Shown here: positions 1-64,000 of the stretch, piece by piece | Position numbering within the stretch: the first letter of the stretch is position 1 | Layout: each line of letters starts with the position of its first letter | NCBI GenBank assembly: GCA_035530075.1 | Contig: DATKVM010000005.1 | Coordinates: 87,861-151,860 of the forward strand | DNA: 64,000 nucleotides | Origin: Patescibacteria group bacterium | GTDB lineage: Bacteria; Patescibacteriota; Microgenomatia; UM-FILTER-40-11 | Direction: 5' to 3' | Position numbers and translations under genes: made by a program | The notes under the pieces: model-generated | Database searches by the model: none | Seen by the model: the letters and a program-made list of their open reading frames with translations, nothing else | What the model was told of the DNA's origin: nothing

Positions 1-578
1 AATAAAGGGCTTTCTTTTCTAAAAGCAAAACTACTCCCCGAAAGTTCTGTTCTTTACCCATCGGATAGGCCAAGATCGCCGGGTTAACGCCTAAACGCTC
101 TACAATCATCGCTAAGGTGCCTTCAAAGTCGGCTCCCAACTTGTCCATTTTATTGATAAAGATTAGTCGCGGCACATGATATTTATCGGCTTGGCGCCAA
201 ACTGTCTCGGATTGGGATTGCACCCCTTCTTGAGCATCAAAAACCGTCACTCCGCCATCAAGAACGCGCATTGATCGCTCCACCTCCGCTGTAAAATCCA
301 CATGACCCGGAGTGTCGATAATATTAATTCGGTAATCTTTCCAGAAGGTGGTAATCGCCGCGGAAACAATCGTGATGCCTCTTTCTCTTTCCTGGTCCAT
401 CCAGTCGGTGACCGTTGTCCCTTCGTCAATATTGCCGAGCTTATAAGTTTTCCCGGTATAGAAAAGAATTCTTTCGGTCGTAGTAGTTTTGCCCGCGTCA
501 ATGTGGGCAATAATGCCAATGTTCCTCACTTTGCTAAGAGGAACTTCGCGTTGAGTCGTTTTCTGAATTTGCGCCATA
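1..578 (-). CDS. fusA: Elongation factor G, N-terminal part (gene continues beyond the window start)
   Basis: Reverse-strand translation from the ATG at 578 reads [43 protein letters not shown]...DTPGHVDF, a translational GTPase G-domain; it lies downstream of rpsL-rpsG as in str operons. Confidence 0.9.
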
Positions 579-603
579 CAAAATTTCCCTTTAAATACCT
601 TTC

Positions 604-645
604 AATCAAGAAAACTCCGCCTTCCTGTTGCTTTTTCTGGCGGAG
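604..645 (-). terminator. Hairpin (CTCCGCC/GGCGGAG, 17-nt loop) followed by a U-run on the minus strand, after the ATP-cone gene
   Basis: Inverted repeat 615-621/639-645 with TTTTCTTGATT downstream on the minus strand; the large loop lowers confidence. Confidence 0.3.
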
Positions 646-759
646 CTAGCCTACTTACCCTCCGAAGCTTCTAGCGAAGGAGAGCTTCAACTCTATTTAT
701 TTTACCAAAACCCCAGGCTCAAAGCAACCAGAATTAAATTAATGCCTTTCTTTTAACTC

Positions 760-1014
760 TTAAAATTGCTTTTTGTAGGCTTGGTAATCACCGGCGACAG
801 TTGGGTTAAGGGGGGTCAAAATCTCAATTATTTTCGCTCGGACCGCTTGAGAATCAATTACCCCGCTAACTGCAACCGAAGGCAGCCAAGTTTCAACCTC
901 GGTGGCAATTTTTTCCGCTTCTTCTCGGGTAGCCCCCGCTCGCATAATACTTTCAAAAACCTTGTTGCGGTCAAAATCCTGCAAGCTCCCATCTTTCTTT
1001 TTGACTTTAAACAA
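760..1014 (-). CDS. Stand-alone ATP-cone domain protein (84 aa)
   Basis: MFKVKKKDGSLQDFDRNKVFESIMRAGA matches the ATP-cone pattern (KRDG..E.FD..KI); TTG start preceded by a GGAGGTGA Shine-Dalgarno. Confidence 0.5.
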   Translation of the reverse strand: MFKVKKKDGSLQDFDRNKVFESIMRAGATREEAEKIATEVETWLPSVAVSGVIDSQAVRAKIIEILTPLNPTVAGDYQAYKKQF

Positions 1015-1175
1015 TTTTTCTCACCTCCTTTTTGAGGAAACTACTAATGTTGACTAAAACCAGGTTAACACAGTTTGGAAAATGAGAAAAGGCTTTGTTG
1101 TCTTTCGCCATATCTTCTGTATCGCTCCATGTTAATATGGAAATAACTATAGTTTTCTGAAAGAGACTTAAATTT

Positions 1176-2759
1176 ATGGGCAAAATACCGAAAGCGACGA
1201 AGATCCCCTGGTTAATTTTTCTTCTTTCGGTGATTTTTGTTGGACATTTTTCTAAAAAACTTTATTATTTCCGTTGGATAGGCTATGAGAGTATTCCTGG
1301 AGGAACCGCCATCCTCGATGAAAAAAACTACGTTAGTGCTGGGTATAGTTTCCGTAAAACCGGTATCCCCACTGCTTGGTCTAACCTTGATGCCTACGTC
1401 ATTTTGGCTAAGGAAAAGAAAAGAGCGAATTCAACCGAATTCAATGGTATTAGCATAACCCTTGGCGGGAATACTCCTGACCTTAAAAACAAAAAAAACT
1501 TTGACTACCCAATAATTCATGTTGCTGATGTGGATATTGGCAAAGGGCAAGAGAGTATCCTTATCGTTCAGCCTTTTTTTGACCATTCTCCTCTATCTGG
1601 TATTTTTTATTCGTTAGGAGTAAAAAATCCCCCCCGTTTTTTTGCCGATTTTAAAATGGAAGAATATCGAAAGGGTGCCCTTGTTTTGGGTATTTTAACG
1701 AGCGTTCTTCTCTTCTATTGTGCTTATCTTTTGACAAAAAGTTGGTGGGCAGCCGGTTTTTCTTTCTTTGTCTATTCGCTGGCACCGACATACATTCTAA
1801 CCTCTCGTTATGCCCTAATTGAAAATTTCCTAATTCCCCTCTCCCTACTCGTCATCATTTTTCTACAACTGTTTAAACAAAAAAGGCAATCAATCTGGCT
1901 AATATTGGGAGGAATTGCCACTGGCCTGGCGATTTCAACCAAAGAAACCGGAATATTCGTACTCATTATGGGGCTGGTAATACTCATAAGGGAAAGATTG
2001 CCAATTAAAAAATTGTTAATTTACTTAATCCCTGGTTTAATTATTGGGCTGATATTTTACTTTTACGCCTTTTGGCTAGCTCCAGAATTATGGCAAAATC
2101 TATTCTTAAATCAGGCAAACCGTGGTTTTTTTGGGCCTTTGAATATCCTCTATTCGGCTAGCCAGTTACACTTTGCCGGATTTCCTCTTGATGGGTTTTG
2201 GTTGTGGGGATTAATCTTGATACCGGTTTTGTTTTTTAGAAAAGAAAGGCCGGGGGAAATACTTATTGGTTTTGCCAGTTACTTATTGGTTCTCCTGATA
2301 TTTGCCGGCAGTAACTATCCCTGGTATTATCTGCCGTTCATTCCCTTCCTGGTTTTAGCGAGCGGCTGTGAGCTCGCCTATCTCCTTAAACAGCCCAATA
2401 TTGCTTCCTTAGCGCTTTTTTTCCTCTTACCTTTTTCAACGGCATTGTATTGGGGAAGAAACGTTTACAGAAGGGGTGGGCAAGTGGGTTTTTACAGATT
2501 AATCATTATGCTTTTCCTTGCCTCCCTAGTCGTTGCCAAACTAAGAAGGGTGAATTGGGCAATAGTAAAGAGAAAAACACCAAAATTTCTTTTGCCAATA
2601 ATCGATCTTTTCGGATGGAAAGACGGCCTTGTGTTCCAAGTAGGATGGTATTTATCTTTTGGATTATTCCTTTATCTTACCTATAAATGGAGTCGACAGG
2701 GATTTCAGTATATTATCGCCAATTGGAATAAGCTCCCCGAACAGTTCAGGCTAAAGTAA
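1176..2759 (+). CDS. Polytopic membrane protein, GT-C type glycosyltransferase-like (PMT/ArnT-like)
   Basis: 527 aa with many hydrophobic segments and a STKETG-like loop typical of PMT/ArnT family GT-C enzymes; inserted on the opposite strand between rpsG and fusA. Confidence 0.5.
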   Translation: MGKIPKATKIPWLIFLLSVIFVGHFSKKLYYFRWIGYESIPGGTAILDEKNYVSAGYSFRKTGIPTAWSNLDAYVILAKEKKRANSTEFNGISITLGGNTPDLKNKKNFDYPIIHVADVDIGKGQESILIVQPFFDHSPLSGIFYSLGVKNPPRFFADFKMEEYRKGALVLGILTSVLLFYCAYLLTKSWWAAGFSFFVYSLAPTYILTSRYALIENFLIPLSLLVIIFLQLFKQKRQSIWLILGGIATGLAISTKETGIFVLIMGLVILIRERLPIKKLLIYLIPGLIIGLIFYFYAFWLAPELWQNLFLNQANRGFFGPLNILYSASQLHFAGFPLDGFWLWGLILIPVLFFRKERPGEILIGFASYLLVLLIFAGSNYPWYYLPFIPFLVLASGCELAYLLKQPNIASLALFFLLPFSTALYWGRNVYRRGGQVGFYRLIIMLFLASLVVAKLRRVNWAIVKRKTPKFLLPIIDLFGWKDGLVFQVGWYLSFGLFLYLTYKWSRQGFQYIIANWNKLPEQFRLK

Positions 2760-2784
2760 TTTGTCTAAAGAAGTTATCCAAATC

Positions 2785-3264
2785 TTACCAACGGAAGTGA
2801 GCAAAAGCTTTATTCGCTTCGGCCATACGATGAGTATCTTCTCTTTTCTTAACGGCCCCCCCGGTATTATTAAAAGCATCAAGAAGTTCCGCCGCTAATT
2901 TTTCGGCAAAAGTGTGAAATTCAGTACTGGGCCGCTTCTGAGCCGCCAAAATAATCCAGCGAATCGCCAGCGATTCCCGACGGTCACCCCGAACGGGAGC
3001 CGGCACTTGATAAGCCGCTCCACCAATACGCCGAGAACGAACTTCCATCTGCGGCTTAACATTTTCCAAAGCTTGGCGAAAAACCAAAAGCGGGTCCTGG
3101 TTAATTTTAGCCTTAATAATTTCCAAAGCGCCGTGGACCTGCTTTTCCGCGGCCGATTTCTTACCGCTGCGCATCACGCGGTTAACTAATTTTGCCACTA
3201 ACTTATCGCCGTAAACGGTATCTGGAATAACCTCTCTTTTGGAAATTTTTCCCGCTCTTGACAT
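2785..3264 (-). CDS. rpsG: 30S ribosomal protein S7
   Basis: [15 protein letters not shown]...[21 protein letters not shown]... canonical S7 sequence. Confidence 0.95.
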
Positions 3265-3280
3265 CTTTCTCCTCTAAAAA

Positions 3281-3730
3281 TTAAGCTTTAGCCGCTGCTG
3301 CCGGGGCCCGACCGCCCTTACCTTCCTCCGCCTTAGTCCCATATTTGGAGCGACTGCTTTTGCGACCAATAACCCCTGAAGTATCAAATTTGCCCCGGAC
3401 AATATGATATTTTACTCCCGGTAAATCCCTGACCCGGCCGCTCCGAACTAAAACAATGGCGTGCTCTGATAAATCGTGGCCGATTCCCTGAATGTAGGCC
3501 GTGACTTCTTGCTTATTGGAGAGTCTTACCCGGGCGACTTTCCGCAAAGCGGAGTTAGGTTTCTTGGGGGTCATTGTCTTTACCAAAGTTACGACACCCC
3601 GCTTTTGGGGGTTAATTGACTCAACCATTCGTCGAGTACGAGCATTAAAAGAACGCCGCATCGCGGTCGCTTTTACTTTTTTCGGGAGTTTCTTTCTCCC
3701 CTTACGCACTAATTGTGAAATTGTGGGCAT
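3281..3730 (-). CDS. rpsL: 30S ribosomal protein S12 (with an internal insertion and a C-terminal Ala/Gly-rich extension)
   Basis: [14 protein letters not shown]...[16 protein letters not shown]...HNLQEH-like...[12 protein letters not shown]; 149 aa against roughly 124 aa for canonical S12. Confidence 0.93.
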
Positions 3731-3810
3731 CTTTTTTAAAATCCTTTCTTTAGGAAATCGCTCTCATTCCTCCAGGAATCCATCTATTTTAGCAGTTTTG
3801 GCTTCAAAAC

Positions 3811-6800
3811 TCAAGGCTTCAGTTTCGCCCTTTCCGGGCTAACCGGAATTAAGCGGCCGATAATGACATTTTCTTTCAGTCCGAGTAACTGGTCTTCTTT
3901 GCCCAAAATCGCCGCGTCGGCCAAAATATTGCTGGTTTCTTGGAAAGAGGCCGCCGATAGCCAAGATTCAGTGTATAAAGCAGCGCGAGTTATTCCCAAG
4001 ATAACTTGTTCCGCCGTTGCCAGCGTGCCTTTCTGGGACTTAACTAATTCATTTTCTTCCTCCAGACGCTGTTTGTTAACCAAATCACCAACCAAGAAAA
4101 CGGTTGTCCCTGGGTTCTTAATCCGGACATTTTCGCTCATCATCCGCACCACCGTCTCAAAATGGCGATCGTTAATGGGAATCCCCTGAGATTCATACAC
4201 TGCCTGAATTTCGTTCACCAAATAGCTTTGAGCGTCTCGCAAGCCTTTAACCGCCAAAATGTTTCTCACGTCCAAAGCCCCGGAGGCCAGCTGAGTCCCG
4301 GCAGTCACTTCTTCACCATCCTGAACCTTAAGAGTACTGGTCAATGGAATAATATATTCTCTTTTTTCTCCACCCTTTTTGCTTTCGGCAACCACTATTC
4401 GATAACCGTTATCTTCGGAAACTACTTCTACCTTACCGTCAATTTCCGCCAGCGGAGAAAGCGTTTTCGGCATTCTCACTTCCAAAAGCTCAGTCACCCG
4501 CGGCAGACCCTGGGTCACATCCAAACCGACAATTCCCGCCTGATGCTTCGTTTTGAGAGTTAATTGAGTCCCCGGCTCACCGATAGACTCGGCCGCCAAA
4601 ACCCCTACCGGCACTCCCAATTCTACCGGCTTACGGTTAGCAAAGTTCCACCCATAACATTTCTGGCAAACCCCATGTCGGGCTCGACAAGTTAGGGGCG
4701 AACGAACCACCACCCTTTTAACTTCGCTTTCATCCAAAATCCGAACCTTTACCTCGTCAATTTCCTCATCCCGTTTAAAAAGCGGTTTACCTGTCTTTGA
4801 ATCAATTACCGGCTCCGCCAGATATCGGCCCAAAATTCGAGCAGCAAAGGCTTTACCGCGCGGACCCTCCTTACTAATCTCAACTCCTTCTTTGATGCCG
4901 CAATTTTCCTCGCGTACAATCGCTTCATGAGAAACATCAACTAATTTCCGCGTTAAGTAACCGGCATCTGAGGTCTTCAAGGCCGTATCGGTCAAACCCT
5001 TCCGGGAACCGCGGGTAGTCGTCACATACTCAAAGACGGAAAGACCTTCCCGGAAATTGCTCTTGGTCGGCAAATCCACGATTCTTCCCATCGGGTCGAC
5101 GACTAAACCTCTCATTGCCGAAATCTGTTTAATCGTATCTCGGGAAACCCGGCCCACTCGGGCATCAATGACCAACTTAATGGGATTAGTCTCGTCAATC
5201 ACTTCCCAAGTTTTATCGGCCAGTTCCTCCGTCGTCTCCATCCAAACCCCGCGCACCAATCTCCTTTCTTCATCCAAAGTAATTAAACCCTGGCGGTAAG
5301 TTTCTTCGATTTCAGCCACTCTCTTATCCGCATTGGCGATAATTTGGGCTTTTTCCGGACTCATCTGGCAATCTCTAATGGACAAAGAAACACCGGAAAC
5401 GGTCCCGGCATAAAAACCCAAACTTTTCAAATTGTCAATCAAGGTCACTACTTCTTCGTGGGAGCATTGCTTTAAAGCCTTAGTGAAAAGCTGCTTAATC
5501 GTTCCTTGCTGAACGGCCGTATTAACAAAGCGCAAATTTTCCGGTAAGGCTTCATTGAAAAACAAGCGACCGACCGAAGTCTCCAACACTCCACTGTCGT
5601 TTGGTTTGACCAAAATCGGTTCCCGCAGTTGAGCTTTGCCGCTCTGGTAAGCCAAAATTGCTTCCCGCTCACTATAAACCTTTTCTTTTGCTTTCAGGGT
5701 TGGCTCAAAGGAGGTCAAGTAATAAATGCCCAAAGCCATTTCCTTGCGGTCAGGGGCGTTAATTGGGGTACCGTCCGCCGGTCGCAATAAGTTGTGGTCC
5801 GGCATCATTAAGCTAATCGCTTCTTCCCTCGATTTCCGAGAAAGCGGAACATGAACCGCCATTTGGTCACCATCAAAGTCCGCATTATACCCCTGACAGA
5901 CGCAGGGGTGAATTCTAATGGCGTTCCCCTCAATTAAAATAGGATAAAAAGCCTGAATTCCCAATTTATGGAGGGTGGGGGCACGGTTTAGCAAAACCGG
6001 GTGATTACGGGTAATTTCCTCCAAAATATCGAAAACCTCCGGCGGCCTTCTCTCCAGGATGTTTTTAGCGCTCCGAACATTAGGCGCCACTCCCCGGACA
6101 ATCATTTCCCGTAAGACAAACGGCTTAAACATCTCCAGAGCCATTTCTTTGGGTAAACCACACTGGTTTAAATTCAACTCCGGACCGACAACAATGACTG
6201 ACCGGCCGGAATAATCAACTCTTTTGCCCAAAAGATTTTGTCTAAAGCGACCCTGTTTGCCGCGCAACATATCAGATAAAGAGCGCAAGGCTAGCGTTCT
6301 TCTCGCCCTTTTCTCCCGAACACTCTTCGTCGAATCAATTAGGGAATCAACCGCTTCCTGCAGCATTCTTTTCTCATTGCGCAGAATAATCTCCGGTGCT
6401 CCCAAATCAATTAAATGCTTTAAGCGGTTATTGCGGTTAATGACTCGCCGATAAAGATCATTTAAATCGCTGGTGGCGAACCGGCCACCCGTTAGCTGGA
6501 CCATTGGCCGCAAGTCAGGGGGAATAACGGGCAGAATGGTCAAAACTAGCCAAGAGGGCTCCTGATTGGAACGCAACATTCCCTCAGCCACCCTTAGTCG
6601 CTTAACCGCTCTGATGTACCGCTGTCCGCTAGATTTCTGCATTTCTTCCTTAAGCTCAGCGGTTAATTTTTTAAGGTCAAGTTTCTCAAGGACTTCCAGA
6701 AGGCTTTCTGCTCCCATTGCCACTTTAAAGAAACCGGCAGCGCCGACATCTTTAAGCCGCAGAAAATCTTCTTCTGAAAGAGTCGAGAGTTTCTTTAAGG

Positions 6801-7509
6801 TTTTAACCCGGTCGGTTAAAATCGCTAATTCTTCTTTCAGCTGATTAAGCTCGGAAGTAAGTTTATCTTCAAACCATTTCTCCTTCTGTTTATGAGATAA
6901 CTCCAACTCTTTTTCCGCCAAGGCCAAGGCCTCTTTATTTTTAACTTTCTCTTTGAGCTCTGCTTTCGCCTTTTTAAAATCTTCGACCAACTCTTTTTTC
7001 TTTTCTGCTGTATTCTTTTTCGCCTCTTCTTCCCGTTTTTGATAGTTCTCCGTCAAGGTCTCAATTGCTTTTTTCCTCTTTTCTTCTTCCACCTCCACTA
7101 TCAAATATTGAGCAAAATAGACTACCGCTTCCAAACTCTTAGCGGGGATATCCAAAAGTAAAGACAATCTTGAAGGAGCTCCCCTAAAGTACCAAACATG
7201 AGCCACCGGGCAAGCCAAATCGATATGACCCATTCTTTCTCGTCTTACCCGCGAGAGGGTAACTTCCACTCCACACTTGTCGCAAACAATGCCACGGTAA
7301 CGAATCCTCTTATACTTGCCGCAATAACACTCCCAGTCCTTCGTCGGCCCAAAAATCCGCTCGCAGAAAAGGCCGTCTTTTTCCGGCTTTAGAGTCCGGT
7401 AATTAATTGTCTCTGGTTTGGTAACTTCACCGTGAGACCACCCCTGAATTTCCTCGGGCGAGGCAATTTTAATTAACAAAGACTTAAAATCAGCAATACC
7501 TTTAATCAT
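3811..7509 (-). CDS. rpoC: DNA-directed RNA polymerase subunit beta'
   Basis: 1232 aa with CYCGKYKRIRYRGIVCDKCGVEV zinc motif and NADFDGDQMAVH catalytic motif; overlaps the rpoB stop by 4 bp. Confidence 0.97.
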   Translation of the reverse strand: MIKGIADFKSLLIKIASPEEIQGWSHGEVTKPETINYRTLKPEKDGLFCERIFGPTKDWECYCGKYKRIRYRGIVCDKCGVEVTLSRVRRERMGHIDLACPVAHVWYFRGAPSRLSLLLDIPAKSLEAVVYFAQYLIVEVEEEKRKKAIETLTENYQKREEEAKKNTAEKKKELVEDFKKAKAELKEKVKNKEALALAEKELELSHKQKEKWFEDKLTSELNQLKEELAILTDRVKTLKKLSTLSEEDFLRLKDVGAAGFFKVAMGAESLLEVLEKLDLKKLTAELKEEMQKSSGQRYIRAVKRLRVAEGMLRSNQEPSWLVLTILPVIPPDLRPMVQLTGGRFATSDLNDLYRRVINRNNRLKHLIDLGAPEIILRNEKRMLQEAVDSLIDSTKSVREKRARRTLALRSLSDMLRGKQGRFRQNLLGKRVDYSGRSVIVVGPELNLNQCGLPKEMALEMFKPFVLREMIVRGVAPNVRSAKNILERRPPEVFDILEEITRNHPVLLNRAPTLHKLGIQAFYPILIEGNAIRIHPCVCQGYNADFDGDQMAVHVPLSRKSREEAISLMMPDHNLLRPADGTPINAPDRKEMALGIYYLTSFEPTLKAKEKVYSEREAILAYQSGKAQLREPILVKPNDSGVLETSVGRLFFNEALPENLRFVNTAVQQGTIKQLFTKALKQCSHEEVVTLIDNLKSLGFYAGTVSGVSLSIRDCQMSPEKAQIIANADKRVAEIEETYRQGLITLDEERRLVRGVWMETTEELADKTWEVIDETNPIKLVIDARVGRVSRDTIKQISAMRGLVVDPMGRIVDLPTKSNFREGLSVFEYVTTTRGSRKGLTDTALKTSDAGYLTRKLVDVSHEAIVREENCGIKEGVEISKEGPRGKAFAARILGRYLAEPVIDSKTGKPLFKRDEEIDEVKVRILDESEVKRVVVRSPLTCRARHGVCQKCYGWNFANRKPVELGVPVGVLAAESIGEPGTQLTLKTKHQAGIVGLDVTQGLPRVTELLEVRMPKTLSPLAEIDGKVEVVSEDNGYRIVVAESKKGGEKREYIIPLTSTLKVQDGEEVTAGTQLASGALDVRNILAVKGLRDAQSYLVNEIQAVYESQGIPINDRHFETVVRMMSENVRIKNPGTTVFLVGDLVNKQRLEEENELVKSQKGTLATAEQVILGITRAALYTESWLSAASFQETSNILADAAILGKEDQLLGLKENVIIGRLIPVSPERAKLKP

Positions 7510-10500
7510 TGGGCTTCCTCCTCACTTAATTTTTGAATTCCTTCCGTTGGTTGGCCTTTTTCAACCTCCGCTTCCATTGTTGCCCCGGCTATTTCCGCCA
7601 GCTCTTCCGCCGCTTTGCCCATTTTGGCTTCCTCTGCCGTGATCGCTTCATCAACTGGCTTTTCGATTACTCCCTGCGGAATAACATTTAAACCTAAAGC
7701 TTTCAATTCGTTGACCAAAACATTAAACGATTCGGGAACCGAAGCTTCAGGAATATCCACTCCTTTAACTATCGCCTCAAATGCTTTGGCCCGGCCAACC
7801 ACATCATCGGATTTAATCGTCAACATTTCTTGTAAAACATGGGCTGCCTGATGAGCCTCCATCGCCCAAACTTCCATCTCTCCCAAGCGCTGGCCACCCA
7901 TTTGCGCCTTACCGCCAAGCGGCTGTTGAGTGACTAAAGAGTAAGGTCCGGTGGAACGGGCATGGGTTTTGTCTTCCACCATGTGGATTAACTTCATAAT
8001 GTAAGCCACGCCAACCGTTACCTCTTGGTTCATCGCTTCGCCAGTTCTCCCGTCATAAAGCTTGACTTTACCGTTAGCGGGAATATTGGCTTTCTTCATT
8101 TCCTCTTCCATCCGCTCTTCGGCAAACTCTTCGAAAACCGGGATGGCCACTCGATAACCTAACTTCTTGGCTGCCCAGCCTAGATGAGCCTCCAACAATT
8201 GACCCAAGTTCATTCTCGCCAGCACCGAAAGGGGAGAAATAACAATGTCGACTGGTGTTCCATCGGCCAAATAAGGCATATCTTCCACCGACACGACTTT
8301 GGAAATCACTCCCTTGTTGCCGTGTCGACCGGCTAATTTGTCTCCTTCGGTGATTTTTCTGATTTGGGCAACTTTCACTTTGACGACCACATTGACCCCC
8401 GGCTCTAGTTCATCGCCTTTTTCCCGATCTAAAACCTGCACTCCGACGACAATTCCCCGCTCGCCGTGAGGCATTCTTAAGGAAGTATCCCTCACTTCCC
8501 GAGCCTTCTCACCGAAAATCGCCCGGAGGAGCCTTTCTTCCGCTGAAAGCTCAGTTTCTCCCTTGGGAGCAATTTTCCCAACCAAGATATCATTCGGTTC
8601 GACTTCGGCCCCAACGACCACAATTCCATCTTCGGCTAAGTTAGCCAAGTCATGCTCACTAACATTCGGAATGTCACGAGTGAGTTCTTCTGGCCCCAAC
8701 TTTGTATCTACTACTTGCGCTTCGTATTCTTCAATTGAAATCGAGGTGAAAAGGTCTTCCTTGACCAAACGATCAGAAACCACAATCGCATCCTCAAAAC
8801 CCAAACCCTCATATTGAGCATAAGCGATAAGCAAATTTCGACCCAAAGCCAGTTCACCTTCTTCGCATGAAGGGCCATCGATAATCAGCTGACCTTCTTT
8901 TACTGTCTCACCAATCTTAACTAAAGGCTTTTGGGAATAGCAGGTACCAACCGGATTGGTTCGGCGAAATTTAACTACCCGATAAGTTTCCAAATCTCCT
9001 TCTTTGCGATAGAAATCCTCGATAATCTTTTCCTTAACCTTTTTATCGCTTTTAATGACCACTTTCTCGCTATCAACATAAACAACTTTCCCTTTGCCTC
9101 TAGCCTTGATAACCATTCCCATCGCTTCCGCAATTTTATTTTCCATTCCCGTTCCGATAATGGGGGCTTCCGGCGACAATAACGGCACCGCCTGAGTCTG
9201 CATATGAGTTCCCATCAGGGCTCGGTTTGGCTCATCGTTAGCAATAAAAGGAATTAAAGAAGCAGAAGTCCCGACAACCTGTTGCGGAGAAACATCGATT
9301 AAATCCACTCGGTCGCGGGTTACTTCCAAAAAGTCCCCCTTATAACGGACCGGCACCAGCTCGTCTCCAATATAACCATGGCGGTCAATCTTAATCCCCG
9401 CGTGAGTAATGCAAAAATCCTTTTCGTCATCGGCTTGCAGGTAGACAATTTTGTCCGTCACTTTCATTTTCGCCTTGCCATCCACTTTGACTTTTTCTAC
9501 CCGACGATAAGGCGCTTCCAAAAAACCAAATTCATTCACTCGGGCATAAAGGGAAAGATAAGTGACCAAACCGATATTTGGGCCCTCAGGAGAACGCACT
9601 GGGCAAATCCGACTGTACTGCGAAGCATTAATATCTCTAATGGAGAAGGAGGCGCGCTCACGAGTGATTCCTCCTTGACCCATAACCGAAAGCCGGCGCA
9701 AATTATCCAGTTCGGAAAGAGGATTGGTCTGGTCAAGAATTTGCGACAATTGCCCTTGGCGGTAAAATTCATTAATCGCTGAAATAAGCGGTCGAGCATT
9801 AATTAAGGCGCTGGGCTGGACTTTTTCCTCCGTGCTCATCAGAGCCATTCTTTCCTTAATCATTCTCTCCAAACGCAATAGTCCCACTTTAACCGCCGTT
9901 TGAAGAACTAACTCGCCGACTCGCCGAACCCGGCGGTTGGCTAGATGGTCAATATCATCCACTTCGCCTCGGCCAGTCTGCAGATTAACCAGATAAGTGA
10001 TAATTGCGTTCAAATCGGTCCGATTCAAAGTCCAGTTCTCTGGGGCATTGGGAAAATTGAGGCCTAAGCGCTTATTGATTTTGTAGCGGCCAACTTTACT
10101 TAAATCATACCGTCGATTGCTTAAAAACAAATTACGGAAAAATTCTTGAGCATTTTCTAAAATCGCTGGCTCACCCGGACGCAACTTCTTATAAATTTCA
10201 ATTAGGGCTTCTTCGCGAGTCTTAGTCGGATCATATTTGAGAGTCTTTTCAATGAAGGAGCGACCTTTTTCGCCCAAAGTGTCAAAGGCGGAAAGAATTT
10301 CTTCGTCCGTAGAAAAACCAAATGCTCGCAAAAGAACGGTGATGGGAAATTTCCGGCGTCGGTCAATCCGAACGGAAACAACATCATTCCGACCAACAAA
10401 GAATTCTAGCCAAGAACCCTTGACGGGCCTGACTTCAGCCATAAAAAGAGTCCGGCCAGTATTAGGATCAACTTCGCCGGAAAAATAAACACCGGGGGCT

Positions 10501-10940
10501 CGGACAATTTGATTAATGACGCAGCGCTCAATCCCGTTAATGATAAAGGTGGCCCGAGGGGTCATCTCGGGAATATCCCCCAGAAAAATTTCTTGCTCGA
10601 CTGCTTTTCCCGTCTGTTTATTAAGAAGGCGAGCCTTCACTTTAAGAGACCGCTCATAAGAAAGGCCTTTGACTTGCGCCTCTTCAATCGCTCGCACCGG
10701 CTCGCTTAAGGAATAATCTAAAAATTCCAGCTGCCAGTTTTTTCCGGCAAAATCTTCAATCGGAGAAATTTCTTGAAGTGCCTCCCCCAACCCTTCTTTT
10801 TTAAACCATTCCCAAGATCCCTTTTGGACTTGAATTAAGTCCATTGGCGGCAAAACGGAGTAAGTTTTCCCCCAATTAATGCGTTCTTTGCTGGCTTTAC
10901 TGGCTTTTAAATTTAGGCTAGTTTGGCTGGCTTTTTTCAT
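7506..10940 (-). CDS. rpoB: DNA-directed RNA polymerase subunit beta
   Basis: 1144 aa; the conserved beta-subunit motif run ...GDKLAGRHGNKGVISKV... is present in the ORF-track translation. Confidence 0.97.
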   Translation of the reverse strand: MKKASQTSLNLKASKASKERINWGKTYSVLPPMDLIQVQKGSWEWFKKEGLGEALQEISPIEDFAGKNWQLEFLDYSLSEPVRAIEEAQVKGLSYERSLKVKARLLNKQTGKAVEQEIFLGDIPEMTPRATFIINGIERCVINQIVRAPGVYFSGEVDPNTGRTLFMAEVRPVKGSWLEFFVGRNDVVSVRIDRRRKFPITVLLRAFGFSTDEEILSAFDTLGEKGRSFIEKTLKYDPTKTREEALIEIYKKLRPGEPAILENAQEFFRNLFLSNRRYDLSKVGRYKINKRLGLNFPNAPENWTLNRTDLNAIITYLVNLQTGRGEVDDIDHLANRRVRRVGELVLQTAVKVGLLRLERMIKERMALMSTEEKVQPSALINARPLISAINEFYRQGQLSQILDQTNPLSELDNLRRLSVMGQGGITRERASFSIRDINASQYSRICPVRSPEGPNIGLVTYLSLYARVNEFGFLEAPYRRVEKVKVDGKAKMKVTDKIVYLQADDEKDFCITHAGIKIDRHGYIGDELVPVRYKGDFLEVTRDRVDLIDVSPQQVVGTSASLIPFIANDEPNRALMGTHMQTQAVPLLSPEAPIIGTGMENKIAEAMGMVIKARGKGKVVYVDSEKVVIKSDKKVKEKIIEDFYRKEGDLETYRVVKFRRTNPVGTCYSQKPLVKIGETVKEGQLIIDGPSCEEGELALGRNLLIAYAQYEGLGFEDAIVVSDRLVKEDLFTSISIEEYEAQVVDTKLGPEELTRDIPNVSEHDLANLAEDGIVVVGAEVEPNDILVGKIAPKGETELSAEERLLRAIFGEKAREVRDTSLRMPHGERGIVVGVQVLDREKGDELEPGVNVVVKVKVAQIRKITEGDKLAGRHGNKGVISKVVSVEDMPYLADGTPVDIVISPLSVLARMNLGQLLEAHLGWAAKKLGYRVAIPVFEEFAEERMEEEMKKANIPANGKVKLYDGRTGEAMNQEVTVGVAYIMKLIHMVEDKTHARSTGPYSLVTQQPLGGKAQMGGQRLGEMEVWAMEAHQAAHVLQEMLTIKSDDVVGRAKAFEAIVKGVDIPEASVPESFNVLVNELKALGLNVIPQGVIEKPVDEAITAEEAKMGKAAEELAEIAGATMEAEVEKGQPTEGIQKLSEEEAQ

Positions 10941-11064
10941 TAAAAATCGAGTAAGGCTCTATTCTTTTTTCTAATAAAAAAATATCGCCAAAAATTCTCT
11001 TTTGGCGACGCAAAAGATACGGACAATATAAATGTCCGTTACCATTTCTTTTACTGACAAAGCC

Positions 11065-11093
11065 AGTATAACCCGCTAATTTTCCTTTGTCAA
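11065..11093 (-). promoter_or_regulatory. Sigma70-like promoter for rpoB-rpoC (-35 TTGACA, 17-nt spacer, -10 TATACT on the minus strand)
   Basis: Reverse complement of 11088-11093 is TTGACA and of 11065-11070 is TATACT with exact 17-nt spacing; about 120 nt upstream of the rpoB ATG. Confidence 0.45.
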
Positions 11094-11105
11094 GGGGGGA
11101 TATAA

Positions 11106-12230
11106 TTATCTTAGGTATTTCCCAATATTGGCCACCTGTTCTTCGTCGGTTTTGGCGTAATGCATTGTCCCGTTTTCATCGTTAAGATAATACCAATAGG
11201 GAGAATCTTCCGGATTTAAAACCGCTTTAACCGAAGAAAGGCCGGGGTTACAAATTGGTCCCGGAGGCAAGCCCTGATAAACATAAGTATTATAAGCGGA
11301 TTTAACTTGTAAATCGCTTTGGTTCAGACCCTTGGGCCACCATTCACAAAAAAGTCCCGGCACTTTGCATTTAGCGCTAGCCACCGCGTACTGAACCGTT
11401 GCATCTGCCTGAAGCGGCCAGCCGCGGCGCCACCTTTTTAAAATAATGCTGGCGACCAAGCGACGATCCTTATCGGCCCGAGCTTCTCTTTCAACTATCG
11501 AAGCCAGCGTCAAAACCCCTTTTAAGCTCAAACCGCTCGCCTGGATTTCTGCCTCCAACCCGACTTTGGCTTTTTTCTCAAAATTACGACTAATAATCTT
11601 TAAGATTGCCCCCTGAGTCGCTTTGGGCGGGAAAAAGTAAGTATCGGGAAAAAGCTCACCCTCCAACTTTTGATCGGCAATTGTCTGACACCACTCCTTT
11701 AAGTCAATCACAAAGCCTTTTTCCACCAAAAGTTCGCCAATTTCCTCCTGCCGCAAACCCTCAACAATCGTCACCCGCTGGTCAGTTATCCCTTTAATCA
11801 GTAGCCGGGCAATTTCCGAAACGCCCATCGAAGGGGCAAACTGGTAGACCCCGGCCTGAACTTTCTTGGCTTTACCCGTTAAAAAAAGATAAAGCTTGAA
11901 ATGAAAAGGGCTTCTGATTAAATTGACCTCCTTTAAGCGACTGGCAATCTGAGCCATTGTCTCTCCACGGTCAATCGTAAAAACAACGGTTTTTTGTTTA
12001 CTGGAATCGACCGGCCGTAAACCGCCCAGCCACCAAAAAATTATGGCCAACCAAAGGACAAAAATTAAAATTAGGCCGTAAAAAGCCCACGAAAAAAGTT
12101 CTCTTTTACCAATTTTGGGTTTTAACATCAACTGCCGACTTTTAAACTTCTTCAAAAAGAGCCCGTCGATACTTCTTTGTTTTCCTATCAAGAATGAAAA
12201 TTCGACCGCATTTACAAGTGATTTTCTCAC
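11106..12230 (-). CDS. mltG: Endolytic murein transglycosylase MltG (YceG-like); the true start may be the internal Met at 12128
   Basis: N-terminal TM segment followed by a YceG-like domain (…LPPGPICNPG…, QADATVQYA). Confidence 0.8.
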   Translation of the reverse strand: MRKSLVNAVEFSFLIGKQRSIDGLFLKKFKSRQLMLKPKIGKRELFSWAFYGLILIFVLWLAIIFWWLGGLRPVDSSKQKTVVFTIDRGETMAQIASRLKEVNLIRSPFHFKLYLFLTGKAKKVQAGVYQFAPSMGVSEIARLLIKGITDQRVTIVEGLRQEEIGELLVEKGFVIDLKEWCQTIADQKLEGELFPDTYFFPPKATQGAILKIISRNFEKKAKVGLEAEIQASGLSLKGVLTLASIVEREARADKDRRLVASIILKRWRRGWPLQADATVQYAVASAKCKVPGLFCEWWPKGLNQSDLQVKSAYNTYVYQGLPPGPICNPGLSSVKAVLNPEDSPYWYYLNDENGTMHYAKTDEEQVANIGKYLR

Positions 12231-12342
12231 TCTCTCCCTGCCAATTTTCTTTCTTCCCCGCGCTCAATAAAGCCCCGCAACCAACGCATTGGCCCCGCGA
12301 GAGTAACCAAGCCTGAACCGGAGCGATAATATTCTTGAACAT
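12142..12342 (-). CDS. Small Cys-rich (zinc-ribbon-like) protein, 66 aa
   Basis: CVGCG...CKCG pattern; ATG preceded by AAGGAGGG 7 nt upstream and by a conserved leader hairpin shared with infB. Confidence 0.4.
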   Translation of the reverse strand: MFKNIIAPVQAWLLSRGQCVGCGALLSAGKKENWQGESEKITCKCGRIFILDRKTKKYRRALFEEV

Positions 12343-12371
12343 CTTAGGCCCTCCTTCGACTCGCCGTAGTT

Positions 12372-12755
12372 TTAATGAAGGCGGTCTAAATAAAATTCTA
12401 ACATAATTGCTGCCGCAAAAGCATCCTCTTTTTCGTGCCTAAATTTCCTTTTTCTCTTCAGCTTAAGGAGGAGTTTCTGAGCCTCCTGGCTCGTGAGCGT
12501 TTCATCGAAAAATTCCACTGCCAATCCCGTCTGCTTTCGCAACCGTTCACCAAACCGCCTAATTTCTTCTTCCATCTTCCCTCCCGGCACCCCGACAACA
12601 ATCTTCTCCACTCCTAATTCTTTGGCTAACTTTGCACTTTGCACTTTGAACTTTGAACTTGGCCAGACGGCCAACGGTTCCACCAACCGCGTTTGGGTCT
12701 CCCCCACGGCCAGCCCAATTTTCGCTCTCCCATAATCTATTCCTAATATTTTCAT
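12372..12755 (-). CDS. ruvX: Holliday-junction resolvase-like / pre-16S rRNA nuclease YqgF (RuvX)
   Basis: MKILGIDYGRAKIGLAVGE... canonical RuvX N-terminus, 127 aa. Confidence 0.85.
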   Translation of the reverse strand: MKILGIDYGRAKIGLAVGETQTRLVEPLAVWPSSKFKVQSAKLAKELGVEKIVVGVPGGKMEEEIRRFGERLRKQTGLAVEFFDETLTSQEAQKLLLKLKRKRKFRHEKEDAFAAAIMLEFYLDRLH

Positions 12756-12764
12756 ATGCTTGCT

Positions 12765-12803
12765 ACTAACTACTGGCTACTGGCTACTGGCTACTGGCTA
12801 CTA
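12765..12803. repeat. Tandem heptanucleotide repeat (ctactgg/ctggcta), about 5.5 copies
   Basis: ctactaa ctactgg ctactgg ctactgg ctactgg ctactat read directly; lies between the sortase stop and the ruvX start, and the last unit supplies the sortase stop codon. Confidence 0.9.
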
Positions 12804-13547
12804 TATTTTCGTCAGTCTCGCCCTGATAATCAACCTTCTTAAGTAAGTTCCTGGGGGAACACAAGTAATTAAAGTCAAATAAGCATCATCATAGCGCTGG
12901 GCCAAGATGGAAATATCGTTCGGCGCCACTTCGATCATTTGTTCTATCACAAATTTGTACCTAACCTGGCCATAATCAACAAAGATTTCATCACCGATTT
13001 TTAAGGTCGGCAGAGTCGAAAAAATTGTCAGATAGTTTTTCGGATTAAAAAATTGGGGCAAAACTGAATGGCCAAAAATAACCGTGTTACCAAACCGACC
13101 AGGGGAGGCGGTGCCCGGATATTGAACAAGACTCTTCTTCAAATCCTCCATTCCCACTACAACCACCGCTTTATCAATCCCCAGCTTGGGAATAGAAAAT
13201 TGATAAGTGTTAACCGCCTCTTCCGCAAAGGCGGTGTTTTCTTCCGGAAACCAATTGCTAGCTTTAGTGTAATCTACCAAATCAATTTCCGTTCCCAAAA
13301 CTTCCGTCTCGCCGTTGGGCGGGCCAAAAGTCTGAGCAATCGCGGCGTCCGAATTGGGACTAATAAAAGCCGTCGAAAAACGCGGGGAAATTAAGAGCTG
13401 ATAAGAAATAATGGGATAAGCGGCATTAATGAAAAAAAAGAGGCCAACGACGACTAACAAAACGGCCATAAACCGCGCGTTTAAGCGGCTAGCCTTACCC
13501 GCCGCTTTAGAGGGAGTCTGCCTTTTAACGTAGCGATAAGGGACCAT
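12801..13547 (-). CDS. Sortase family transpeptidase
   Basis: N-terminal TM, VIFGHS (His) and TLITCVPPG (catalytic Cys TLxTC) motifs. Confidence 0.8.
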   Translation of the reverse strand: MVPYRYVKRQTPSKAAGKASRLNARFMAVLLVVVGLFFFINAAYPIISYQLLISPRFSTAFISPNSDAAIAQTFGPPNGETEVLGTEIDLVDYTKASNWFPEENTAFAEEAVNTYQFSIPKLGIDKAVVVVGMEDLKKSLVQYPGTASPGRFGNTVIFGHSVLPQFFNPKNYLTIFSTLPTLKIGDEIFVDYGQVRYKFVIEQMIEVAPNDISILAQRYDDAYLTLITCVPPGTYLRRLIIRARLTKI

Positions 13548-15941
13548 TTAGAGTGTTTCAATCGTGACGTTAATATTCTGCTCTCGCAGAGGGAAAATCC
13601 TGAAGAAAGCAAAAAAACGGGGTTTGACCGTGACTTCCAAGCCAATTGACTGGCTCAAGCTCTTCAGGTAATTTTCTCCTTTACTAAAAGTCTTTCCCTT
13701 CAGCTCAACCGGGATTTTCTCCACCGCCATCTCGGGCAAAAATTCCTCTTTGACCCGCGCGGTATAAATTCCTTTCACCTTATCTTTAACTGCCGAGCTT
13801 CTCTCTTCCTTAAGCGGCTCTTTTTGATAACCGGATGGCACTAGACCGGCTACCGCTTTATCCGCTAAAATCCGGAAATTTTCATCCTTAATATAGGCCA
13901 GGGCAAAAACCGCTTTTTCCTCCAGGGTTAAGCTAGTCACTTCATCTCCAACCTCATGATTAAAACGGTCAGTTTTATTTTTTAATAATATGGTGCCAGT
14001 TAACGGGTGATCATTTTCTCCCAGTTTAGCTAAAAGCTCCTCCTTTGCCTTGGCTTCCAGCTCTGCTAAAAGGGCCTTTTGTAAATTTTCCCGGTCCTCG
14101 CGAGAAACTGCCTGGATTTCTCGGCTAGCGCCGCCGGAAAAAGCAGTGGTATTTTTGATTTTCAAATTACTAAAGAGGCCCTTTTCCGGAGAAAACTCCG
14201 AATTATTCGCTACATTATACTGGGTGCCAATATCAGCCGCCGTCACTGTCACTTTACCCTCACCCAGTTTAGCTTGAGGCGGGTTAGCCGCCCAATCAAC
14301 GCTGGCAGAAGCGATTTTCACTTCCTGGTCTAGGACAAATTTGGTTCCACTCGGACCTTTAATGACTGCTCCCTTAGCAAAAATCACCACCTTCGTATCC
14401 CCATTGTAAATCGTCACTTCGCCCTTGGCCTTGTCTCCCACTGTCTTTTTACCCTTCACTTCAGCCGCTTTGCTGCCTGATATCTCTGTCGTTATTTCGC
14501 TAGCCGGAACAATCATCTTCTCACTGTCCACCGCGCCCACTTCGTCAGAAACGGAGAATTCAAACTCTTTATCCACTCGCTGCGGCTGAACAAATATCTT
14601 CACTTGAGCCCGAGCAAAACGCCAAAAGCCGAAAAAAACCATTCCCAAAACAAAAATTAGGCTCGCCCCCAATAAAACCAAAGCGCGGTGCGAGGCAAAA
14701 CTAAAAGCCAACCGAGGAGTCGGCAAATGAAGCCCCGTCCCTGATTGAGGAACTTTTAATCGGCCAAAAGCTTTTTTGGGCAGAGAGAAAATAGCGGCTA
14801 AGGCGGAAAGCCGAGAACTTTGGGGAAAGGGGGCTTCCGGCAGGGACATTTCCGACTCCGCCGGTACTGTTTCTTCAGGTGAAGCAAAAGTTCCTGGCGG
14901 CGAAGGTGACTCATTGGCCATCGCCTCTACCGCTCCCGTCAATAAAATATCCTCTCCTTTGACGAAACCAAAATCACCCCCTGAAAGGCTTTCTTCTCTT
15001 TTCTCGCGGCTGACTTCCTCTTCCAGCTTTTCGGCTGATTCTTCTTTCACTACAGCGGGCGTTTCAACTTTCGCCTCGACAGTCTCTTCTTTCGCCGCTA
15101 CCTCCGACGCCGGGGCCGTCTCTTGAAGAGTCGCTTCAACTTTCTCTGCTGCCAAACCCAACTCGTGTTTACCGGCAATCATCACTGCCTTGACCTCAAA
15201 ACCGTCCAGAGCAATTTCCACTTTAGGGAACTGCAAAAAATTAAGCTTCTTGCCATTTTCCGGCCCCACCCACGGATAAGCAACTAAAGCTTGACGCAAT
15301 TCTTCAATCTCGCCAATCTCCGCGTCCTCAATTAAAAAGATACGGTTAGGCAAAACCCCCTGATAATTGAACCTCAATAATCCTTCCTCTAAATCAAGTG
15401 CCACGCTATCACTGCGGCCCACGACTTTACTCCCTACAAATTTCCCTTGGTTAATCAGAGAAACAACCATCTCGGTCTCGCCCAAATTTAGCAAAATAAT
15501 ATTCGGTAAGCCGCCCTCTTCTTTTTTAAGATAATGAGCGATCGCTTCCGGCGTCACCACAAACCCCAGTGATTTCAAAAGCAATTTCTTACAAAGGGCT
15601 TGAAGAATAATTCCCCTTTTCTTCTCCACATTATTACCCTCTACCCAATGCTCCGGTAAACCCAAGATTACTTTCGTCGGTTGCTGACCATCCAGATGGG
15701 GAAGTTTTGTCACCGCCGTCGCAATCGAAGCATCGGCCGCCACTACCAGCTCTTCCGCACTGTCATTACTCCAGCTTTCAGTTGAACCAAAAGTAATTTC
15801 TTCGCTTCCTGCTCCTCCCAGATTCCAAATGGCGCTCTTGACTTTTCTTTCGCTAATGACCAGGCCAAGACAGAATTCTACTGAAGATTGATTTTTTTCC
15901 AAAGGATTGATTTTATCTAAAATATTGGACAGTGGCAGCAT
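13548..15941 (-). CDS. Large membrane protein: N-terminal actin-like (FtsA/PilM-like) ATPase domain, E/K-rich linker, one TM helix, about 380-aa extracytoplasmic C-terminal domain
   Basis: Motifs LGLVISERKVKSAIWNLGG and ILLNLGETEMVVSLINQGKF...GRSDSV resemble the phosphate-1/phosphate-2 motifs of the actin fold; TM ALVLLGASLIFVLGMVFFGFW; start set at the Met at 15941 so that it abuts rather than overlaps alaS. Confidence 0.45.
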   Translation of the reverse strand: MLPLSNILDKINPLEKNQSSVEFCLGLVISERKVKSAIWNLGGAGSEEITFGSTESWSNDSAEELVVAADASIATAVTKLPHLDGQQPTKVILGLPEHWVEGNNVEKKRGIILQALCKKLLLKSLGFVVTPEAIAHYLKKEEGGLPNIILLNLGETEMVVSLINQGKFVGSKVVGRSDSVALDLEEGLLRFNYQGVLPNRIFLIEDAEIGEIEELRQALVAYPWVGPENGKKLNFLQFPKVEIALDGFEVKAVMIAGKHELGLAAEKVEATLQETAPASEVAAKEETVEAKVETPAVVKEESAEKLEEEVSREKREESLSGGDFGFVKGEDILLTGAVEAMANESPSPPGTFASPEETVPAESEMSLPEAPFPQSSRLSALAAIFSLPKKAFGRLKVPQSGTGLHLPTPRLAFSFASHRALVLLGASLIFVLGMVFFGFWRFARAQVKIFVQPQRVDKEFEFSVSDEVGAVDSEKMIVPASEITTEISGSKAAEVKGKKTVGDKAKGEVTIYNGDTKVVIFAKGAVIKGPSGTKFVLDQEVKIASASVDWAANPPQAKLGEGKVTVTAADIGTQYNVANNSEFSPEKGLFSNLKIKNTTAFSGGASREIQAVSREDRENLQKALLAELEAKAKEELLAKLGENDHPLTGTILLKNKTDRFNHEVGDEVTSLTLEEKAVFALAYIKDENFRILADKAVAGLVPSGYQKEPLKEERSSAVKDKVKGIYTARVKEEFLPEMAVEKIPVELKGKTFSKGENYLKSLSQSIGLEVTVKPRFFAFFRIFPLREQNINVTIETL

Positions 15942-15942
15942 G

Positions 15943-17751
15943 CTATTCCAATATAGCATAAATCCGTCTTTTGCCGGCTCCCGATGATTCTTCTTTCGTG
16001 ATTTTGAACCTACCCAAGACTCCAGTCCGTTCCGCATGAGGACCGCCACACACCTCTTTGGAGAGTTCACCAATGGTATAAACCTTTACCTGCTCCGCAT
16101 ATTTTTGTTCAAAAAAAGCTAAAGCGCCTTTTTCTTTCGCTTCCGCCAACCCCATGGTTTCCGCCGTCACCGGCAAATCCTTTTCAATTTGCTCATTCAC
16201 TAAATCTTCCACTTCTTTAATTTGCTCCTCAGTTAATTTTTCCGGCCAAGTAAAATCAAAACGCAAACGCTCGGCAGTTAAGTTTGACCCGACTTGATGA
16301 ACTTCGGATCCCAAAACTTGCCGCAAAGCCGCGTGCAAAAGATGAGTGGCAGTATGGTATTTGACTACCTGTTCCGACTGATCAGCCAATCCCCCAGCAA
16401 ACTTCTTTTCCGCCCCCGCCCGGGAAAGTTTTTGATGCTCGGCCGAAGCTCGGTCAAATTCTGCTTCATTCACATTGATATCTTTTTCTTTGGCCATCTC
16501 GGCCGTCAGTTCAATTGGAAAGCCAAAAGTCTCATACAAGAAAAAGGCAGTTTTACCTGGTAGTTTTTCTCCACTCGGGAGCCCGCCGATGATTTTTTCA
16601 AATTCTTTAATCCCTCGGGATAAAGTCTTACTAAACCTTTCCTCTTCTTTACTCAATTCCGCCAAAATTTTAACTTTTTCTTGAATAATTTCTGGGTAAA
16701 CCTCGCCCATTGTCTCCATCACCGACTCGGCCACTTCGGTGGCAAAAGGTTTCTCAATCCCGAGCATTTTTCCAAAACGAATGGCTCTTCGGATTAATCT
16801 TCTTAAAACATAGCCCTGCTCCGTGTTTGAAGGAATTATTCCATCTGCAATCAAAAACGTGGCCGCTCTAATATGGTCTGCTATAATTCTGAACCGCTTC
16901 CTTACATCAACCCAGCATTGCTTACCATCCTTTATATACTCCTCATCTGACTTTTCGCCATATTTCAAACCCGATAATCCTTCAATCTTTTGAACAATCG
17001 GCCAAAGAACATCTGTTCTGTAAGCGTCATACTCATTGTTCATAACCATTAGCATCCGCTCGACCCCCATGCCCGTATCAATATTCTTTTGCTTCAGCGG
17101 CTCAAATCTTCCCTCGGCCGTACAGTTATACTGCATAAAGACATCGTTCCAGAATTCTAGATACTTTCCACAACCACAGCCGGGGCGGCAATCAGGCCCA
17201 CAGGCTTCCTCCCCTGTGTCGTAATACATTTCCGAGTCTGGCCCACACGGCCCAATTTTACCAGCCGGACCCCACCAATTATCTTTTTTTCCGAGAAAGT
17301 AAATTCTTTCTTTAGGAATGCCGACTTTCTCCCACAAAGCGGCGGTCTCATCATCGCGCGGAGCATCTTCATCCCCGGCAAAACAAGTGACAGAAATCTT
17401 CTCTTCTGGAATTCCCATCACTTTCGTCATGAATTCATAACTCCAAGGAATCATCTCTTTCTTCCAATAATCGCCAAGCGACCAGTTTCCCATCATCTCA
17501 AAAAATGTCTGATGGCAAGTATCACCAACCTCGTCAATATCCACCGTCCGCAAACATTTTTGGACACTGGCCAGTCTTTTTCCTAAAGGATGCGGCTCAC
17601 CCAAAAGATAGGGGACTAAAGGGTGCATGCCGGCGGAAATAAATAAAGTGGTGGGGTCATTTTCCGGAATCAGCGAAGCCGAAGGTAAAACCTTATGCCC
17701 TTTTTCCCTAAAAAAATCCAAATACTTTTTCCTAAGTTCTTTAGAAGTCAT
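15943..17751 (-). CDS. alaS: Alanine--tRNA ligase, short form (602 aa, lacks C-terminal DHHA1 region)
   Basis: MTSKELRKKYLDFFREKGHKVLPSASLIP...FTNAGM-like...editing-domain HTATHLLHAAL...CGGPH. Confidence 0.93.
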   Translation of the reverse strand: MTSKELRKKYLDFFREKGHKVLPSASLIPENDPTTLFISAGMHPLVPYLLGEPHPLGKRLASVQKCLRTVDIDEVGDTCHQTFFEMMGNWSLGDYWKKEMIPWSYEFMTKVMGIPEEKISVTCFAGDEDAPRDDETAALWEKVGIPKERIYFLGKKDNWWGPAGKIGPCGPDSEMYYDTGEEACGPDCRPGCGCGKYLEFWNDVFMQYNCTAEGRFEPLKQKNIDTGMGVERMLMVMNNEYDAYRTDVLWPIVQKIEGLSGLKYGEKSDEEYIKDGKQCWVDVRKRFRIIADHIRAATFLIADGIIPSNTEQGYVLRRLIRRAIRFGKMLGIEKPFATEVAESVMETMGEVYPEIIQEKVKILAELSKEEERFSKTLSRGIKEFEKIIGGLPSGEKLPGKTAFFLYETFGFPIELTAEMAKEKDINVNEAEFDRASAEHQKLSRAGAEKKFAGGLADQSEQVVKYHTATHLLHAALRQVLGSEVHQVGSNLTAERLRFDFTWPEKLTEEQIKEVEDLVNEQIEKDLPVTAETMGLAEAKEKGALAFFEQKYAEQVKVYTIGELSKEVCGGPHAERTGVLGRFKITKEESSGAGKRRIYAILE

Positions 17752-17878
17752 AATTTTCTTATTTCTTATCTCCTATTTCTTATTTCTTAAATAGAAGTAT
17801 ATCCCAAATCAGCCTCATGGGCAAACGGGAAAAAGCAGATGACGACAAAAAGAGTTCCTGGAAAAAAATTTAAAATAA

Positions 17879-17900
17879 CCCTTGGCCTCAGAATTTTCTC
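17879..17900 (+). repeat. Island motif copy 1 (degenerate): ccttggcctcagaattttctc
   Basis: Member of a 9-copy family with consensus tCCCCTTGCCCCCGAATTTTCTG; preceded by cctggaaaaaaatttaaaataac, which recurs at 18398. Confidence 0.6.
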
Positions 17901-17960
17901 ATCAAAGATTTCATAACTGTACTGTTGAAAGTTACCACATTTTTGTCATAATTAAATAAG

Positions 17961-18383
17961 ATGAGTTGGAGCAAAATTGTTTACCTTATTTTTTCAAACT
18001 TCTTGGCTTTTTTGTTTTATTATGTTGCAACCGCTTTCCTGTTTGATTATTCCCAATTTTGGTTGTTTTGGGTATTCTTCTCTTTGAATTTTGCCCTCTC
18101 CTTGGTTCTGATTTTAACCACAAAAAATAAAGGCATAAGCAAGAAAAGTTTTTTGTTGCATTTGGCTCCTGCAATTATCTTTATCGACATCTTTTTCCTT
18201 CCTTCAAAATTTTGCGGAACTGAAAGCAAAGGGGGAACCATAAGCTCATGTGAATGTCGGGGAATTCTAAAGAATAGGAGTCTTTTTTCTACTGCTTGTA
18301 TCGGCAAAAGGGTCAAGTGCTATGAGCATTTGCTCTATTCTCAAGGTGGAGGCGTAGTTGAAATACCTTGCCCCGATTACTAG
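17961..18383 (+). CDS. Hypothetical small membrane protein (140 aa)
   Basis: ORF with hydrophobic N-terminal half; plausible promoter TTGAAA-16-CATAAT upstream; bracketed by two copies of a 23-nt direct repeat. Confidence 0.3.
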   Translation: MSWSKIVYLIFSNFLAFLFYYVATAFLFDYSQFWLFWVFFSLNFALSLVLILTTKNKGISKKSFLLHLAPAIIFIDIFFLPSKFCGTESKGGTISSCECRGILKNRSLFSTACIGKRVKCYEHLLYSQGGGVVEIPCPDY

Positions 18384-18420
18384 AAAAAACTCAATATCCT
18401 GGAAAAAAATTTAAAATAAC

Positions 18421-18444
18421 TCCTTGTTTCCCTCCGAAATTCTC
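18421..18444 (+). repeat. Island motif copy 2 (degenerate): tccttgtttccctccgaaattctc
   Basis: Preceded by the identical 23-mer cctggaaaaaaatttaaaataac (18398-18420), as in copy 1. Confidence 0.6.
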
Positions 18445-18457
18445 TTAAAAGCACATA

Positions 18458-18949
18458 TCAGGGTAAAAGCTCTTGGAGGACTTGGTTGATAAATTCCCAC
18501 TGGCCGGGAAAGACAAAGTGACTGGAAAGGTTTTCTCTTTTAACCCACTTGACTTGACGAATCTCGTCTTTTTTAAATTTAATTTCTTTCATTGAACCAG
18601 TAAACTTTACCAAAAAATGCGTTTGTTGTTGACCTCTCCAAGTTTCACCTTCTTTTCTGAGCCTACTCAAAATTACTCCCATTGGCCATTCATATTGGCT
18701 GCGGTATTGACTAACGCCAATTAGTTCAAAATTACTGGTTCCCAACTCTTCTACTAGTTCCCTCAATAGTGCCCCCTGAGGGCTTTCTCCATCATCAATT
18801 CCTCCACCCGGAAACCGCCACTCGTTTTCTTTATAATCAACCATCTGGACAATCAAAAAATTGTTGTTTTTATCGACAACCACCCCTACTGTCCCCTGGC
18901 GATAACCAAGTTTTTCTATATCAATACTGTTTTCATCGATAGCCGCCAT
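18458..18949 (-). CDS. NUDIX hydrolase
   Basis: Nudix box GGGIDDGESPQGALLRELVEELG (G-x5-E-x7-REUxEExGU). Confidence 0.8.
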   Translation of the reverse strand: MAAIDENSIDIEKLGYRQGTVGVVVDKNNNFLIVQMVDYKENEWRFPGGGIDDGESPQGALLRELVEELGTSNFELIGVSQYRSQYEWPMGVILSRLRKEGETWRGQQQTHFLVKFTGSMKEIKFKKDEIRQVKWVKRENLSSHFVFPGQWEFINQVLQELLP

Positions 18950-19014
18950 TCGTAATCATATTTTACCAAATAATTATTTTCTTGCCTTACCTAACATTCT
19001 TCGATGCTTGATTT

Positions 19015-19110
19015 TTCTATGTTTATATTGAAAAGCCAGTTAAAACAGGTGTCGGTTCTGAATTCAGCGTTTTTGGGCCGTATAAGACCTGTTACACCTG
19101 GAAGCTATAA
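19015..19110 (+). pseudogene. 3'-terminal gene fragment homologous to the C-terminus of the 22203-22817 gene
   Basis: 19023-19110 is about 85% identical to 22721-22810, encoding ...EKPVKTGVGSEFSVFGPYKT..., but there is no upstream ORF; part of a direct repeat that also carries the island motif. Confidence 0.5.
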
Positions 19111-19162
19111 AGCTAGATAACAAAATAGCAATGTAACAATTTAACAATGGAACAATGAAATT

Positions 19163-19188
19163 CTCCCCTTTTCCCCCGAATTTTCTTA
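19163..19188 (+). repeat. Island motif copy 3: ctccccttttcccccgaattttctta
   Basis: 28 nt upstream of the ASCH-like gene ATG; followed by TGgTAAAAT extended -10-like sequence. Confidence 0.7.
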
Positions 19189-19215
19189 TTTCCCACTTCT
19201 GGTAAAATTAAAGAA

Positions 19216-19515
19216 ATGAACTGTATTCCTTTCCCTTCCTCCTACAAAAAGTCTCTGCTTAGTAAAACCAAAAACATAACGATTCGAATTAAGAATGAAT
19301 TGGGCAAATATAAAGTCGGAAAAATCTATAAAGCAACTTCTTGTTCCGGGAAAGAATGGGGTATTAGACTTAAAGTTAATCGGGTAAACAAAACCACGGT
19401 TGATAAACTATCAAGTTATGCTATCCCCCAAAAAACAATTAATCCACTTCTTAAAAAAGGAGATGTTTCACCCAAAAGTATGGTTGAAGTTGTTAGCTTT
19501 GAAGTAATTGATTAA
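19216..19515 (+). CDS. Small protein, possibly ASCH/PUA-like (99 aa)
   Basis: Size and the pattern ...KNITIRIKN...YKVGKIY...VVSFEVID loosely fit ASCH domains; weak. Confidence 0.35.
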   Translation: MNCIPFPSSYKKSLLSKTKNITIRIKNELGKYKVGKIYKATSCSGKEWGIRLKVNRVNKTTVDKLSSYAIPQKTINPLLKKGDVSPKSMVEVVSFEVID

Positions 19516-19539
19516 CTCACTTACTGGCACAATGTTTTT

Positions 19540-19570
19540 CTTTCCCCATTTTTGCCCCCGAATTCTCTGG
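19540..19570 (+). repeat. Island motif copy 4: ctttccccatttttgcccccgaattctctgg
   Basis: 40 nt upstream of the GNAT gene ATG. Confidence 0.7.
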
Positions 19571-19610
19571 AGCCAAATCATTCAACATTAGTTTTGTTAT
19601 AATCAGGACA

Positions 19611-20159
19611 ATGAAAAGATTTGAAATTCCAGTTGATAAGGATCTGGTTATTCAATCCTGGAAACTGGAAAGTGCGGCTGAATTATTTCAACTAACCGAT
19701 AAAAACAGGAAACAACTCCAAGGATGGTTAGTTTGGGTTCCAGAAACAAAGGGGGAAGAAGATTCCCGAAAATTCATCCAAAGGTGCCTTAAAGAGTATG
19801 AGGAGCAAACCGGTTTGGAATTGGGAATTTGGTATAAAGATAAATTAATTGGTTGTATCGGACTTCATGATATTAATAAAAACAGCCGAAGAGCTAGCAT
19901 TGGTTATTGGTTAGCAGCTGAATATCAAGGAAAGGGAATAATGACAAAGGCAGTCAGGAATTTAATAAATTTTGGCTTCAAGAAGCTCGATTTAAACAGA
20001 ATCGGTCTTGGGGCGGGAAAAGAAAACTTAAAAAGCCGAGCAATTGCTGAAAGACTAGGATTTACCCAAGAAGGAACTTTAAGGAAATATGAGTTTATTG
20101 ATGGCCGATTTGTTGACCATGTAGTCTACAGTATTCTTCAAGAAGAGTGGAAGGGATAG
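19611..20159 (+). CDS. GNAT family N-acetyltransferase (RimL/RimJ-like)
   Basis: ...IGCIGLHDINKNSRRASIGYWLAAEYQGKGIMTKAV...RIGLGAGKENLKSRAIAERLGF typical of RimL-type GNATs. Confidence 0.8.
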   Translation: MKRFEIPVDKDLVIQSWKLESAAELFQLTDKNRKQLQGWLVWVPETKGEEDSRKFIQRCLKEYEEQTGLELGIWYKDKLIGCIGLHDINKNSRRASIGYWLAAEYQGKGIMTKAVRNLINFGFKKLDLNRIGLGAGKENLKSRAIAERLGFTQEGTLRKYEFIDGRFVDHVVYSILQEEWKG

Positions 20160-20169
20160 AATTAAAGAG

Positions 20170-20508
20170 ATGCGGCCCATTGCCCCTTATTTAAAAAAGA
20201 ACCGACTTCTTTTTTGGAAAATAATCCTTTGGTTGATTTTGCTTTACGCCATCCAACACACAGTAAGAGATATCCTTCAGCAGTTCTTTGGAATTAATAA
20301 TGTCTTTACGGGATTCGCTCACAGAGAAGCCTCGAACGCCATCTGGTGCGGGCAGTATTGTAAATGGACCACTCTTCCGGTAAAAATCTTTTATATCTTT
20401 TCCTCAATTTATCTCTTGCGGAAGCAAAAATTTGGTTGGTTGGGATGGATGATGATTATCATTATTATCCCTGTTCTTCTTCAATACCTCGACCTTATTA
20501 TTAAATGA
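20170..20508 (+). CDS. Hypothetical membrane protein (112 aa)
   Basis: Two or three hydrophobic segments; only ORF-level support. Confidence 0.3.
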   Translation: MRPIAPYLKKNRLLFWKIILWLILLYAIQHTVRDILQQFFGINNVFTGFAHREASNAIWCGQYCKWTTLPVKIFYIFSSIYLLRKQKFGWLGWMMIIIIIPVLLQYLDLIIK

Positions 20509-20533
20509 GATTCCCCCTTGCCCCAAATTTTCG
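20509..20533 (+). repeat. Island motif copy 5: attcccccttgccccaaattttcgg
   Basis: Immediately after the stop of the 20170-20508 ORF; no plus-strand gene follows directly (a minus-strand gene does). Confidence 0.6.
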
Positions 20534-20542
20534 GTTTTTCTT

Positions 20543-20914
20543 TTAGCGAAAAAGGCGTTCCATGGAGAAATACGAAGAATGGATTATCTCTCCTACTTCC
20601 AAAAACCTAAAAACTAGGATAGTCACTAAATTCACCACTAAAAATATTGTCAGAATTTTTAATGGCCTGGTTTTGCTTTTAAACCAGAGGAAAGCAAACA
20701 AAAATAATTCCGCTAAACTCATAAATATTCCTAAATACAACGGCTGGGTTTCATTATAATGGAGATTTAAAGCCGGGAAAGGAAGATAAAACAAAAACCC
20801 TTGCCCAAGCAGTAAGCCGTCAGAAGGGAAAATTTTATTAGCAAGAGAATTCCCAACCACCAAAAAAAGAGAGTAAAGCAAAATTGCCGTCGTCCCTTTT
20901 ATTACCTTGGCCAT
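20543..20914 (-). CDS. Hypothetical polytopic membrane protein (123 aa)
   Basis: Four hydrophobic helices; the only minus-strand gene inside the island. Confidence 0.4.
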   Translation of the reverse strand: MAKVIKGTTAILLYSLFLVVGNSLANKIFPSDGLLLGQGFLFYLPFPALNLHYNETQPLYLGIFMSLAELFLFAFLWFKSKTRPLKILTIFLVVNLVTILVFRFLEVGEIIHSSYFSMERLFR

Positions 20915-20929
20915 AGTCTAATTGTATCA

Positions 20930-20955
20930 CTTTCCCCTTGCCCCCGAATTTTCTG
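20930..20955 (+). repeat. Island motif copy 6: tttccccttgcccccgaattttctga
   Basis: About 95 nt upstream of the ATG at 21053; TATAAT at 21037-21042. Confidence 0.7.
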
Positions 20956-21052
20956 AAGTCTTATTCTGGAAGAAAAATTGCTTGGGAAACCTGGAACTCT
21001 CTAAACCTATAATTTGACAAAGTTTGGAAAGCTTTCTATAATTCCAACCCAT

Positions 21053-21574
21053 ATGGCAACAGAAGATTTAACCGGCAGGCAAGACATCCCAGTTTCACGG
21101 ATCCGAACCTTGCAAGAAGGTGTTGAAGACGTAAGGACTCTACTTGGAGGAATGACAGATACGATTTTGCCTCAAGGTAGAGAGGTAATTCAACTACAAC
21201 GAGAAAATTATCAATCAAGAACCTTCCAAAGAGCAGCTTTTGATGCAATGCCAGAAAGGTATGGTCGCTTCGATAGGTCTCTAATCATTATCACTTTTGA
21301 CAATAGAGCCCAAACATTTATCGTAACCGGAAGAACTTCGTCAGGAAATCCTTTTGAAGTAATGCACGCAACAATGGAGGGTTTAGATTTAAGAGGAACA
21401 CATACTGTAATCTATGAATATGACGGAAATGAAACCATTGTTGAAAGAAATCCCACGGGAGAAATTAACACTTGCCAGGGAGAATACGGCAAACCGGAAG
21501 CATTACTGCCACTTATCAGAAAAAGATTGGGTATCTTAGTGGGGGAGGAATTTATACAACCCCAAGAAGGCTAA
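21053..21574 (+). CDS. Hypothetical protein (about 173 aa from ATG 21053; the ORF track starts at TTG 21014)
   Basis: MATEDLTGRQDIPVSRIRTLQEG...; no recognisable domain; TATAAT 10 nt upstream of the ATG. Confidence 0.5.
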   Translation: MATEDLTGRQDIPVSRIRTLQEGVEDVRTLLGGMTDTILPQGREVIQLQRENYQSRTFQRAAFDAMPERYGRFDRSLIIITFDNRAQTFIVTGRTSSGNPFEVMHATMEGLDLRGTHTVIYEYDGNETIVERNPTGEINTCQGEYGKPEALLPLIRKRLGILVGEEFIQPQEG

Positions 21575-21589
21575 TCTCTTCCAAGCTAA

Positions 21590-21617
21590 TTTTTCCCCTT
21601 GCCCCCGAATTTCCTGA
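21590..21617 (+). repeat. Island motif copy 7: tttttccccttgcccccgaatttcctga
   Basis: Followed by TGgTAGAAT and the ATG of the NUDIX gene 20 nt later. Confidence 0.7.
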
Positions 21618-21636
21618 TTTCTGGTAGAATTGGGTT

Positions 21637-22155
21637 ATGGCTGATTTTCAAAAAGTCCCAAAACTGGGAGATGAATATTTATATATCCCTTTTGTCGGGG
21701 CAATCATTGAAAGAAGTTTCCAGGGAGAAAAACAAATCTTAGTCCAAACCAGGGTAAAGAAGGTGGATGTAAAATACAGCGGCAGTTTGGAAATTCCTGG
21801 GGGAAAATTAAGGGCCTTTGAAGATGTTTACGAAACCCTAAGAAGAGAGGTAAAAGAAGAGTGCGGCTTAGAACTTATTTCTATTGAAGGAGAGGATAAG
21901 AGAGAGTCGTTTATCAACCGAGAGGATAAATCAGACTTGATTGAACCGCTCTGTGTTACTCAAATGAAAAATGGTCCATTTATTGGCTTAATTTTTCTTT
22001 GCCGAGCGGAAGGGGAACCTTTAATCAAAACCGATGAAACGAAAGAGGCTCAATGGATGAACGTTAGTGAACTGAAGAAAATCGTTGAAGAAACTCCGGA
22101 ACAAATATATACTGCTTTTTTGGCTCCTCTGAAAAAATATATAAGGCAAGTTTAG
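21637..22155 (+). CDS. NUDIX hydrolase (second, divergent)
   Basis: Nudix box GGKLRAFEDVYETLRREVKEECGL. Confidence 0.75.
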   Translation: MADFQKVPKLGDEYLYIPFVGAIIERSFQGEKQILVQTRVKKVDVKYSGSLEIPGGKLRAFEDVYETLRREVKEECGLELISIEGEDKRESFINREDKSDLIEPLCVTQMKNGPFIGLIFLCRAEGEPLIKTDETKEAQWMNVSELKKIVEETPEQIYTAFLAPLKKYIRQV

Positions 22156-22160
22156 TAATT

Positions 22161-22177
22161 GTTCCCGAATTTTTTGA
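22161..22177 (+). repeat. Island motif copy 8 (truncated): gttcccgaattttttga
   Basis: Followed by GGTAGAAT and the ATG at 22203. Confidence 0.5.
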
Positions 22178-22202
22178 TTTCTTCTTTTGGTAGAATTAGT
22201 AA

Positions 22203-22817
22203 ATGAGTAATATCGCTTCAGCAAAAGCATTTGGGCGCTTTGCAACTTCAATAATCCCTCAAAAAGCCACTGATCAAGAAAAAATAGAAGTTATCCAAAA
22301 AGCAGCCAAAAGATACAACTCAGCTGCAGAACCCGAAAAACAGATTTCTCTTTTGTATCATTTTACTGACACGCAAGGAGCGCAGGCAATCAAAGAAACG
22401 CAAATAATAGGTAGAAGAGGGGCAAGACTATATCTTACCCCCGTTTCTCCTAAAATGGCTCAACCATTATGTTCGCCTGAAAATGCCCGCGGGTATGAGA
22501 AATATTTTCGGGACAAAGTTATGCCGGCAAACCTAAAAGAACACTTGGAAAGATTTGTTCTCGGACTTAAGTTTAAATGGGAATATGGTATCCAAATGAA
22601 GGCAAGACAAAAGAAAGGAGAAGCAGTTATTCCCGTTGGAGCTCACAAGCTGGAGAATGTGTTCGCGCTAGCCACTAAAGTCAATAACCCCTCTCTTAAA
22701 AGAGACCAGCAGGGAGAAATTTATATTGAAAAGCCCGTTAAAACAGGTACCGGTTCTGAATTTAGCGTTTTTGGACCGTATAGGCCTGTTACGCCTGGAA
22801 GGTATAAAGCTAGATAA
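22203..22817 (+). CDS. Hypothetical protein (204 aa); its C-terminus is duplicated as a fragment at 19015-19110
   Basis: No domain recognised; ...LLYHFTDTQGAQAIKETQIIG...; 3' end followed by a GC-rich hairpin at 22837-22880. Confidence 0.55.
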   Translation: MSNIASAKAFGRFATSIIPQKATDQEKIEVIQKAAKRYNSAAEPEKQISLLYHFTDTQGAQAIKETQIIGRRGARLYLTPVSPKMAQPLCSPENARGYEKYFRDKVMPANLKEHLERFVLGLKFKWEYGIQMKARQKKGEAVIPVGAHKLENVFALATKVNNPSLKRDQQGEIYIEKPVKTGTGSEFSVFGPYRPVTPGRYKAR

Positions 22818-22898
22818 CGAGATAACAATCTAGCAACCCGCCTGCCTTCGCCTAATGGCAAAACCCATGGCGGGCAGGTGTAACAATGAAACAATAGA

Positions 22899-22925
22899 AT
22901 CTCCCCTTGCCCCCGAATTTTCTGA
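22899..22925 (+). repeat. Island motif copy 9: atctccccttgcccccgaattttctga
   Basis: Part of the 22713-22927 direct repeat that matches 19015-19190. Confidence 0.7.
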
Positions 22926-23109
22926 GGCCGGTTTTGGACTTTGGGGTAACTTATGTTTGCCTGTTAAAGGCTATTGTGATATACTACTTTCAGAACAGAT
23001 TGGAACTAATCAATTTGTTTAAATTTGATTTTGCCTCTCGAAGGACAGAGACTTCTCCAATTTAGACAGCTTCATTCGTTTACAATCAGTTTGCAGGAGG
23101 AGGCAGTCA

Positions 23110-23373
23110 ATGACTAATCCAGCGGGAAATGTTTGCATTCGTTGCGGTAAAATCCGGGTAATCGCCAAGACCTGGGAAGAACAATCAGGGACATCGACCC
23201 TTACCTGCTCTTCTTTTGTCTGCCCGAATGCGGATTGTCAAAAAATTGTCGAGAAAGAGTTGGCTAAAAGGAAAAGGGACAAAGAAACGAGCGAAAGAGA
23301 ACGGGCAGAAAGAATCCTAGCCAACAGAAAACCTCGTCCCGCCTCGCCGGGAGAAAAGAAAGACAAGAGGTAA
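23110..23373 (+). CDS. Small zinc-ribbon protein with a K/R/E-rich tail (87 aa)
   Basis: CIRCGK...CSSFVCPNADC four-Cys pattern; strong SD GCAGGAGGAGG upstream. Confidence 0.5.
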   Translation: MTNPAGNVCIRCGKIRVIAKTWEEQSGTSTLTCSSFVCPNADCQKIVEKELAKRKRDKETSERERAERILANRKPRPASPGEKKDKR

Positions 23374-23374
23374 T

Positions 23375-23671
23375 TTATTTTTTCTTGCGCCAGAAGAACC
23401 TTTTGCTGGGCTTACTTATTTTCTTCACTACCGGCTCAATCTTTTCCGGTAATTCTTCTACCTTTTCCAAAACCGCTTTCCCCAGCTCTCCCCCTTTTTC
23501 CGCCGCTTCTTTACTAAAATCTTCCAGGCTCTCCAAAATCTCTTTACCTTTGGCAATCAGTTTCTTTTTATCTTTTTCATCTGCCACGGCCAAATAGGAA
23601 GCCACTGCCCCGGCTAACCCACCAACAACTATCCCTAGCCAAAAGCCATTGTGATTTTCTTCATTCTCCAT
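23375..23671 (-). CDS. YtxH-like small membrane-anchored protein
   Basis: N-terminal TM with GxxxGxxxA spacing followed by a K/E-rich coiled region. Confidence 0.45.
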   Translation of the reverse strand: MENEENHNGFWLGIVVGGLAGAVASYLAVADEKDKKKLIAKGKEILESLEDFSKEAAEKGGELGKAVLEKVEELPEKIEPVVKKISKPSKRFFWRKKK

Positions 23672-23957
23672 TCTTTTTAGCCTCCGAAGTTTTCTTGCCT
23701 GAGCGGTTCTTAATAAAGAAATTAAATAAATCCGTTCCGCTTTTTAGGCCGGTCACAAAACCGGAAATGCCGGCAATCGGCTTGGCTATCGAAGAAGTAA
23801 CTACTTGAAAATCATCCACAATTTTATTGGTTTTTTTCATCATTGTCTTTAGCTCGCTCAAAATGTGGATAACCTGAATACCGGCAATGGTTAAAAGAGT
23901 CGTTAAAACAGCCACAACAAGGAAAAGAAGAATTTGATTAAGGTAAGGTATTTGCAT
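23661..23957 (-). CDS. Small membrane protein (DUF948-like)
   Basis: Single N-terminal TM followed by an amphipathic region; 98 aa. Confidence 0.4.
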   Translation of the reverse strand: MQIPYLNQILLFLVVAVLTTLLTIAGIQVIHILSELKTMMKKTNKIVDDFQVVTSSIAKPIAGISGFVTGLKSGTDLFNFFIKNRSGKKTSEAKKNGE

Positions 23958-24015
23958 TTGGCTAAATCTAGTCTAAGAGTTTCCGAAAACCTTGTCAACG
24001 GTTAAGCAAGGAGAT

Positions 24016-24648
24016 TTACTCTACCTTCACTTTTAAAGTGACTGTCCTTTTTTTCCCCTGACGGTTACTGGATTCTACAATCAGCATATTCTCCCCCCGT
24101 GGCAAAATAATTTCTTCCTTGAAGCTTCCGTCTTCGGCAATAGAAATGAGACTGCCATTGATTTTCACCGAAGCATCTTTATCGGTTTTACCTACTATTG
24201 GCACTTTCTCCTTAAAAAGCTGGCCATCTTTCGGCGAAGTCACCTCCAAAGGAGGCGCGGAAGAAAAACTCATATATTGCCGGACAAAGAAAAAGACAAA
24301 GCCCAAAATCAAAAGGGAGACCCCGGCAATGAGCGTGGCCTTGGGCGTCCAGTAATAATTTTTCTCGGCCAAAGACTCCACCATTCCTCGGGGAATAATT
24401 TGTCCCTTTTGGTTTTCCCGAAAATCCCGCCGGAAAACCGCCAAAACGCTGCTCACTTCTAACTCCAAAGCTTGGGCGTAATTACGGATAAAGCCCTTAA
24501 CAATGGTGCTTTCCGCGATGACGGCAAAATCATTCTTTTCAATTGCTTCCAGATACTTGCGCCGGATTTTGGTTTCCTTTTCAATTTCTTCTAAAGAAAG
24601 CCCCAAGTCTTTTCTTTTTTCGGAAAGAATTTCGCCGACAGTCCTCAT
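24016..24648 (-). CDS. rodZ: RodZ-like cytoskeleton protein (XRE-type HTH + TM + C-terminal domain)
   Basis: N-terminal HTH LSEKRKDLGLSLEEIEKETKIRRKYLEAIE, one TM, C-terminal beta-rich domain. Confidence 0.65.
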   Translation of the reverse strand: MRTVGEILSEKRKDLGLSLEEIEKETKIRRKYLEAIEKNDFAVIAESTIVKGFIRNYAQALELEVSSVLAVFRRDFRENQKGQIIPRGMVESLAEKNYYWTPKATLIAGVSLLILGFVFFFVRQYMSFSSAPPLEVTSPKDGQLFKEKVPIVGKTDKDASVKINGSLISIAEDGSFKEEIILPRGENMLIVESSNRQGKKRTVTLKVKVE

Positions 24649-24654
24649 GAAGCT

Positions 24655-26721
24655 TTAACCTTCCTGGGAAGCGTAATCGCCGGCATTTTTCATTAACACT
24701 TCTCTTGGTTTGGCTCCCTCTCCCAGGCCAATAATGCCTGCCGCTTCCAGCTGGTCAATAATGCGAGCCGCCCGGTTATAACCAATCGATAGTCGCCGCT
24801 GCAGCAAAGAAGCGGAGGCCCGGTCAAACTGGCAAACAATTTTCACCGCTTCCTCAAAAAATTCATCTCGGTCGCCGGCACCCCCCGCCCCACCGCCAGC
24901 AGCTGGTCCCACATCTTCCGTCACTTCTTCGGTATAAACCGGCCGGACGCCGGTTTTGTTCAGGAATTCAATGAGCTTCTGAACCTCACCATCGGAAACA
25001 AAAGCACCTTGAATCCGACTCGGTTTAGCCTGATCCGGCGGAATATAAAGCATATCTCCTCGACCCAAAAGCTTCTCCGCCCCCGGGCTGTCTAAAATTA
25101 CCCGAGAGTCAGTCATTGAGGCGACGGCAAAGGAAAGCCGGGCCGGAATGTTGGCCTTAATTAAGCCTGTCAAAACATCAACGGAGGGTCGCTGAGTCGC
25201 AATCACTAAGTGAATTCCTGTTGCTCGGGCCATTTGGGCCAGGCGGCAGATATTATCCTCCACTTCCGCCGGGGCAAACAAAATAATATCAGCCAGCTCG
25301 TCAATGATAATGACAATGTAGGGCAAGGCCTGGAAACCGGAAAGCTCATTAAACATTTCAATATTACGCGCTCCTGCCTGGGCAAAGAGCTTGTAGCGAC
25401 GGTCCATTTCCCGAGTGGCCCACTTTAAAGCCTTAACGACATTTTCCGGCTCGACAATCACCGGCGTTAGCAAATGAGGCACACCGGCGTATTGAGTGAA
25501 TTCTACTCGTTTAGGGTCAACTAAGATTAGTCTCACTTCAGAAGGAGTGGTCCGAAAAAGGAAAGTGGAAATCCAAGAGTTAAGGAGAACCGATTTTCCG
25601 CTACCGGTTTGGCCGGCAATCAAAACATGAGGCATTTTACTGATGTTGGCTGTTTTTGGCTGGCCAGAAACATCTAACCCCAAGGGGGTCAAAAGCTTGT
25701 TTTTTGGATCGCGCATCGCGGAGCTACTAAGAATTTGCCTTAGGGTCACTATTTCCAAAGAGCGGTTAGGCAGTTCAATTCCCACTAAAGACCGGCCGGG
25801 AATCGGCGCTTCCACCCGGATTTGGCCGGTCGGGGCCGCTAAAGCTAAGGCTAGGTCATTGGCTAAAGCGGTAATTTTAGAAAGCTTGGTCCCTAAAGCA
25901 ACTTCAATCGCATATTGAGTCACTGCCGGCCCATCATTAATTTCCACCACCCGGGCAGAAATGCCAAAAGAATCAAATGTCCGTTCAATGGTCGCCGCAT
26001 TGGTCTTTACATCCCCTCGGTCTGCTTTACCCCCGGCACTATCAATTAAGAGCGAAAGGGGCGGATAATTCCAAACCGCATTTTGCGCCCCCGGCACATT
26101 GGCTGCCGCTGCCGGTAAATCTTCGATTTCATCTGTCCCCGGCTTTGTCTGCTCCCGAGTCATTTCAGAACGAGTCACCACCGATTTATTCCCCAACTTC
26201 CCCTGAATAAATTGAGGGGTCTTCGCTTTACCCGAGACGCCTCTAAAAGAGCGGAAAAATTCCAAAACCGCTAAGATAATTTGGTCAAATGAAGTATTCG
26301 AAAGAACCACAAAACCAACCAGGGTGCAACTCACCAAAACTAAATAAGTCCCCACCGGCGTGATTAAATAAGCCAACTGGGCAAAAATTTGCTCGCCCAC
26401 CAAACCGGACTTAGTTAAGCTCATTAAGGCCGTGGCCATCAACCCTCCACCCGCTAAAACCGCCGCCTGATTCCAGGGAAGGTCAAACCGCGTCAGCATT
26501 AACCCGCCTAAGAGGGAGAAAAAAACCAAGAAAATCGTTCCCCAGCCGAAAATCTTTAACAAAAACAAATTGAGTTGATATAAAACTATTCCCTGTTGAG
26601 TAAAAGAAAGCGCTACCAATAAGGCAAAACAAAAAAGGAAAATGTAAGAAATAGAGTAAAGGGCGTCTTTTTTAAGCTTCAGCCGAAAACGGCGCTTTAA
26701 CCAACCTTTTCTCCTGGCCAT
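24655..26721 (-). CDS. ftsK: DNA translocase FtsK/SpoIIIE
   Basis: Four N-terminal TM helices; Walker A GQTGSGKS; gamma domain ...LLQRRLSIGYNRAARIIDQLE. Confidence 0.92.
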   Translation of the reverse strand: MARRKGWLKRRFRLKLKKDALYSISYIFLFCFALLVALSFTQQGIVLYQLNLFLLKIFGWGTIFLVFFSLLGGLMLTRFDLPWNQAAVLAGGGLMATALMSLTKSGLVGEQIFAQLAYLITPVGTYLVLVSCTLVGFVVLSNTSFDQIILAVLEFFRSFRGVSGKAKTPQFIQGKLGNKSVVTRSEMTREQTKPGTDEIEDLPAAAANVPGAQNAVWNYPPLSLLIDSAGGKADRGDVKTNAATIERTFDSFGISARVVEINDGPAVTQYAIEVALGTKLSKITALANDLALALAAPTGQIRVEAPIPGRSLVGIELPNRSLEIVTLRQILSSSAMRDPKNKLLTPLGLDVSGQPKTANISKMPHVLIAGQTGSGKSVLLNSWISTFLFRTTPSEVRLILVDPKRVEFTQYAGVPHLLTPVIVEPENVVKALKWATREMDRRYKLFAQAGARNIEMFNELSGFQALPYIVIIIDELADIILFAPAEVEDNICRLAQMARATGIHLVIATQRPSVDVLTGLIKANIPARLSFAVASMTDSRVILDSPGAEKLLGRGDMLYIPPDQAKPSRIQGAFVSDGEVQKLIEFLNKTGVRPVYTEEVTEDVGPAAGGGAGGAGDRDEFFEEAVKIVCQFDRASASLLQRRLSIGYNRAARIIDQLEAAGIIGLGEGAKPREVLMKNAGDYASQEG

Positions 26722-26797
26722 AAGGAAATTATAACAGCTAGGGCCAAAGAGTGGAAGAGTTGAAGTATTCAGTTTATGATGACCTTAGCCAAATTAT

Positions 26798-28303
26798 ATG
26801 AGCAAAAGTGTCGCCACCTTCTGTTTGGGAGTTATTCTTCTTACGGGCTTTTTAATTAAAGTTATCCCTCCAAAAAATAATAATTTTTACTTTACGATGG
26901 ACCAGGGGAGAGACAGTATTCAAGTTCGAGAAATCTTAGCCCAGCATCGCCTACCTTTAAAAGGACCCGAAACCGGCATTCCCGGATTTTTTGCCGGCCC
27001 GCTCTGGTATTACTTTATTGCTAGCGGTTACTGGTTTTCCCGCGGTCACCCTTTCGGGGCTCTTTTCACCCTTATCCTCCTTAACACTCTCTTAACCGGT
27101 ATCCTGATGTGGCAGCTTACCAAAAAGGTTTCTCTCTCCGCTGCCTTTTCGATCGGGATTTCTCTTCAGTTTTTTTGGCCGTTCTATGACACTTCCCGTT
27201 ACGCTTTTAATCCCTTCCCCCTGGTTTTTCTTTCTTTTCTCTTAATTCTTCTTTTAACTAAAGTGCTGGAAGGGAAAGAAAAATATTTTCTCTTTGCTGC
27301 CCTTCCGGTCGGGCTGGCTTTTCAAACTGAAATCGCTGGCGCGATTGCCTTCCTCCTTTTTTTCCTCTTCCTCGGCGGGGTTTTTATCGCTAAGCATATT
27401 ATTGCTCCCAAAATCTTGGCCGCAGCGATTTTATTAATCTCTTTTTTCTTTTTACCCCATGTAATCTCGGAACTAAATTCTAACTTTGCTCAAGCCAAAG
27501 CTTTGCTCAATCACCTCACTGCCACCGAGAGCGTGCTTGCCGGCACCAATTTTAAAGTTATTTCCGTTGAGTTTTTAGGACTGATTAGCCAAAGCGCGAT
27601 TCCTCAAAGTCCGCTTGTAAGCTTACTTTTATTTTTGGCGACGGGATTCCTTTTTATTCGCTCAAAAACTAATGATTTTACTAAACGATTCGTCTATCTA
27701 ACCTTAATCATCTTTTTCATCTCTTGGCTTTGGTTTAGTAGCAGTAAGGGGTGGCAGACCTGGCAGACCGTTTATCTACCCCCACTTCTTTTCGTTTCAC
27801 TCATCTTAATGATTTGGCAGCTGCCCAAGAAAATCGCTTTGGTGGTTTTAACTTTGCTTCTGGCCTCCCAATTTTGGTTTTTCAAAGACCGCTATTTTCA
27901 AAACCTTTACCCCTCAGATGATCCAAGTTTGCTTTCAAACGAAATCAAGGCCGTTGATTGGGTTTACCAACAGGCTGAAGGCAAGGGGTTTTTTGTTTAT
28001 CATTATCTTCCTTCCGTTCTTGATTATCCTTATCAATATCTTTTTGGGTGGTATGGGCGGCAAAAATATCACTACCTCCCTTGTGAATATTCCAGTTACC
28101 CCGGCTCACCTAAACTTTTTATTCGTGACAGCCAAAAGTATCAAGAACCCCAAAGACCTTGCACCAAACTGCGGTTCTTAATTATTGAACTAGACGAGAA
28201 TCTGGAAAATCAGAACCGCTGGCTGGAAGGAACTAGAGAAGGAACGACACCCGTTAAACAAAGTGAAGTGGGGAAAATCAAGATTGAGATGAGATCTTAT
28301 TAA
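26798..28303 (+). CDS. GT-C type membrane glycosyltransferase (PMT/ArnT-like) with a C-terminal soluble domain
   Basis: 501 aa, about 10 TM segments, conserved acidic loop near the N-terminus; paralogous in architecture to 56789, 58446 and 60210. Confidence 0.55.
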   Translation: MSKSVATFCLGVILLTGFLIKVIPPKNNNFYFTMDQGRDSIQVREILAQHRLPLKGPETGIPGFFAGPLWYYFIASGYWFSRGHPFGALFTLILLNTLLTGILMWQLTKKVSLSAAFSIGISLQFFWPFYDTSRYAFNPFPLVFLSFLLILLLTKVLEGKEKYFLFAALPVGLAFQTEIAGAIAFLLFFLFLGGVFIAKHIIAPKILAAAILLISFFFLPHVISELNSNFAQAKALLNHLTATESVLAGTNFKVISVEFLGLISQSAIPQSPLVSLLLFLATGFLFIRSKTNDFTKRFVYLTLIIFFISWLWFSSSKGWQTWQTVYLPPLLFVSLILMIWQLPKKIALVVLTLLLASQFWFFKDRYFQNLYPSDDPSLLSNEIKAVDWVYQQAEGKGFFVYHYLPSVLDYPYQYLFGWYGRQKYHYLPCEYSSYPGSPKLFIRDSQKYQEPQRPCTKLRFLIIELDENLENQNRWLEGTREGTTPVKQSEVGKIKIEMRSY

Positions 28304-29978
28304 TTACTTCTTCCAAACTCATAAGATCACTCTCTTTTTTATCTCTTTCCCTATATTCTATTTTGTTTTCGGTTTTCTCGCTCACTACCAAGCGCACCGG
28401 AATCCCGATTAAATCCGCGTCGGCAAATTTTACTCCAGCCGAAACATCCTCCCGGTCGTCATAAAGGACATCAACACCACTTCTTCTTAATTCCTCATAA
28501 ACTTTCTCTGCCCGCCCGCCATTAAGTCCAATTAAATGAACATCGAACGGGGCTACCGCTTTGGGCCAAATAATTCCCTTCTCGTCATGGTGACCTTCAA
28601 CAATAATCGCCATTGCCCGCTCAATCCCAATCCCATAAGCGCCCATTAACAAAAACTTTTCCTGGCCATCCTTGTCAACGAAAGTCGCACCCATCGCTTT
28701 TGAATAAAAATCGTCATACTTAAAAACATGACCAAACTCAATTCCCCGAACTTCTTTTAATTTGTCTTTCTTGCAAGTGCTGCACAAAAAGCCTGCTTTG
28801 GCTTCAGCAACATCGCCGACTAAACCCGGCTGATAATCCCGACCAAAGTTAATGTTCACTAAGTCACGATATTTTTTGTTGGCGCCGCCATAAGCATTTT
28901 TAACTGATTTCAAAGACTCATCTGCTACTATGATAAGTTCCACTCCCGCTGCTAAGTTATCTTTAATGCCAACTGGAGAAATAAAGCCTGGCTCACTGCC
29001 AAGCTTTTCTCTAATTTCTTCATCTTCGGCGTGCCGCAGCTCGTGAGCATCGGTCAAATTCATCAATCTAATCTCATTAACATCCAAATCACCCCTAATA
29101 ACTGCCAAGATAAAGCGGCCTTTCTCATCGACGAACATTACGTCCTTAATCTGTTGCCAAAGCGGTTTTTCGTGTAACTTCACCCCATCCTCCATCGTGT
29201 TACCTCGTTTCGCTTCCACTTCCTCAAGCAGTCTTTCTTCTTCTCCTGGGTTTAAATCTTCTTTAAAAAAAGTTGCCCGCTCACGATTAGCTCGGTATCC
29301 GCACTCGCAAGTAAAAATCGTGTCCTCTCCATATGGAGTCGGGGAAATAAACTCATGGCAAAAGTCCCCGCCTAAAGCGCCAGGATCAGCTTCAACAGCA
29401 ACTACTTTAATCCCCAACTTTTCCGCAATCCGCTCATAAGCATGATAATGATCCCAATAAGTTTTCATAAAGCTCTCTTCATCCGCGGCAAAAGAATAAG
29501 AATCTTTCATAATAAATTCCCGAACTCGAATTAGGCCACCCCGGGCACGAAGTTCATCTCTAAACTTTTGTGAGAATTGATAGATCACAATTGGTAAATC
29601 TTTCCAGGAAGGCTTGAATTTCTTGACAAATTCCGTCATTACTGCCTCGGCTGTCGCGCCAATGGCAAACCAAGCACCTCGGCGGTCTTTGACTCGCATT
29701 AGCCCGGCGCCAAATGCCTCATCACGATGAGTCGCTTGCCAAAGCTCTAAGGGGTGCAAGGTAGGGGTTACAACTCTTTCTCCGCCAATTGCCTTCATCT
29801 CCTCGTCAATAATCTTCATTATCTTTTCGATAACTCGATAACCAAGAGGGGTAAACATATAGCGGCCGGCAACCAAATCACGAATATATCCTGCCCGATA
29901 AAGAAGTTTGTGGCTCGCCAAAACTGCATCTTTAGGAGCTTCTCTAACCGTTTTCCCAAAAAGTTTTGAGTATCTCAT
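28278..29978 (-). CDS. proS: Proline--tRNA ligase
   Basis: MRYSKLFGKTVREAPKDAVLASHKLLYRAGYIRDLVAGRYMFTPLG..., class II aaRS motifs. Confidence 0.95.
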   Translation of the reverse strand: MRYSKLFGKTVREAPKDAVLASHKLLYRAGYIRDLVAGRYMFTPLGYRVIEKIMKIIDEEMKAIGGERVVTPTLHPLELWQATHRDEAFGAGLMRVKDRRGAWFAIGATAEAVMTEFVKKFKPSWKDLPIVIYQFSQKFRDELRARGGLIRVREFIMKDSYSFAADEESFMKTYWDHYHAYERIAEKLGIKVVAVEADPGALGGDFCHEFISPTPYGEDTIFTCECGYRANRERATFFKEDLNPGEEERLLEEVEAKRGNTMEDGVKLHEKPLWQQIKDVMFVDEKGRFILAVIRGDLDVNEIRLMNLTDAHELRHAEDEEIREKLGSEPGFISPVGIKDNLAAGVELIIVADESLKSVKNAYGGANKKYRDLVNINFGRDYQPGLVGDVAEAKAGFLCSTCKKDKLKEVRGIEFGHVFKYDDFYSKAMGATFVDKDGQEKFLLMGAYGIGIERAMAIIVEGHHDEKGIIWPKAVAPFDVHLIGLNGGRAEKVYEELRRSGVDVLYDDREDVSAGVKFADADLIGIPVRLVVSEKTENKIEYRERDKKESDLMSLEEVINKISSQS

Positions 29979-30060
29979 TGATTAATTTTAACACACCCAA
30001 GGCTAAGAGCGCCATTTTGAAAATCGCATTGTATACTTAGTTAACTAGCTTTCCAATTTT

Positions 30061-31509
30061 ATGGCTGAAGAACCAATAGAAGTTGCTGAAGTAGGAGAAG
30101 AAGCAGAAACACTACCCCAAGAGAGAACAACTGAAAAAGGGTCGTTTAACCCCCCTTGGGAAAAAATCGAACTTAAGGACGACCAGACAGATCTAAAAAG
30201 AACTTTATACGTTTTTAAAGCAGAAGCCTTGGGAGTAAGGGGCAGAAAAGAAATTCCCATCGTTTTTAAGCACCTGCTAGACCCTTTAACTTCAGCAGAT
30301 TTAGGTAACAAAGCAATTCCTACTAGAAAGAGTTTTGACTCTGTTTTAAAAGCTCTCGACTACTTTGAAGTTCCCAGAACACAACTTGCAACTTCATTCT
30401 CGCCCAGGAGCATCCCCCGACCCGGCAATTTCGATTATGAAATTGTTACTGCTATCGCCACCTGTTCTTTATATGACGAAGAAGGAAAGTTAAAGCCTTA
30501 CGATGATGCCGAGGGTTGGGCTTTCTTCACCTCATATTTGATGTCGGCGGAGCCTAATCCCGAAATGGCCGATCAATGTTTGTCAAGATTAAAGCAAAGA
30601 ATGAGATTTTTGCCGATCGAAGAAAGTGGCGATACTCAGTCAACAATGAGATTATTAGGAGAAAAACCATCGTGGGGAAAGATCCCTTTGGAGAAAGTTA
30701 CTATGGTCCATGTGACTAATTATTTACCGAAATTAGGAGTCGAAGGGGCCGCAATTTTACCAAGAATTGACACCGATGGGGTTCCACGCTGGACTATCCA
30801 TTTTTTTGGCAATGGAATGGTAGAAGAACATGGTATTGCCGGGCTAAATCAACAATCATGGGAAATACAAAAATACGTAATTATTGCAAATTTTGCTGAA
30901 GCGGTTTTAACCAATGGGCTCCCGGCCAATATTTTTAGGCCAGATACTTTTTGGTCAATTTTCCCAGGCAGAGGCTTCAGGTTGACTCCGAGAACTACAA
31001 TTATAGCTCCGCTGCCAGAAGTTGAAGGCCTGGAAGAAAAGTATAGTCCTTTTGGTGTCGAAGTTAGGGGTTACCAAGAAAGCACCCCTCTAAGAACAGC
31101 CACATCGGAAATGTTCAGACAAAAAGATATTCCCTGGATTGAAGGGCTCGATCCAAAAGTTGCTGGCGAAGGAGATCATCGTTTGGGAAATTTTCTGGGG
31201 CTCCCCGACAAAAGTCATGAACGCACTAATGAGGGCCATTTAGACTATGGATATGGAAGATGTTGGGAAGCAGTTCTTCTTGGTTCTGAGTACACAACAA
31301 AACCGGGAAGAAGATACCTAGATGATAAAGAGGCTAAAAACATCGCCCCCCTAGGAACACAATTTGGACCTTTAGTTGAAAGAGCTCGAGCGCTTTCAAC
31401 AGCAATAGGAAATACCAGAGAATACGTTGTTGAAAGGCTGAGAAGGAAAGACAATGATAGGATTAGCGAAAAAGCCTTGCAAGTGGCGCTACTATCCGGC
31501 TTCCTTTAA
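30061..31509 (+). CDS. Hypothetical protein (482 aa), no recognisable domain
   Basis: Long ORF with an acidic N-terminus; nothing I can assign from the sequence. Confidence 0.55.
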   Translation: MAEEPIEVAEVGEEAETLPQERTTEKGSFNPPWEKIELKDDQTDLKRTLYVFKAEALGVRGRKEIPIVFKHLLDPLTSADLGNKAIPTRKSFDSVLKALDYFEVPRTQLATSFSPRSIPRPGNFDYEIVTAIATCSLYDEEGKLKPYDDAEGWAFFTSYLMSAEPNPEMADQCLSRLKQRMRFLPIEESGDTQSTMRLLGEKPSWGKIPLEKVTMVHVTNYLPKLGVEGAAILPRIDTDGVPRWTIHFFGNGMVEEHGIAGLNQQSWEIQKYVIIANFAEAVLTNGLPANIFRPDTFWSIFPGRGFRLTPRTTIIAPLPEVEGLEEKYSPFGVEVRGYQESTPLRTATSEMFRQKDIPWIEGLDPKVAGEGDHRLGNFLGLPDKSHERTNEGHLDYGYGRCWEAVLLGSEYTTKPGRRYLDDKEAKNIAPLGTQFGPLVERARALSTAIGNTREYVVERLRRKDNDRISEKALQVALLSGFL

Positions 31510-31680
31510 GGCAAATACTTTCCCTTGGTAATCTTACCAACGCCGTTGGCTTTTTGCCCAGGCTTATTAACCCCTAAGACTAGCCATAAAAATTGACATT
31601 AACGCTCTGGCGTTAACTTGTCAAAGATCTAGCTCCTTCAGGAAACAATTTAAGTATTAAGGTAAGTGGGATTTTGAAAG

Positions 31681-32757
31681 GTGAAGACTGTAATAGAAAG
31701 TGCTAAAATCTACCCCATGAATCTCGCTTTCACCTATCATGACCCAGAAGAAAAATTTGCCGACGATTTTGTCTATTTTTTAGGATTAATGTCGGATATG
31801 AGGGCGGGGGGTAAAATATATGTCCAGGCATCAAGCGCCATGCGTGGTACCCAAGTTTTAAGCTTGCTTGATTCCATCGCCAGAAGATCCCTGGAGGGTT
31901 TAATCCTTGGCATTGCACCTGAAGGTCCTCTCGGACCGGGAAGAGACTTTGAATGTCTTGCTACCGGAATTAAACGGCTTTCCGGCCCAACCTTGATAAT
32001 TGACGCTGACAAGGGAACAATGGTGGGCCGTTATTTCCCTGAAGATTTGGATTGGTTTGTCAGGAGAACTAAAGACGCCTTTAAAGATGGTGACGTTGGT
32101 GTGGTTGAGCTTGAAAGGTCCCAAAAGGCAATGGAAACCTATCCCCCTTCTCAAAGATTAACTGAACCTGTAATTAATGGCGCTTTCGGGAAGTATGCTG
32201 GAATTGAAGCGACAGATGTCACCTCAGGAGCGTTTGCCATTAGCGAGGAAGTAGCCAAGGAATGGAGAAAGGGGACCTTGTCTTTTTCGCCATATCTCCA
32301 CCGCAGCAATTTCATGCCCGAACCCCCTCTTCTTGCCCAATATCTTGGAAAAAGAGTAATCGGCATTCCGGCAAAATACCTGGGAGCTTTTGAAACTCAA
32401 ATTATGTCGTTAGACAGTGAACTTAGACCGAAGAAGTATACCTTTAGTCAAACCACTGAGGAAAGACCAACCTTTCCTCGGGAAAAAGAGAGATGGTTAA
32501 AAAGGCTTGACACGACAATCGACTGGCTCTATGCTTTGTCAGATTATTGCATAACACAGGAAAAAGAGGCTTCCCAAAAAGAAGTAGGCGATTTAAAAAG
32601 AATGGTATGGGAGACACTACTTGCCAAGGATCCACAGGCAGCTTTTCTCCACGCATTATTAGAGGAAGGCTGGATAGAGAAATTGAGTCTTCAAGAGCAT
32701 CCGGGGTTCGGACCCGAATTCTTAAATCATCAAATAAGAGGGGTTGAAAGAAGATAA
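31681..32757 (+). CDS. Hypothetical protein (358 aa, GTG start), no recognisable domain
   Basis: Co-directional with and 170 nt downstream of the 30061 gene; likely a two-gene unit. Confidence 0.5.
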   Translation: MKTVIESAKIYPMNLAFTYHDPEEKFADDFVYFLGLMSDMRAGGKIYVQASSAMRGTQVLSLLDSIARRSLEGLILGIAPEGPLGPGRDFECLATGIKRLSGPTLIIDADKGTMVGRYFPEDLDWFVRRTKDAFKDGDVGVVELERSQKAMETYPPSQRLTEPVINGAFGKYAGIEATDVTSGAFAISEEVAKEWRKGTLSFSPYLHRSNFMPEPPLLAQYLGKRVIGIPAKYLGAFETQIMSLDSELRPKKYTFSQTTEERPTFPREKERWLKRLDTTIDWLYALSDYCITQEKEASQKEVGDLKRMVWETLLAKDPQAAFLHALLEEGWIEKLSLQEHPGFGPEFLNHQIRGVERR

Positions 32758-32763
32758 CTCATT

Positions 32764-33723
32764 TTATTTATTCAGACTTATGAGAGTTTCTTTTAGTTCC
32801 TGGATACTTTCATAATCATAAATTGAAGAAACCAAAATCTCTCTTTTGGTTGGCTTAAGCTCAGCTTGGATTTTTTTAATCTTCTCCGGCGTCACTAAAT
32901 CCGACTTGTGAATCAAAATCATCTCAGGTTTTTCGAGAAGCTGCGGGTCATATTCTCTTAATTCTTTTCTCACTACCTCATAATCATAAAAAGGAGTTCT
33001 TGATTCAGCAGAAATCACATGAACCAAAGCTTTGGTTCGGCGGATATGTTTTAAGAATTTAATTCCCAAACCCTTGCCAGTTGAGGCACCGGCAATCAAT
33101 CCCGGCAAATCAGCCAAGATAAGTCTGTCCATTGCTCCCAAATTCGGCTCCAAAGTCGTAAAAGGATACTCTGCGGTTTTCACTGAGGCAGCCGTCAGCT
33201 CGTTAAGCAAACTGGATTTACCCACTGAAGGCAAGCCAATAAAGCCAATATCAGCAATCAAGCGCAATTCCAAAAACAATTCTCTTTTTTGGCCATATGT
33301 GCCATACTCAAATTTTCTTGGTGCCTGGTTAGTAGCAGAACGAAAATGCCAATTACCCCGTCCGCCCTTACCTCCTTGGGCAACGAGAAGTTTCTCTTCT
33401 ATCGCTCTCACTTCCCACTTTCCCCCGCTTCCATCCGCAATCACTGTTCCCACGGGTACTGTTAAAACCAAATCTTCTCCTGAAACTCCGGTTTTGCGGC
33501 TCTTACCCCCAGGTTTTCCATCTTCCGCCTTAAATTCCTTTTGATATTGATAACGGTTTAAGGCAGTAATATCTTCTACTCCTACCAGATACACATTCCC
33601 ACCGTCTCCACCGTCACCGCCATCCGGCCCGCCTTTGGGAACAAACTTTTCTCGGCGAAAGGAAACCGCTCCATTTCCGCCATCCCCGGCCTTAACCTTA
33701 ATTTGTACCTCATCAACTAACAT
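32764..33723 (-). CDS. obg: GTPase Obg (short form)
   Basis: Gly-rich N-terminal Obg fold (GGDGGDGGNV...) and GTPase motifs GLPSVGKSS / DLPG. Confidence 0.9.
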   Translation of the reverse strand: MLVDEVQIKVKAGDGGNGAVSFRREKFVPKGGPDGGDGGDGGNVYLVGVEDITALNRYQYQKEFKAEDGKPGGKSRKTGVSGEDLVLTVPVGTVIADGSGGKWEVRAIEEKLLVAQGGKGGRGNWHFRSATNQAPRKFEYGTYGQKRELFLELRLIADIGFIGLPSVGKSSLLNELTAASVKTAEYPFTTLEPNLGAMDRLILADLPGLIAGASTGKGLGIKFLKHIRRTKALVHVISAESRTPFYDYEVVRKELREYDPQLLEKPEMILIHKSDLVTPEKIKKIQAELKPTKREILVSSIYDYESIQELKETLISLNK

Positions 33724-33784
33724 ATTTGAAAACTTAAAACTTAAAACTACAATTTAAAAAAATAACTCCAACTAGTATTCTATC

Positions 33785-34555
33785 TCAAACGGTCTCTATC
33801 TCCAACATTATCGGGCAATGGTCAGAGCCAAAAACATTTTTCAATATCACGGATTTTTTGACTTTGTCTTTCAAGTTTGAAGAAATTAAAAAATAATCAT
33901 AACGCCAACCCTTGTCCTGCAATCTTTTTGGGTCACGTAAACTCCACCAGGTATCGTGCCCGCCACCTTTTTCAAAAAGCCGGAAAGTGTCGGTCAGCCC
34001 GATTGCCAACAGCTGGTCAAATATTTTCCTGGCCTCAAGGAGAAAACCGGAGCTTTGCAGATTTGTTTTTGGCGAATAAAGATCAAGTTCCGTATGGGCA
34101 ACATTCATATCCGCCCCAATAACCACTGATTGCTTTGCTGATAAAAGCTTTTGGATAAAGTCGCCTATTTGTTGTAAGAATTGATGTTTGTACTTCAATC
34201 TTTTCCCACCACCACTACCGTTGGGGACATAAAAATTGAAAAGGTGCCAATTGGCCAAAAGGCCATAAATAGCTCTTCCTTCCGTATCCAAAACCTCATT
34301 ACCGACTTTGGTAGTGATTTGCGAGAATGGCAGCTGCCGACGATAATAAATCGCTGTCCCGCCATAGCCGGGTCGGCCGGAATGATTGAAAATCGCCTCG
34401 TAACCCGGAACAAACTTTAGAAAAAGCGAAAGCTGGTCCGGATGGGCTCTTACCTCCTGAAGCATGACCACCTCTGGCTGCTCAGAGTTTAGAAACTGCA
34501 GAAATTTTTCCTCGGCCGATCTTAAACTATTAACATTCCAAGAAACCAATTTCAT
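33785..34555 (-). CDS. xth: Exodeoxyribonuclease III (EEP family AP endonuclease)
   Basis: MKLVSWNVNSLR...VVMLQEV...GSDHCPIMLE motifs. Confidence 0.85.
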   Translation of the reverse strand: MKLVSWNVNSLRSAEEKFLQFLNSEQPEVVMLQEVRAHPDQLSLFLKFVPGYEAIFNHSGRPGYGGTAIYYRRQLPFSQITTKVGNEVLDTEGRAIYGLLANWHLFNFYVPNGSGGGKRLKYKHQFLQQIGDFIQKLLSAKQSVVIGADMNVAHTELDLYSPKTNLQSSGFLLEARKIFDQLLAIGLTDTFRLFEKGGGHDTWWSLRDPKRLQDKGWRYDYFLISSNLKDKVKKSVILKNVFGSDHCPIMLEIETV

Positions 34556-34557
34556 AG

Positions 34558-35154
34558 TCAGATTATACAACCCGCTATTGAAAACAATTTCTTTCTCTTT
34601 TTCAAATAACTTTTCTCTAATTTTTTAGCTAAAAAAGAAAATTGATTGACATCTCGCCAGTCTCTTTCCAATTTGGCTAGGACGAATTTTGCTCTTTCTC
34701 GCATTCCTCCTAGTCTTTCATCAGTCATTATTGACTCGTGGGTTCCATCGGTAAAGTGAGCAGTCGAATCAGCGGCAACGACGATCTTTGCCTCAATCGT
34801 CTCTGGTTCAACATCCCGGTTACGATGGCATCTCACTATATGAGTAACGGATTTTATTAATTCCTCTCTAGCCCCTAGAGATAACAGAATTTCCCTTGCT
34901 CTGATTTCGCCCAAAATCGCGTGGTCGGTCGTTAAAAAATCCCTGCCCATAATTAGACCACAATCGTGGAGCCAGGCGCCCAAAAGGACTATCTCAATAT
35001 TTGCTTCCGGAGCCTTTTTACTCAAATACTTAGTCCATTTGATCACTTCAGGGATATGCGATGCCATTTTAGCTTTTATTATTTGCCAGGAATCAAAAAC
35101 ATCTGCCTGGGGAAGAATAATTTCCTCAGCCTGAGTAATTAGTTTATTTTTCAT
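34558..35154 (-). CDS. HD-domain phosphohydrolase
   Basis: ...LGAWLHDCGL... H..HD...D pattern. Confidence 0.65.
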   Translation of the reverse strand: MKNKLITQAEEIILPQADVFDSWQIIKAKMASHIPEVIKWTKYLSKKAPEANIEIVLLGAWLHDCGLIMGRDFLTTDHAILGEIRAREILLSLGAREELIKSVTHIVRCHRNRDVEPETIEAKIVVAADSTAHFTDGTHESIMTDERLGGMRERAKFVLAKLERDWRDVNQFSFLAKKLEKSYLKKRKKLFSIAGCII

Positions 35155-35194
35155 TAGACATCTTTATAATTAATAATCTGCAAGACAAAAAATA

Positions 35195-35869
35195 TTAGGA
35201 AATTTTAGCTTGTAGAGAAAAGCGACCCAAAATCTTCGTATTTTCCGGAGTCAAAAATTTGTCATTCAGGACCAAATCCGCCTTGTTAAAAGTTACGCTC
35301 GGAACCTCAATCACTGTCAGGTTTTTTAGGATTTGCTTTTCGCCTTTGGTAAATTCAGCAGAATGTCGGGTCAAACTTCCCCAAATTAAGTCGTAGTATT
35401 CCTCCCTAAATCCCGGAGCTACCCCGAAAGAAAGAAAAATCTCCTCTAATTTTCTCCTTAAAGAACGAATCTCTTCTTCCATTTCGGTAGTAAAAATGCT
35501 AAGCATTCCCCCTCTACCAAAATGAGGAAAGGAGATTGTCCCGGTTATGGACGGGGTTTTTGAGAACAGCTGATTCAAAGTTTGGGAAAATTGCGGAACA
35601 TCCAAACCTTCAAGATTATCCTTGGGCGACCAGAAAAGAGTCAGATGATACCCTTCCGAAGGCTGAAAAATTATTTTGCCTTTTAAGTTTTCCGGAACAA
35701 CCCGATTCAAATCCTCTCTTATTTTCTGGCTTAAATCTGGAGAAAGTCTGAAAACCAAAGACAAAGCCCTTTTAAAATTACTTTCTTCTTTAAAAACTTC
35801 AACATTACCCTCCTCAATAATCTTCCAATGTTCGCCAAGAAGTTTCTGCCAACTTTTAGACAAAGGCAT
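35195..35869 (-). CDS. Hypothetical; possibly 2H-phosphoesterase (LigT-like) fold
   Basis: GYHLTLFW resembles the first H-x-T-x motif of the 2H family; the second motif is unclear. Confidence 0.35.
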   Translation of the reverse strand: MPLSKSWQKLLGEHWKIIEEGNVEVFKEESNFKRALSLVFRLSPDLSQKIREDLNRVVPENLKGKIIFQPSEGYHLTLFWSPKDNLEGLDVPQFSQTLNQLFSKTPSITGTISFPHFGRGGMLSIFTTEMEEEIRSLRRKLEEIFLSFGVAPGFREEYYDLIWGSLTRHSAEFTKGEKQILKNLTVIEVPSVTFNKADLVLNDKFLTPENTKILGRFSLQAKIS

Positions 35870-35872
35870 AAC

Positions 35873-37540
35873 TTAAACCTCAATAATTACCACCAAGACC
35901 ATTGGTCTTCTTCCGGTTTTGGCAAAGAAGAGCTTTTCCAAAAAGTCCTGGACCCGCTCCCGAATTAAGCGATGGTCAATTCTGGCGCGCTGTGGCAGGG
36001 ACTTAAGCGCCCGGTGAATACCCTGACGGGTTTCTTCCAAAAGCTCCAGGTTCTCCCGAATGTAAACAAAGCCGCGGGAAACTATTTCCGGCTCCCCTTC
36101 CAGCTTAAAGGTAGTTTCATTAATCGGCAAAATGGTCACCACAATCCCTTCTTCGGACAAAATCTTCCGGTCACGCAAAACGACATTGCCAACATCGCCC
36201 ACTCCCAGAGCGTCAACCATTATTTGACCAATTTGAACTCGGCCCTTAGTCGGGACCAAACCTTTTTCGTTAAATTCGATGATTTCTCCATCGTCTTTTA
36301 AAAGCACTTGATTTGGGCGATAGCCATTTTTCTCCGCTAATTTTTGGTAGGCGACCATATGCCGGAAGTTGCCCCCAATCGGCACTAAGTACCCAGGTTT
36401 AACCAACTCCATTAATTTGGTTAAATCTCCTTGAGAGCCGTGACCGGAGACATGAATAATGCTCCGAACATCCGAGTAAGCGACATCCGCCCCCAGCCGG
36501 TAGATATTATCGATAAGGTTGTAAATGGCGCTTTCGTTACCGGGAATGTAATCGGTCGAGAAAACCACTTTGTCGCCCGGCTTAATCTTAATTTGCTCAA
36601 TTTCACCGCTGACCAACCGGTCCATGGCTGACCCTAACTGGCCTTGACTGCCCGCTACCAGTAAAGTCAGTTCACTGGGTTTAAAGCGATTAATTATCTT
36701 TTTCGGGACAAAAGTCTCGGGCGAATAGTTAATATACTTAAGCTTCGTCGCAATGCTCATATTTTTATCAATTGAGCGCCCGACTAAAACCACTTTTCGG
36801 CCGTGTTTAATCGAAACATCAATTGCCTGCTTCAGCCGAGACAAATTGGAAGACATTGTCGTCACAATAAATTTTCCCTGGCAATTTTCAATTTCTTCTT
36901 CGAAAACTTCTTCCAGCCTTGCTTCCGGCGGAGTAAAGCCCGGATTTTCTGCTCGCAGACAGTCGGAAAGCATGCAAGCCACACCCCGGCTGCCAATCGC
37001 CCGAATTAACTCCTGATTGGTCGGTGGCCCCATTACCGGCCGCAAATCCAACTTAAAGTCCGGCGCGTGGTAAAAAAGCCCGACCGGAGTTTTAATCACC
37101 AAATGGAGCGTATCGGGGATGGAATGCGTCACTCGGACAAATTCCACCGAAAAATCTCCCACATTGACTCGTTTACCTTCGCCAACTTCTTCCAAATTTG
37201 GCGTAACTCCAAATTCAGCTAATTTATCGGTCACTAAAGCGCCCGCCCAACGAGAAGCAAAAATCGGCAGCCTCTCACCTAACTTTGGCAAAAGGTAAGG
37301 TAGAGCCCCAATATGATCATCATGACCATGAGTAAGAAAAATGGCTCTAATCTTGTCTTTTTTATCTTGTAAATAACTGACGTCGGGAATGACTAAATCG
37401 ACTCCCAACATTTCCTCTTCAGGAAAACCGACGCCGCAATCGACAATAATAATGTCGCGCGCCGTTTCGTAAACAAACATATTTTTCGTTACGTGACCAA
37501 AACCACCCAACGAAACAATTCTTAAAAAATTTCTGGCCAT
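35873..37540 (-). CDS. rnj: Ribonuclease J (metallo-beta-lactamase / beta-CASP)
   Basis: ...IFLTHGHDDHIGALPYLL... and beta-CASP architecture, 555 aa. Confidence 0.9.
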   Translation of the reverse strand: MARNFLRIVSLGGFGHVTKNMFVYETARDIIIVDCGVGFPEEEMLGVDLVIPDVSYLQDKKDKIRAIFLTHGHDDHIGALPYLLPKLGERLPIFASRWAGALVTDKLAEFGVTPNLEEVGEGKRVNVGDFSVEFVRVTHSIPDTLHLVIKTPVGLFYHAPDFKLDLRPVMGPPTNQELIRAIGSRGVACMLSDCLRAENPGFTPPEARLEEVFEEEIENCQGKFIVTTMSSNLSRLKQAIDVSIKHGRKVVLVGRSIDKNMSIATKLKYINYSPETFVPKKIINRFKPSELTLLVAGSQGQLGSAMDRLVSGEIEQIKIKPGDKVVFSTDYIPGNESAIYNLIDNIYRLGADVAYSDVRSIIHVSGHGSQGDLTKLMELVKPGYLVPIGGNFRHMVAYQKLAEKNGYRPNQVLLKDDGEIIEFNEKGLVPTKGRVQIGQIMVDALGVGDVGNVVLRDRKILSEEGIVVTILPINETTFKLEGEPEIVSRGFVYIRENLELLEETRQGIHRALKSLPQRARIDHRLIRERVQDFLEKLFFAKTGRRPMVLVVIIEV

Positions 37541-37589
37541 ATTTTTCCTTTTTTCAAAAAATAAATTTTGATATTTAATTTTAAATTGA

Positions 37590-38231
37590 TTATATTAACG
37601 TTAATTGTTCTTCTTTATCCGGCTTTTTTTCCTCGGGCCCAGCCGGCGAATTAAGGGATTTTCCCAATCTTTTTACTTCCGCCGGGATATTCTTAAAGTC
37701 TTCTTTAAGCTGCCGGTTCACTTCTCCGGCTCGCAAAGCTGCCGCCGGATGATACATCGGGATTAAAATTAACCGCTGGCCGGCAGACTCAATTACCTTC
37801 CCCTGACCGTGGTCACGGCTGATTTTCCCCAGGGGCAAAAAGTGATACATCGCAAACCGCCCCAAGGTAATAATTACTTTAGGCTGAATCACATTAATCT
37901 GCCGCTCTAAAAACGGCTGGCAGACTTTAACTTCCTCTGGCGAAGGGTCACGATTATTCGGCGGCCGATGTTTCAAGACATTAGTAACGAAAACCTTTTC
38001 CCGACTAAGGTCAATCGAGGCTAAAAGTTCATCTAAAAGTTTGCCCGCTACTCCGACAAAAGGAATGCCTTTTTGATCTTCCCAATACCCCGGCGCTTCC
38101 CCAATAAGCATTATTTCAGCATTCGGATTACCATTCCCGGGAACAGGATGAGTCGCCGATTTAGCCAGAGAGCAGGTGCGGCAAACCTCCACTTCTTGGG
38201 CAACTTTTCCCAATTCTTTTTGCTTATCCAT
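37590..38231 (-). CDS. Uracil-DNA glycosylase, family 4
   Basis: CRTCSLAK Fe-S Cys and the GEAPGYWED family-4 motif. Confidence 0.85.
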   Translation of the reverse strand: MDKQKELGKVAQEVEVCRTCSLAKSATHPVPGNGNPNAEIMLIGEAPGYWEDQKGIPFVGVAGKLLDELLASIDLSREKVFVTNVLKHRPPNNRDPSPEEVKVCQPFLERQINVIQPKVIITLGRFAMYHFLPLGKISRDHGQGKVIESAGQRLILIPMYHPAAALRAGEVNRQLKEDFKNIPAEVKRLGKSLNSPAGPEEKKPDKEEQLTLI

Positions 38232-38258
38232 TAAAGACTTCTTCCTCTCCGGCGCAGG

Positions 38259-39323
38259 CTACCAAGTTTGGACAAATTCTTTTAAATTTTCTTCGCCAAC
38301 CACGATCTTCCCTCTTTGGCCTTCGACAATCATTTTAGCCGCCTTCCGGCAAATGGCGGCAATATTGCGCTCCAGCGTTCTGACCCCGGCATCAAATCCC
38401 AAAGGCCGGACAATTTTCGGCCAAACTACCGAGGCAATCTCCAAATCATTAACCGAAAGTCCCATTGACTTCATTGTCCTCGGCAAAATGTAGCGCTGGC
38501 CAATAGTCGTCTTTTCCTCATCATTATACGAAGGCATTTGCATCGGCTCAAGCCGGTCTAAAACGGCCGTGGAAATATTGGTGGTATTGTTGGCGGTCGC
38601 AATAAAGAGAACCTCGCTTAAGTCAAACGGATAGTCAAGATAATTATCGGCGAAGCGTTCATTTTGCTCCGGATCCAGTAACTCCACTAAGACACCCATA
38701 ATGGTTGCTCGTGATTCTTCAACTACCCGGTCGACCTCATCCAGTAAGATAACCGGGTTTTTTGAACTGGCTGACTTTAGAGCCTTAATGACTTGCCCAG
38801 GCTCTGAATCGGGAAACATCCGTGATTGGCCCCTTAAAAAACCCGGGTCGCCCAAACCTCCGAAAGGAATACGAGCAAATTTTCGGCCTAAACTTTGGGC
38901 AATTGAATAAGCCAAAGTGGTTTTCCCCGTCCCGACCAAGCCGACAAAACAAAGAATCGGGGCGCGGACTTTTTCCTTACCGCCTCTGTCCTTTTGCAAT
39001 TTTAAAACCGCTAGGTACTCCAAAATTCTTTCTTTAATCAGGGCCAAACCATAGTGATTTCCATCCAACACTTTGCGGGCAAAATTAAGGTCTAAAATGT
39101 CTTCCGTCTTTTTATTCCAAGGCAAATTGCTTACCCAATCCACATATCGGCTCACTTCTTCCAGACTCCGGGAATAGTTTTCGTAGCGAAAGGCTCGCTT
39201 CAGCCTTTCAATGGAGGCAACGACATTCTCTCGCAAATCCGGGGGTAAATCGACCGCCGCAATTTTTTCTTCCAGCTTTTTGATTTCTAAGGAAAAATCA
39301 TCCGTGGAGTTCTGATTCATCAT
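38259..39323 (-). CDS. Lon-like AAA+ ATPase module without LON N-domain or S16 protease domain
   Basis: ...ILCFVGLVGTGKTTLAYSIAQSLGRKFARIPFGGLGDPGFLRGQSRMF...VILLDEVD...VLFIATANN...LDRLEPMQMPSY parallels the Lon AAA+ core; the ORF ends right after the alpha-helical lid. Confidence 0.7.
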   Translation of the reverse strand: MMNQNSTDDFSLEIKKLEEKIAAVDLPPDLRENVVASIERLKRAFRYENYSRSLEEVSRYVDWVSNLPWNKKTEDILDLNFARKVLDGNHYGLALIKERILEYLAVLKLQKDRGGKEKVRAPILCFVGLVGTGKTTLAYSIAQSLGRKFARIPFGGLGDPGFLRGQSRMFPDSEPGQVIKALKSASSKNPVILLDEVDRVVEESRATIMGVLVELLDPEQNERFADNYLDYPFDLSEVLFIATANNTTNISTAVLDRLEPMQMPSYNDEEKTTIGQRYILPRTMKSMGLSVNDLEIASVVWPKIVRPLGFDAGVRTLERNIAAICRKAAKMIVEGQRGKIVVGEENLKEFVQTW

Positions 39324-39367
39324 GCAACCCCTGTCCTAATCAATGATACCACAAGGAAGGAGAAAAA

Positions 39368-41575
39368 TTAGCGGCGAAAACGGGAACGGTCACCGCCTGA
39401 GCCCCGACTACCAAAGCCAAACGAGCTATTTCTGAAAGACGGCTGCTTAGGCGCAAATTCTCTTCTGGGCCGTCTATCTTCCTCAATTTTCTTTTCCCCG
39501 TCTAAAAGCATTGTTAAGTTAATCCGACCCCTCTCGTCAATTTCGGTTACTTTAACCTTAACTTTCTGACCTAAAGAAACCACTTCGTTGGGGTCTTTAA
39601 CAAAGCCTGCTCCCATCCGGGAAACATGAACTAACCCCTCCTTGCCGGGCAATATCTCGACAAACGCGCCAAATGGTTGAATTCGCTTCACTTCTCCTTC
39701 ATAGATTTGGCCGACTTCTGCCTCTTGAGTTAAGCCTTCAATTTTTTGAATGGCTGAAGCGACGGAGGCGTCGTCCACTCCGGAAATACTCACTGAACCG
39801 TCATCTTGCACTTCAATATTGGTGCCGGTTTCTTCAATCAGCTTCCGAATTATTCGGCCACCCGGCCCAATTACTTCGCCAATTTTATCCTGGTCAATAT
39901 GGACAACCGCTACCCGCGGCGCATATTGAGAAATCTTTTGTCGCGGTTGGGCCAAAACCGCCAGCATCTTCCTTAAAATAAACGCTCGCCCTTCCTTTGC
40001 TTGATCAAGAGTCTTTTCAATTATCTCATCTGTCAAACCAGAGATTTTTACATCCAGTTGAACCGCGGTAATCCCTTTTTCTGTGCCCGTAATTTTAAAA
40101 TCCATATCGCCGTTAAAATCTTCAATGCCAGCAATATCCGTCAAAACCACATAGTCACCCTCCGCCCCCGCTTTTTCACCCGTCACCAATCCCATCGCTA
40201 CTCCGGAAACCGGAGCCGCAACTGGAACCCCGGCATCCATTAAAGATAAGGTCGAGCCGCAAGTTGAGGCCATCGAAGTCGACCCGTTAGAAGAAAGCAC
40301 TTCGGAAACTACCCGGACAGTGTAAGGAAACTTATCTTCTCTCGGAATCACTGGCCCAAGGGCTCTTTCCGCTAAAGCCCCATGACCGATTTCCCGGCGG
40401 GAAAGGCCGCCGATACGACCGACTTCACCCATGGAATAGGGAGGCATCGAATAATGATGAATATAGCGTTTGGATTCTTCCCCCGTCGCACTTTCAATTA
40501 GTTGCTGCAAAGACGGTGCTCCCAGGGTAGTTACGGTTAAGACTTGAGTTAAGCCGCGTTTAAACATTGCGCTGCCGTGAGTTCGCGGTAAAATTCCTAC
40601 CTCAACTTCAATCGGCCTAACTTCTGTCACCGCCCGACCATCGATTCTCTTCCCGACCATAACTTTTTCGCGGAAAATTTTCTTCCAAAAATAATCAAAG
40701 GCCCCAGCCGCTTCTTTTTTCTCCTCACCAGCGTAATCAAGCAAGAAAGTCTCTCGAACGCCTTCCATGCCGCTACCGGCAATCTCTTTCCCTTTTTCCG
40801 CCGCAAAAACTTCATCTAAATGTTTTTTGACAAATTTTTGGGCCGCATTCTTGATATCAGAATTAAGCTCTTTCTTTATAATTTTTACTTTGGGCCTGCC
40901 AACAGCTTTTTGGAGCTCTTCGATTAAAGCAATTATCTTTTGGGCCTCGCTTTTGGCAAATTTAACCGTTTCCAGCAACTGGTTTTCCGGAATTTCATTG
41001 GCCTCACCCTCAATCATCACTACCCGTTCCTTGGTCGCCGCAATTACCATATCCAAGTCGGAAAACTGTTGTTCCGTCTCAGTCGGATTAGTAAAGGCAA
41101 CATTCTCTTTAAGACCCGCCGCCACCGCCCCAATCGGGCCATTCCAAGGAATCTCGGAAATCGCCAAAGCGGCAGAAGTGGCAATAATCGAAAGCACATC
41201 CGGATCATTCTCCAGATCGACGGATAAAACCGTAATCGTTACTTGAACCTCTTCGTTATAATCTTTAGGAAAAAGCGGCCTAATCGAGCGGTCGACTAAA
41301 CGACCAGCCAATATCGCCTCGTCTGAAGGCCGGCCTTCCCGCTTCACCCAGCGGGACCCCTTAATCCGGCCGCCAGCATAAAGCCGCTCGACATATTCAA
41401 CGCTCAGAGGGAAATAACCCAAATCCTCTTTCGGAGTCGCCCGAACCACACTAGCCAAGACCATCGTTTCTCCATATTGGGCGAGAACCGAGGCGCTGGT
41501 TTGCGGAGCAAAGCGGCCTACTTCTAGGCGCAATTTTCGGCCGCCAATTTCACTCTCTTTGGAAACAATATTCAT
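39368..41575 (-). CDS. pnp: Polyribonucleotide nucleotidyltransferase (PNPase) with KH/S1 and an RGG-rich tail
   Basis: 735 aa; two RNase PH domains, KH and S1 at the C-terminus, ...GSRGSGGDRSRFRR. Confidence 0.95.
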   Translation of the reverse strand: MNIVSKESEIGGRKLRLEVGRFAPQTSASVLAQYGETMVLASVVRATPKEDLGYFPLSVEYVERLYAGGRIKGSRWVKREGRPSDEAILAGRLVDRSIRPLFPKDYNEEVQVTITVLSVDLENDPDVLSIIATSAALAISEIPWNGPIGAVAAGLKENVAFTNPTETEQQFSDLDMVIAATKERVVMIEGEANEIPENQLLETVKFAKSEAQKIIALIEELQKAVGRPKVKIIKKELNSDIKNAAQKFVKKHLDEVFAAEKGKEIAGSGMEGVRETFLLDYAGEEKKEAAGAFDYFWKKIFREKVMVGKRIDGRAVTEVRPIEVEVGILPRTHGSAMFKRGLTQVLTVTTLGAPSLQQLIESATGEESKRYIHHYSMPPYSMGEVGRIGGLSRREIGHGALAERALGPVIPREDKFPYTVRVVSEVLSSNGSTSMASTCGSTLSLMDAGVPVAAPVSGVAMGLVTGEKAGAEGDYVVLTDIAGIEDFNGDMDFKITGTEKGITAVQLDVKISGLTDEIIEKTLDQAKEGRAFILRKMLAVLAQPRQKISQYAPRVAVVHIDQDKIGEVIGPGGRIIRKLIEETGTNIEVQDDGSVSISGVDDASVASAIQKIEGLTQEAEVGQIYEGEVKRIQPFGAFVEILPGKEGLVHVSRMGAGFVKDPNEVVSLGQKVKVKVTEIDERGRINLTMLLDGEKKIEEDRRPRREFAPKQPSFRNSSFGFGSRGSGGDRSRFRR

Positions 41576-41600
41576 TTTTTATCTAAAATTACGAGGAACC

Positions 41601-41870
41601 TTATTTGGAAAGTCCTAAATCTTTCACGACCCGGCGGTATCGCTCTTCGTCCTTTTTCAAAAGATAATTCAGCAATCTTCTTCTTTTAGAGACCATAGAG
41701 AGTAGCCCCCGACGAGAATGGACATCCTTCTTATTAATCTTCAAGTGAGAGGTTAACCGATCAACTTTCCCCGACAATAAAGCAATCTGCACTTCCGGAG
41801 AACCGGTATCATCCTTAGCGGTGGCATATTTCTCAATGATTTTTTTCTTTTCTGTTGTATCTAAAGCCAT
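41601..41870 (-). CDS. rpsO: 30S ribosomal protein S15
   Basis: [44 protein letters not shown]... Confidence 0.95.
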
Positions 41871-41906
41871 TTAAATTTAAAGTTAAAAATTAATCTTTCT
41901 TTGCTT

Positions 41907-41935
41907 ATTATATTAAATTTCTTGCTCTACCGCAA
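41907..41935 (-). promoter_or_regulatory. Sigma70-like promoter for rpsO-pnp (-35 TTGCGG, 17 nt, -10 TATAAT on the minus strand)
   Basis: Reverse complement of 41930-41935 is TTGCGG and of 41907-41912 is TATAAT; preceded by two small hairpins that may terminate the upstream gene. Confidence 0.4.
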
Positions 41936-41946
41936 GAAGGAAAGCT

Positions 41947-42870
41947 TTACGAAGTAAAGTTCGTCCCTTTAAAAATTTTCGGTTCGAACCAATCAGCCGG
42001 TGGTTTGCTTGGAGGTTGAGGTTTTTCTTCGCTTGCCTTCTTTTCTTCCTGGGGCTTAACAAAAGTGGGGGTAGCCGGCGCTCCCTCCCGCCCCTCAGAT
42101 TTTGCCTTGGGAGTAAAAATCGCTTCCCTTTTAAACGGGGCCGTTTCTTCAAGAGGTTTTTGAGCCCCACTTCTCAAGGCAATCGCCACCGCCTCGTAAG
42201 TGTTCGCTCCTGTTTGGGGTGCCGTTAATCCTCTCGTTCGCCGCCATATTCCCGAAAGCACATTCTGAGCAATATCCACGCTTACCTTTAAACCCAACCC
42301 GACAACTAATCCCAAAGCCACTTCTGACAAAGCCGCCGCTTCTAAATCCACAATATTCAAATGCCCGAAACCAACATTTTGAGGGTCGGCGTCAATATTA
42401 ACTAAAAAACTGTCATTTAAGTTAAAACCCAACGACTGAAGCTGATTTAAGTCCTTAATTCCCAAAGTCATTATTAAGTCTGCTCCCGCTCCCGCGTAAG
42501 CAAAGCCTACTTGATTTCCCTTCAGGGCAGGAGCGCCCACTTTCGGCTGAATGATCACATTTGGACGGTTGTTATCGTCATTGTAGCTCACCTTTTCCAC
42601 CTGGTCGGCCGGATAATTCAAAGAGATAATTAAATCTGTCCCTTGAGCTTCTCCCGCAATCCGATTGACACCAACTAAATGGTTAAATTCCACCGTCATC
42701 GCTGTTGAACAAACTACCGAAACGTTTTTGGCCATTTCTTCCAAGGCCAAAGAAAGCGACAGCCCCGCCGCCACTTGGTCAAAAGAAGGCTTGGCCGGAA
42801 GTAAAATCAAAATCTTTTGGGCCTGATCAAGTCTTTGTCTTAATTCGGGGAAAGGGTAGTCTTGGTTCAT
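41947..42870 (-). CDS. DHH-family-like protein (degenerate; canonical DHH residues not obvious) with a Pro/Lys-rich C-terminal tail
   Basis: N-terminus KILILLPAKPSFDQVAAGLSL resembles the NrnA/DHH start; sits in the infB-...-rpsO operon position where a DHH protein occurs in some bacteria. Confidence 0.45.
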   Translation of the reverse strand: MNQDYPFPELRQRLDQAQKILILLPAKPSFDQVAAGLSLSLALEEMAKNVSVVCSTAMTVEFNHLVGVNRIAGEAQGTDLIISLNYPADQVEKVSYNDDNNRPNVIIQPKVGAPALKGNQVGFAYAGAGADLIMTLGIKDLNQLQSLGFNLNDSFLVNIDADPQNVGFGHLNIVDLEAAALSEVALGLVVGLGLKVSVDIAQNVLSGIWRRTRGLTAPQTGANTYEAVAIALRSGAQKPLEETAPFKREAIFTPKAKSEGREGAPATPTFVKPQEEKKASEEKPQPPSKPPADWFEPKIFKGTNFTS

Positions 42871-42892
42871 CTTTTTTCTATGTTAGCCCTTA

Positions 42893-44320
42893 TTATTTTT
42901 CCTCTAGGCTGTAAGATAATATCATATCCCCTTCTTTAAAATCAACTTTGCCGGCAAAGACAATACCAAATTCTGTGCCCACCACTGCCTCATTAATGTC
43001 TTGCTTTTCCTGCTTTAACGAGGTAACTTTAGTTTCGGCAATAATTTGGTTATCTCTCTGCACCACAATCGGCCGATTGCGATTGATTTTCCCTTCTAAA
43101 ACCCGGGCACCCGCAATTTTTTCGCCTCGGATATCAAAAGCGGCAATAATCTCCGCTTTGCCTAGTATTTTACGATCAATTGTCGGCTCCAATATCTTTA
43201 AAATTCTTTTCTCTAGGTCTCCTAAAAGATCATAAATGATTCTAAAACTCTTCACTTTTACTCCTTCGGTTTCCGCCAATTTAGCCACTGTTCCCCGGAG
43301 AGGCAAATTAAAAGTATAGATTCCCACTCCAAAGGTTTTAGCCAGCAGAACATCTGATTCCGTTACCTCCCCAACCCCGGCTTCGGCCACCTGAACTTCA
43401 TCTGGTAAACAATTTAAAATTGCTTCCAAAGAACCGGCCACATCGGCTTTAAGAATAATGCTTAATTTTCCCTCTGGTTTCGGCGCTAAAGCCGGCCTTT
43501 GACTAACAGCGGCTGCCTCCCCCTCCGGGGGTATTTCACCCAAGCGCCGAACTACGGCTCCCACCGCCGGCAAAGAAGTGAAACCTAGAATCTGCGCCGG
43601 GTCAGCCGGTTTAGCGTCGCTAACTGCCCGACCCCACTCATCTTTTAAAAGCTTCACTTTAGCCGTCACCCCATCCGCCGTTAGCCGGTCACCTTTCTTC
43701 AGCGTGCCGTTCTTAATCACCACGGTTCCCACTGGTCCGCAGAATTTATCGGCTTTAGCCTCAATAACTTCCGCTTCTAGAGTTCCGGCCGGGTCAGCTT
43801 TTAGCTCTTCCATTTCCGCTGTCAGCAAAATCATTTCCAAAAGCTGGTCTACTCCTTGACCGGTTTTAGCCGAAAGGGGAACGGCCACGACATTACCACC
43901 ATAGCCTTCCACTAAAACTCCATTCTCCGCCAGCTGGGTTTTAACTTTGTCAATTGATGCTCCCGGCAAGTCAATTTTGTTTAACGCAATAATCACGGGA
44001 ACATTGGCCTCCTTAATAATCTTAATTGACTCCAGGGTCTGAGGCATCACTCCATCGTTGACCGCGATAACCAAAACCACGATGTCAGCTACCTTTGCTC
44101 CTCGACTGCGCATTTCGGAAAAGGCAGCGTGACCTGGGGTATCGATAAAAGTGATTTTTTTGCCCTTAAACTCAATCTGGTAAGCGCCAATCGCCTGGGT
44201 AATTTCCCCAATCTCTTTGGCGGCCAGTTTAGTTTTGCGGATATAATCCAAAAGCGTCGTTTTGCCGTGGTCAACATGGCCTAAGATAGTCACGACTGGT
44301 GGTTTTTCTGGAAGTGCCAT
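42893..44320 (-). CDS. infB: Translation initiation factor IF-2 (short form, G domain onward)
   Basis: PVVTILGHVDHGKTTLLD...DTPGHAAF...NKID GTPase motifs; 475 aa. Confidence 0.93.
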   Translation of the reverse strand: MALPEKPPVVTILGHVDHGKTTLLDYIRKTKLAAKEIGEITQAIGAYQIEFKGKKITFIDTPGHAAFSEMRSRGAKVADIVVLVIAVNDGVMPQTLESIKIIKEANVPVIIALNKIDLPGASIDKVKTQLAENGVLVEGYGGNVVAVPLSAKTGQGVDQLLEMILLTAEMEELKADPAGTLEAEVIEAKADKFCGPVGTVVIKNGTLKKGDRLTADGVTAKVKLLKDEWGRAVSDAKPADPAQILGFTSLPAVGAVVRRLGEIPPEGEAAAVSQRPALAPKPEGKLSIILKADVAGSLEAILNCLPDEVQVAEAGVGEVTESDVLLAKTFGVGIYTFNLPLRGTVAKLAETEGVKVKSFRIIYDLLGDLEKRILKILEPTIDRKILGKAEIIAAFDIRGEKIAGARVLEGKINRNRPIVVQRDNQIIAETKVTSLKQEKQDINEAVVGTEFGIVFAGKVDFKEGDMILSYSLEEK

Positions 44321-44405
44321 ATCTTCCCTCCTTGGTTTGCCGTAGTTTTAACGAAGGCAACCTTAAACTGCCCATATCTACCAGCTGCCAAGAAGGCAAC
44401 TAATT

Positions 44406-45512
44406 TTATTTTGGCTCGGCTGGCTTTTCTTCTTTTTTCTTTCTTTTCGCCTTAACCGGCTTTCTCGCCGGTTTCTGACTCGCTTTTTCTTTCTCTTCTT
44501 CGGCTTTCTCGCCGGTTTCTTCGACCGTCGCTTTCTCTTCCGGTTTCATTCCCTTGCCTTGAATATCAATTTTAAAACCGGTCAATTTCATTGCTAAACG
44601 GACATTCTGGCCACCTTTCCCAATCGCCAAAGACAACTGGTCTTCCGGGGCTAAAACCAACGCCGTCTTTCTTCCCTCATCCACTTTAATTTCTAAATTC
44701 TCTGCCGGCGCTAACGCGGCCGAGATAAATTTCTGCAGGTCCTCGCTAAACTGAATAATATCGATTTTTTCGCCGTTAAGTTCATTGATAACCGCTTGAA
44801 CCCGGACGCCTTTTTGGCCGACACAAGAGCCAACGGGGTCAACTCCCACCTGCTGGGAAGAAACAGCCATTTTGGTCCGCGAGCCAGCTTCACGAGCAAT
44901 GACCGCAATTTCCACTGCCCTGGAAGCGACTTCTGGTACTTCGCGCCGGAAAAGGCCAATTACCAAACCTTCATGGGCCCGAGAAACAATAATTTGCCGT
45001 CCTTTCATCGTTTCCCGAATCCCCTCAAGGTAAAAAACCATCCGCAGATTGAGTCGATAAGAATCGCCTTTACTCTGTTCTGACGGTGGCATCAAGGCCT
45101 CGCCTTTGCCTAAATCAACCAGGATATTATCGCCCTCAAAGCGTAAAATCATCCCATTGACCAGAGTACCAATTCTTTTTTCGTATTCTTCCAAGATGGA
45201 GTTTTTCTCCGCTTCGCGGATTTTCTGGACAATGATATTACGGGCTTGCTGAGCGGCAATCCGGCCAAAACCGGCCGGCGTAATTTCTTCTCTCTTCTCC
45301 GCGTGTTCTACCGGCCAAGCAAAAAGGTGCGATTCCCCCGTTTGAGGATCAACTTCCACTTCATATTCATAATCATCCTGGGTCCCATAATCCTTCTTAT
45401 AAGCGGTTAAAATCGCCAGTTTAATTGACTCCAAAACTTGAGAAACATCAATTCCTCGCTCAGCCGCAACTTGAGCTAAAGCGGCCGCAAATTCAGTTCT
45501 TGGTATATTCAT
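44406..45512 (-). CDS. nusA: Transcription termination/antitermination factor NusA with a Lys-rich tail
   Basis: N-terminal domain, S1 and two KH domains recognisable; 368 aa. Confidence 0.93.
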   Translation of the reverse strand: MNIPRTEFAAALAQVAAERGIDVSQVLESIKLAILTAYKKDYGTQDDYEYEVEVDPQTGESHLFAWPVEHAEKREEITPAGFGRIAAQQARNIIVQKIREAEKNSILEEYEKRIGTLVNGMILRFEGDNILVDLGKGEALMPPSEQSKGDSYRLNLRMVFYLEGIRETMKGRQIIVSRAHEGLVIGLFRREVPEVASRAVEIAVIAREAGSRTKMAVSSQQVGVDPVGSCVGQKGVRVQAVINELNGEKIDIIQFSEDLQKFISAALAPAENLEIKVDEGRKTALVLAPEDQLSLAIGKGGQNVRLAMKLTGFKIDIQGKGMKPEEKATVEETGEKAEEEKEKASQKPARKPVKAKRKKKEEKPAEPK

Positions 45513-45533
45513 ATTTTTAATAAAAACTTAATT

Positions 45534-45556
45534 AAAAAGGCGAGTTTCCTCGCCCC
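45534..45556 (-). terminator. Hairpin GGCGAG-gaaa-CTCGCC plus UUUUU on the minus strand, 22 nt upstream of the nusA ATG (terminator or attenuator)
   Basis: Perfect 6-bp GC-rich stem at 45539-45544/45549-45554 followed by a T5 run on the minus strand. Confidence 0.4.
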
Positions 45557-45682
45557 TATTTCTTTTCAAAGCTAGTAAACTCTATTAACTCACCACTGGA
45601 CTTATTCTACCACTAAAAAACCAAATGGTCAACCAAGGCCGGCCCTAGTTTTTACTCCTCAAACCCCTCCAGGATTTCTCTC

Positions 45683-46276
45683 TTAGAAAGAATCATATCC
45701 TGCTTTCCAAGGAATTTTACCTTTTTGGTATTGTTTTTTTAACTCTTTTTTAACAATAACCAAAACTTCCCTTAGCTCGGGCACTTTCTTAACCTGGATA
45801 TCGGCATAACCAGCGATAAAATCAGTCGCCTCATGAAAAATCTTATAACCGGTTTCCGCAAATTGAGTCAATGTTTCCAGTTTGTCCAAGGCTTTAATAT
45901 ATTTTGCCTCGGCCGTTTCTTGCTGTTCATATTCTTCCCCTAAAGAATAAACTTCATTTCCGCGCTCTTTCGGCAATAATCGCTGAAGCTTCTTCATTCC
46001 CATCTTTTCCGCTTTTTCTTTATCCCTTTTTGAGATTTTACCCTGAGCAACATCATAGGAATCAAAATCGCCCACTACCGCCTCCGCCAAATCATGGACC
46101 AAGGCCATTTTTACCGCCTTAAGGTAATCAATCTTAAGATTCAATTCCTCCGCAATTAAGAAGGCCATTAGAGAAAGCCGCCAGCTATGCTCAGCCGAAG
46201 ATTCCTTTCTCTCACTGGTAGTTGTGTTGTATCTTAAGGGTCGACTTGAGCTTCTCGATTTGATGGAGGAAGTCAA
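45683..46276 (-). CDS. HD-domain 5'-deoxynucleotidase-like (YfbR-like)
   Basis: ...SAEHSWRLSLMAFLIAEEL...ALVHDLAEAVVGD... HD motif. Confidence 0.7.
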   Translation of the reverse strand: MTSSIKSRSSSRPLRYNTTTSERKESSAEHSWRLSLMAFLIAEELNLKIDYLKAVKMALVHDLAEAVVGDFDSYDVAQGKISKRDKEKAEKMGMKKLQRLLPKERGNEVYSLGEEYEQQETAEAKYIKALDKLETLTQFAETGYKIFHEATDFIAGYADIQVKKVPELREVLVIVKKELKKQYQKGKIPWKAGYDSF

Positions 46277-46297
46277 AAATCTTGGAAAGATTGCTTT

Positions 46298-47185
46298 TCA
46301 TTCTTCCTCGAACTCCTGCAAAATTTCTTTTTGGCGACGGGATAAGTGGGAAGGAACCGTTACTTGCAAGCGGACATATTCATCGCCGACGCCACCTCCA
46401 CGAGGATTCTTAATGCCTTTGCCGCGCAGCCGGACCATGGTTCCCGGTTGCGTCCCGGGCCGGACGCGCAAGCTAACTTCTCCATCAATGGTCGGCACTT
46501 CCACAACTGCCCCTAAAGCCGCCTGGGAAAAGCTAATTTCTTCCTCCGTGTAAACATCCAATCCCTCCCGGCGGAAAATTTTATCCGGCAAAACCTCAAC
46601 CGTCACATAAAAGTCCCCGAAATTAACCACCGAGCCGTCATCCACCCCGGCGGGAATTTTCAACTTTCTCTTCTTTCCCTCGACATTGACCGTTTTCTCC
46701 ACTCCCTTAGCCGCTTCCATAAAAGTCAGCGAAATGCCATATCGAGGTTTTCTTGACGCTCGGCCACCAAAAGGGGAAGCGCCCCCAAAAAATTGAGCAA
46801 AAATTTCAAACGGGTCGGAAAAGCCGTCGAAATCAAAACCGATATCCGGTCCTTGGCCACCCCCATAAGTAGTGTAAGTATAAGTAAACGGCCCTTGTCT
46901 GTAAGTTTGCTCTCGGCCGGCAAAAGGCCCCTGCGCCCCGCCAAATCCCGCTCCCGGCTCAAAAGCGGCGTGTCCAAACTGATCATAAGCCGCCCTTTTA
47001 TCTTTATTGAATAAAACTTCGTAAGCTTCGTTTATTTCCTTAAACCGGGCTTCCGCCTCTTTAGATTTATTTTTATCCGGATGCCACTGCAACGCCTGTT
47101 TCCGGTAAGCCGATTTTATCTCCGCTTCGGTGGCATTTTTGGAAATCCCTAAGACCTCGTAATAATCTCTTTTCGTAGCCATCAT
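46298..47185 (-). CDS. dnaJ: DnaJ-family co-chaperone, type II/CbpA-like (J domain + G/F region + C-terminal domains, no CxxCxGxG zinc finger)
   Basis: YYEVLGISKNATEAEIKSAYRKQALQWHPDKN J-domain with HPD. Confidence 0.85.
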   Translation of the reverse strand: MMATKRDYYEVLGISKNATEAEIKSAYRKQALQWHPDKNKSKEAEARFKEINEAYEVLFNKDKRAAYDQFGHAAFEPGAGFGGAQGPFAGREQTYRQGPFTYTYTTYGGGQGPDIGFDFDGFSDPFEIFAQFFGGASPFGGRASRKPRYGISLTFMEAAKGVEKTVNVEGKKRKLKIPAGVDDGSVVNFGDFYVTVEVLPDKIFRREGLDVYTEEEISFSQAALGAVVEVPTIDGEVSLRVRPGTQPGTMVRLRGKGIKNPRGGGVGDEYVRLQVTVPSHLSRRQKEILQEFEEE

Positions 47186-47197
47186 CTAGCACTAAAA

Positions 47198-47217
47198 TGG
47201 CGGGGCCAACCCCACCA
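47198..47217 (-). promoter_or_regulatory. GC hairpin (TGGTGGGG-uugg-CCCCGCCA) plus U-run on the minus strand, 13 nt upstream of the dnaJ start
   Basis: Inverted repeat read directly; possible dnaK-dnaJ intergenic attenuator. Confidence 0.3.
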
Positions 47218-47329
47218 TCTAGTTTAAAATTCAAAGTTAAAAATTAAAAGTTACAATTTAAAGTTAAAAGCTTGAAGACTTTGAACTTTACTCGCCTCGC
47301 TTTGTGGTCGAAGCGGGCACTTTGCACTT

Positions 47330-49237
47330 TTAACTGACTACCTCGCCTTCTTCGACTTTATCCTCGGCTTTGGGTTCTTCACCTTTAGTCTCTGCCTCGC
47401 CCGCCGAAGCTTCGGCGGAGGCGGGTCCACCTTGCTGTCCTGCCGAACCATACATCGCCGCTCCGACTTTCTGGATGGCTTCGGATAAAGCGTTGGTTCC
47501 GCTCTCGATCTCTGAAACCTGCTCGCTTTTAAGCGCTTCTCTTAGAGTCGCAATTTTATCTTCGACTGCCTTCTTCTCGGCCGCCTTCACTTTATCACCA
47601 GCGTCTTTAAGCGTTTTCTCGCTGGTATAGATAAGGTTTTCCGCTTGGTTCTTGGTCTCAATGACTTTCCTTTTCGTCTCGTCCTCGGTCGCATGCGCCT
47701 CCGCTTCCTTAGTCATCTTCTCCACTTCGTCCTTAGAAAGGCCGGTGGAACCCTTAATAGAAACGCTTTGACTGCGACCAGTCGCCTTATCCTTGGCGGT
47801 AACATTCAAAATGCCATTGGCATCCAAATCAAAGGAAACTTCAATTTGGGGCACTCCTCGCGGAGCCGGGGGAATTCCGTCCAGAATAAACCGTCCCAAC
47901 GACTGGTTGTCCACTGCCATTGGCCGTTCTCCCTGCAAGACATTAATTTCCACCTGAGTCTGGTTATCAGCGGCGGTGGAAAAAACCTGAGATTTGGCGG
48001 TTGGAATAGTAGTGTTCCGGGCAATCAAAGGCGTAGAAACCCCTCCCAAGGTTTCAATCCCCAAAGTTAGAGGAGTCACATCCAGCAAGAGGACATCTTT
48101 CACTTCACCCCCCAAAACTCCTCCTTGAATCGCGGCGCCAATGGCCACCACCTCGTCCGGATTTACCGAACGGTTCGGTTCTTTGCCAAAAAATTTCTTG
48201 ACTGTCTCAAAAACTTTCGGCATCCGGGTCATTCCTCCCACCATCACGATTTCATCAATGTCTTTAATCTCTTTGCTAGCATCCTTCAGGCAAAGTTTAA
48301 CCGGTTCTACCGTTTTTTGAACCAGCTCGTCAACTAAGCTTTCCAACTTAGATCGACTTAGCTTCATCGTTAAGTGAAGCGGATTGCCGTTTTTGCCCTG
48401 AGTAATAAATGGCTGGTTAATCTCTGCCTCCATTGAGGAAGAGAGTTCAATTTTGACTTTCTCTGCCGCTTCGCGCAATCGCTGCAAAGCCTGGGGGTCC
48501 TTACGCAAATCAACCCCGTTTTCTTTCTTAAATTCCTCGGCGATAAAATTCAAAATCACCTGGTCAAAATCATCACCACCCAGATGAGTATCACCATTAG
48601 TTGCCTTAACCTCATAAACACCGTCGCCCAGCTCCAAAATGGAAATATCGAAAGTTCCCCCTCCTAAATCATAAACGGCAATGGTGTGAGCATTTTTCTT
48701 ATCCAAGCCATAAGCCAAAGCGGCCGCCGTCGGCTCATTAATAATTCTTAAAACTTCGAGTCCGGCGATTTCTCCTGCTTGCTTAGTTGCTTGCCTTTGT
48801 GAATCATCAAAGTAAGCAGGAACAGTGATTACCGCTTGAATAACTTTGCCCCCTAAGTAGGCCTCGGCATCCGCTTTAATTTTCTGCAAAATCATCGCGG
48901 ATATCTCTTGAGGGGTAAAATTCCTGCCTCGAACTTCGACTACCGCCATACCGTCTCGCCCCTCTTTAATGCTGTAAGGCAGCCACTGAATATCATGCTG
49001 TACCGACTTCTCGGAATATTTTTTGCCCATCAGCCTTTTAATAGAAAAAACCGTCTCTTTAGGCTTAATCACCATTTGCCTTTTAGCAACATCTCCAACG
49101 ACATGAGCAATCGGATCGACGATTGAAGGAATCACGTTTCTTCCCTCGGCCGAATAAATTACTTTTGGGCTGCCACCCTCCATTACGGCGACGCAAGAGT
49201 TGGTAGTACCTAAATCAATGCCAATTATTTTTCCCAT
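47330..49237 (-). CDS. dnaK: Molecular chaperone DnaK (Hsp70)
   Basis: [18 protein letters not shown]...DLGGGTFD... canonical Hsp70. Confidence 0.97.
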
Positions 49238-49250
49238 AAAAGCCTCCTTT

Positions 49251-49709
49251 TTACTGATGGCGCTTACTAACTTTAACTTTGGCCACCCTAATAACTTTAT
49301 TCTTTAAGCGATACCCCTTACTGACCACTTCAACCGCTTCATTTTCTTCCTCACCCTCAACCGTTTCCACCGCCTCCATCTCCTGCGGGTCAAATTGCTT
49401 GCCCAAAACTTCAATCTCCATCAACCCTTCCTCAGCCAAAACGCGCTTAAACTCTTTTATGGCCATCGCCAAACCTTCATCCTGCAAATGGCCTTGGGCC
49501 CTTTCTAAATGGTCCAAGACCGAAAGCTGCTTTAGAATCAAATTGTTATTGGCATGCTGAACAAAATCGGCTTTTTCTCGCTCAAATCTTCTTTCCAAAT
49601 TTTGATAATCAGCCAGCGCCCTTTTCCATAGGTTAGTCAATTCTTCAACCCGACTCTTTAATTCTACCAGGTTTTTTTCCGCCCCTAATTTTTTCTCCTG
49701 TTTAACCAT
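49251..49709 (-). CDS. grpE: Nucleotide exchange factor GrpE
   Basis: Coiled-coil N-terminus and GrpE core; operon position between hrcA and dnaK. Confidence 0.9.
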
Positions 49710-49712
49710 CTT

Positions 49713-50441
49713 TTAGCGTCCTCCCAAAATCTCATCAATTAATTCGCCAAAATAACGCATTGTTGGAAAAACACGATTGAAATTCACTCTCGCCGGCCCG
49801 ATGACACCAATGACTCCTCGATAAGAATCGGTTTCAAAACGATGGAAAATAAAGCCGCAGGGCTCAAAAAGCTCATCACCCAAATCATCGCCCAAAAGTA
49901 ATTCAATTGGACCTTGAGTTGTTGGCCGATTGATTAAGTTCAGCCAAAAGCCGATTTCATCAAGATGGGAAAGCAGAGCTTTAGTCAAATCGATATCAAA
50001 AAATTCGGGTGCTTCCAGGATGTTAGCCATTCCCGCGGCATAAAGATCTCCTCGATCCGTCGTGGCGACGGCTAACTCTTTGGTCCGCATAGCCAACTCT
50101 CGAGTCATTTCCCGCAAAAGCCGGTCTAACTCATGTCGATGATCCCAAACTTTTTCCTTGACCGCGACTTCCTCAGCCACTGAAAGCTGTTGTTCCTTCA
50201 GTAAATTATTAACATAATATTTAAGGGCCAGCGGAGTTGGCATCCGGCCGGAAGAAGAATGAATCTTTTTAAAAAATCCCGCCTCCGTAAGGGCCATCAT
50301 TTCGTTGCGGATAGTCGCTGGAGAAACATTAAGGCTGTATTTCTTTTCCAAGGTGTTGGAGCCCACGGGCAAAGCCGTTGCGATATATTCGTCAATAACG
50401 GCCTTAAGAATCTTGATTTGTCTGTCCGTCAAGTCTGCCAT
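49713..50441 (-). CDS. hrcA: Heat-inducible transcription repressor HrcA (start at ATG 50441 = MADLTDRQ)
   Basis: LTDRQIKILKAVIDEYIATALPVGSNTLEKKY winged-helix N-terminus typical of HrcA. Confidence 0.88.
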   Translation of the reverse strand: MADLTDRQIKILKAVIDEYIATALPVGSNTLEKKYSLNVSPATIRNEMMALTEAGFFKKIHSSSGRMPTPLALKYYVNNLLKEQQLSVAEEVAVKEKVWDHRHELDRLLREMTRELAMRTKELAVATTDRGDLYAAGMANILEAPEFFDIDLTKALLSHLDEIGFWLNLINRPTTQGPIELLLGDDLGDELFEPCGFIFHRFETDSYRGVIGVIGPARVNFNRVFPTMRYFGELIDEILGGR

Positions 50442-50467
50442 TAGCAATGATATAACACGATTGCTAA
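50441..50467. promoter_or_regulatory. CIRCE operator (TTAGCAATG-N9-GATTGCTAA) abutting the hrcA start codon
   Basis: 9-9-9 inverted repeat matching CIRCE TTAGCACTC-N9-GAGTGCTAA at about 14/18 positions; located exactly where CIRCE is expected for the hrcA-grpE-dnaK operon. Confidence 0.7.
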
Positions 50468-50477
50468 AATTTGTCAA
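50449..50477 (-). promoter_or_regulatory. Putative hrcA operon promoter (-35 TTGACA, 17 nt, -10 TATATC on the minus strand) overlapping CIRCE; would give a leaderless or near-leaderless transcript
   Basis: Reverse complement of 50472-50477 is TTGACA and of 50449-50454 is TATATC. Confidence 0.4.
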
Positions 50478-50498
50478 TAGTAAAAGAGGGGAAAATAA

Positions 50499-52175
50499 TT
50501 AAATTCCGCTGACGGTATCCGGATGAGGCTCGATAATTTCTTCTACTGCGAATAAAGCTTTTTGCCATTGGGAAATTTTCCTTCCCAGCCCCAAAACAGC
50601 CTCCAATTCCTTAAATTTAAATAATCGCGCTAACAGCAAATAAATCAACAGGCCACCCAAAGCTGCCATAATAGTTAAAACTAAAAGCGGAAGAGCTCGG
50701 CTAGTTTCAAAAACGAACAGGTCTAAAATTCTCATTAGCCCCCAAGAAGACAACCCAGCCAAACCGGCGGCAAAAGTCATCTTTAACCAAGAAAACACAT
50801 CTCTGCTTTCAATGAACCGCACTTTTCTCCAGTTAAAAAGAAATAAAAGCAGGAGGAAATTCAAAAAGTTGGCCAGAGAAAAAGCCAGGGCCAGGCCAAA
50901 AATTCCCAGCTGAAAACTGAAAATAAAAAGCAAGCTAAGAAAGACATTAACCGCCACCGAAAGCAAGCTAACCAAAAAAGGATTGGCTGTATCATGCAAG
51001 GCATAAAAACCCCTCACCAAGAGTTGGACGGCGCTTTGGGAAAAGATGGAAAAAGTCACCGCGGCTAGAGTTTGGCCAGTAATAATCGTCGCCGTCCAGG
51101 GGAAAGTTTTCGCCCCATAAGCAAAACGAACCAATTGAACTCGCAAAACTAAGAAAATGGCCGTTATCGGGAGAGCGATAAATAAAATCTGTCCTAAAGA
51201 ATGATTTAAAGTTCCTTTGAATTCTTCCTCTTTCCCCTCGGCAAGCTGCCGGGAAAGCAAGGGCAGAGCCGCCTGACCGACTGAAGTCCCCAGAAGCCTG
51301 ACCGGTAAATCAACTAATCTCTGGGCCAAATAATAGATTGTCAGCGAGCCGGGCGAAAGTGAGGTGGCCAAGAAAAGAGAAACCGTCGCTTCTACTTGAC
51401 TAGCCGCTAAGGCCAAAGTCCGGGGCAACATTAATTTAATCACTCGCCGGACGCCAGAATTCTGCCAATCAAGAGCAAAAGAATACCGAAAACCTAACTT
51501 GATAGCTAAAGGAACCTGAATAAGAAAATGGAAAAAAGCTCCAATTAAAACTCCAATCGAAGCCGCCCATATCCCCAACGGTCCGGAAAAAAGAAAAACC
51601 GAAAGGATAATCCCCAGGTTATAAACAACGGGCGAAAGCGCCGGTAAAAGAAAACGCTGATGAGACTGAGCAATCGCCGAGAGAAAGTTAGAGAGTAAGA
51701 AAAAAATCTGGGCCAGAAGCATCACTCGAGTCATCTGAGCCATCAAATCCACTTGCCAAACGGTAAAGTTGCCAGTAATTAAAGCGGAAAAGGGCCGAGC
51801 CGCCGCAAAAATTACCAGGGCCAAAATCACGAAAAAACCCAAAAGCAAATTGATTAAAGAAGACGCTAACCGGTAGGCGCCTTCTTCGTCTCGAGAAAGC
51901 TTTTCCGAAAAGACCGGAATAAAGGCCGCGGCCAAAGCGCCAATGACCACCAGCTGAAAAATCATATCCGGTAAACGGAAGGCCGCGTAATAAACATCCA
52001 GGTGCTGCCGGCAGCAGGCATAAAAACGGGCAACCAAAAGTCTCTCTCTTAAAATTCCCAAAACCATGGAAACACCATAAGTAGCGGCGATAACGAAGGC
52101 CGCGGAGAGAATGCTCGATTGCCGGCGAGTCAAAAGATTGCGCCCATTGAGCCAGAAATTTTTAACTTTAACCAT
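50499..52175 (-). CDS. murJ: Lipid II flippase MurJ (MviN)
   Basis: 558 aa, about 14 TM segments, N-terminus ...SAAFVIAATYGVSMVLGILRERLLVARF typical of MurJ. Confidence 0.85.
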   Translation of the reverse strand: MVKVKNFWLNGRNLLTRRQSSILSAAFVIAATYGVSMVLGILRERLLVARFYACCRQHLDVYYAAFRLPDMIFQLVVIGALAAAFIPVFSEKLSRDEEGAYRLASSLINLLLGFFVILALVIFAAARPFSALITGNFTVWQVDLMAQMTRVMLLAQIFFLLSNFLSAIAQSHQRFLLPALSPVVYNLGIILSVFLFSGPLGIWAASIGVLIGAFFHFLIQVPLAIKLGFRYSFALDWQNSGVRRVIKLMLPRTLALAASQVEATVSLFLATSLSPGSLTIYYLAQRLVDLPVRLLGTSVGQAALPLLSRQLAEGKEEEFKGTLNHSLGQILFIALPITAIFLVLRVQLVRFAYGAKTFPWTATIITGQTLAAVTFSIFSQSAVQLLVRGFYALHDTANPFLVSLLSVAVNVFLSLLFIFSFQLGIFGLALAFSLANFLNFLLLLFLFNWRKVRFIESRDVFSWLKMTFAAGLAGLSSWGLMRILDLFVFETSRALPLLVLTIMAALGGLLIYLLLARLFKFKELEAVLGLGRKISQWQKALFAVEEIIEPHPDTVSGI

Positions 52176-52260
52176 ATTTTCTCGTCTCTCAAAAGAGGCC
52201 GGAAGGAAACAGATGAAGAAATTCCCCTCCCTTGCTAACCCGCAGTATACGAAAAAAGGC

Positions 52261-52289
52261 TTGCATTTTAAAGGGGTAATTGATAGGAT
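52261..52289 (+). promoter_or_regulatory. Sigma70-like promoter for rpsT (-35 TTGCAT, 17 nt, -10 TAGGAT)
   Basis: Read directly; 24 nt upstream of the rpsT ATG. Confidence 0.45.
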
Positions 52290-52312
52290 ATACCAGCACT
52301 AGAGGTCAAAAA

Positions 52313-52579
52313 ATGCCCATTATCAAAAGCGCCAAAAAGGCTTTAAGACAAACAAAGAAAAGAACGCTCGCTAATCGAAGCAAGAAAAATCTTTTGCAAA
52401 CCCAAATGCGAGCTTTCAAAAAAGGGAAAAATCAAAAATCGCTTTCAGCGATTTACGCCTTAGTGGACAAAATGGCTAAGACTGGCGTTATTCACAAAAA
52501 CAAAGCGGCTCGGATTAAGAGCCGGTTTAGCCGTCTAACCGCTAAAGCCAACCCGCCCAAAAAAACGGCTACCGCTTAA
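52313..52579 (+). CDS. rpsT: 30S ribosomal protein S20
   Basis: MPIIKSAKKALRQTKKRTLANRSKKN... canonical S20 N-terminus. Confidence 0.9.
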   Translation: MPIIKSAKKALRQTKKRTLANRSKKNLLQTQMRAFKKGKNQKSLSAIYALVDKMAKTGVIHKNKAARIKSRFSRLTAKANPPKKTATA

Positions 52580-52650
52580 ACTCCTTTTTAGCAAAATTTA
52601 GCTTCGCTGCGGCTTTGACAATCAACCTTTGGCTTTAATATACTAGTTTT

Positions 52651-53220
52651 ATGCCTCAAGATAAGAGAATCAACCTTCTTCCTAAGGATAAGTTCGAATC
52701 CTCTACTCTGGGCAGATTTCTCAAGTGGTCCACTTCCACTGGTCGAGCCATTGTTGTTCTAACTGAGTTCGTGGTTATTTGCGCCTTTCTCTCCCGTTTC
52801 TATTTCGATACTCGACTAGCTAATCTTTTTGATGAAATCAATCAAAAAAAAGCGATTGTTGCTTCGGCGGCTGCCTTTGAAGAGGACTTTCGCCGAACCC
52901 AAGAAAAAATTCAAGTCATCAAAGTTCTCTTGACCCAAGAATCAAAACCCTCCGTTTTAATTAGCGAAATCAGTCAGCTTTTGCCCTTGGATGTTTCTCT
53001 AACCGCTCTCAATTTGGAGGAAAAGGACATCACTCTCAGTGGCTATACTTTTACCGAAAATGGCTTACGCCTTTTCTGGATTAGTCTTAATCAATATCCG
53101 GAATTGGAAGAAGTAACCCTGACTAATATCTCTTCTCGCAAAGAAGGTATGCCCGGTCTTGATTTCGTCATCAAGGCCACAATTAAAGCTAAAAAGACAG
53201 TTGGTGAAACTAAAAAATAA
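52651..53220 (+). CDS. pilN: PilN-like type IV pilus assembly protein
   Basis: RINLLP N-terminal signature, single TM, about 190 aa. Confidence 0.55.
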   Translation: MPQDKRINLLPKDKFESSTLGRFLKWSTSTGRAIVVLTEFVVICAFLSRFYFDTRLANLFDEINQKKAIVASAAAFEEDFRRTQEKIQVIKVLLTQESKPSVLISEISQLLPLDVSLTALNLEEKDITLSGYTFTENGLRLFWISLNQYPELEEVTLTNISSRKEGMPGLDFVIKATIKAKKTVGETKK

Positions 53221-53253
53221 ACTGAAAAATAAAAAAGGGAAGAAAAATCGACT

Positions 53254-53919
53254 ATGAATTTCGACTGGAAAACGGAATATTATCGTTACCGACGCTACTT
53301 CTTTAGCCTGGGCAAAATCGGCAAAACAGCGCCAGTGCGTTCTTTCGCTTGGCTTTCTTTAACGCTTTTTGCCATTGCTTTTTTCGCGGTAATGGCAATT
53401 CGGCCGACTTTAATAACCATCGCTAAACTTAATCGAGAAATTAAGGACAAGAAAGACGCCAGTCAAAAACTACAAACTAAAATCAATGCGATCGTTGCCG
53501 CTCAAGCTCTCTACGCGCGAAACTTAGACCATCTCCCTTTGTTGGAGGAAGCGCTCCCGGAAAAAAGCGAATTTCCCCGGCTGGCCTTCTTTTTCGAAGA
53601 AAACGCCACTGCCTCAAACGTAGAGCTTAAAACTCTAAACTTTGAAAAAATCGGCGTAAGCGAAAAAGGCTCTTCGTCTTCATCTTCGACGGCGAATTCT
53701 CTTTATTTCTCCCTCAATGTTGCGGGTGATTATGCCTATCTCAAAGACTTCACTCGCCGCTTGGAAACTTCCCGCCGAATTCTTAAAATTGATTCCGCCG
53801 CCTTTAGTCAAGTTAAAAAGGAAGAAGGCTGGCAACTTACTTTGCGAGTAACTGGCCAAGCTTCATTTAGTAAAAATCAAGTTGAGCCTAAACCGACTCA
53901 AGCACCGAGCCAAAAATGA
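53254..53919 (+). CDS. pilO: PilO-like type IV pilus assembly protein
   Basis: Single TM followed by a coiled-coil and a C-terminal alpha/beta domain; directly downstream of the PilN-like gene. Confidence 0.45.
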   Translation: MNFDWKTEYYRYRRYFFSLGKIGKTAPVRSFAWLSLTLFAIAFFAVMAIRPTLITIAKLNREIKDKKDASQKLQTKINAIVAAQALYARNLDHLPLLEEALPEKSEFPRLAFFFEENATASNVELKTLNFEKIGVSEKGSSSSSSTANSLYFSLNVAGDYAYLKDFTRRLETSRRILKIDSAAFSQVKKEEGWQLTLRVTGQASFSKNQVEPKPTQAPSQK

Positions 53920-54113
53920 AAAAAAACTATAGCCAAGAAATTTTTATTATTTCCATTTTAACTCTGACTATCACCGTCCTTTGGGTTTATCTAGGCATCC
54001 ATTTTGCCCTGCAAAAGAGTGAAAAGCCGGCTTTAACCCCTCAAGAAACTCGCATTTTAAACCCCCAACTCGATGAAAGCGTTTTCGAAGAATTAAAAGC
54101 CAGAAAAATTTAA
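53916..54113 (+). CDS. Small single-TM protein (65 aa)
   Basis: Overlaps the upstream gene stop by 4 bp (translational coupling); one hydrophobic helix. Confidence 0.3.
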   Translation: MKKNYSQEIFIISILTLTITVLWVYLGIHFALQKSEKPALTPQETRILNPQLDESVFEELKARKI

Positions 54114-54122
54114 GGGCAAGAA

Positions 54123-55481
54123 GTGAAAAAACTTCTCCAACCAAAAAGCTTACCCGCTCCTCTTGGCCTCGCACTGGCCCTATTGGGGCTTTTAGGGGGC
54201 GTTTTAGCGATTAATCGCATCCAAAACTTGGCCTCCCGCGCTTCTTTAGAAACCGTTCCCCAGCAGCTGAAAATTACCAATATCGGCAGTTCTTCCTTTG
54301 TCGTCAGTTGGACCACGGCCGAAAAAACCACCGGGGCCATTGCTGTCGGTGAAACGACAGAAATGGGAGAAATTAAAAAGGACTTTCGTGACCTAGAATC
54401 ATCAACCTTCACTTCTTCCTCGGTTCATTTTGTTTTTATCGATAACCTCAAACCCCAAACCAAGTATTACTTCAAAATTATTTGCGGTGGCAAAAATTAT
54501 GACGATTCAGGAAAGCCTTTCGAGGTTGTCACTGCTCCAGCCAAAGTGCCCCCCGATAACGATTTAGCTTTTGGGAAAATCCTAACTCCTGAGGGTCAAC
54601 CGGCAGCAGGAGCAATTGTCTATCTCTCCCTCGCCAACACTCTTCCTCAAGCGGCGCTTACGGATAAGGAGGGTAATTGGGTTATCGCTCTTTCGACGGC
54701 TCGGACGACCGACCTGCAAGACTTTTCTCACTATGATCGGAGCGCTCAAATCGAAGAAATTTATGTCCGAGCCGAAAACGAGACTGCCACCGCAACGATC
54801 TCGACCGGCAATGACAGTCCTGTTCCCGATATTATTCTTGGCCAAAATTATAACTTTTTGAGCATAATGCCGATTCTTTCCCCAACCCCCAACCCGGTAG
54901 TAGGCCGCGGTGGCTTACCCCAAAGCGACTTGTCCCATACTTCTGTCGAAGAATTGGAATTGGCGATTACTTCTCCGGCCGAAAATGAAGAAATCAGTAC
55001 GGGGTTACCGGAATTTTTTGGCACTGGACCAAAAAGCGAAAGACTCCAAATCACGGTAGAATCTAACGAAAAAATTAATAGCCAAGTCACCGTTAATTCG
55101 ACCGGAGAGTGGAGTTGGACACCTCAAGCTTCCCTTTCTCCAGGCGAACACCAATTAACCGTTTCCTATACGGACGCCAAAGGAATATTGCAAAAGGTAA
55201 CCCGCTCCTTTATTGTCTTGGCCGCCGGTGAAAGTAGCTTGCCGTCTTTTACCGCTACTCCCTCGGGGGAAACTGCTGTTCCCCCGCCAACGGCGACCCC
55301 CACTCCCAAAGCAAAAGCTTCACCCACGGCGACGCCCAAACCGACCGCCACTCCTCAACCCACTACTTTGCCTTCAACTGAAAGCGCGGCTCCCTCTTCC
55401 GGTAACTTCTTGCCCACTAAAATTTTCTTAGGCATAGGAGCCGCTATTCTCATTGTCGGTGCAGCTCTTTTGCTACTCTAA
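54123..55481 (+). CDS. Surface protein with signal/TM anchor, fibronectin-III-like domain(s), Pro/Thr-rich linker and a C-terminal LPTK + hydrophobic anchor
   Basis: ...SSFVVSWTTAEKTTGAIAVG...KPQTKYYFKI... FN3-like; ...PTATPTPKAKASPTATPKPTATPQPTT... linker; C-terminus NFLPTKIFLGIGAAILIVGAALLLL. Confidence 0.6.
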   Translation: MKKLLQPKSLPAPLGLALALLGLLGGVLAINRIQNLASRASLETVPQQLKITNIGSSSFVVSWTTAEKTTGAIAVGETTEMGEIKKDFRDLESSTFTSSSVHFVFIDNLKPQTKYYFKIICGGKNYDDSGKPFEVVTAPAKVPPDNDLAFGKILTPEGQPAAGAIVYLSLANTLPQAALTDKEGNWVIALSTARTTDLQDFSHYDRSAQIEEIYVRAENETATATISTGNDSPVPDIILGQNYNFLSIMPILSPTPNPVVGRGGLPQSDLSHTSVEELELAITSPAENEEISTGLPEFFGTGPKSERLQITVESNEKINSQVTVNSTGEWSWTPQASLSPGEHQLTVSYTDAKGILQKVTRSFIVLAAGESSLPSFTATPSGETAVPPPTATPTPKAKASPTATPKPTATPQPTTLPSTESAAPSSGNFLPTKIFLGIGAAILIVGAALLLL

Positions 55482-55518
55482 CCTCGTTTTGCGGTCAACA
55501 TTGTATTAAAATACCGGT

Positions 55519-56805
55519 ATGAAAATCGCCATTATTGGCGGAGGGTTCACCGGATTAACGGCTGCCCTCCGTTTAGCTAAAGAAGGTCATCTGGTGACTC
55601 TCTTTGAGAAAGAGGATCAGCTGGGAGGATTGGCCTCCTCGTTCAAAAAAAACGGCTGGGATTGGCCCTTGGAACATTATTTCCACCATTATTTTAGTTC
55701 CGATCAAGCAGTAAAAAGGTTAGTCCAAGAGCTGCATCTGGAAAAAAAATTATCTTACTTTAAACCGAAAACCTCGGTTTATCTTGAAGGAAAGGTCTCT
55801 CGTTTTGATAGTTTCTCAAGCCTCCTTTTTTTTCCCAAACTAAAATTGACCGACAAATTAAGAACCGGACTGACTATTCTTTTTTTGAAATTTAACCCTT
55901 TTTGGCAACCCTTAGAAAAGATTCCGGCAGCCACTTTTATCCAAAAAACCATGGGGAAAGAAACTTACCGTCTAATCTGGCAGCCACTTTTGCAAAGTAA
56001 GTTTGGAGCCTTGGCTAACCAAATTCCCGCTTCTTGGTTTTGGACAAGAATCAAAAAAAGAAGTTTTGCCTTAGGATATTTAAACGGGGGAACTGCCGCT
56101 CTCCTTAGCGCCTTAACAGAAGAAATCAAAAAGAAACAGGGGCAAATTCTTCTGGGCCAAGCAGTCAGCCAGATTAAAAAAGCTCCAGACGGATTTGTCC
56201 TTTATTTCCAAAGCCAGCCGTATCCGACCAAATTTGAAAAAGTAATGGCCACCGTTCCTCCAGCCACTTTGGCCAAAATCGCTAGCGAACTTCCATTGAC
56301 AGAGAAAGCCAGCCTCCAAGCCCTTAAAAGTTTGGGCAGTCTTTGCCTGATTCTGGCTCTCAAGAAAAGCCTGCTTACCGACGGGACTTATTGGCTTAAT
56401 GTTAACGAAAGCCATTTCCCCTTCGTCGCTGTCGTTGAACATACCAATTTAATAGACAAAAAACATTACGGTCAAAATGTTCTTTTATATATTGGCGGTT
56501 ATTACCCGGCCCAACATCCCTTTTTCCGCCAAAATAAAGCGGCTCTTTTCCGGAAATTTCTTCCTTATTTGCAAAAGATTAATCCTTCCTTCGACTTTAA
56601 TCAAAACCTGAACGAATACTGGCTTTTCAAGAATGAATACAGTCAGCCGATAGTTTCGGCTAACTATTCTCAGAATCGGCCATTGGTTAAAACTAGCCTT
56701 CCGGGTCTTTATTGGGCTAGCCTTCATCATATTTACCCGGAAGACCGTGGGGTTAACTCTGCTATTCTTTTAGGAGAAAAACTTGCCAATGAAATTGTTT
56801 CTTAA
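55519..56805 (+). CDS. FAD/NAD(P)-binding oxidoreductase (amine-oxidase/protoporphyrinogen-oxidase/UGM-like superfamily)
   Basis: MKIAIIGGGFTGLTAALRLAKEGHLVTLFEKEDQLGG Rossmann dinucleotide-binding motif. Confidence 0.7.
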   Translation: MKIAIIGGGFTGLTAALRLAKEGHLVTLFEKEDQLGGLASSFKKNGWDWPLEHYFHHYFSSDQAVKRLVQELHLEKKLSYFKPKTSVYLEGKVSRFDSFSSLLFFPKLKLTDKLRTGLTILFLKFNPFWQPLEKIPAATFIQKTMGKETYRLIWQPLLQSKFGALANQIPASWFWTRIKKRSFALGYLNGGTAALLSALTEEIKKKQGQILLGQAVSQIKKAPDGFVLYFQSQPYPTKFEKVMATVPPATLAKIASELPLTEKASLQALKSLGSLCLILALKKSLLTDGTYWLNVNESHFPFVAVVEHTNLIDKKHYGQNVLLYIGGYYPAQHPFFRQNKAALFRKFLPYLQKINPSFDFNQNLNEYWLFKNEYSQPIVSANYSQNRPLVKTSLPGLYWASLHHIYPEDRGVNSAILLGEKLANEIVS

Positions 56806-58471
56806 AAAGAATTTCAAGCTACTGGCAATTCTTTTGGTCGCTTTTTTTCTGCGTTTTGTGGGAATTTCCTGGGGACTTCCTTATCACTTCCACCCTGATG
56901 AGTGGAATATGGCCAATGCTGTTTCTCAACTTTCTTGGGCCGATAAACTGCAGCCTCACTTTTTTGCCTATGGCCAGCTACCTCTTTACCTAAGCTTTTT
57001 TTCTGGCCGACTTTATAACCTTATCCCCTGGATTAATCTTGACCAAGTAAGTCCAACTGAGGCAACCTTTTTTCTGCGTTTCTGGTCCGCCCTCGCTGGC
57101 GTCGGCACTGTCTCCCTCGTTTACCTAATTACAAAGCGTCTGCTGACTACTAACTACTGTCTACTGGCTACTCTGTTGGCCGCTTTCACTCCCGGCTTAA
57201 TTCAAATTGCCCATTTTGGCACTACCGAATCCTTGCTCTCCTTTTTCTTTCTGGCAACTGTCTATTTTTCAATAAAAATCGTTGAAGAAAATCGATCAAG
57301 AAACTATTTTTTTGCCGGATTGCTTTTAGGACTGGCCTTAGGAACTAAAATCAGCGCCCTGGTTTTTGCCTTTCCGATCATTTTTGCTCTTCTCTTAAAA
57401 CTTCGGCAAGCGATGATTAAGAAGTCTTCGTGGTGTAGAGGGGGTGGTCTCTTCTTCCTTTTTCTTTGCGCCACCGCCATCTTTTTCTTTGTCTCTTCCC
57501 CATATGTTATCCTCAATTTCTCGGAAACAAAAAGAATCCTTCTTTACGAGGCTCAAGTGGCCAGTGGCCAAATCCCTGTCTTTTACACCCGACAATTCTT
57601 GAAGACCACTCCTGTTTTGTTTCAACTGGAAAAAATTTTCCCTTATGCCCTCGGCTGGCCAATTTTTATCCTCGGAATGGCCGGATTTCTTTTAATATTA
57701 TTTTTAATAGCCAAAAAATTACTCAAAACAAAACATTTTTCTTTTACCCTTACTACTTACTACTTACTACTGACTACTTTTCTGGTTTACTTCTTTTCCC
57801 AGGCTTTTCTTTTTTGCAAATGGACGCGCTTTATGGCCCCCATTTTTGCCTTCTTCCCCATCTTCGCCACTTTCTTCCTAAGTTACCTAAGTAACTTAAG
57901 AATTAAGGCTTTTTTAGTCGGAATTGCTCTTCTTCCGGGAATAGTCTTTTCTTCAATCTATTTCCGGCCCGATATCCGCTTTCAGGCCTCGGACTGGATT
58001 TATAAAAACATTCCTGCCAGCTCGCGAATTTTATCGGAGACCGGTAATGTCATCGACATCCCTATTCTCCCGCTTTCTAATCCTGACCACTCCCTCTCTT
58101 CCGTATCCTTCGACTTTTATCGCCTCGATGAAAATCCCCGGCTTCTCTCCCAATTGCTAGATTCACTCAGCAACAGCGACTACGTCTTTGTTCCTAGTCG
58201 CCGGTTATTCGCCAACCACTTAAGACTACCCCAAGACTACCCACTCACCGCCAAATATTATAAGCTTTTGTTTTCGGGTCAATTAGGTTTCACCGAAATT
58301 AAAAAATTCCAACCCTTTCCCAACTTATCACTTATCACTTATCACTTATCACTTTCCGACGAATCTGCCGAAGAAACTTGGTCAGTCTTTGACCACCCGG
58401 TCGTTAGAGTTTTCCAAAAAAAGGTCAGTCTAACTCGCCAGCAATATGAAGAACTATTTAAAGAAGATTAA
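56789..58471 (+). CDS. GT-C type membrane glycosyltransferase (PMT/ArnT-like, HPDE loop) containing heptanucleotide repeats
   Basis: GLPYHFHPDEWN loop, at least 10 TM segments, C-terminal soluble domain; ATG 56789 preferred over TTG 56783. Confidence 0.6.
   Translation: MKLFLKKNFKLLAILLVAFFLRFVGISWGLPYHFHPDEWNMANAVSQLSWADKLQPHFFAYGQLPLYLSFFSGRLYNLIPWINLDQVSPTEATFFLRFWSALAGVGTVSLVYLITKRLLTTNYCLLATLLAAFTPGLIQIAHFGTTESLLSFFFLATVYFSIKIVEENRSRNYFFAGLLLGLALGTKISALVFAFPIIFALLLKLRQAMIKKSSWCRGGGLFFLFLCATAIFFFVSSPYVILNFSETKRILLYEAQVASGQIPVFYTRQFLKTTPVLFQLEKIFPYALGWPIFILGMAGFLLILFLIAKKLLKTKHFSFTLTTYYLLLTTFLVYFFSQAFLFCKWTRFMAPIFAFFPIFATFFLSYLSNLRIKAFLVGIALLPGIVFSSIYFRPDIRFQASDWIYKNIPASSRILSETGNVIDIPILPLSNPDHSLSSVSFDFYRLDENPRLLSQLLDSLSNSDYVFVPSRRLFANHLRLPQDYPLTAKYYKLLFSGQLGFTEIKKFQPFPNLSLITYHLSLSDESAEETWSVFDHPVVRVFQKKVSLTRQQYEELFKED
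57749..57776. repeat. Heptanucleotide tandem repeat (cttacta x3 + ctgacta) inside a GT-C CDS
   Basis: Read directly; encodes TLTTYYLLLTT. Confidence 0.8.
58324..58354. repeat. Perfect heptanucleotide tandem repeat (cttatca x4.4) inside a GT-C CDS
   Basis: cttatcacttatcacttatcacttatcactt read directly; encodes LSLITYHLSLS. Confidence 0.9.
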
Positions 58472-60200
58472 AGTTTTTTTCCCCAGATTAAGCCCAAAAC
58501 TAATTCTCGGGCTTATTCTTTTCTTGGCGGCTTTTCTGCGTCTATATGGTCTTAATTGGGACCAGGGCCAGCATCTCCATCCGGATGAGCGCTTTTTAAC
58601 GATGGTGGAAACTGCCCTCAGCCTTCCTCAAACTTTCAACGAATACCTTAACCCTCAAACTTCCCCGATGAATCCTCACAACCGAGGCTATCAATTTTTT
58701 GTTTATGGAACTTTTCCTCTTTTCCTAACGAAGCTGGCCGGGGAACTGACTAATTATTCCGACTACGATCAGATTCATTTTATCGGTCGATTCCTTTCCG
58801 CCCTGTTCGACTTAAGTACGATATTAATCATATTTAAAATCGGTCAAAGGGTTTTTAACACTAAGGCCGGCATCCTCGCTGCTTTCTTATACTCCTCCAT
58901 GGTCCTCCCACTTCAACTTTCTCACTTCTTTGCGGTGGACACTTTCCTAACTTTTTTCCTCGTACTTTCGTTTTACTTTCTTGTTTTGCTGACAACTGAC
59001 TTTCGATTGCTAACTACTGCCACTCTCGGCATTTCCTTCGGTTTCGCCCTCGCTTGCAAAATTTCGGCTTTGTTTTTTGGGCCAGTTATTGTCGGGGGGT
59101 TACTTTTTATCTTAATTAAGAAATCAAAACAGCCAATTAAAATCTGCCTTGGGTTAATTACCGTCTTGGCTTTTTCCGCCCTCGCTTTTAGGCTTAGTCA
59201 GCCTTCTGCTTTCGCGACCGCCTCATTTGGCCAATGGCGGATTAACCCTCAGTTCGTGGTTAACTTAAAAGAACTAAGACAATATGACAATCCGGAAACT
59301 CTTTTTCCACCCTCAATCCAATGGCTGGCCACTAAACCAATACTGTTTCCCTTGAAAAATTTAATTTTCTGGGGGGTAGGATTACCTTTAGGAATCACGG
59401 CTGTTTTTTCTCTTCTTTACGCCATCGCTCAACTACTTAACTTTTCGATTTCCGTCAGAGGGAGAACCTTCAAACTAGAGGCGAAAAAATTTTTATATTT
59501 TTTGGCTCTTTTCTGGATTCTTGGCATTTTTTTCTATCAAGGCAGTCAGTTTTCTAAAAATATGCGCTATTTTTTGCCAATTTATCCCTTTTTGGCCCTC
59601 TTGTCGGCCGATTTCTTGCTTAAAATTATCGATTTATTGAGAGGAAAACTGTCGAAAAGGGCTCTTTTTGTTTCCGTTAGCCTGTTTTTTTCTCTCTTCT
59701 TAATTTATCCTCTCTCTTTTATGTCAATTTACGCCCAGCCCAACACCCGCATGGCCGCCTCAAATTGGATTTATCAAAATATCCCGGCCGGAGCCACTCT
59801 TCTTAATGAAGAATGGGACGACCCGCTCCCCCTTAACTTACCTCAAGAAAATTCTTCAATTTACACTCAAGAATATGTTTTTATGTATGCCCCCGATACC
59901 CCCGAGAAGTGGAAAAAGATTAATTCCCAACTAGAGAAAGTTGACTATATTGTTCTTTCCTCCAATCGAGCTTACGGCTCCACTATGCGCCTCGCCGATA
60001 GGTACCCTCAAACCATCGCCTATTATCAATCGCTTTTTACGGGAAGTGGAAAGTTTCAAAAGGTAGCCGAGTTTTACTCCTATCCTTGTCTTCCCCACCT
60101 CGGAGCACTTTCAATTTGTTTTAATGACGACGACGCCGAAGAATCCTTTACCGTCTACGATCATCCCAAAGTTATCATTTTTAAGAAAGCTTCTCACTAA
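58446..60200 (+). CDS. GT-C type membrane glycosyltransferase (PMT/ArnT-like, HPDE loop), paralogue of 56789
   Basis: GLNWDQGQHLHPDERF loop; same architecture and C-terminal ...DDAEESFTVYDHPKVIIF ending as the upstream paralogue (…SAEETWSVFDHPVVRVF). Confidence 0.6.
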   Translation: MKNYLKKIKVFFPRLSPKLILGLILFLAAFLRLYGLNWDQGQHLHPDERFLTMVETALSLPQTFNEYLNPQTSPMNPHNRGYQFFVYGTFPLFLTKLAGELTNYSDYDQIHFIGRFLSALFDLSTILIIFKIGQRVFNTKAGILAAFLYSSMVLPLQLSHFFAVDTFLTFFLVLSFYFLVLLTTDFRLLTTATLGISFGFALACKISALFFGPVIVGGLLFILIKKSKQPIKICLGLITVLAFSALAFRLSQPSAFATASFGQWRINPQFVVNLKELRQYDNPETLFPPSIQWLATKPILFPLKNLIFWGVGLPLGITAVFSLLYAIAQLLNFSISVRGRTFKLEAKKFLYFLALFWILGIFFYQGSQFSKNMRYFLPIYPFLALLSADFLLKIIDLLRGKLSKRALFVSVSLFFSLFLIYPLSFMSIYAQPNTRMAASNWIYQNIPAGATLLNEEWDDPLPLNLPQENSSIYTQEYVFMYAPDTPEKWKKINSQLEKVDYIVLSSNRAYGSTMRLADRYPQTIAYYQSLFTGSGKFQKVAEFYSYPCLPHLGALSICFNDDDAEESFTVYDHPKVIIFKKASH

Positions 60201-60209
60201 CCCTTAAGA

Positions 60210-61745
60210 TTAAAATCCATTTTGGTATTCCCAGAAAATGACTTTTCCTTCTGGGCTTTTGACTTCCTTAAAAATCCCCCCTGGAAAGCACAATTCAAGC
60301 TGCGACAAGAAATCTTTTCCCCGGGGGTCAAGGGCAAAATAATAATTTCCCTTTCTCGAGCGGCAATAAAAACTGCCTTCCTTAAGGAAATTAATTTCTT
60401 TTGGGCTTCTAAGAGAAAACTTAATTGCCTCCGGCTCCGGTTGGCCCCATTCTCCCCAGCAACAAGAATAAACAAAAACTTCCGCGCTCTCAGGTAGTTG
60501 GTCTATTCTGGAAGCAATAATCTTCCCAAAAGGAACATTGCCGTTGGGCAGTCCCCGGGTATAGTCAAAAAAATAACTTTTGAAATTCAGAGCCAAAGCC
60601 ATCAAAAAAAGCCAGGCAAACATAAGTTTCGCCAATAAAGGCTTTCTTTCACTTATTTTCCGAAAAGACCAACTTGCCCCTAGAGCGACGATTAAACAAA
60701 CAAAGGGCAAAGCCCCAATTGAACGAGTCGCCGAAGGAATATCAATGGGAAAATTAAGCACCAAAACGGAAGGTAACTGAAGGACAATCAGGGGCAATAA
60801 AACAAACGGCCAAAGTTGGCGCTTACCGAATAAGTAAACGCCGCCGAGAAGGAAGAAAAGCCCGCTTAATAAATCCAGCTGAGGTGCTCGGGGAGGATTG
60901 ACTCTAAAGACAATATCTCCCCTTAAATGAAGCATTGCCGCCTGGTTAACTAAATTAGTCAGCAACACTTTTATTAAATCGGAAAGTGTCTTTCCCTGAG
61001 AATTAATCATTCTGGCGGGGTGATGCCAATAACTGAGGGGGGATTTCCAAGCATAAATTGCCAACGGAGCAAAAACTAGGGCAAAACTTAAAGAGACTAT
61101 CGCCATCCCTTTTAAGAGAAAAATCTTCTCTCGCCTTTGCTTTTGCCAAAAAGCCCAAAAATAACCAGTCAGAATCAAAATCGGCATCACCCTAAAAGCG
61201 GTGTAAGTATACATTCCTAGGCCTAAGAATAAACCCGTGACCAAAAAATCAACTAACTTTAATTTCCGAATCGATTTGAGGAAAAAAATAAAAACCAAGG
61301 AAACAAACAGGGGCATTAAAATCGCCCGCAACCCCAACCGGCTAAAGGTCAGGTGCCAACGGGAGATAGCTAGAAAGAAAGCGGCTAACAAGCCCACCTT
61401 TTTATCCACTAGTTCCTTCCCTAAAAAGTAAATCGCCAAAACCCCCGCTAAACCGATCAGCGCCGTAGTGATTTTTTGCGTTAAATAACTTAAGCCAAGA
61501 AACCGGGCAATAATCGCAGTTAAATAAAAAAGCATTCCTTCGCGTCCGGTATTTTTGGGGAAAAAAATGGCCAGTTTTCCCGACATAATCTCAGCGATGT
61601 CTTTAAAATTTTCGTTGACATCACCAAACATTTCTCCGGGTAACTCCTCCAAAAGATAAAATCTTAAAAAAACCGCTACCGAAAAAATCAGAAAAAAAGG
61701 TAAGATTTTCTTCAGAGTGGATAGAAGCAGTTTCTTGCTTATCAT
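60210..61745 (-). CDS. GT-C type membrane glycosyltransferase (ArnT-like)
   Basis: 511 aa, polytopic, N-terminal acidic loop ...EELPGEMFGDVNENF... Confidence 0.55.
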   Translation of the reverse strand: MISKKLLLSTLKKILPFFLIFSVAVFLRFYLLEELPGEMFGDVNENFKDIAEIMSGKLAIFFPKNTGREGMLFYLTAIIARFLGLSYLTQKITTALIGLAGVLAIYFLGKELVDKKVGLLAAFFLAISRWHLTFSRLGLRAILMPLFVSLVFIFFLKSIRKLKLVDFLVTGLFLGLGMYTYTAFRVMPILILTGYFWAFWQKQRREKIFLLKGMAIVSLSFALVFAPLAIYAWKSPLSYWHHPARMINSQGKTLSDLIKVLLTNLVNQAAMLHLRGDIVFRVNPPRAPQLDLLSGLFFLLGGVYLFGKRQLWPFVLLPLIVLQLPSVLVLNFPIDIPSATRSIGALPFVCLIVALGASWSFRKISERKPLLAKLMFAWLFLMALALNFKSYFFDYTRGLPNGNVPFGKIIASRIDQLPESAEVFVYSCCWGEWGQPEPEAIKFSLRSPKEINFLKEGSFYCRSRKGNYYFALDPRGKDFLSQLELCFPGGIFKEVKSPEGKVIFWEYQNGF

Positions 61746-61760
61746 TAAATTTCCTTCCGA

Positions 61761-62927
61761 CTAATAATCAAATTTATTTCCCGAGGGGAAAAGTAAGCTT
61801 TGAAATTGGTCAATGGCTTTCTCCAGGGAAAAAATTTCTTTTGCCCGCCGCCCATTTTTAACATAACGGTTTTTATTCTTAATCACTTTAATAATGGCCC
61901 GGCTGATTTCTTGAGGGTTTCGGGGAGAGACGACTTCCCCCATTTGAGTTAATTTCACCGGCACCCTTACCCCCGGTAAATTACTGGCCACTACCGGGCA
62001 ACCACTGACCATCGCTTCCATTTGAATCATACCAAAAGCTTCCGTAGAATTGACACTGGGTAGAACTAAAACATCCAGTTTTCGAAGAAAGGAAACCAAC
62101 TCTTCATCGGTCAGTTTGCCCAAGAAAACAGCTTTCCCTAAATATCTCTGGGACAAAGAATTAATCTCCCGCCAATATTTTTCTTCCCCGACCGTCTCCT
62201 TGGGCCCAACCAAAAAAAGCCCAAAATCTTTTAGTTCTTCTCCCAAGTAAGGTATAGCCTGAAGTAAATATTCAATTCCTTTGTCGGCGGCCACTCTTCC
62301 CACATAACCAATTTTGTCTTTCCTTCCCTTAAGTTTCTCAAGAACAATTTTATCCGCTTCCGTTTCACCTGAGTCTTTCCTCAAGAAAATTTTATCCAGT
62401 GGCGGATAAATAATAACCACTTTATTTAAAAAATGCCTCAGGACGGGAGAATGCTTGGCATAATCTTCACTAGAATTAATAACTTTTTGAGCCAGGGCGC
62501 AACAGAGAAAATTAATTGCCATTAGCGTTTTCCCAATAATCTTATTGACCAAACTCGAAGCGAAAACAACATCACAGTGGTAAACGACCAAAGCTTTTTT
62601 CTTAAAAAGCCTGGCCAGGAAAAGCAACCATAATGATTCCGGCTGAGGTAAATGACAAATAACGCTATCGGCCGCCCTTACTTTTTGGTAACCTTGCCAT
62701 AACCAGGCGGGCATAACCAGGCCCTTATTTACCCGCCAAAGAAAAGGCACCCGGGTAACCAAAACTTTCCCTATTTTCTCTTTTTTGGCCAATTTCTTGT
62801 CATACTGTGCCGTGAGAATCTCTACCGTCTCTCCTTTGTCACTCAACCCCTCGGCTAACCGTTTAGCATAAACGCTCACGCCAGAAAGATAGGGATCATA
62901 ATAGGAAAGTGAAAAAAGGACTTTCAT
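61761..62927 (-). CDS. GT-B glycosyltransferase, family 4-like
   Basis: ...EAFGMIQMEAMVSGCPVVAS... E-x7-E motif. Confidence 0.85.
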   Translation of the reverse strand: MKVLFSLSYYDPYLSGVSVYAKRLAEGLSDKGETVEILTAQYDKKLAKKEKIGKVLVTRVPFLWRVNKGLVMPAWLWQGYQKVRAADSVICHLPQPESLWLLFLARLFKKKALVVYHCDVVFASSLVNKIIGKTLMAINFLCCALAQKVINSSEDYAKHSPVLRHFLNKVVIIYPPLDKIFLRKDSGETEADKIVLEKLKGRKDKIGYVGRVAADKGIEYLLQAIPYLGEELKDFGLFLVGPKETVGEEKYWREINSLSQRYLGKAVFLGKLTDEELVSFLRKLDVLVLPSVNSTEAFGMIQMEAMVSGCPVVASNLPGVRVPVKLTQMGEVVSPRNPQEISRAIIKVIKNKNRYVKNGRRAKEIFSLEKAIDQFQSLLFPSGNKFDY

Positions 62928-62938
62928 TTTTCCTCAAG

Positions 62939-63460
62939 TTAATTACAAATTGAAGAAATTTCAATCTTTTTATTTGAAGGACAAACAACTTTTAGGGAAG
63001 AAAGTTTCTCTTTCAGAAAGGAAGCAATTTCTTCATCGTCTTCAACGAAAATATCTGCTTTTATCTTCCTCAGCATTCTTTCCTTAAATAAGTGCGGCTG
63101 CTCATCGCCAAGATTAACGAATACTTCGGCGAAAAGATCCTCTAGTTCTCTTTTTTTCAACCAGTTTTTGGTTTCGTCTTTCAAAAAAGAGTAACGCCCC
63201 GAGATAACAAAAAGCTCATACTCCTTTTCCCGGGCAAGCCGGCGAATAAGAGCAATATTATTGCCGATAGGCGGCCGGAATAAATAATAATGAGATATCT
63301 TTCTCAGATATTTTTCCAACTTAAATCTGGGAAAACGATACCGAAGCTCTCTCTGATTGCCACCTTTAAAAAGCCGGTCAATTAATCGCTGAGGAATTAA
63401 CGGTGGTTTATCGACAATGACGCCGTCCAGGTCAAAAGCAACCCTGATTTTCCTCGCCAT
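62939..63460 (-). CDS. HAD-superfamily hydrolase-like protein
   Basis: VAFDLDGVIVD motif I (DxDG). Confidence 0.55.
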   Translation of the reverse strand: MARKIRVAFDLDGVIVDKPPLIPQRLIDRLFKGGNQRELRYRFPRFKLEKYLRKISHYYLFRPPIGNNIALIRRLAREKEYELFVISGRYSFLKDETKNWLKKRELEDLFAEVFVNLGDEQPHLFKERMLRKIKADIFVEDDEEIASFLKEKLSSLKVVCPSNKKIEISSICN

Positions 63461-63553
63461 TTGGCTGATTATACCCCGAGATAGGCAACCAGCGCAAAAA
63501 AAGATAAAGTCCCGCCTGATTGCAATCCAGAGAGGGTAATTTTAAAATACGCT

Positions 63554-64000
63554 TATGCTCGCGGACCTAAAAATTATTTTTGTTTGGTGGGGTTATCTTT
63601 TTGCCATTGGTTTGATATTTCTACCGCTTAGCCGACGCCTCTTTTCCTCCTTCTTCGATCAAGGTTATCTCTTCGCCAAAGTTTTAGGAATTTTGTTTTC
63701 TTCTTACTTGGTCTGGCTTCTGGCTTCTTTAAAAATCTTACCTTTTACCCTTATGTCGATTTGGGGGGCTTTCCTTTTGGGTTTATTTTGCAACCTTTTT
63801 CTTCTCAAACAAGATACCACCCTAAGGAAAGCAACCCGCCCGCTGGCGCTTACCTGGATGGGAGAGGAGCTCTTATTCCTTCTAGCTTTGGCGACTTGGT
63901 CTTTTGTCCGTGGTTTTCAGCCAGATATTCAAGGCCTAGAAAAATTTATGGATTTTGGCTTTGTTAACTCGATTCTGCGCAGCCGTTTTTTTCCGCCAGC
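63554..64000 (+). CDS. Polytopic membrane protein, DUF2298-like (N-terminal part; continues beyond the window end)
   Basis: ...EKFMDFGFVNSILRSRFFPP... resembles the MDFAFLNSILRS..FPP signature I recall for DUF2298 / chlor_Arch_YYY proteins. Confidence 0.4.

What the first reader, a model, noticed from the sequence alone, without database searches (positions are those of the whole stretch)
58324..58354. Perfect heptanucleotide tandem repeats inside a GT-C glycosyltransferase gene: candidate phase-variation switch
(cttatca)x4.4 is perfect at 58324-58354. Related 7-mer arrays occur at 57749-57776 (cttacta x3 + 1) and 57152-57179 (ctgacta/ctaacta/ctgtcta/ctggcta) in the same gene. Because the unit is 7 bp, any slipped-strand gain or loss of a unit shifts the frame of this membrane glycosyltransferase, which is the classic architecture of phase-variable surface-glycosylation genes. 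The same 7-mer family (ctggcta) forms a 5.5-copy array in the ruvX-sortase intergenic region (12765-12803), and a ctttgca/ctttgaa array lies inside ruvX (12636-12665). This suggests a genome-wide heptamer-slippage tendency.
Basis: partly seen in the sequence, partly recalled or inferred. Interest (0 to 1): 0.6.

Follow-up and report, generated by a model that had tools for sequence, protein, structure and literature searches.

The report
In-frame 7-bp microsatellite in glycosyltransferase gene
The perfect 7-base repeat is real and was made by DNA slippage, and similar arrays recur at the same loop positions of membrane glycosyltransferase genes across Microgenomates bacteria, but every copy seen keeps the reading frame, so an on/off switch is possible but not shown.

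Summary
Observation confirmed. The run 58323-58354 is a perfect 32-bp, 4.57-copy heptamer array (ACTTATC) inside a GT-C/GT39 glycosyltransferase gene (56783-58471, + strand).

Coding bias does not explain it: no codon shuffle or synonymous resampling (20,000 each) reproduced it.

In 1.3 Mb from 80 related Microgenomates genomes, strong tandem arrays are almost all period 7 (103, against 0-11 for any other period). They are about 15 times denser in GT-C genes than in other ORFs. They sit at about 10 recurrent loop positions and are about 4.5 copies long.

Orthologs at this site carry one of three states:
- a same-length array with a different homogeneous unit (ACTTCTC, TTTCAAA);
- a decayed array;
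- exactly 7 fewer codons, which equals 3 units.

Phase variation is not supported by the available data:
- 0 of 69 arrays in GT-C genes is out of frame.
- All 7 contigs of this strain, and all 5 contigs of a related population, have one length.
- Arrays also occur in LepA, RNase J and RuvX.

A gain or loss of one unit would replace the conserved C-terminal motif, so rare OFF mutants must arise. Read-level data are needed to measure them.

The parts
58323..58354 (+). Perfect heptanucleotide array (ACTTATC)x4.57, 32 bp. It encodes N-LSLITYH-LSL, residues 514-524 of the 562-aa ORF.
   Evidence: Searches confirm the array; no codon shuffle or synonymous resampling reached 32 bp; the segment is modelled as a low-confidence beta-hairpin (strands at 513-515 and 518-520 in P0001 numbering, pLDDT below 50).
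56783..58471 (+). GT-C fold glycosyltransferase gene (GT39/PMT_2 type). The ORF is 562 aa from the TTG at 56783, or 560 aa from the ATG at 56789 as annotated publicly (P0001).
   Evidence: PMT_2 at 1e-17; 100% match to P0001, named 'glycosyltransferase family 39 protein [Patescibacteria group bacterium]'. AlphaFold2 pTM 0.85; best Foldseek matches are STT3, AglB, PglB, ALG9/12, ArnT and Pmt4.
58358..58399 (+). Conserved C-terminal motif D-E-S-A-E-E-T-W-S-V-F-D-H-P. Any array change that is not a multiple of 3 units puts it out of frame.
   Evidence: D524, E528, E529, V533, D535, H536 and P537 are invariant in 21 homologs, including the 29%-identical paralog; frameshift products lack the motif.
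57749..57779 (+). Second heptamer array, CTTACTA x4.4 with one mismatch. It encodes LTTYYLLLTT at the start of a predicted membrane helix.
   Evidence: helix 319-341; family alignment columns 321-329.
57143..57172 (+). Degenerate heptamer array (CTGACTA / CTAACTA / CTGTCTA / CTGGCTA). It encodes LTTNYCLLAT and lies in the hot-spot at alignment columns 112-132.
   Evidence: 82% matches..
12762..12802 (.). Intergenic heptamer array, 5.9 copies. On the minus strand it reads (TAGCCAG)n. It starts at the sortase TAG stop codon and ends 6 nt before the ruvX ATG.
12628..12660 (-). In-frame heptamer array inside ruvX: AAGTTCA x2, AAGTGCA x2, then a partial unit. It encodes SSKFKVQSAKL.
58446..60200 (+). 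Downstream paralogous GT-C gene (584 aa). It overlaps the 3' end of the first gene by 26 nt. A frameshift at the array does not fuse the two genes.
   Evidence: all shifted frames stop before the downstream reading frame could be joined.

Best explanation
The array is an in-frame heptanucleotide microsatellite. It was produced by replication slippage in a lineage (Microgenomates, a group within the Candidate Phyla Radiation, CPR) whose genomes build tandem repeats almost only with 7-bp units.

It occupies a dispensable, probably extracytoplasmic, beta-hairpin loop just before the conserved C-terminal motif of a GT-C glycosyltransferase. A 7-bp array is read in all three frames, so three units encode one 7-aa peptide (LSLITYH).

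Slippage keeps generating unit gains and losses. Selection removes every change that breaks the frame. What survives is either about 1.5 copies (no visible array, 7 aa shorter) or about 4.5 copies. Repeated turnover keeps each array internally identical while its unit drifts between species.

Gains or losses of one or two units must arise in every population. They would give a truncated, probably inactive enzyme. They therefore form an unavoidable low-frequency OFF class, but nothing here shows that this is frequent or used adaptively.

What is shown and what is inferred:
- Shown: the anatomy, the period-7 specificity, the enrichment, the hot-spots, the concerted unit changes, the 7-codon length steps, and the absence of out-of-frame alleles.
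- Inferred: slippage as the mechanism, loss of function on frameshift, and the extracytoplasmic location.
For: (1) Period-7 specificity.
- In the window there are 4 strong period-7 arrays, 0 for periods 4-6 and 8-15, and 0 in shuffles.
- In 1.30 Mb from 80 related genomes there are 103 arrays of period 7. The other periods gave 1, 1, 6, 11 and 3 (periods 4, 5, 6, 8 and 14) and 0 for periods 9-13 and 15.

(2) The array is not coding bias.

(3) Comparison at the same site.
- L085 (62% aa identity) has a perfect (ACTTCTC)x5 array with the same codon count.
- L087 has a decayed version.
- L088 lacks exactly 7 codons. L006 and L007 also differ by 7 aa.
- L007, L032 and L049 use TTTCAAA.

(4) Between species, array mismatches come in whole-unit quanta (0, 4, 8 of about 31) while the flanks differ by about 21%. 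That is concerted evolution.

(5) Within one Shapirobacteria population the array has 0, 1 or 2 G-bearing units at constant length.

(6) Arrays are in frame everywhere: 0 of 69 in GT-C genes is out of frame.

(7) Arrays also occur in LepA (3 loci), RNase J, GT4, an amine oxidase (4 loci, same position) and RuvX. This points to a genome-wide mutational process filtered by tolerance.

(8) Perfect-run lengths in ORFs are bimodal, with a second mode at 31-33 bp, which equals an 11-bp seed plus 21 bp.

(9) Literature: heptameric simple sequence repeats (SSRs) are over-represented in many bacteria, and the size of the polymerase active site has been proposed as the cause (PMC4692102, citing Mrazek 2007).
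Against: - Array density in GT-C ORFs (35.5 per 100 kb) exceeds that of non-ORF DNA (10.8 per 100 kb). My binomial estimate from those counts is about 1e-5. A purely neutral by-product would not be expected to be commonest in coding DNA. Frame-locking of array length by selection could lengthen residence time, but that is a conjecture.
- Intergenic arrays are also about 31-36 bp and appear or disappear as whole arrays, so the reading-frame argument does not fully explain the preferred length.
- Going from 1.5 to 4.5 copies needs either out-of-frame intermediates or a multi-unit slip.
- No read-level data were available, so the actual slippage rate is unknown.
Confidence: 0.58

Rival explanations
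1. True contingency locus. The array is kept by second-order selection as a stochastic ON/OFF switch of a surface-glycosylating enzyme. Gain or loss of one unit truncates the enzyme, and reversion restores it.
For: - The unit length is not a multiple of 3, the array is perfect, and the gene acts on the cell surface.
- Arrays are 15-fold enriched in GT-C genes and 3-fold over non-ORF DNA.
- Arrays persist at the same sites and stay homogeneous across deep divergence.
- Constant length with unit replacement (GGAA, GAAA and AAAA alleles) is what cycles of losing then regaining one unit would produce.
- The frameshift removes invariant residues.
Against: - 0 of 69 arrays in GT-C genes is OFF, which puts the 95% upper bound at about 4% per array. 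Classical contingency loci are commonly found OFF in genome sequences (my knowledge).
- No length variant was found among the 7 contigs of this strain or in the related population, i.e. the reference locus plus 4 metagenome contigs.
- The tract has only 4.6 units.
- Arrays are spread along the whole gene and sit near the 3' end here, rather than being concentrated at the 5' end.
- The same arrays occur in LepA, RNase J and RuvX.
- The only truncated alleles found are due to homopolymers or other deletions.
Confidence: 0.2
2. Selected loop diversification. The arrays are maintained to vary the length and sequence of exposed hairpin loops of GT-C and DUF2298 (an uncharacterized polytopic membrane-protein family) enzymes in frame, through 3-unit steps and unit replacement. 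One possible benefit is escape from phage or host recognition.
For: - Arrays sit at about 10 discrete variable-loop positions.
- The loop at alignment column 50 is bracketed by two Cys residues in Roizmanbacteria-type proteins. Its length classes differ by 7 aa, for example CIISNFREC against CVISNFEFRISNFREC.
- Among the non-GT-C ORFs with arrays that were checked, DUF2298 proteins carry the most: 8 arrays in 5 loci.
- In L049 and L032 the array replaced the ancestral hairpin that L047 retains, at only about 15-19% DNA divergence.
- By analogy with solved GT-C structures, the C-terminal domain is on the extracytoplasmic side.
Against: - No within-species length polymorphism was seen.
- Arrays also lie in cytoplasmic housekeeping proteins.
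- No evidence of positive selection was obtained.
- The topology is only inferred.
Confidence: 0.13
3. A functional DNA or RNA element, such as a protein-binding site or a structured RNA, that happens to lie in coding sequence.
For: - The preferred array length of about 31-33 bp is also seen in non-coding arrays.
- Some arrays are identical between species whose flanks differ by 14-28%.
Against: - Units differ completely between species at the same site, including at the non-coding site (AACTTTT against TTTAATA). No sequence-specific binder fits that.
- There is no predicted secondary structure: minimum free energy 0 kcal/mol, z-score 0.98.
- No Rfam family matches.
Confidence: 0.05
4. Chance, or Leu/Thr/Tyr-rich transmembrane coding bias.
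For: The encoded peptides are hydrophobic or low-complexity, and two of the three arrays in the gene are imperfect.
Against: - 0 of 20,000 codon shuffles exceeded 20 bp, and 0 of 20,000 synonymous resamplings of the same protein reached 32 bp.
- The excess is confined to period 7. Periods 6, 9 and 12, which protein repeats would favour, are not enriched.
Confidence: 0.01

Closest known systems
NeuO O-acetyltransferase heptanucleotide repeat tract (E. coli K1, phage CUS-3)
   Same: Both have a 7-bp unit inside a coding sequence of a surface-glycan-modifying enzyme. Only copy numbers that keep the frame (multiples of 3) give a full-length protein, and three units encode one 7-aa peptide. The paper listed (PMC13001214) describes NeuO as a phase-variable O-acetyltransferase. 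The details of its repeat tract come from my own knowledge.
   Different: From my knowledge, the NeuO tract is long (tens of copies), lies at the 5' end, and varies visibly among isolates with ON and OFF states. Here the tract has 4.6 copies, lies near the 3' end in a loop, is one of three arrays in the gene, and shows no length variants or OFF alleles.
Classical SSR contingency loci in glycosyltransferase genes (Haemophilus, Neisseria, Campylobacter, Pasteurella)
   Same: A non-triplet repeat in a surface-glycosylation gene, where changing the unit number shifts the frame.
   Different: Those use 1-5 nt units, usually long tracts near the 5' end. ON/OFF polymorphism is readily seen among genomes (abstracts of PMC9176279 and PMC6321876 for tract types and phase variation; tract position and the frequency of OFF alleles are my knowledge). 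None of these population signatures was found here.
Heptameric SSR over-representation in bacteria: Calothrix tandem heptanucleotides, the GGGGA(T/C)T repeats of Nostoc, and the Xanthomonas GGGAATC repeats
   Same: Genome-wide preference for 7-bp tandem units, with units and lengths differing between related species at the same site (PMC4692102).
   Different: Those are mostly intergenic and have one or a few G-rich consensus units per genome. Here the units are many and AT-rich or stop-free, most arrays are inside ORFs and in frame, and they are concentrated in GT-C and DUF2298 genes.
GT-C fold glycosyltransferases of the GT39/PMT_2 type (ArnT, Pmt, PglB/STT3 relatives)
   Same: Pfam PMT_2 and PMT matches, the GT-C fold, a conserved HPDE motif after the first membrane helix, and a C-terminal soluble domain.
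   Different: The substrate and acceptor are unknown. Sequence identity to solved structures is only 12-21%.

Membership tests
SSR-mediated phase-variable (contingency) locus | Tandem repeat with a unit that is not a multiple of 3, placed inside an ORF or promoter so that unit number sets expression | tested here: met
   The 7-bp unit is in-frame at 4.57 copies. Gain or loss of 1 or 2 units shifts the frame.
SSR-mediated phase-variable (contingency) locus | Repeat number varies among cells, strains or samples of one lineage | tested here: not met
   Seven contigs from at least 4 samples encode the identical protein, and 4 loci compared are 99.99-100% identical to the window, array included. 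The 90%-identity cluster of P0001 has a single member. The orthologous array has one length in the GTDB reference locus and 4 metagenome contigs, and in 17 protein variants. Caveat: these are assembly consensus sequences, not reads.
SSR-mediated phase-variable (contingency) locus | Both ON and OFF (out-of-frame) alleles are found in natural genomes | tested here: not met
   0 of 69 strong arrays in about 112 GT-C ORFs is out of frame. The one split GT-C gene (L069) is broken by a non-repeat deletion. Truncated cluster members trace to homopolymers.
SSR-mediated phase-variable (contingency) locus | Measured high, reversible switching rate | not testable with these tools
   This needs read pileups, amplicon sequencing or a reporter assay.
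NeuO-type in-frame heptanucleotide repeat tract | Heptanucleotide unit in coding sequence, with 3 units encoding a 7-aa repeat | tested here: met
   (ACTTATC)n encodes LSLITYH-LSL.
NeuO-type in-frame heptanucleotide repeat tract | Long, highly polymorphic tract at the 5' end of the gene | tested here: not met
   The tract has 4.57 copies, starts at codon 514 of 562, and shows no polymorphism.
GT-C fold glycosyltransferase (GT39 / PMT_2) | Pfam PMT_2 or PMT match above the gathering score | tested here: met
   PMT_2 scored 65.2 bits against a cut-off of 26.1. PMT scored 55.6 bits against 22.7.
GT-C fold glycosyltransferase (GT39 / PMT_2) | Polytopic membrane GT-C fold with an acidic motif in the first extracytoplasmic loop | tested here: met
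   AlphaFold2 pTM 0.85. Foldseek probability 1.00 to STT3, AglB, PglB, ArnT, ALG9/12 and Pmt4. H35, P36, D37 and E38 are invariant.
Cyanobacterial and Xanthomonas-type heptamer repeat families | Intergenic arrays sharing one or a few genome-specific, G-rich consensus units | tested here: not met
   Most arrays are inside ORFs. Many different AT-rich, stop-free units occur, even within one gene.

The most novel reading that the evidence does not exclude
Microgenomates maintain short heptanucleotide arrays at about 10 fixed loop positions of their GT-C and DUF2298 envelope glycosyltransferases as an evolved mutability system. Changes of one unit would give reversible ON/OFF switching, and changes of three units or unit replacement would give in-frame remodelling of exposed hairpins. 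This would be the first contingency-locus system described in CPR bacteria, and one built on 7-bp units with a fixed array length of about 4.5 copies.
Probability: 0.25. Interest if true: 0.75.

Novelty: new variant of a known kind. Interest (0 to 1): 0.5.

Why it matters
CPR (Candidate Phyla Radiation) bacteria are uncultured episymbionts, and how they vary their surfaces is largely unknown.

This analysis shows that one CPR lineage builds tandem repeats almost only from 7-bp units. These in-frame arrays are concentrated at recurrent loop positions of envelope glycosyltransferases and evolve in concert.

That gives two things:
- a concrete, testable candidate for surface variation in CPR, through read-level copy-number counts at defined coordinates;
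- a clean natural system for asking why bacterial polymerases favour heptamer slippage, an observation from 2007 that PMC4692102 described in 2015 as lacking any detailed follow-up.

If instead the arrays are neutral, they are still a useful warning. A perfect non-triplet repeat in a surface gene does not by itself make a phase-variation switch.

Tried and rejected
1. Copy-number variants of this exact array in JGI metagenome contigs. A flank-plus-variable-gap pattern found nothing, although the pattern works on the window. The collection evidently lacks this organism.
2. The same test on the orthologous array of a better-sampled Shapirobacteria population. It gave 4 contigs, all the same length.
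3. Length variation inside ten 90%-identity protein clusters. The length differences found were unrelated to heptamer arrays: other indels, C-terminal tails, homopolymer frameshifts and contig ends. The one promising truncated allele, P0144, is a C6 to C7 homopolymer change.
4. A search for GT-C genes split at arrays. The flags raised were artefacts of arrays lying at ORF edges. The one true split gene (L069) is broken elsewhere.
5. Fusion of the two adjacent GT-C genes by a frameshift. Rejected, because all shifted frames stop first.
6. RNA family or secondary structure at the array. None was found.
7. The idea that arrays are more conserved than their flanks. Rejected overall: 22% against 21% mismatches. 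The differences are quantised by unit instead.
8. One mobile "7-mer family". Sharing of units between sites is expected. I reasoned from the stop-codon rule, without a computation, that only a handful of AT-rich heptamers avoid stop codons in all three frames.
9. Literature searches for heptamer repeats or phase variation in CPR or Microgenomates found nothing relevant.
Full report
**Observation**

The sequence at 58323-58354 is a perfect 32-bp run with period 7: (ACTTATC)x4.57, with (CTTATCA)x4 at 58324-58351. It lies in ORF 56783-58471 (+). Pfam assigns the product to PMT_2/PMT. It is 100% identical to a public protein named [quoted passage not shown] (P0001). An AlphaFold2 model (pTM 0.85) matches STT3, AglB, PglB, ALG9/12, ArnT and Pmt4, so this is a GT-C fold enzyme.

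- 57749-57779, 4.4 copies.
- 57143-57172, a degenerate array.
- 12762-12802, intergenic. On the minus strand it reads (TAGCCAG)n, running from the sortase TAG stop codon to 6 nt before the ruvX ATG.
- 12628-12660, inside ruvX.

**Is it more than chance or coding bias?**

Yes.
- At a stringent threshold the window holds four period-7 arrays and none of any other period from 4 to 15. Thirty dinucleotide shuffles gave no period-7 array.
- Shuffling the gene's codons 20,000 times never gave a perfect period-7 run longer than 20 bp.
- Keeping the protein sequence and resampling synonymous codons 20,000 times never reached 32 bp, with a maximum of 27 bp in this segment.

The repeat is therefore a DNA-level feature, not a by-product of Leu/Thr/Tyr-rich coding.

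**Consequences of unit changes**

Changes of -2, -1, +1 and +2 units give products of 531, 547, 538 and 554 aa with unrelated tails. All of them lose the block D-E-S-A-E-E-T-W-S-V-F-D-H-P. In that block D524, E528, E529, V533, D535, H536 and P537 are invariant across 21 homologs, including a 29%-identical paralog. Changes of +3 or -3 units stay in frame and add or remove LSLITYH. No shifted frame runs into the downstream paralogous GT-C gene (58446-60200).

**The wider phenomenon**

I fetched 80 loci around orthologs from one-genome-per-species Microgenomates assemblies (1.30 Mb). These include Shapiro-, Roizman-, Gottesman-, Woese-, Davies- and Levybacteria.
- Strong tandem arrays are almost exclusively period 7: 103 arrays, against 1, 1, 6, 11 and 3 for periods 4, 5, 6, 8 and 14, and 0 for periods 9-13 and 15.
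- Their density is 35.5 per 100 kb in GT-C ORFs, 2.4 in other ORFs and 10.8 outside ORFs.
- Array length peaks sharply at 31-33 bp. The distribution of perfect-run lengths in ORFs is bimodal, with a gap at 21-26 bp.
- Mapped onto the family alignment, the arrays fall at about ten discrete positions: columns 0, 50, 112-132, 164-176, 213-222, 313-329, 371-385, 430-443, 484-486 and 518-528. Different units are used in different species, but the frame and length are the same.
- The window's three arrays sit in three of these hot-spots.

It is a lineage-wide trait. It fits the reported general over-representation of heptameric simple sequence repeats (SSRs) in bacteria, for which the size of the polymerase active site has been proposed as the cause (PMC4692102).

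**The site itself across orthologs**

At columns 518-528 most family members have a hairpin-like segment of about 12 residues before the DE.AEE motif. AlphaFold models the window's version as two short strands with pLDDT below 50. The states seen are:
- L085 (62% aa identity) carries a perfect (ACTTCTC)x5 array with exactly the same number of codons.
- L087 (57%) has a decayed copy of the window's array.
- L088 (75%) lacks exactly 7 codons, which equals 3 units.
- L006 and L007 differ by the same 7 aa.
- L007, L032 and L049 use TTTCAAA/G.
- L049 and L032 have the array where L047, only about 15-19% diverged in DNA from them, keeps the ancestral non-repeat hairpin.

Across 85 homologous array pairs, the overall mismatch rate equals that of the flanks (22% against 21%). 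However, it is quantised: 0, 4 or 8 of about 31 positions, meaning that whole units are replaced. This is concerted evolution. It shows that unit turnover is faster than speciation.

Within one Shapirobacteria population the array occurs with 0, 1 or 2 G-bearing units at constant length. This is most simply explained by loss of one unit and duplication of another.

**Is it a phase-variation switch?**

The anatomy permits it, but every population signature I could test is negative.
- The gene is found on 7 contigs from at least 4 samples (ENA, JGI and Logan assemblies). All encode the identical protein. The 4 loci compared are 99.99-100% identical to the window. Its 90% cluster has a single member.
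- Among 69 strong arrays in about 112 GT-C ORFs, none is out of frame.
- A search for split GT-C genes found only L069, which is broken by a non-repeat deletion.
- Truncated members of ten protein clusters trace to homopolymers or contig ends. One example, P0144, was confirmed at the DNA level as a C6 to C7 change.
- With 0 of 69, the OFF fraction per array is below about 4% at 95% confidence.
- Arrays of the same kind lie in frame in LepA (three loci, two at a homologous site), RNase J, a GT4 enzyme, the upstream amine-oxidase-like gene (four loci, same position) and RuvX. Switching makes little sense for these genes.
- DUF2298 proteins (an uncharacterized polytopic membrane-protein family) account for a further 8 arrays.

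**Best explanation**

A heptamer-biased slippage process seeds arrays throughout these genomes. Selection removes all changes that break a reading frame. In ORFs one therefore sees either the seed of about 1.5 copies or the state of about 4.5 copies (seed plus 21 bp), and only in loops that tolerate 7 extra residues. Large envelope glycosyltransferases have the most such loops.

Turnover keeps arrays perfect while units drift. A coding array is read in all three frames, so its unit must lack stop codons in every frame. In AT-rich genomes this leaves few options, such as AAATTTC, AATTTTC and AAAAATC. That explains the apparent "family" of units.

Mutants with one or two units more or fewer must arise continually and would be OFF. 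Whether they are frequent or useful is unknown.

**What this does not explain**

- Array density in GT-C ORFs is three-fold higher than in non-ORF DNA.
- Intergenic arrays have the same length of about 31-36 bp and are gained or lost whole. At one promoter-like site L025 lacks the array, L030 has AACTTTT x5, and L031 and L075 have TTTAATA x4.4.
- Expansion from 1.5 to 4.5 copies needs out-of-frame intermediates or multi-unit slips.

These points keep alive the readings that the arrays are selected, either as contingency switches or as a way to remodel exposed loops. In Roizmanbacteria-type proteins the loop at column 50 is bracketed by two Cys residues and comes in length classes 7 aa apart.

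**Rejected readings**

- A structured DNA or RNA element is unlikely. There is no predicted fold and no Rfam hit, and units are unrelated between species at the same site.
- Chance or coding bias is excluded.

**Comparison with known systems**

- It works most like the NeuO heptanucleotide repeat tract of E. coli K1: a 7-bp unit, only multiples of three are active, and 7-aa peptide repeats. It fails NeuO's defining long, polymorphic, 5'-located tract.
- It fails two of the three testable criteria of a contingency locus, namely length polymorphism and OFF alleles.
- It shares the heptamer preference of the cyanobacterial and Xanthomonas repeats, but not their intergenic location or consensus units.
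- I found no report of such arrays in CPR bacteria.

**Verdict**

I class this as a new variant of a known kind and score interest at 0.5. It is ordinary as a candidate switch. It is notable as a lineage-wide, gene-family-focused, position-recurrent coding microsatellite system that read-level data could quickly resolve.

Noticed in passing
window 55519-64000 (also L001, L085, L087): The array-bearing gene sits in a conserved envelope-glycosylation cluster: amine-oxidase-like gene, two tandem GT-C genes overlapping by 26 nt, a third GT-C gene on the opposite strand, GT4, a small ORF, DUF2298, LytR_cpsA_psr and UvrD. The order is syntenic in relatives that are 57-62% identical.
   Followed up: partly
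window 17755-17789, 33729-33759, 47226-47262: Further, weaker period-7 arrays (TTTCTTA x5, AAAACTT x4.6, AAAATTA x5.3) lie outside any ORF of 100 aa or more. Their relation to promoters or terminators was not examined.
   Followed up: no
L030 775-810; L031 3770-3800; L075 9145-9171; L025 about 9106-9265: One homologous promoter-like intergenic site lies between TTG[AG]CAAAAAAAACATTTCAT and TTTTAGAACGGTATATCATCCGG. It carries AACTTTT x5, TTTAATA x4.4, or no array at all in related species. Whole arrays of about 31 nt therefore come and go where no reading frame constrains them.
   Followed up: partly
L032 about 227-658 (array at alignment column 50), compared with L047 and L049: L032 has a 21-bp non-repeat insertion (CCCTACGTTCCTCAGGGTAAA, with CCCT...AGGG inverted ends) in the middle of the AAATTTC array.
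   Followed up: no
L037 13515-13538 and L083 1499-1530: The translation GTPase LepA carries an in-frame AAATCCG array (peptide KSEIRN) at the same position of its GTPase domain in two distant genomes, with 1 mismatch in 24 nt.
   Followed up: partly
P0002 / L088 compared with window 56789-58471: The closest homolog (75% identity) is nearly identical to the window protein over roughly its first 300 residues and much more diverged afterwards. DNA around the first array is identical for 48 nt. This looks like a recombination mosaic.
   Followed up: no
L089 about 4330 compared with L090: A truncated GT-C allele (P0144, 455 aa) differs from its full-length relative only by C7 against C6 in a poly-C tract, at the hot-spot at alignment columns 430-443. 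It could be a genuine homopolymer slip or an assembly error.
   Followed up: partly
all loci: A few period-8 perfect runs of 27-35 bp also exist in ORFs (11 strong period-8 arrays). They were not inspected.
   Followed up: no
window 12629-12660 (minus strand): The ruvX array consists of two AAGTTCA units followed by two AAGTGCA units and a partial unit. This suggests duplication in two-unit blocks.
   Followed up: no
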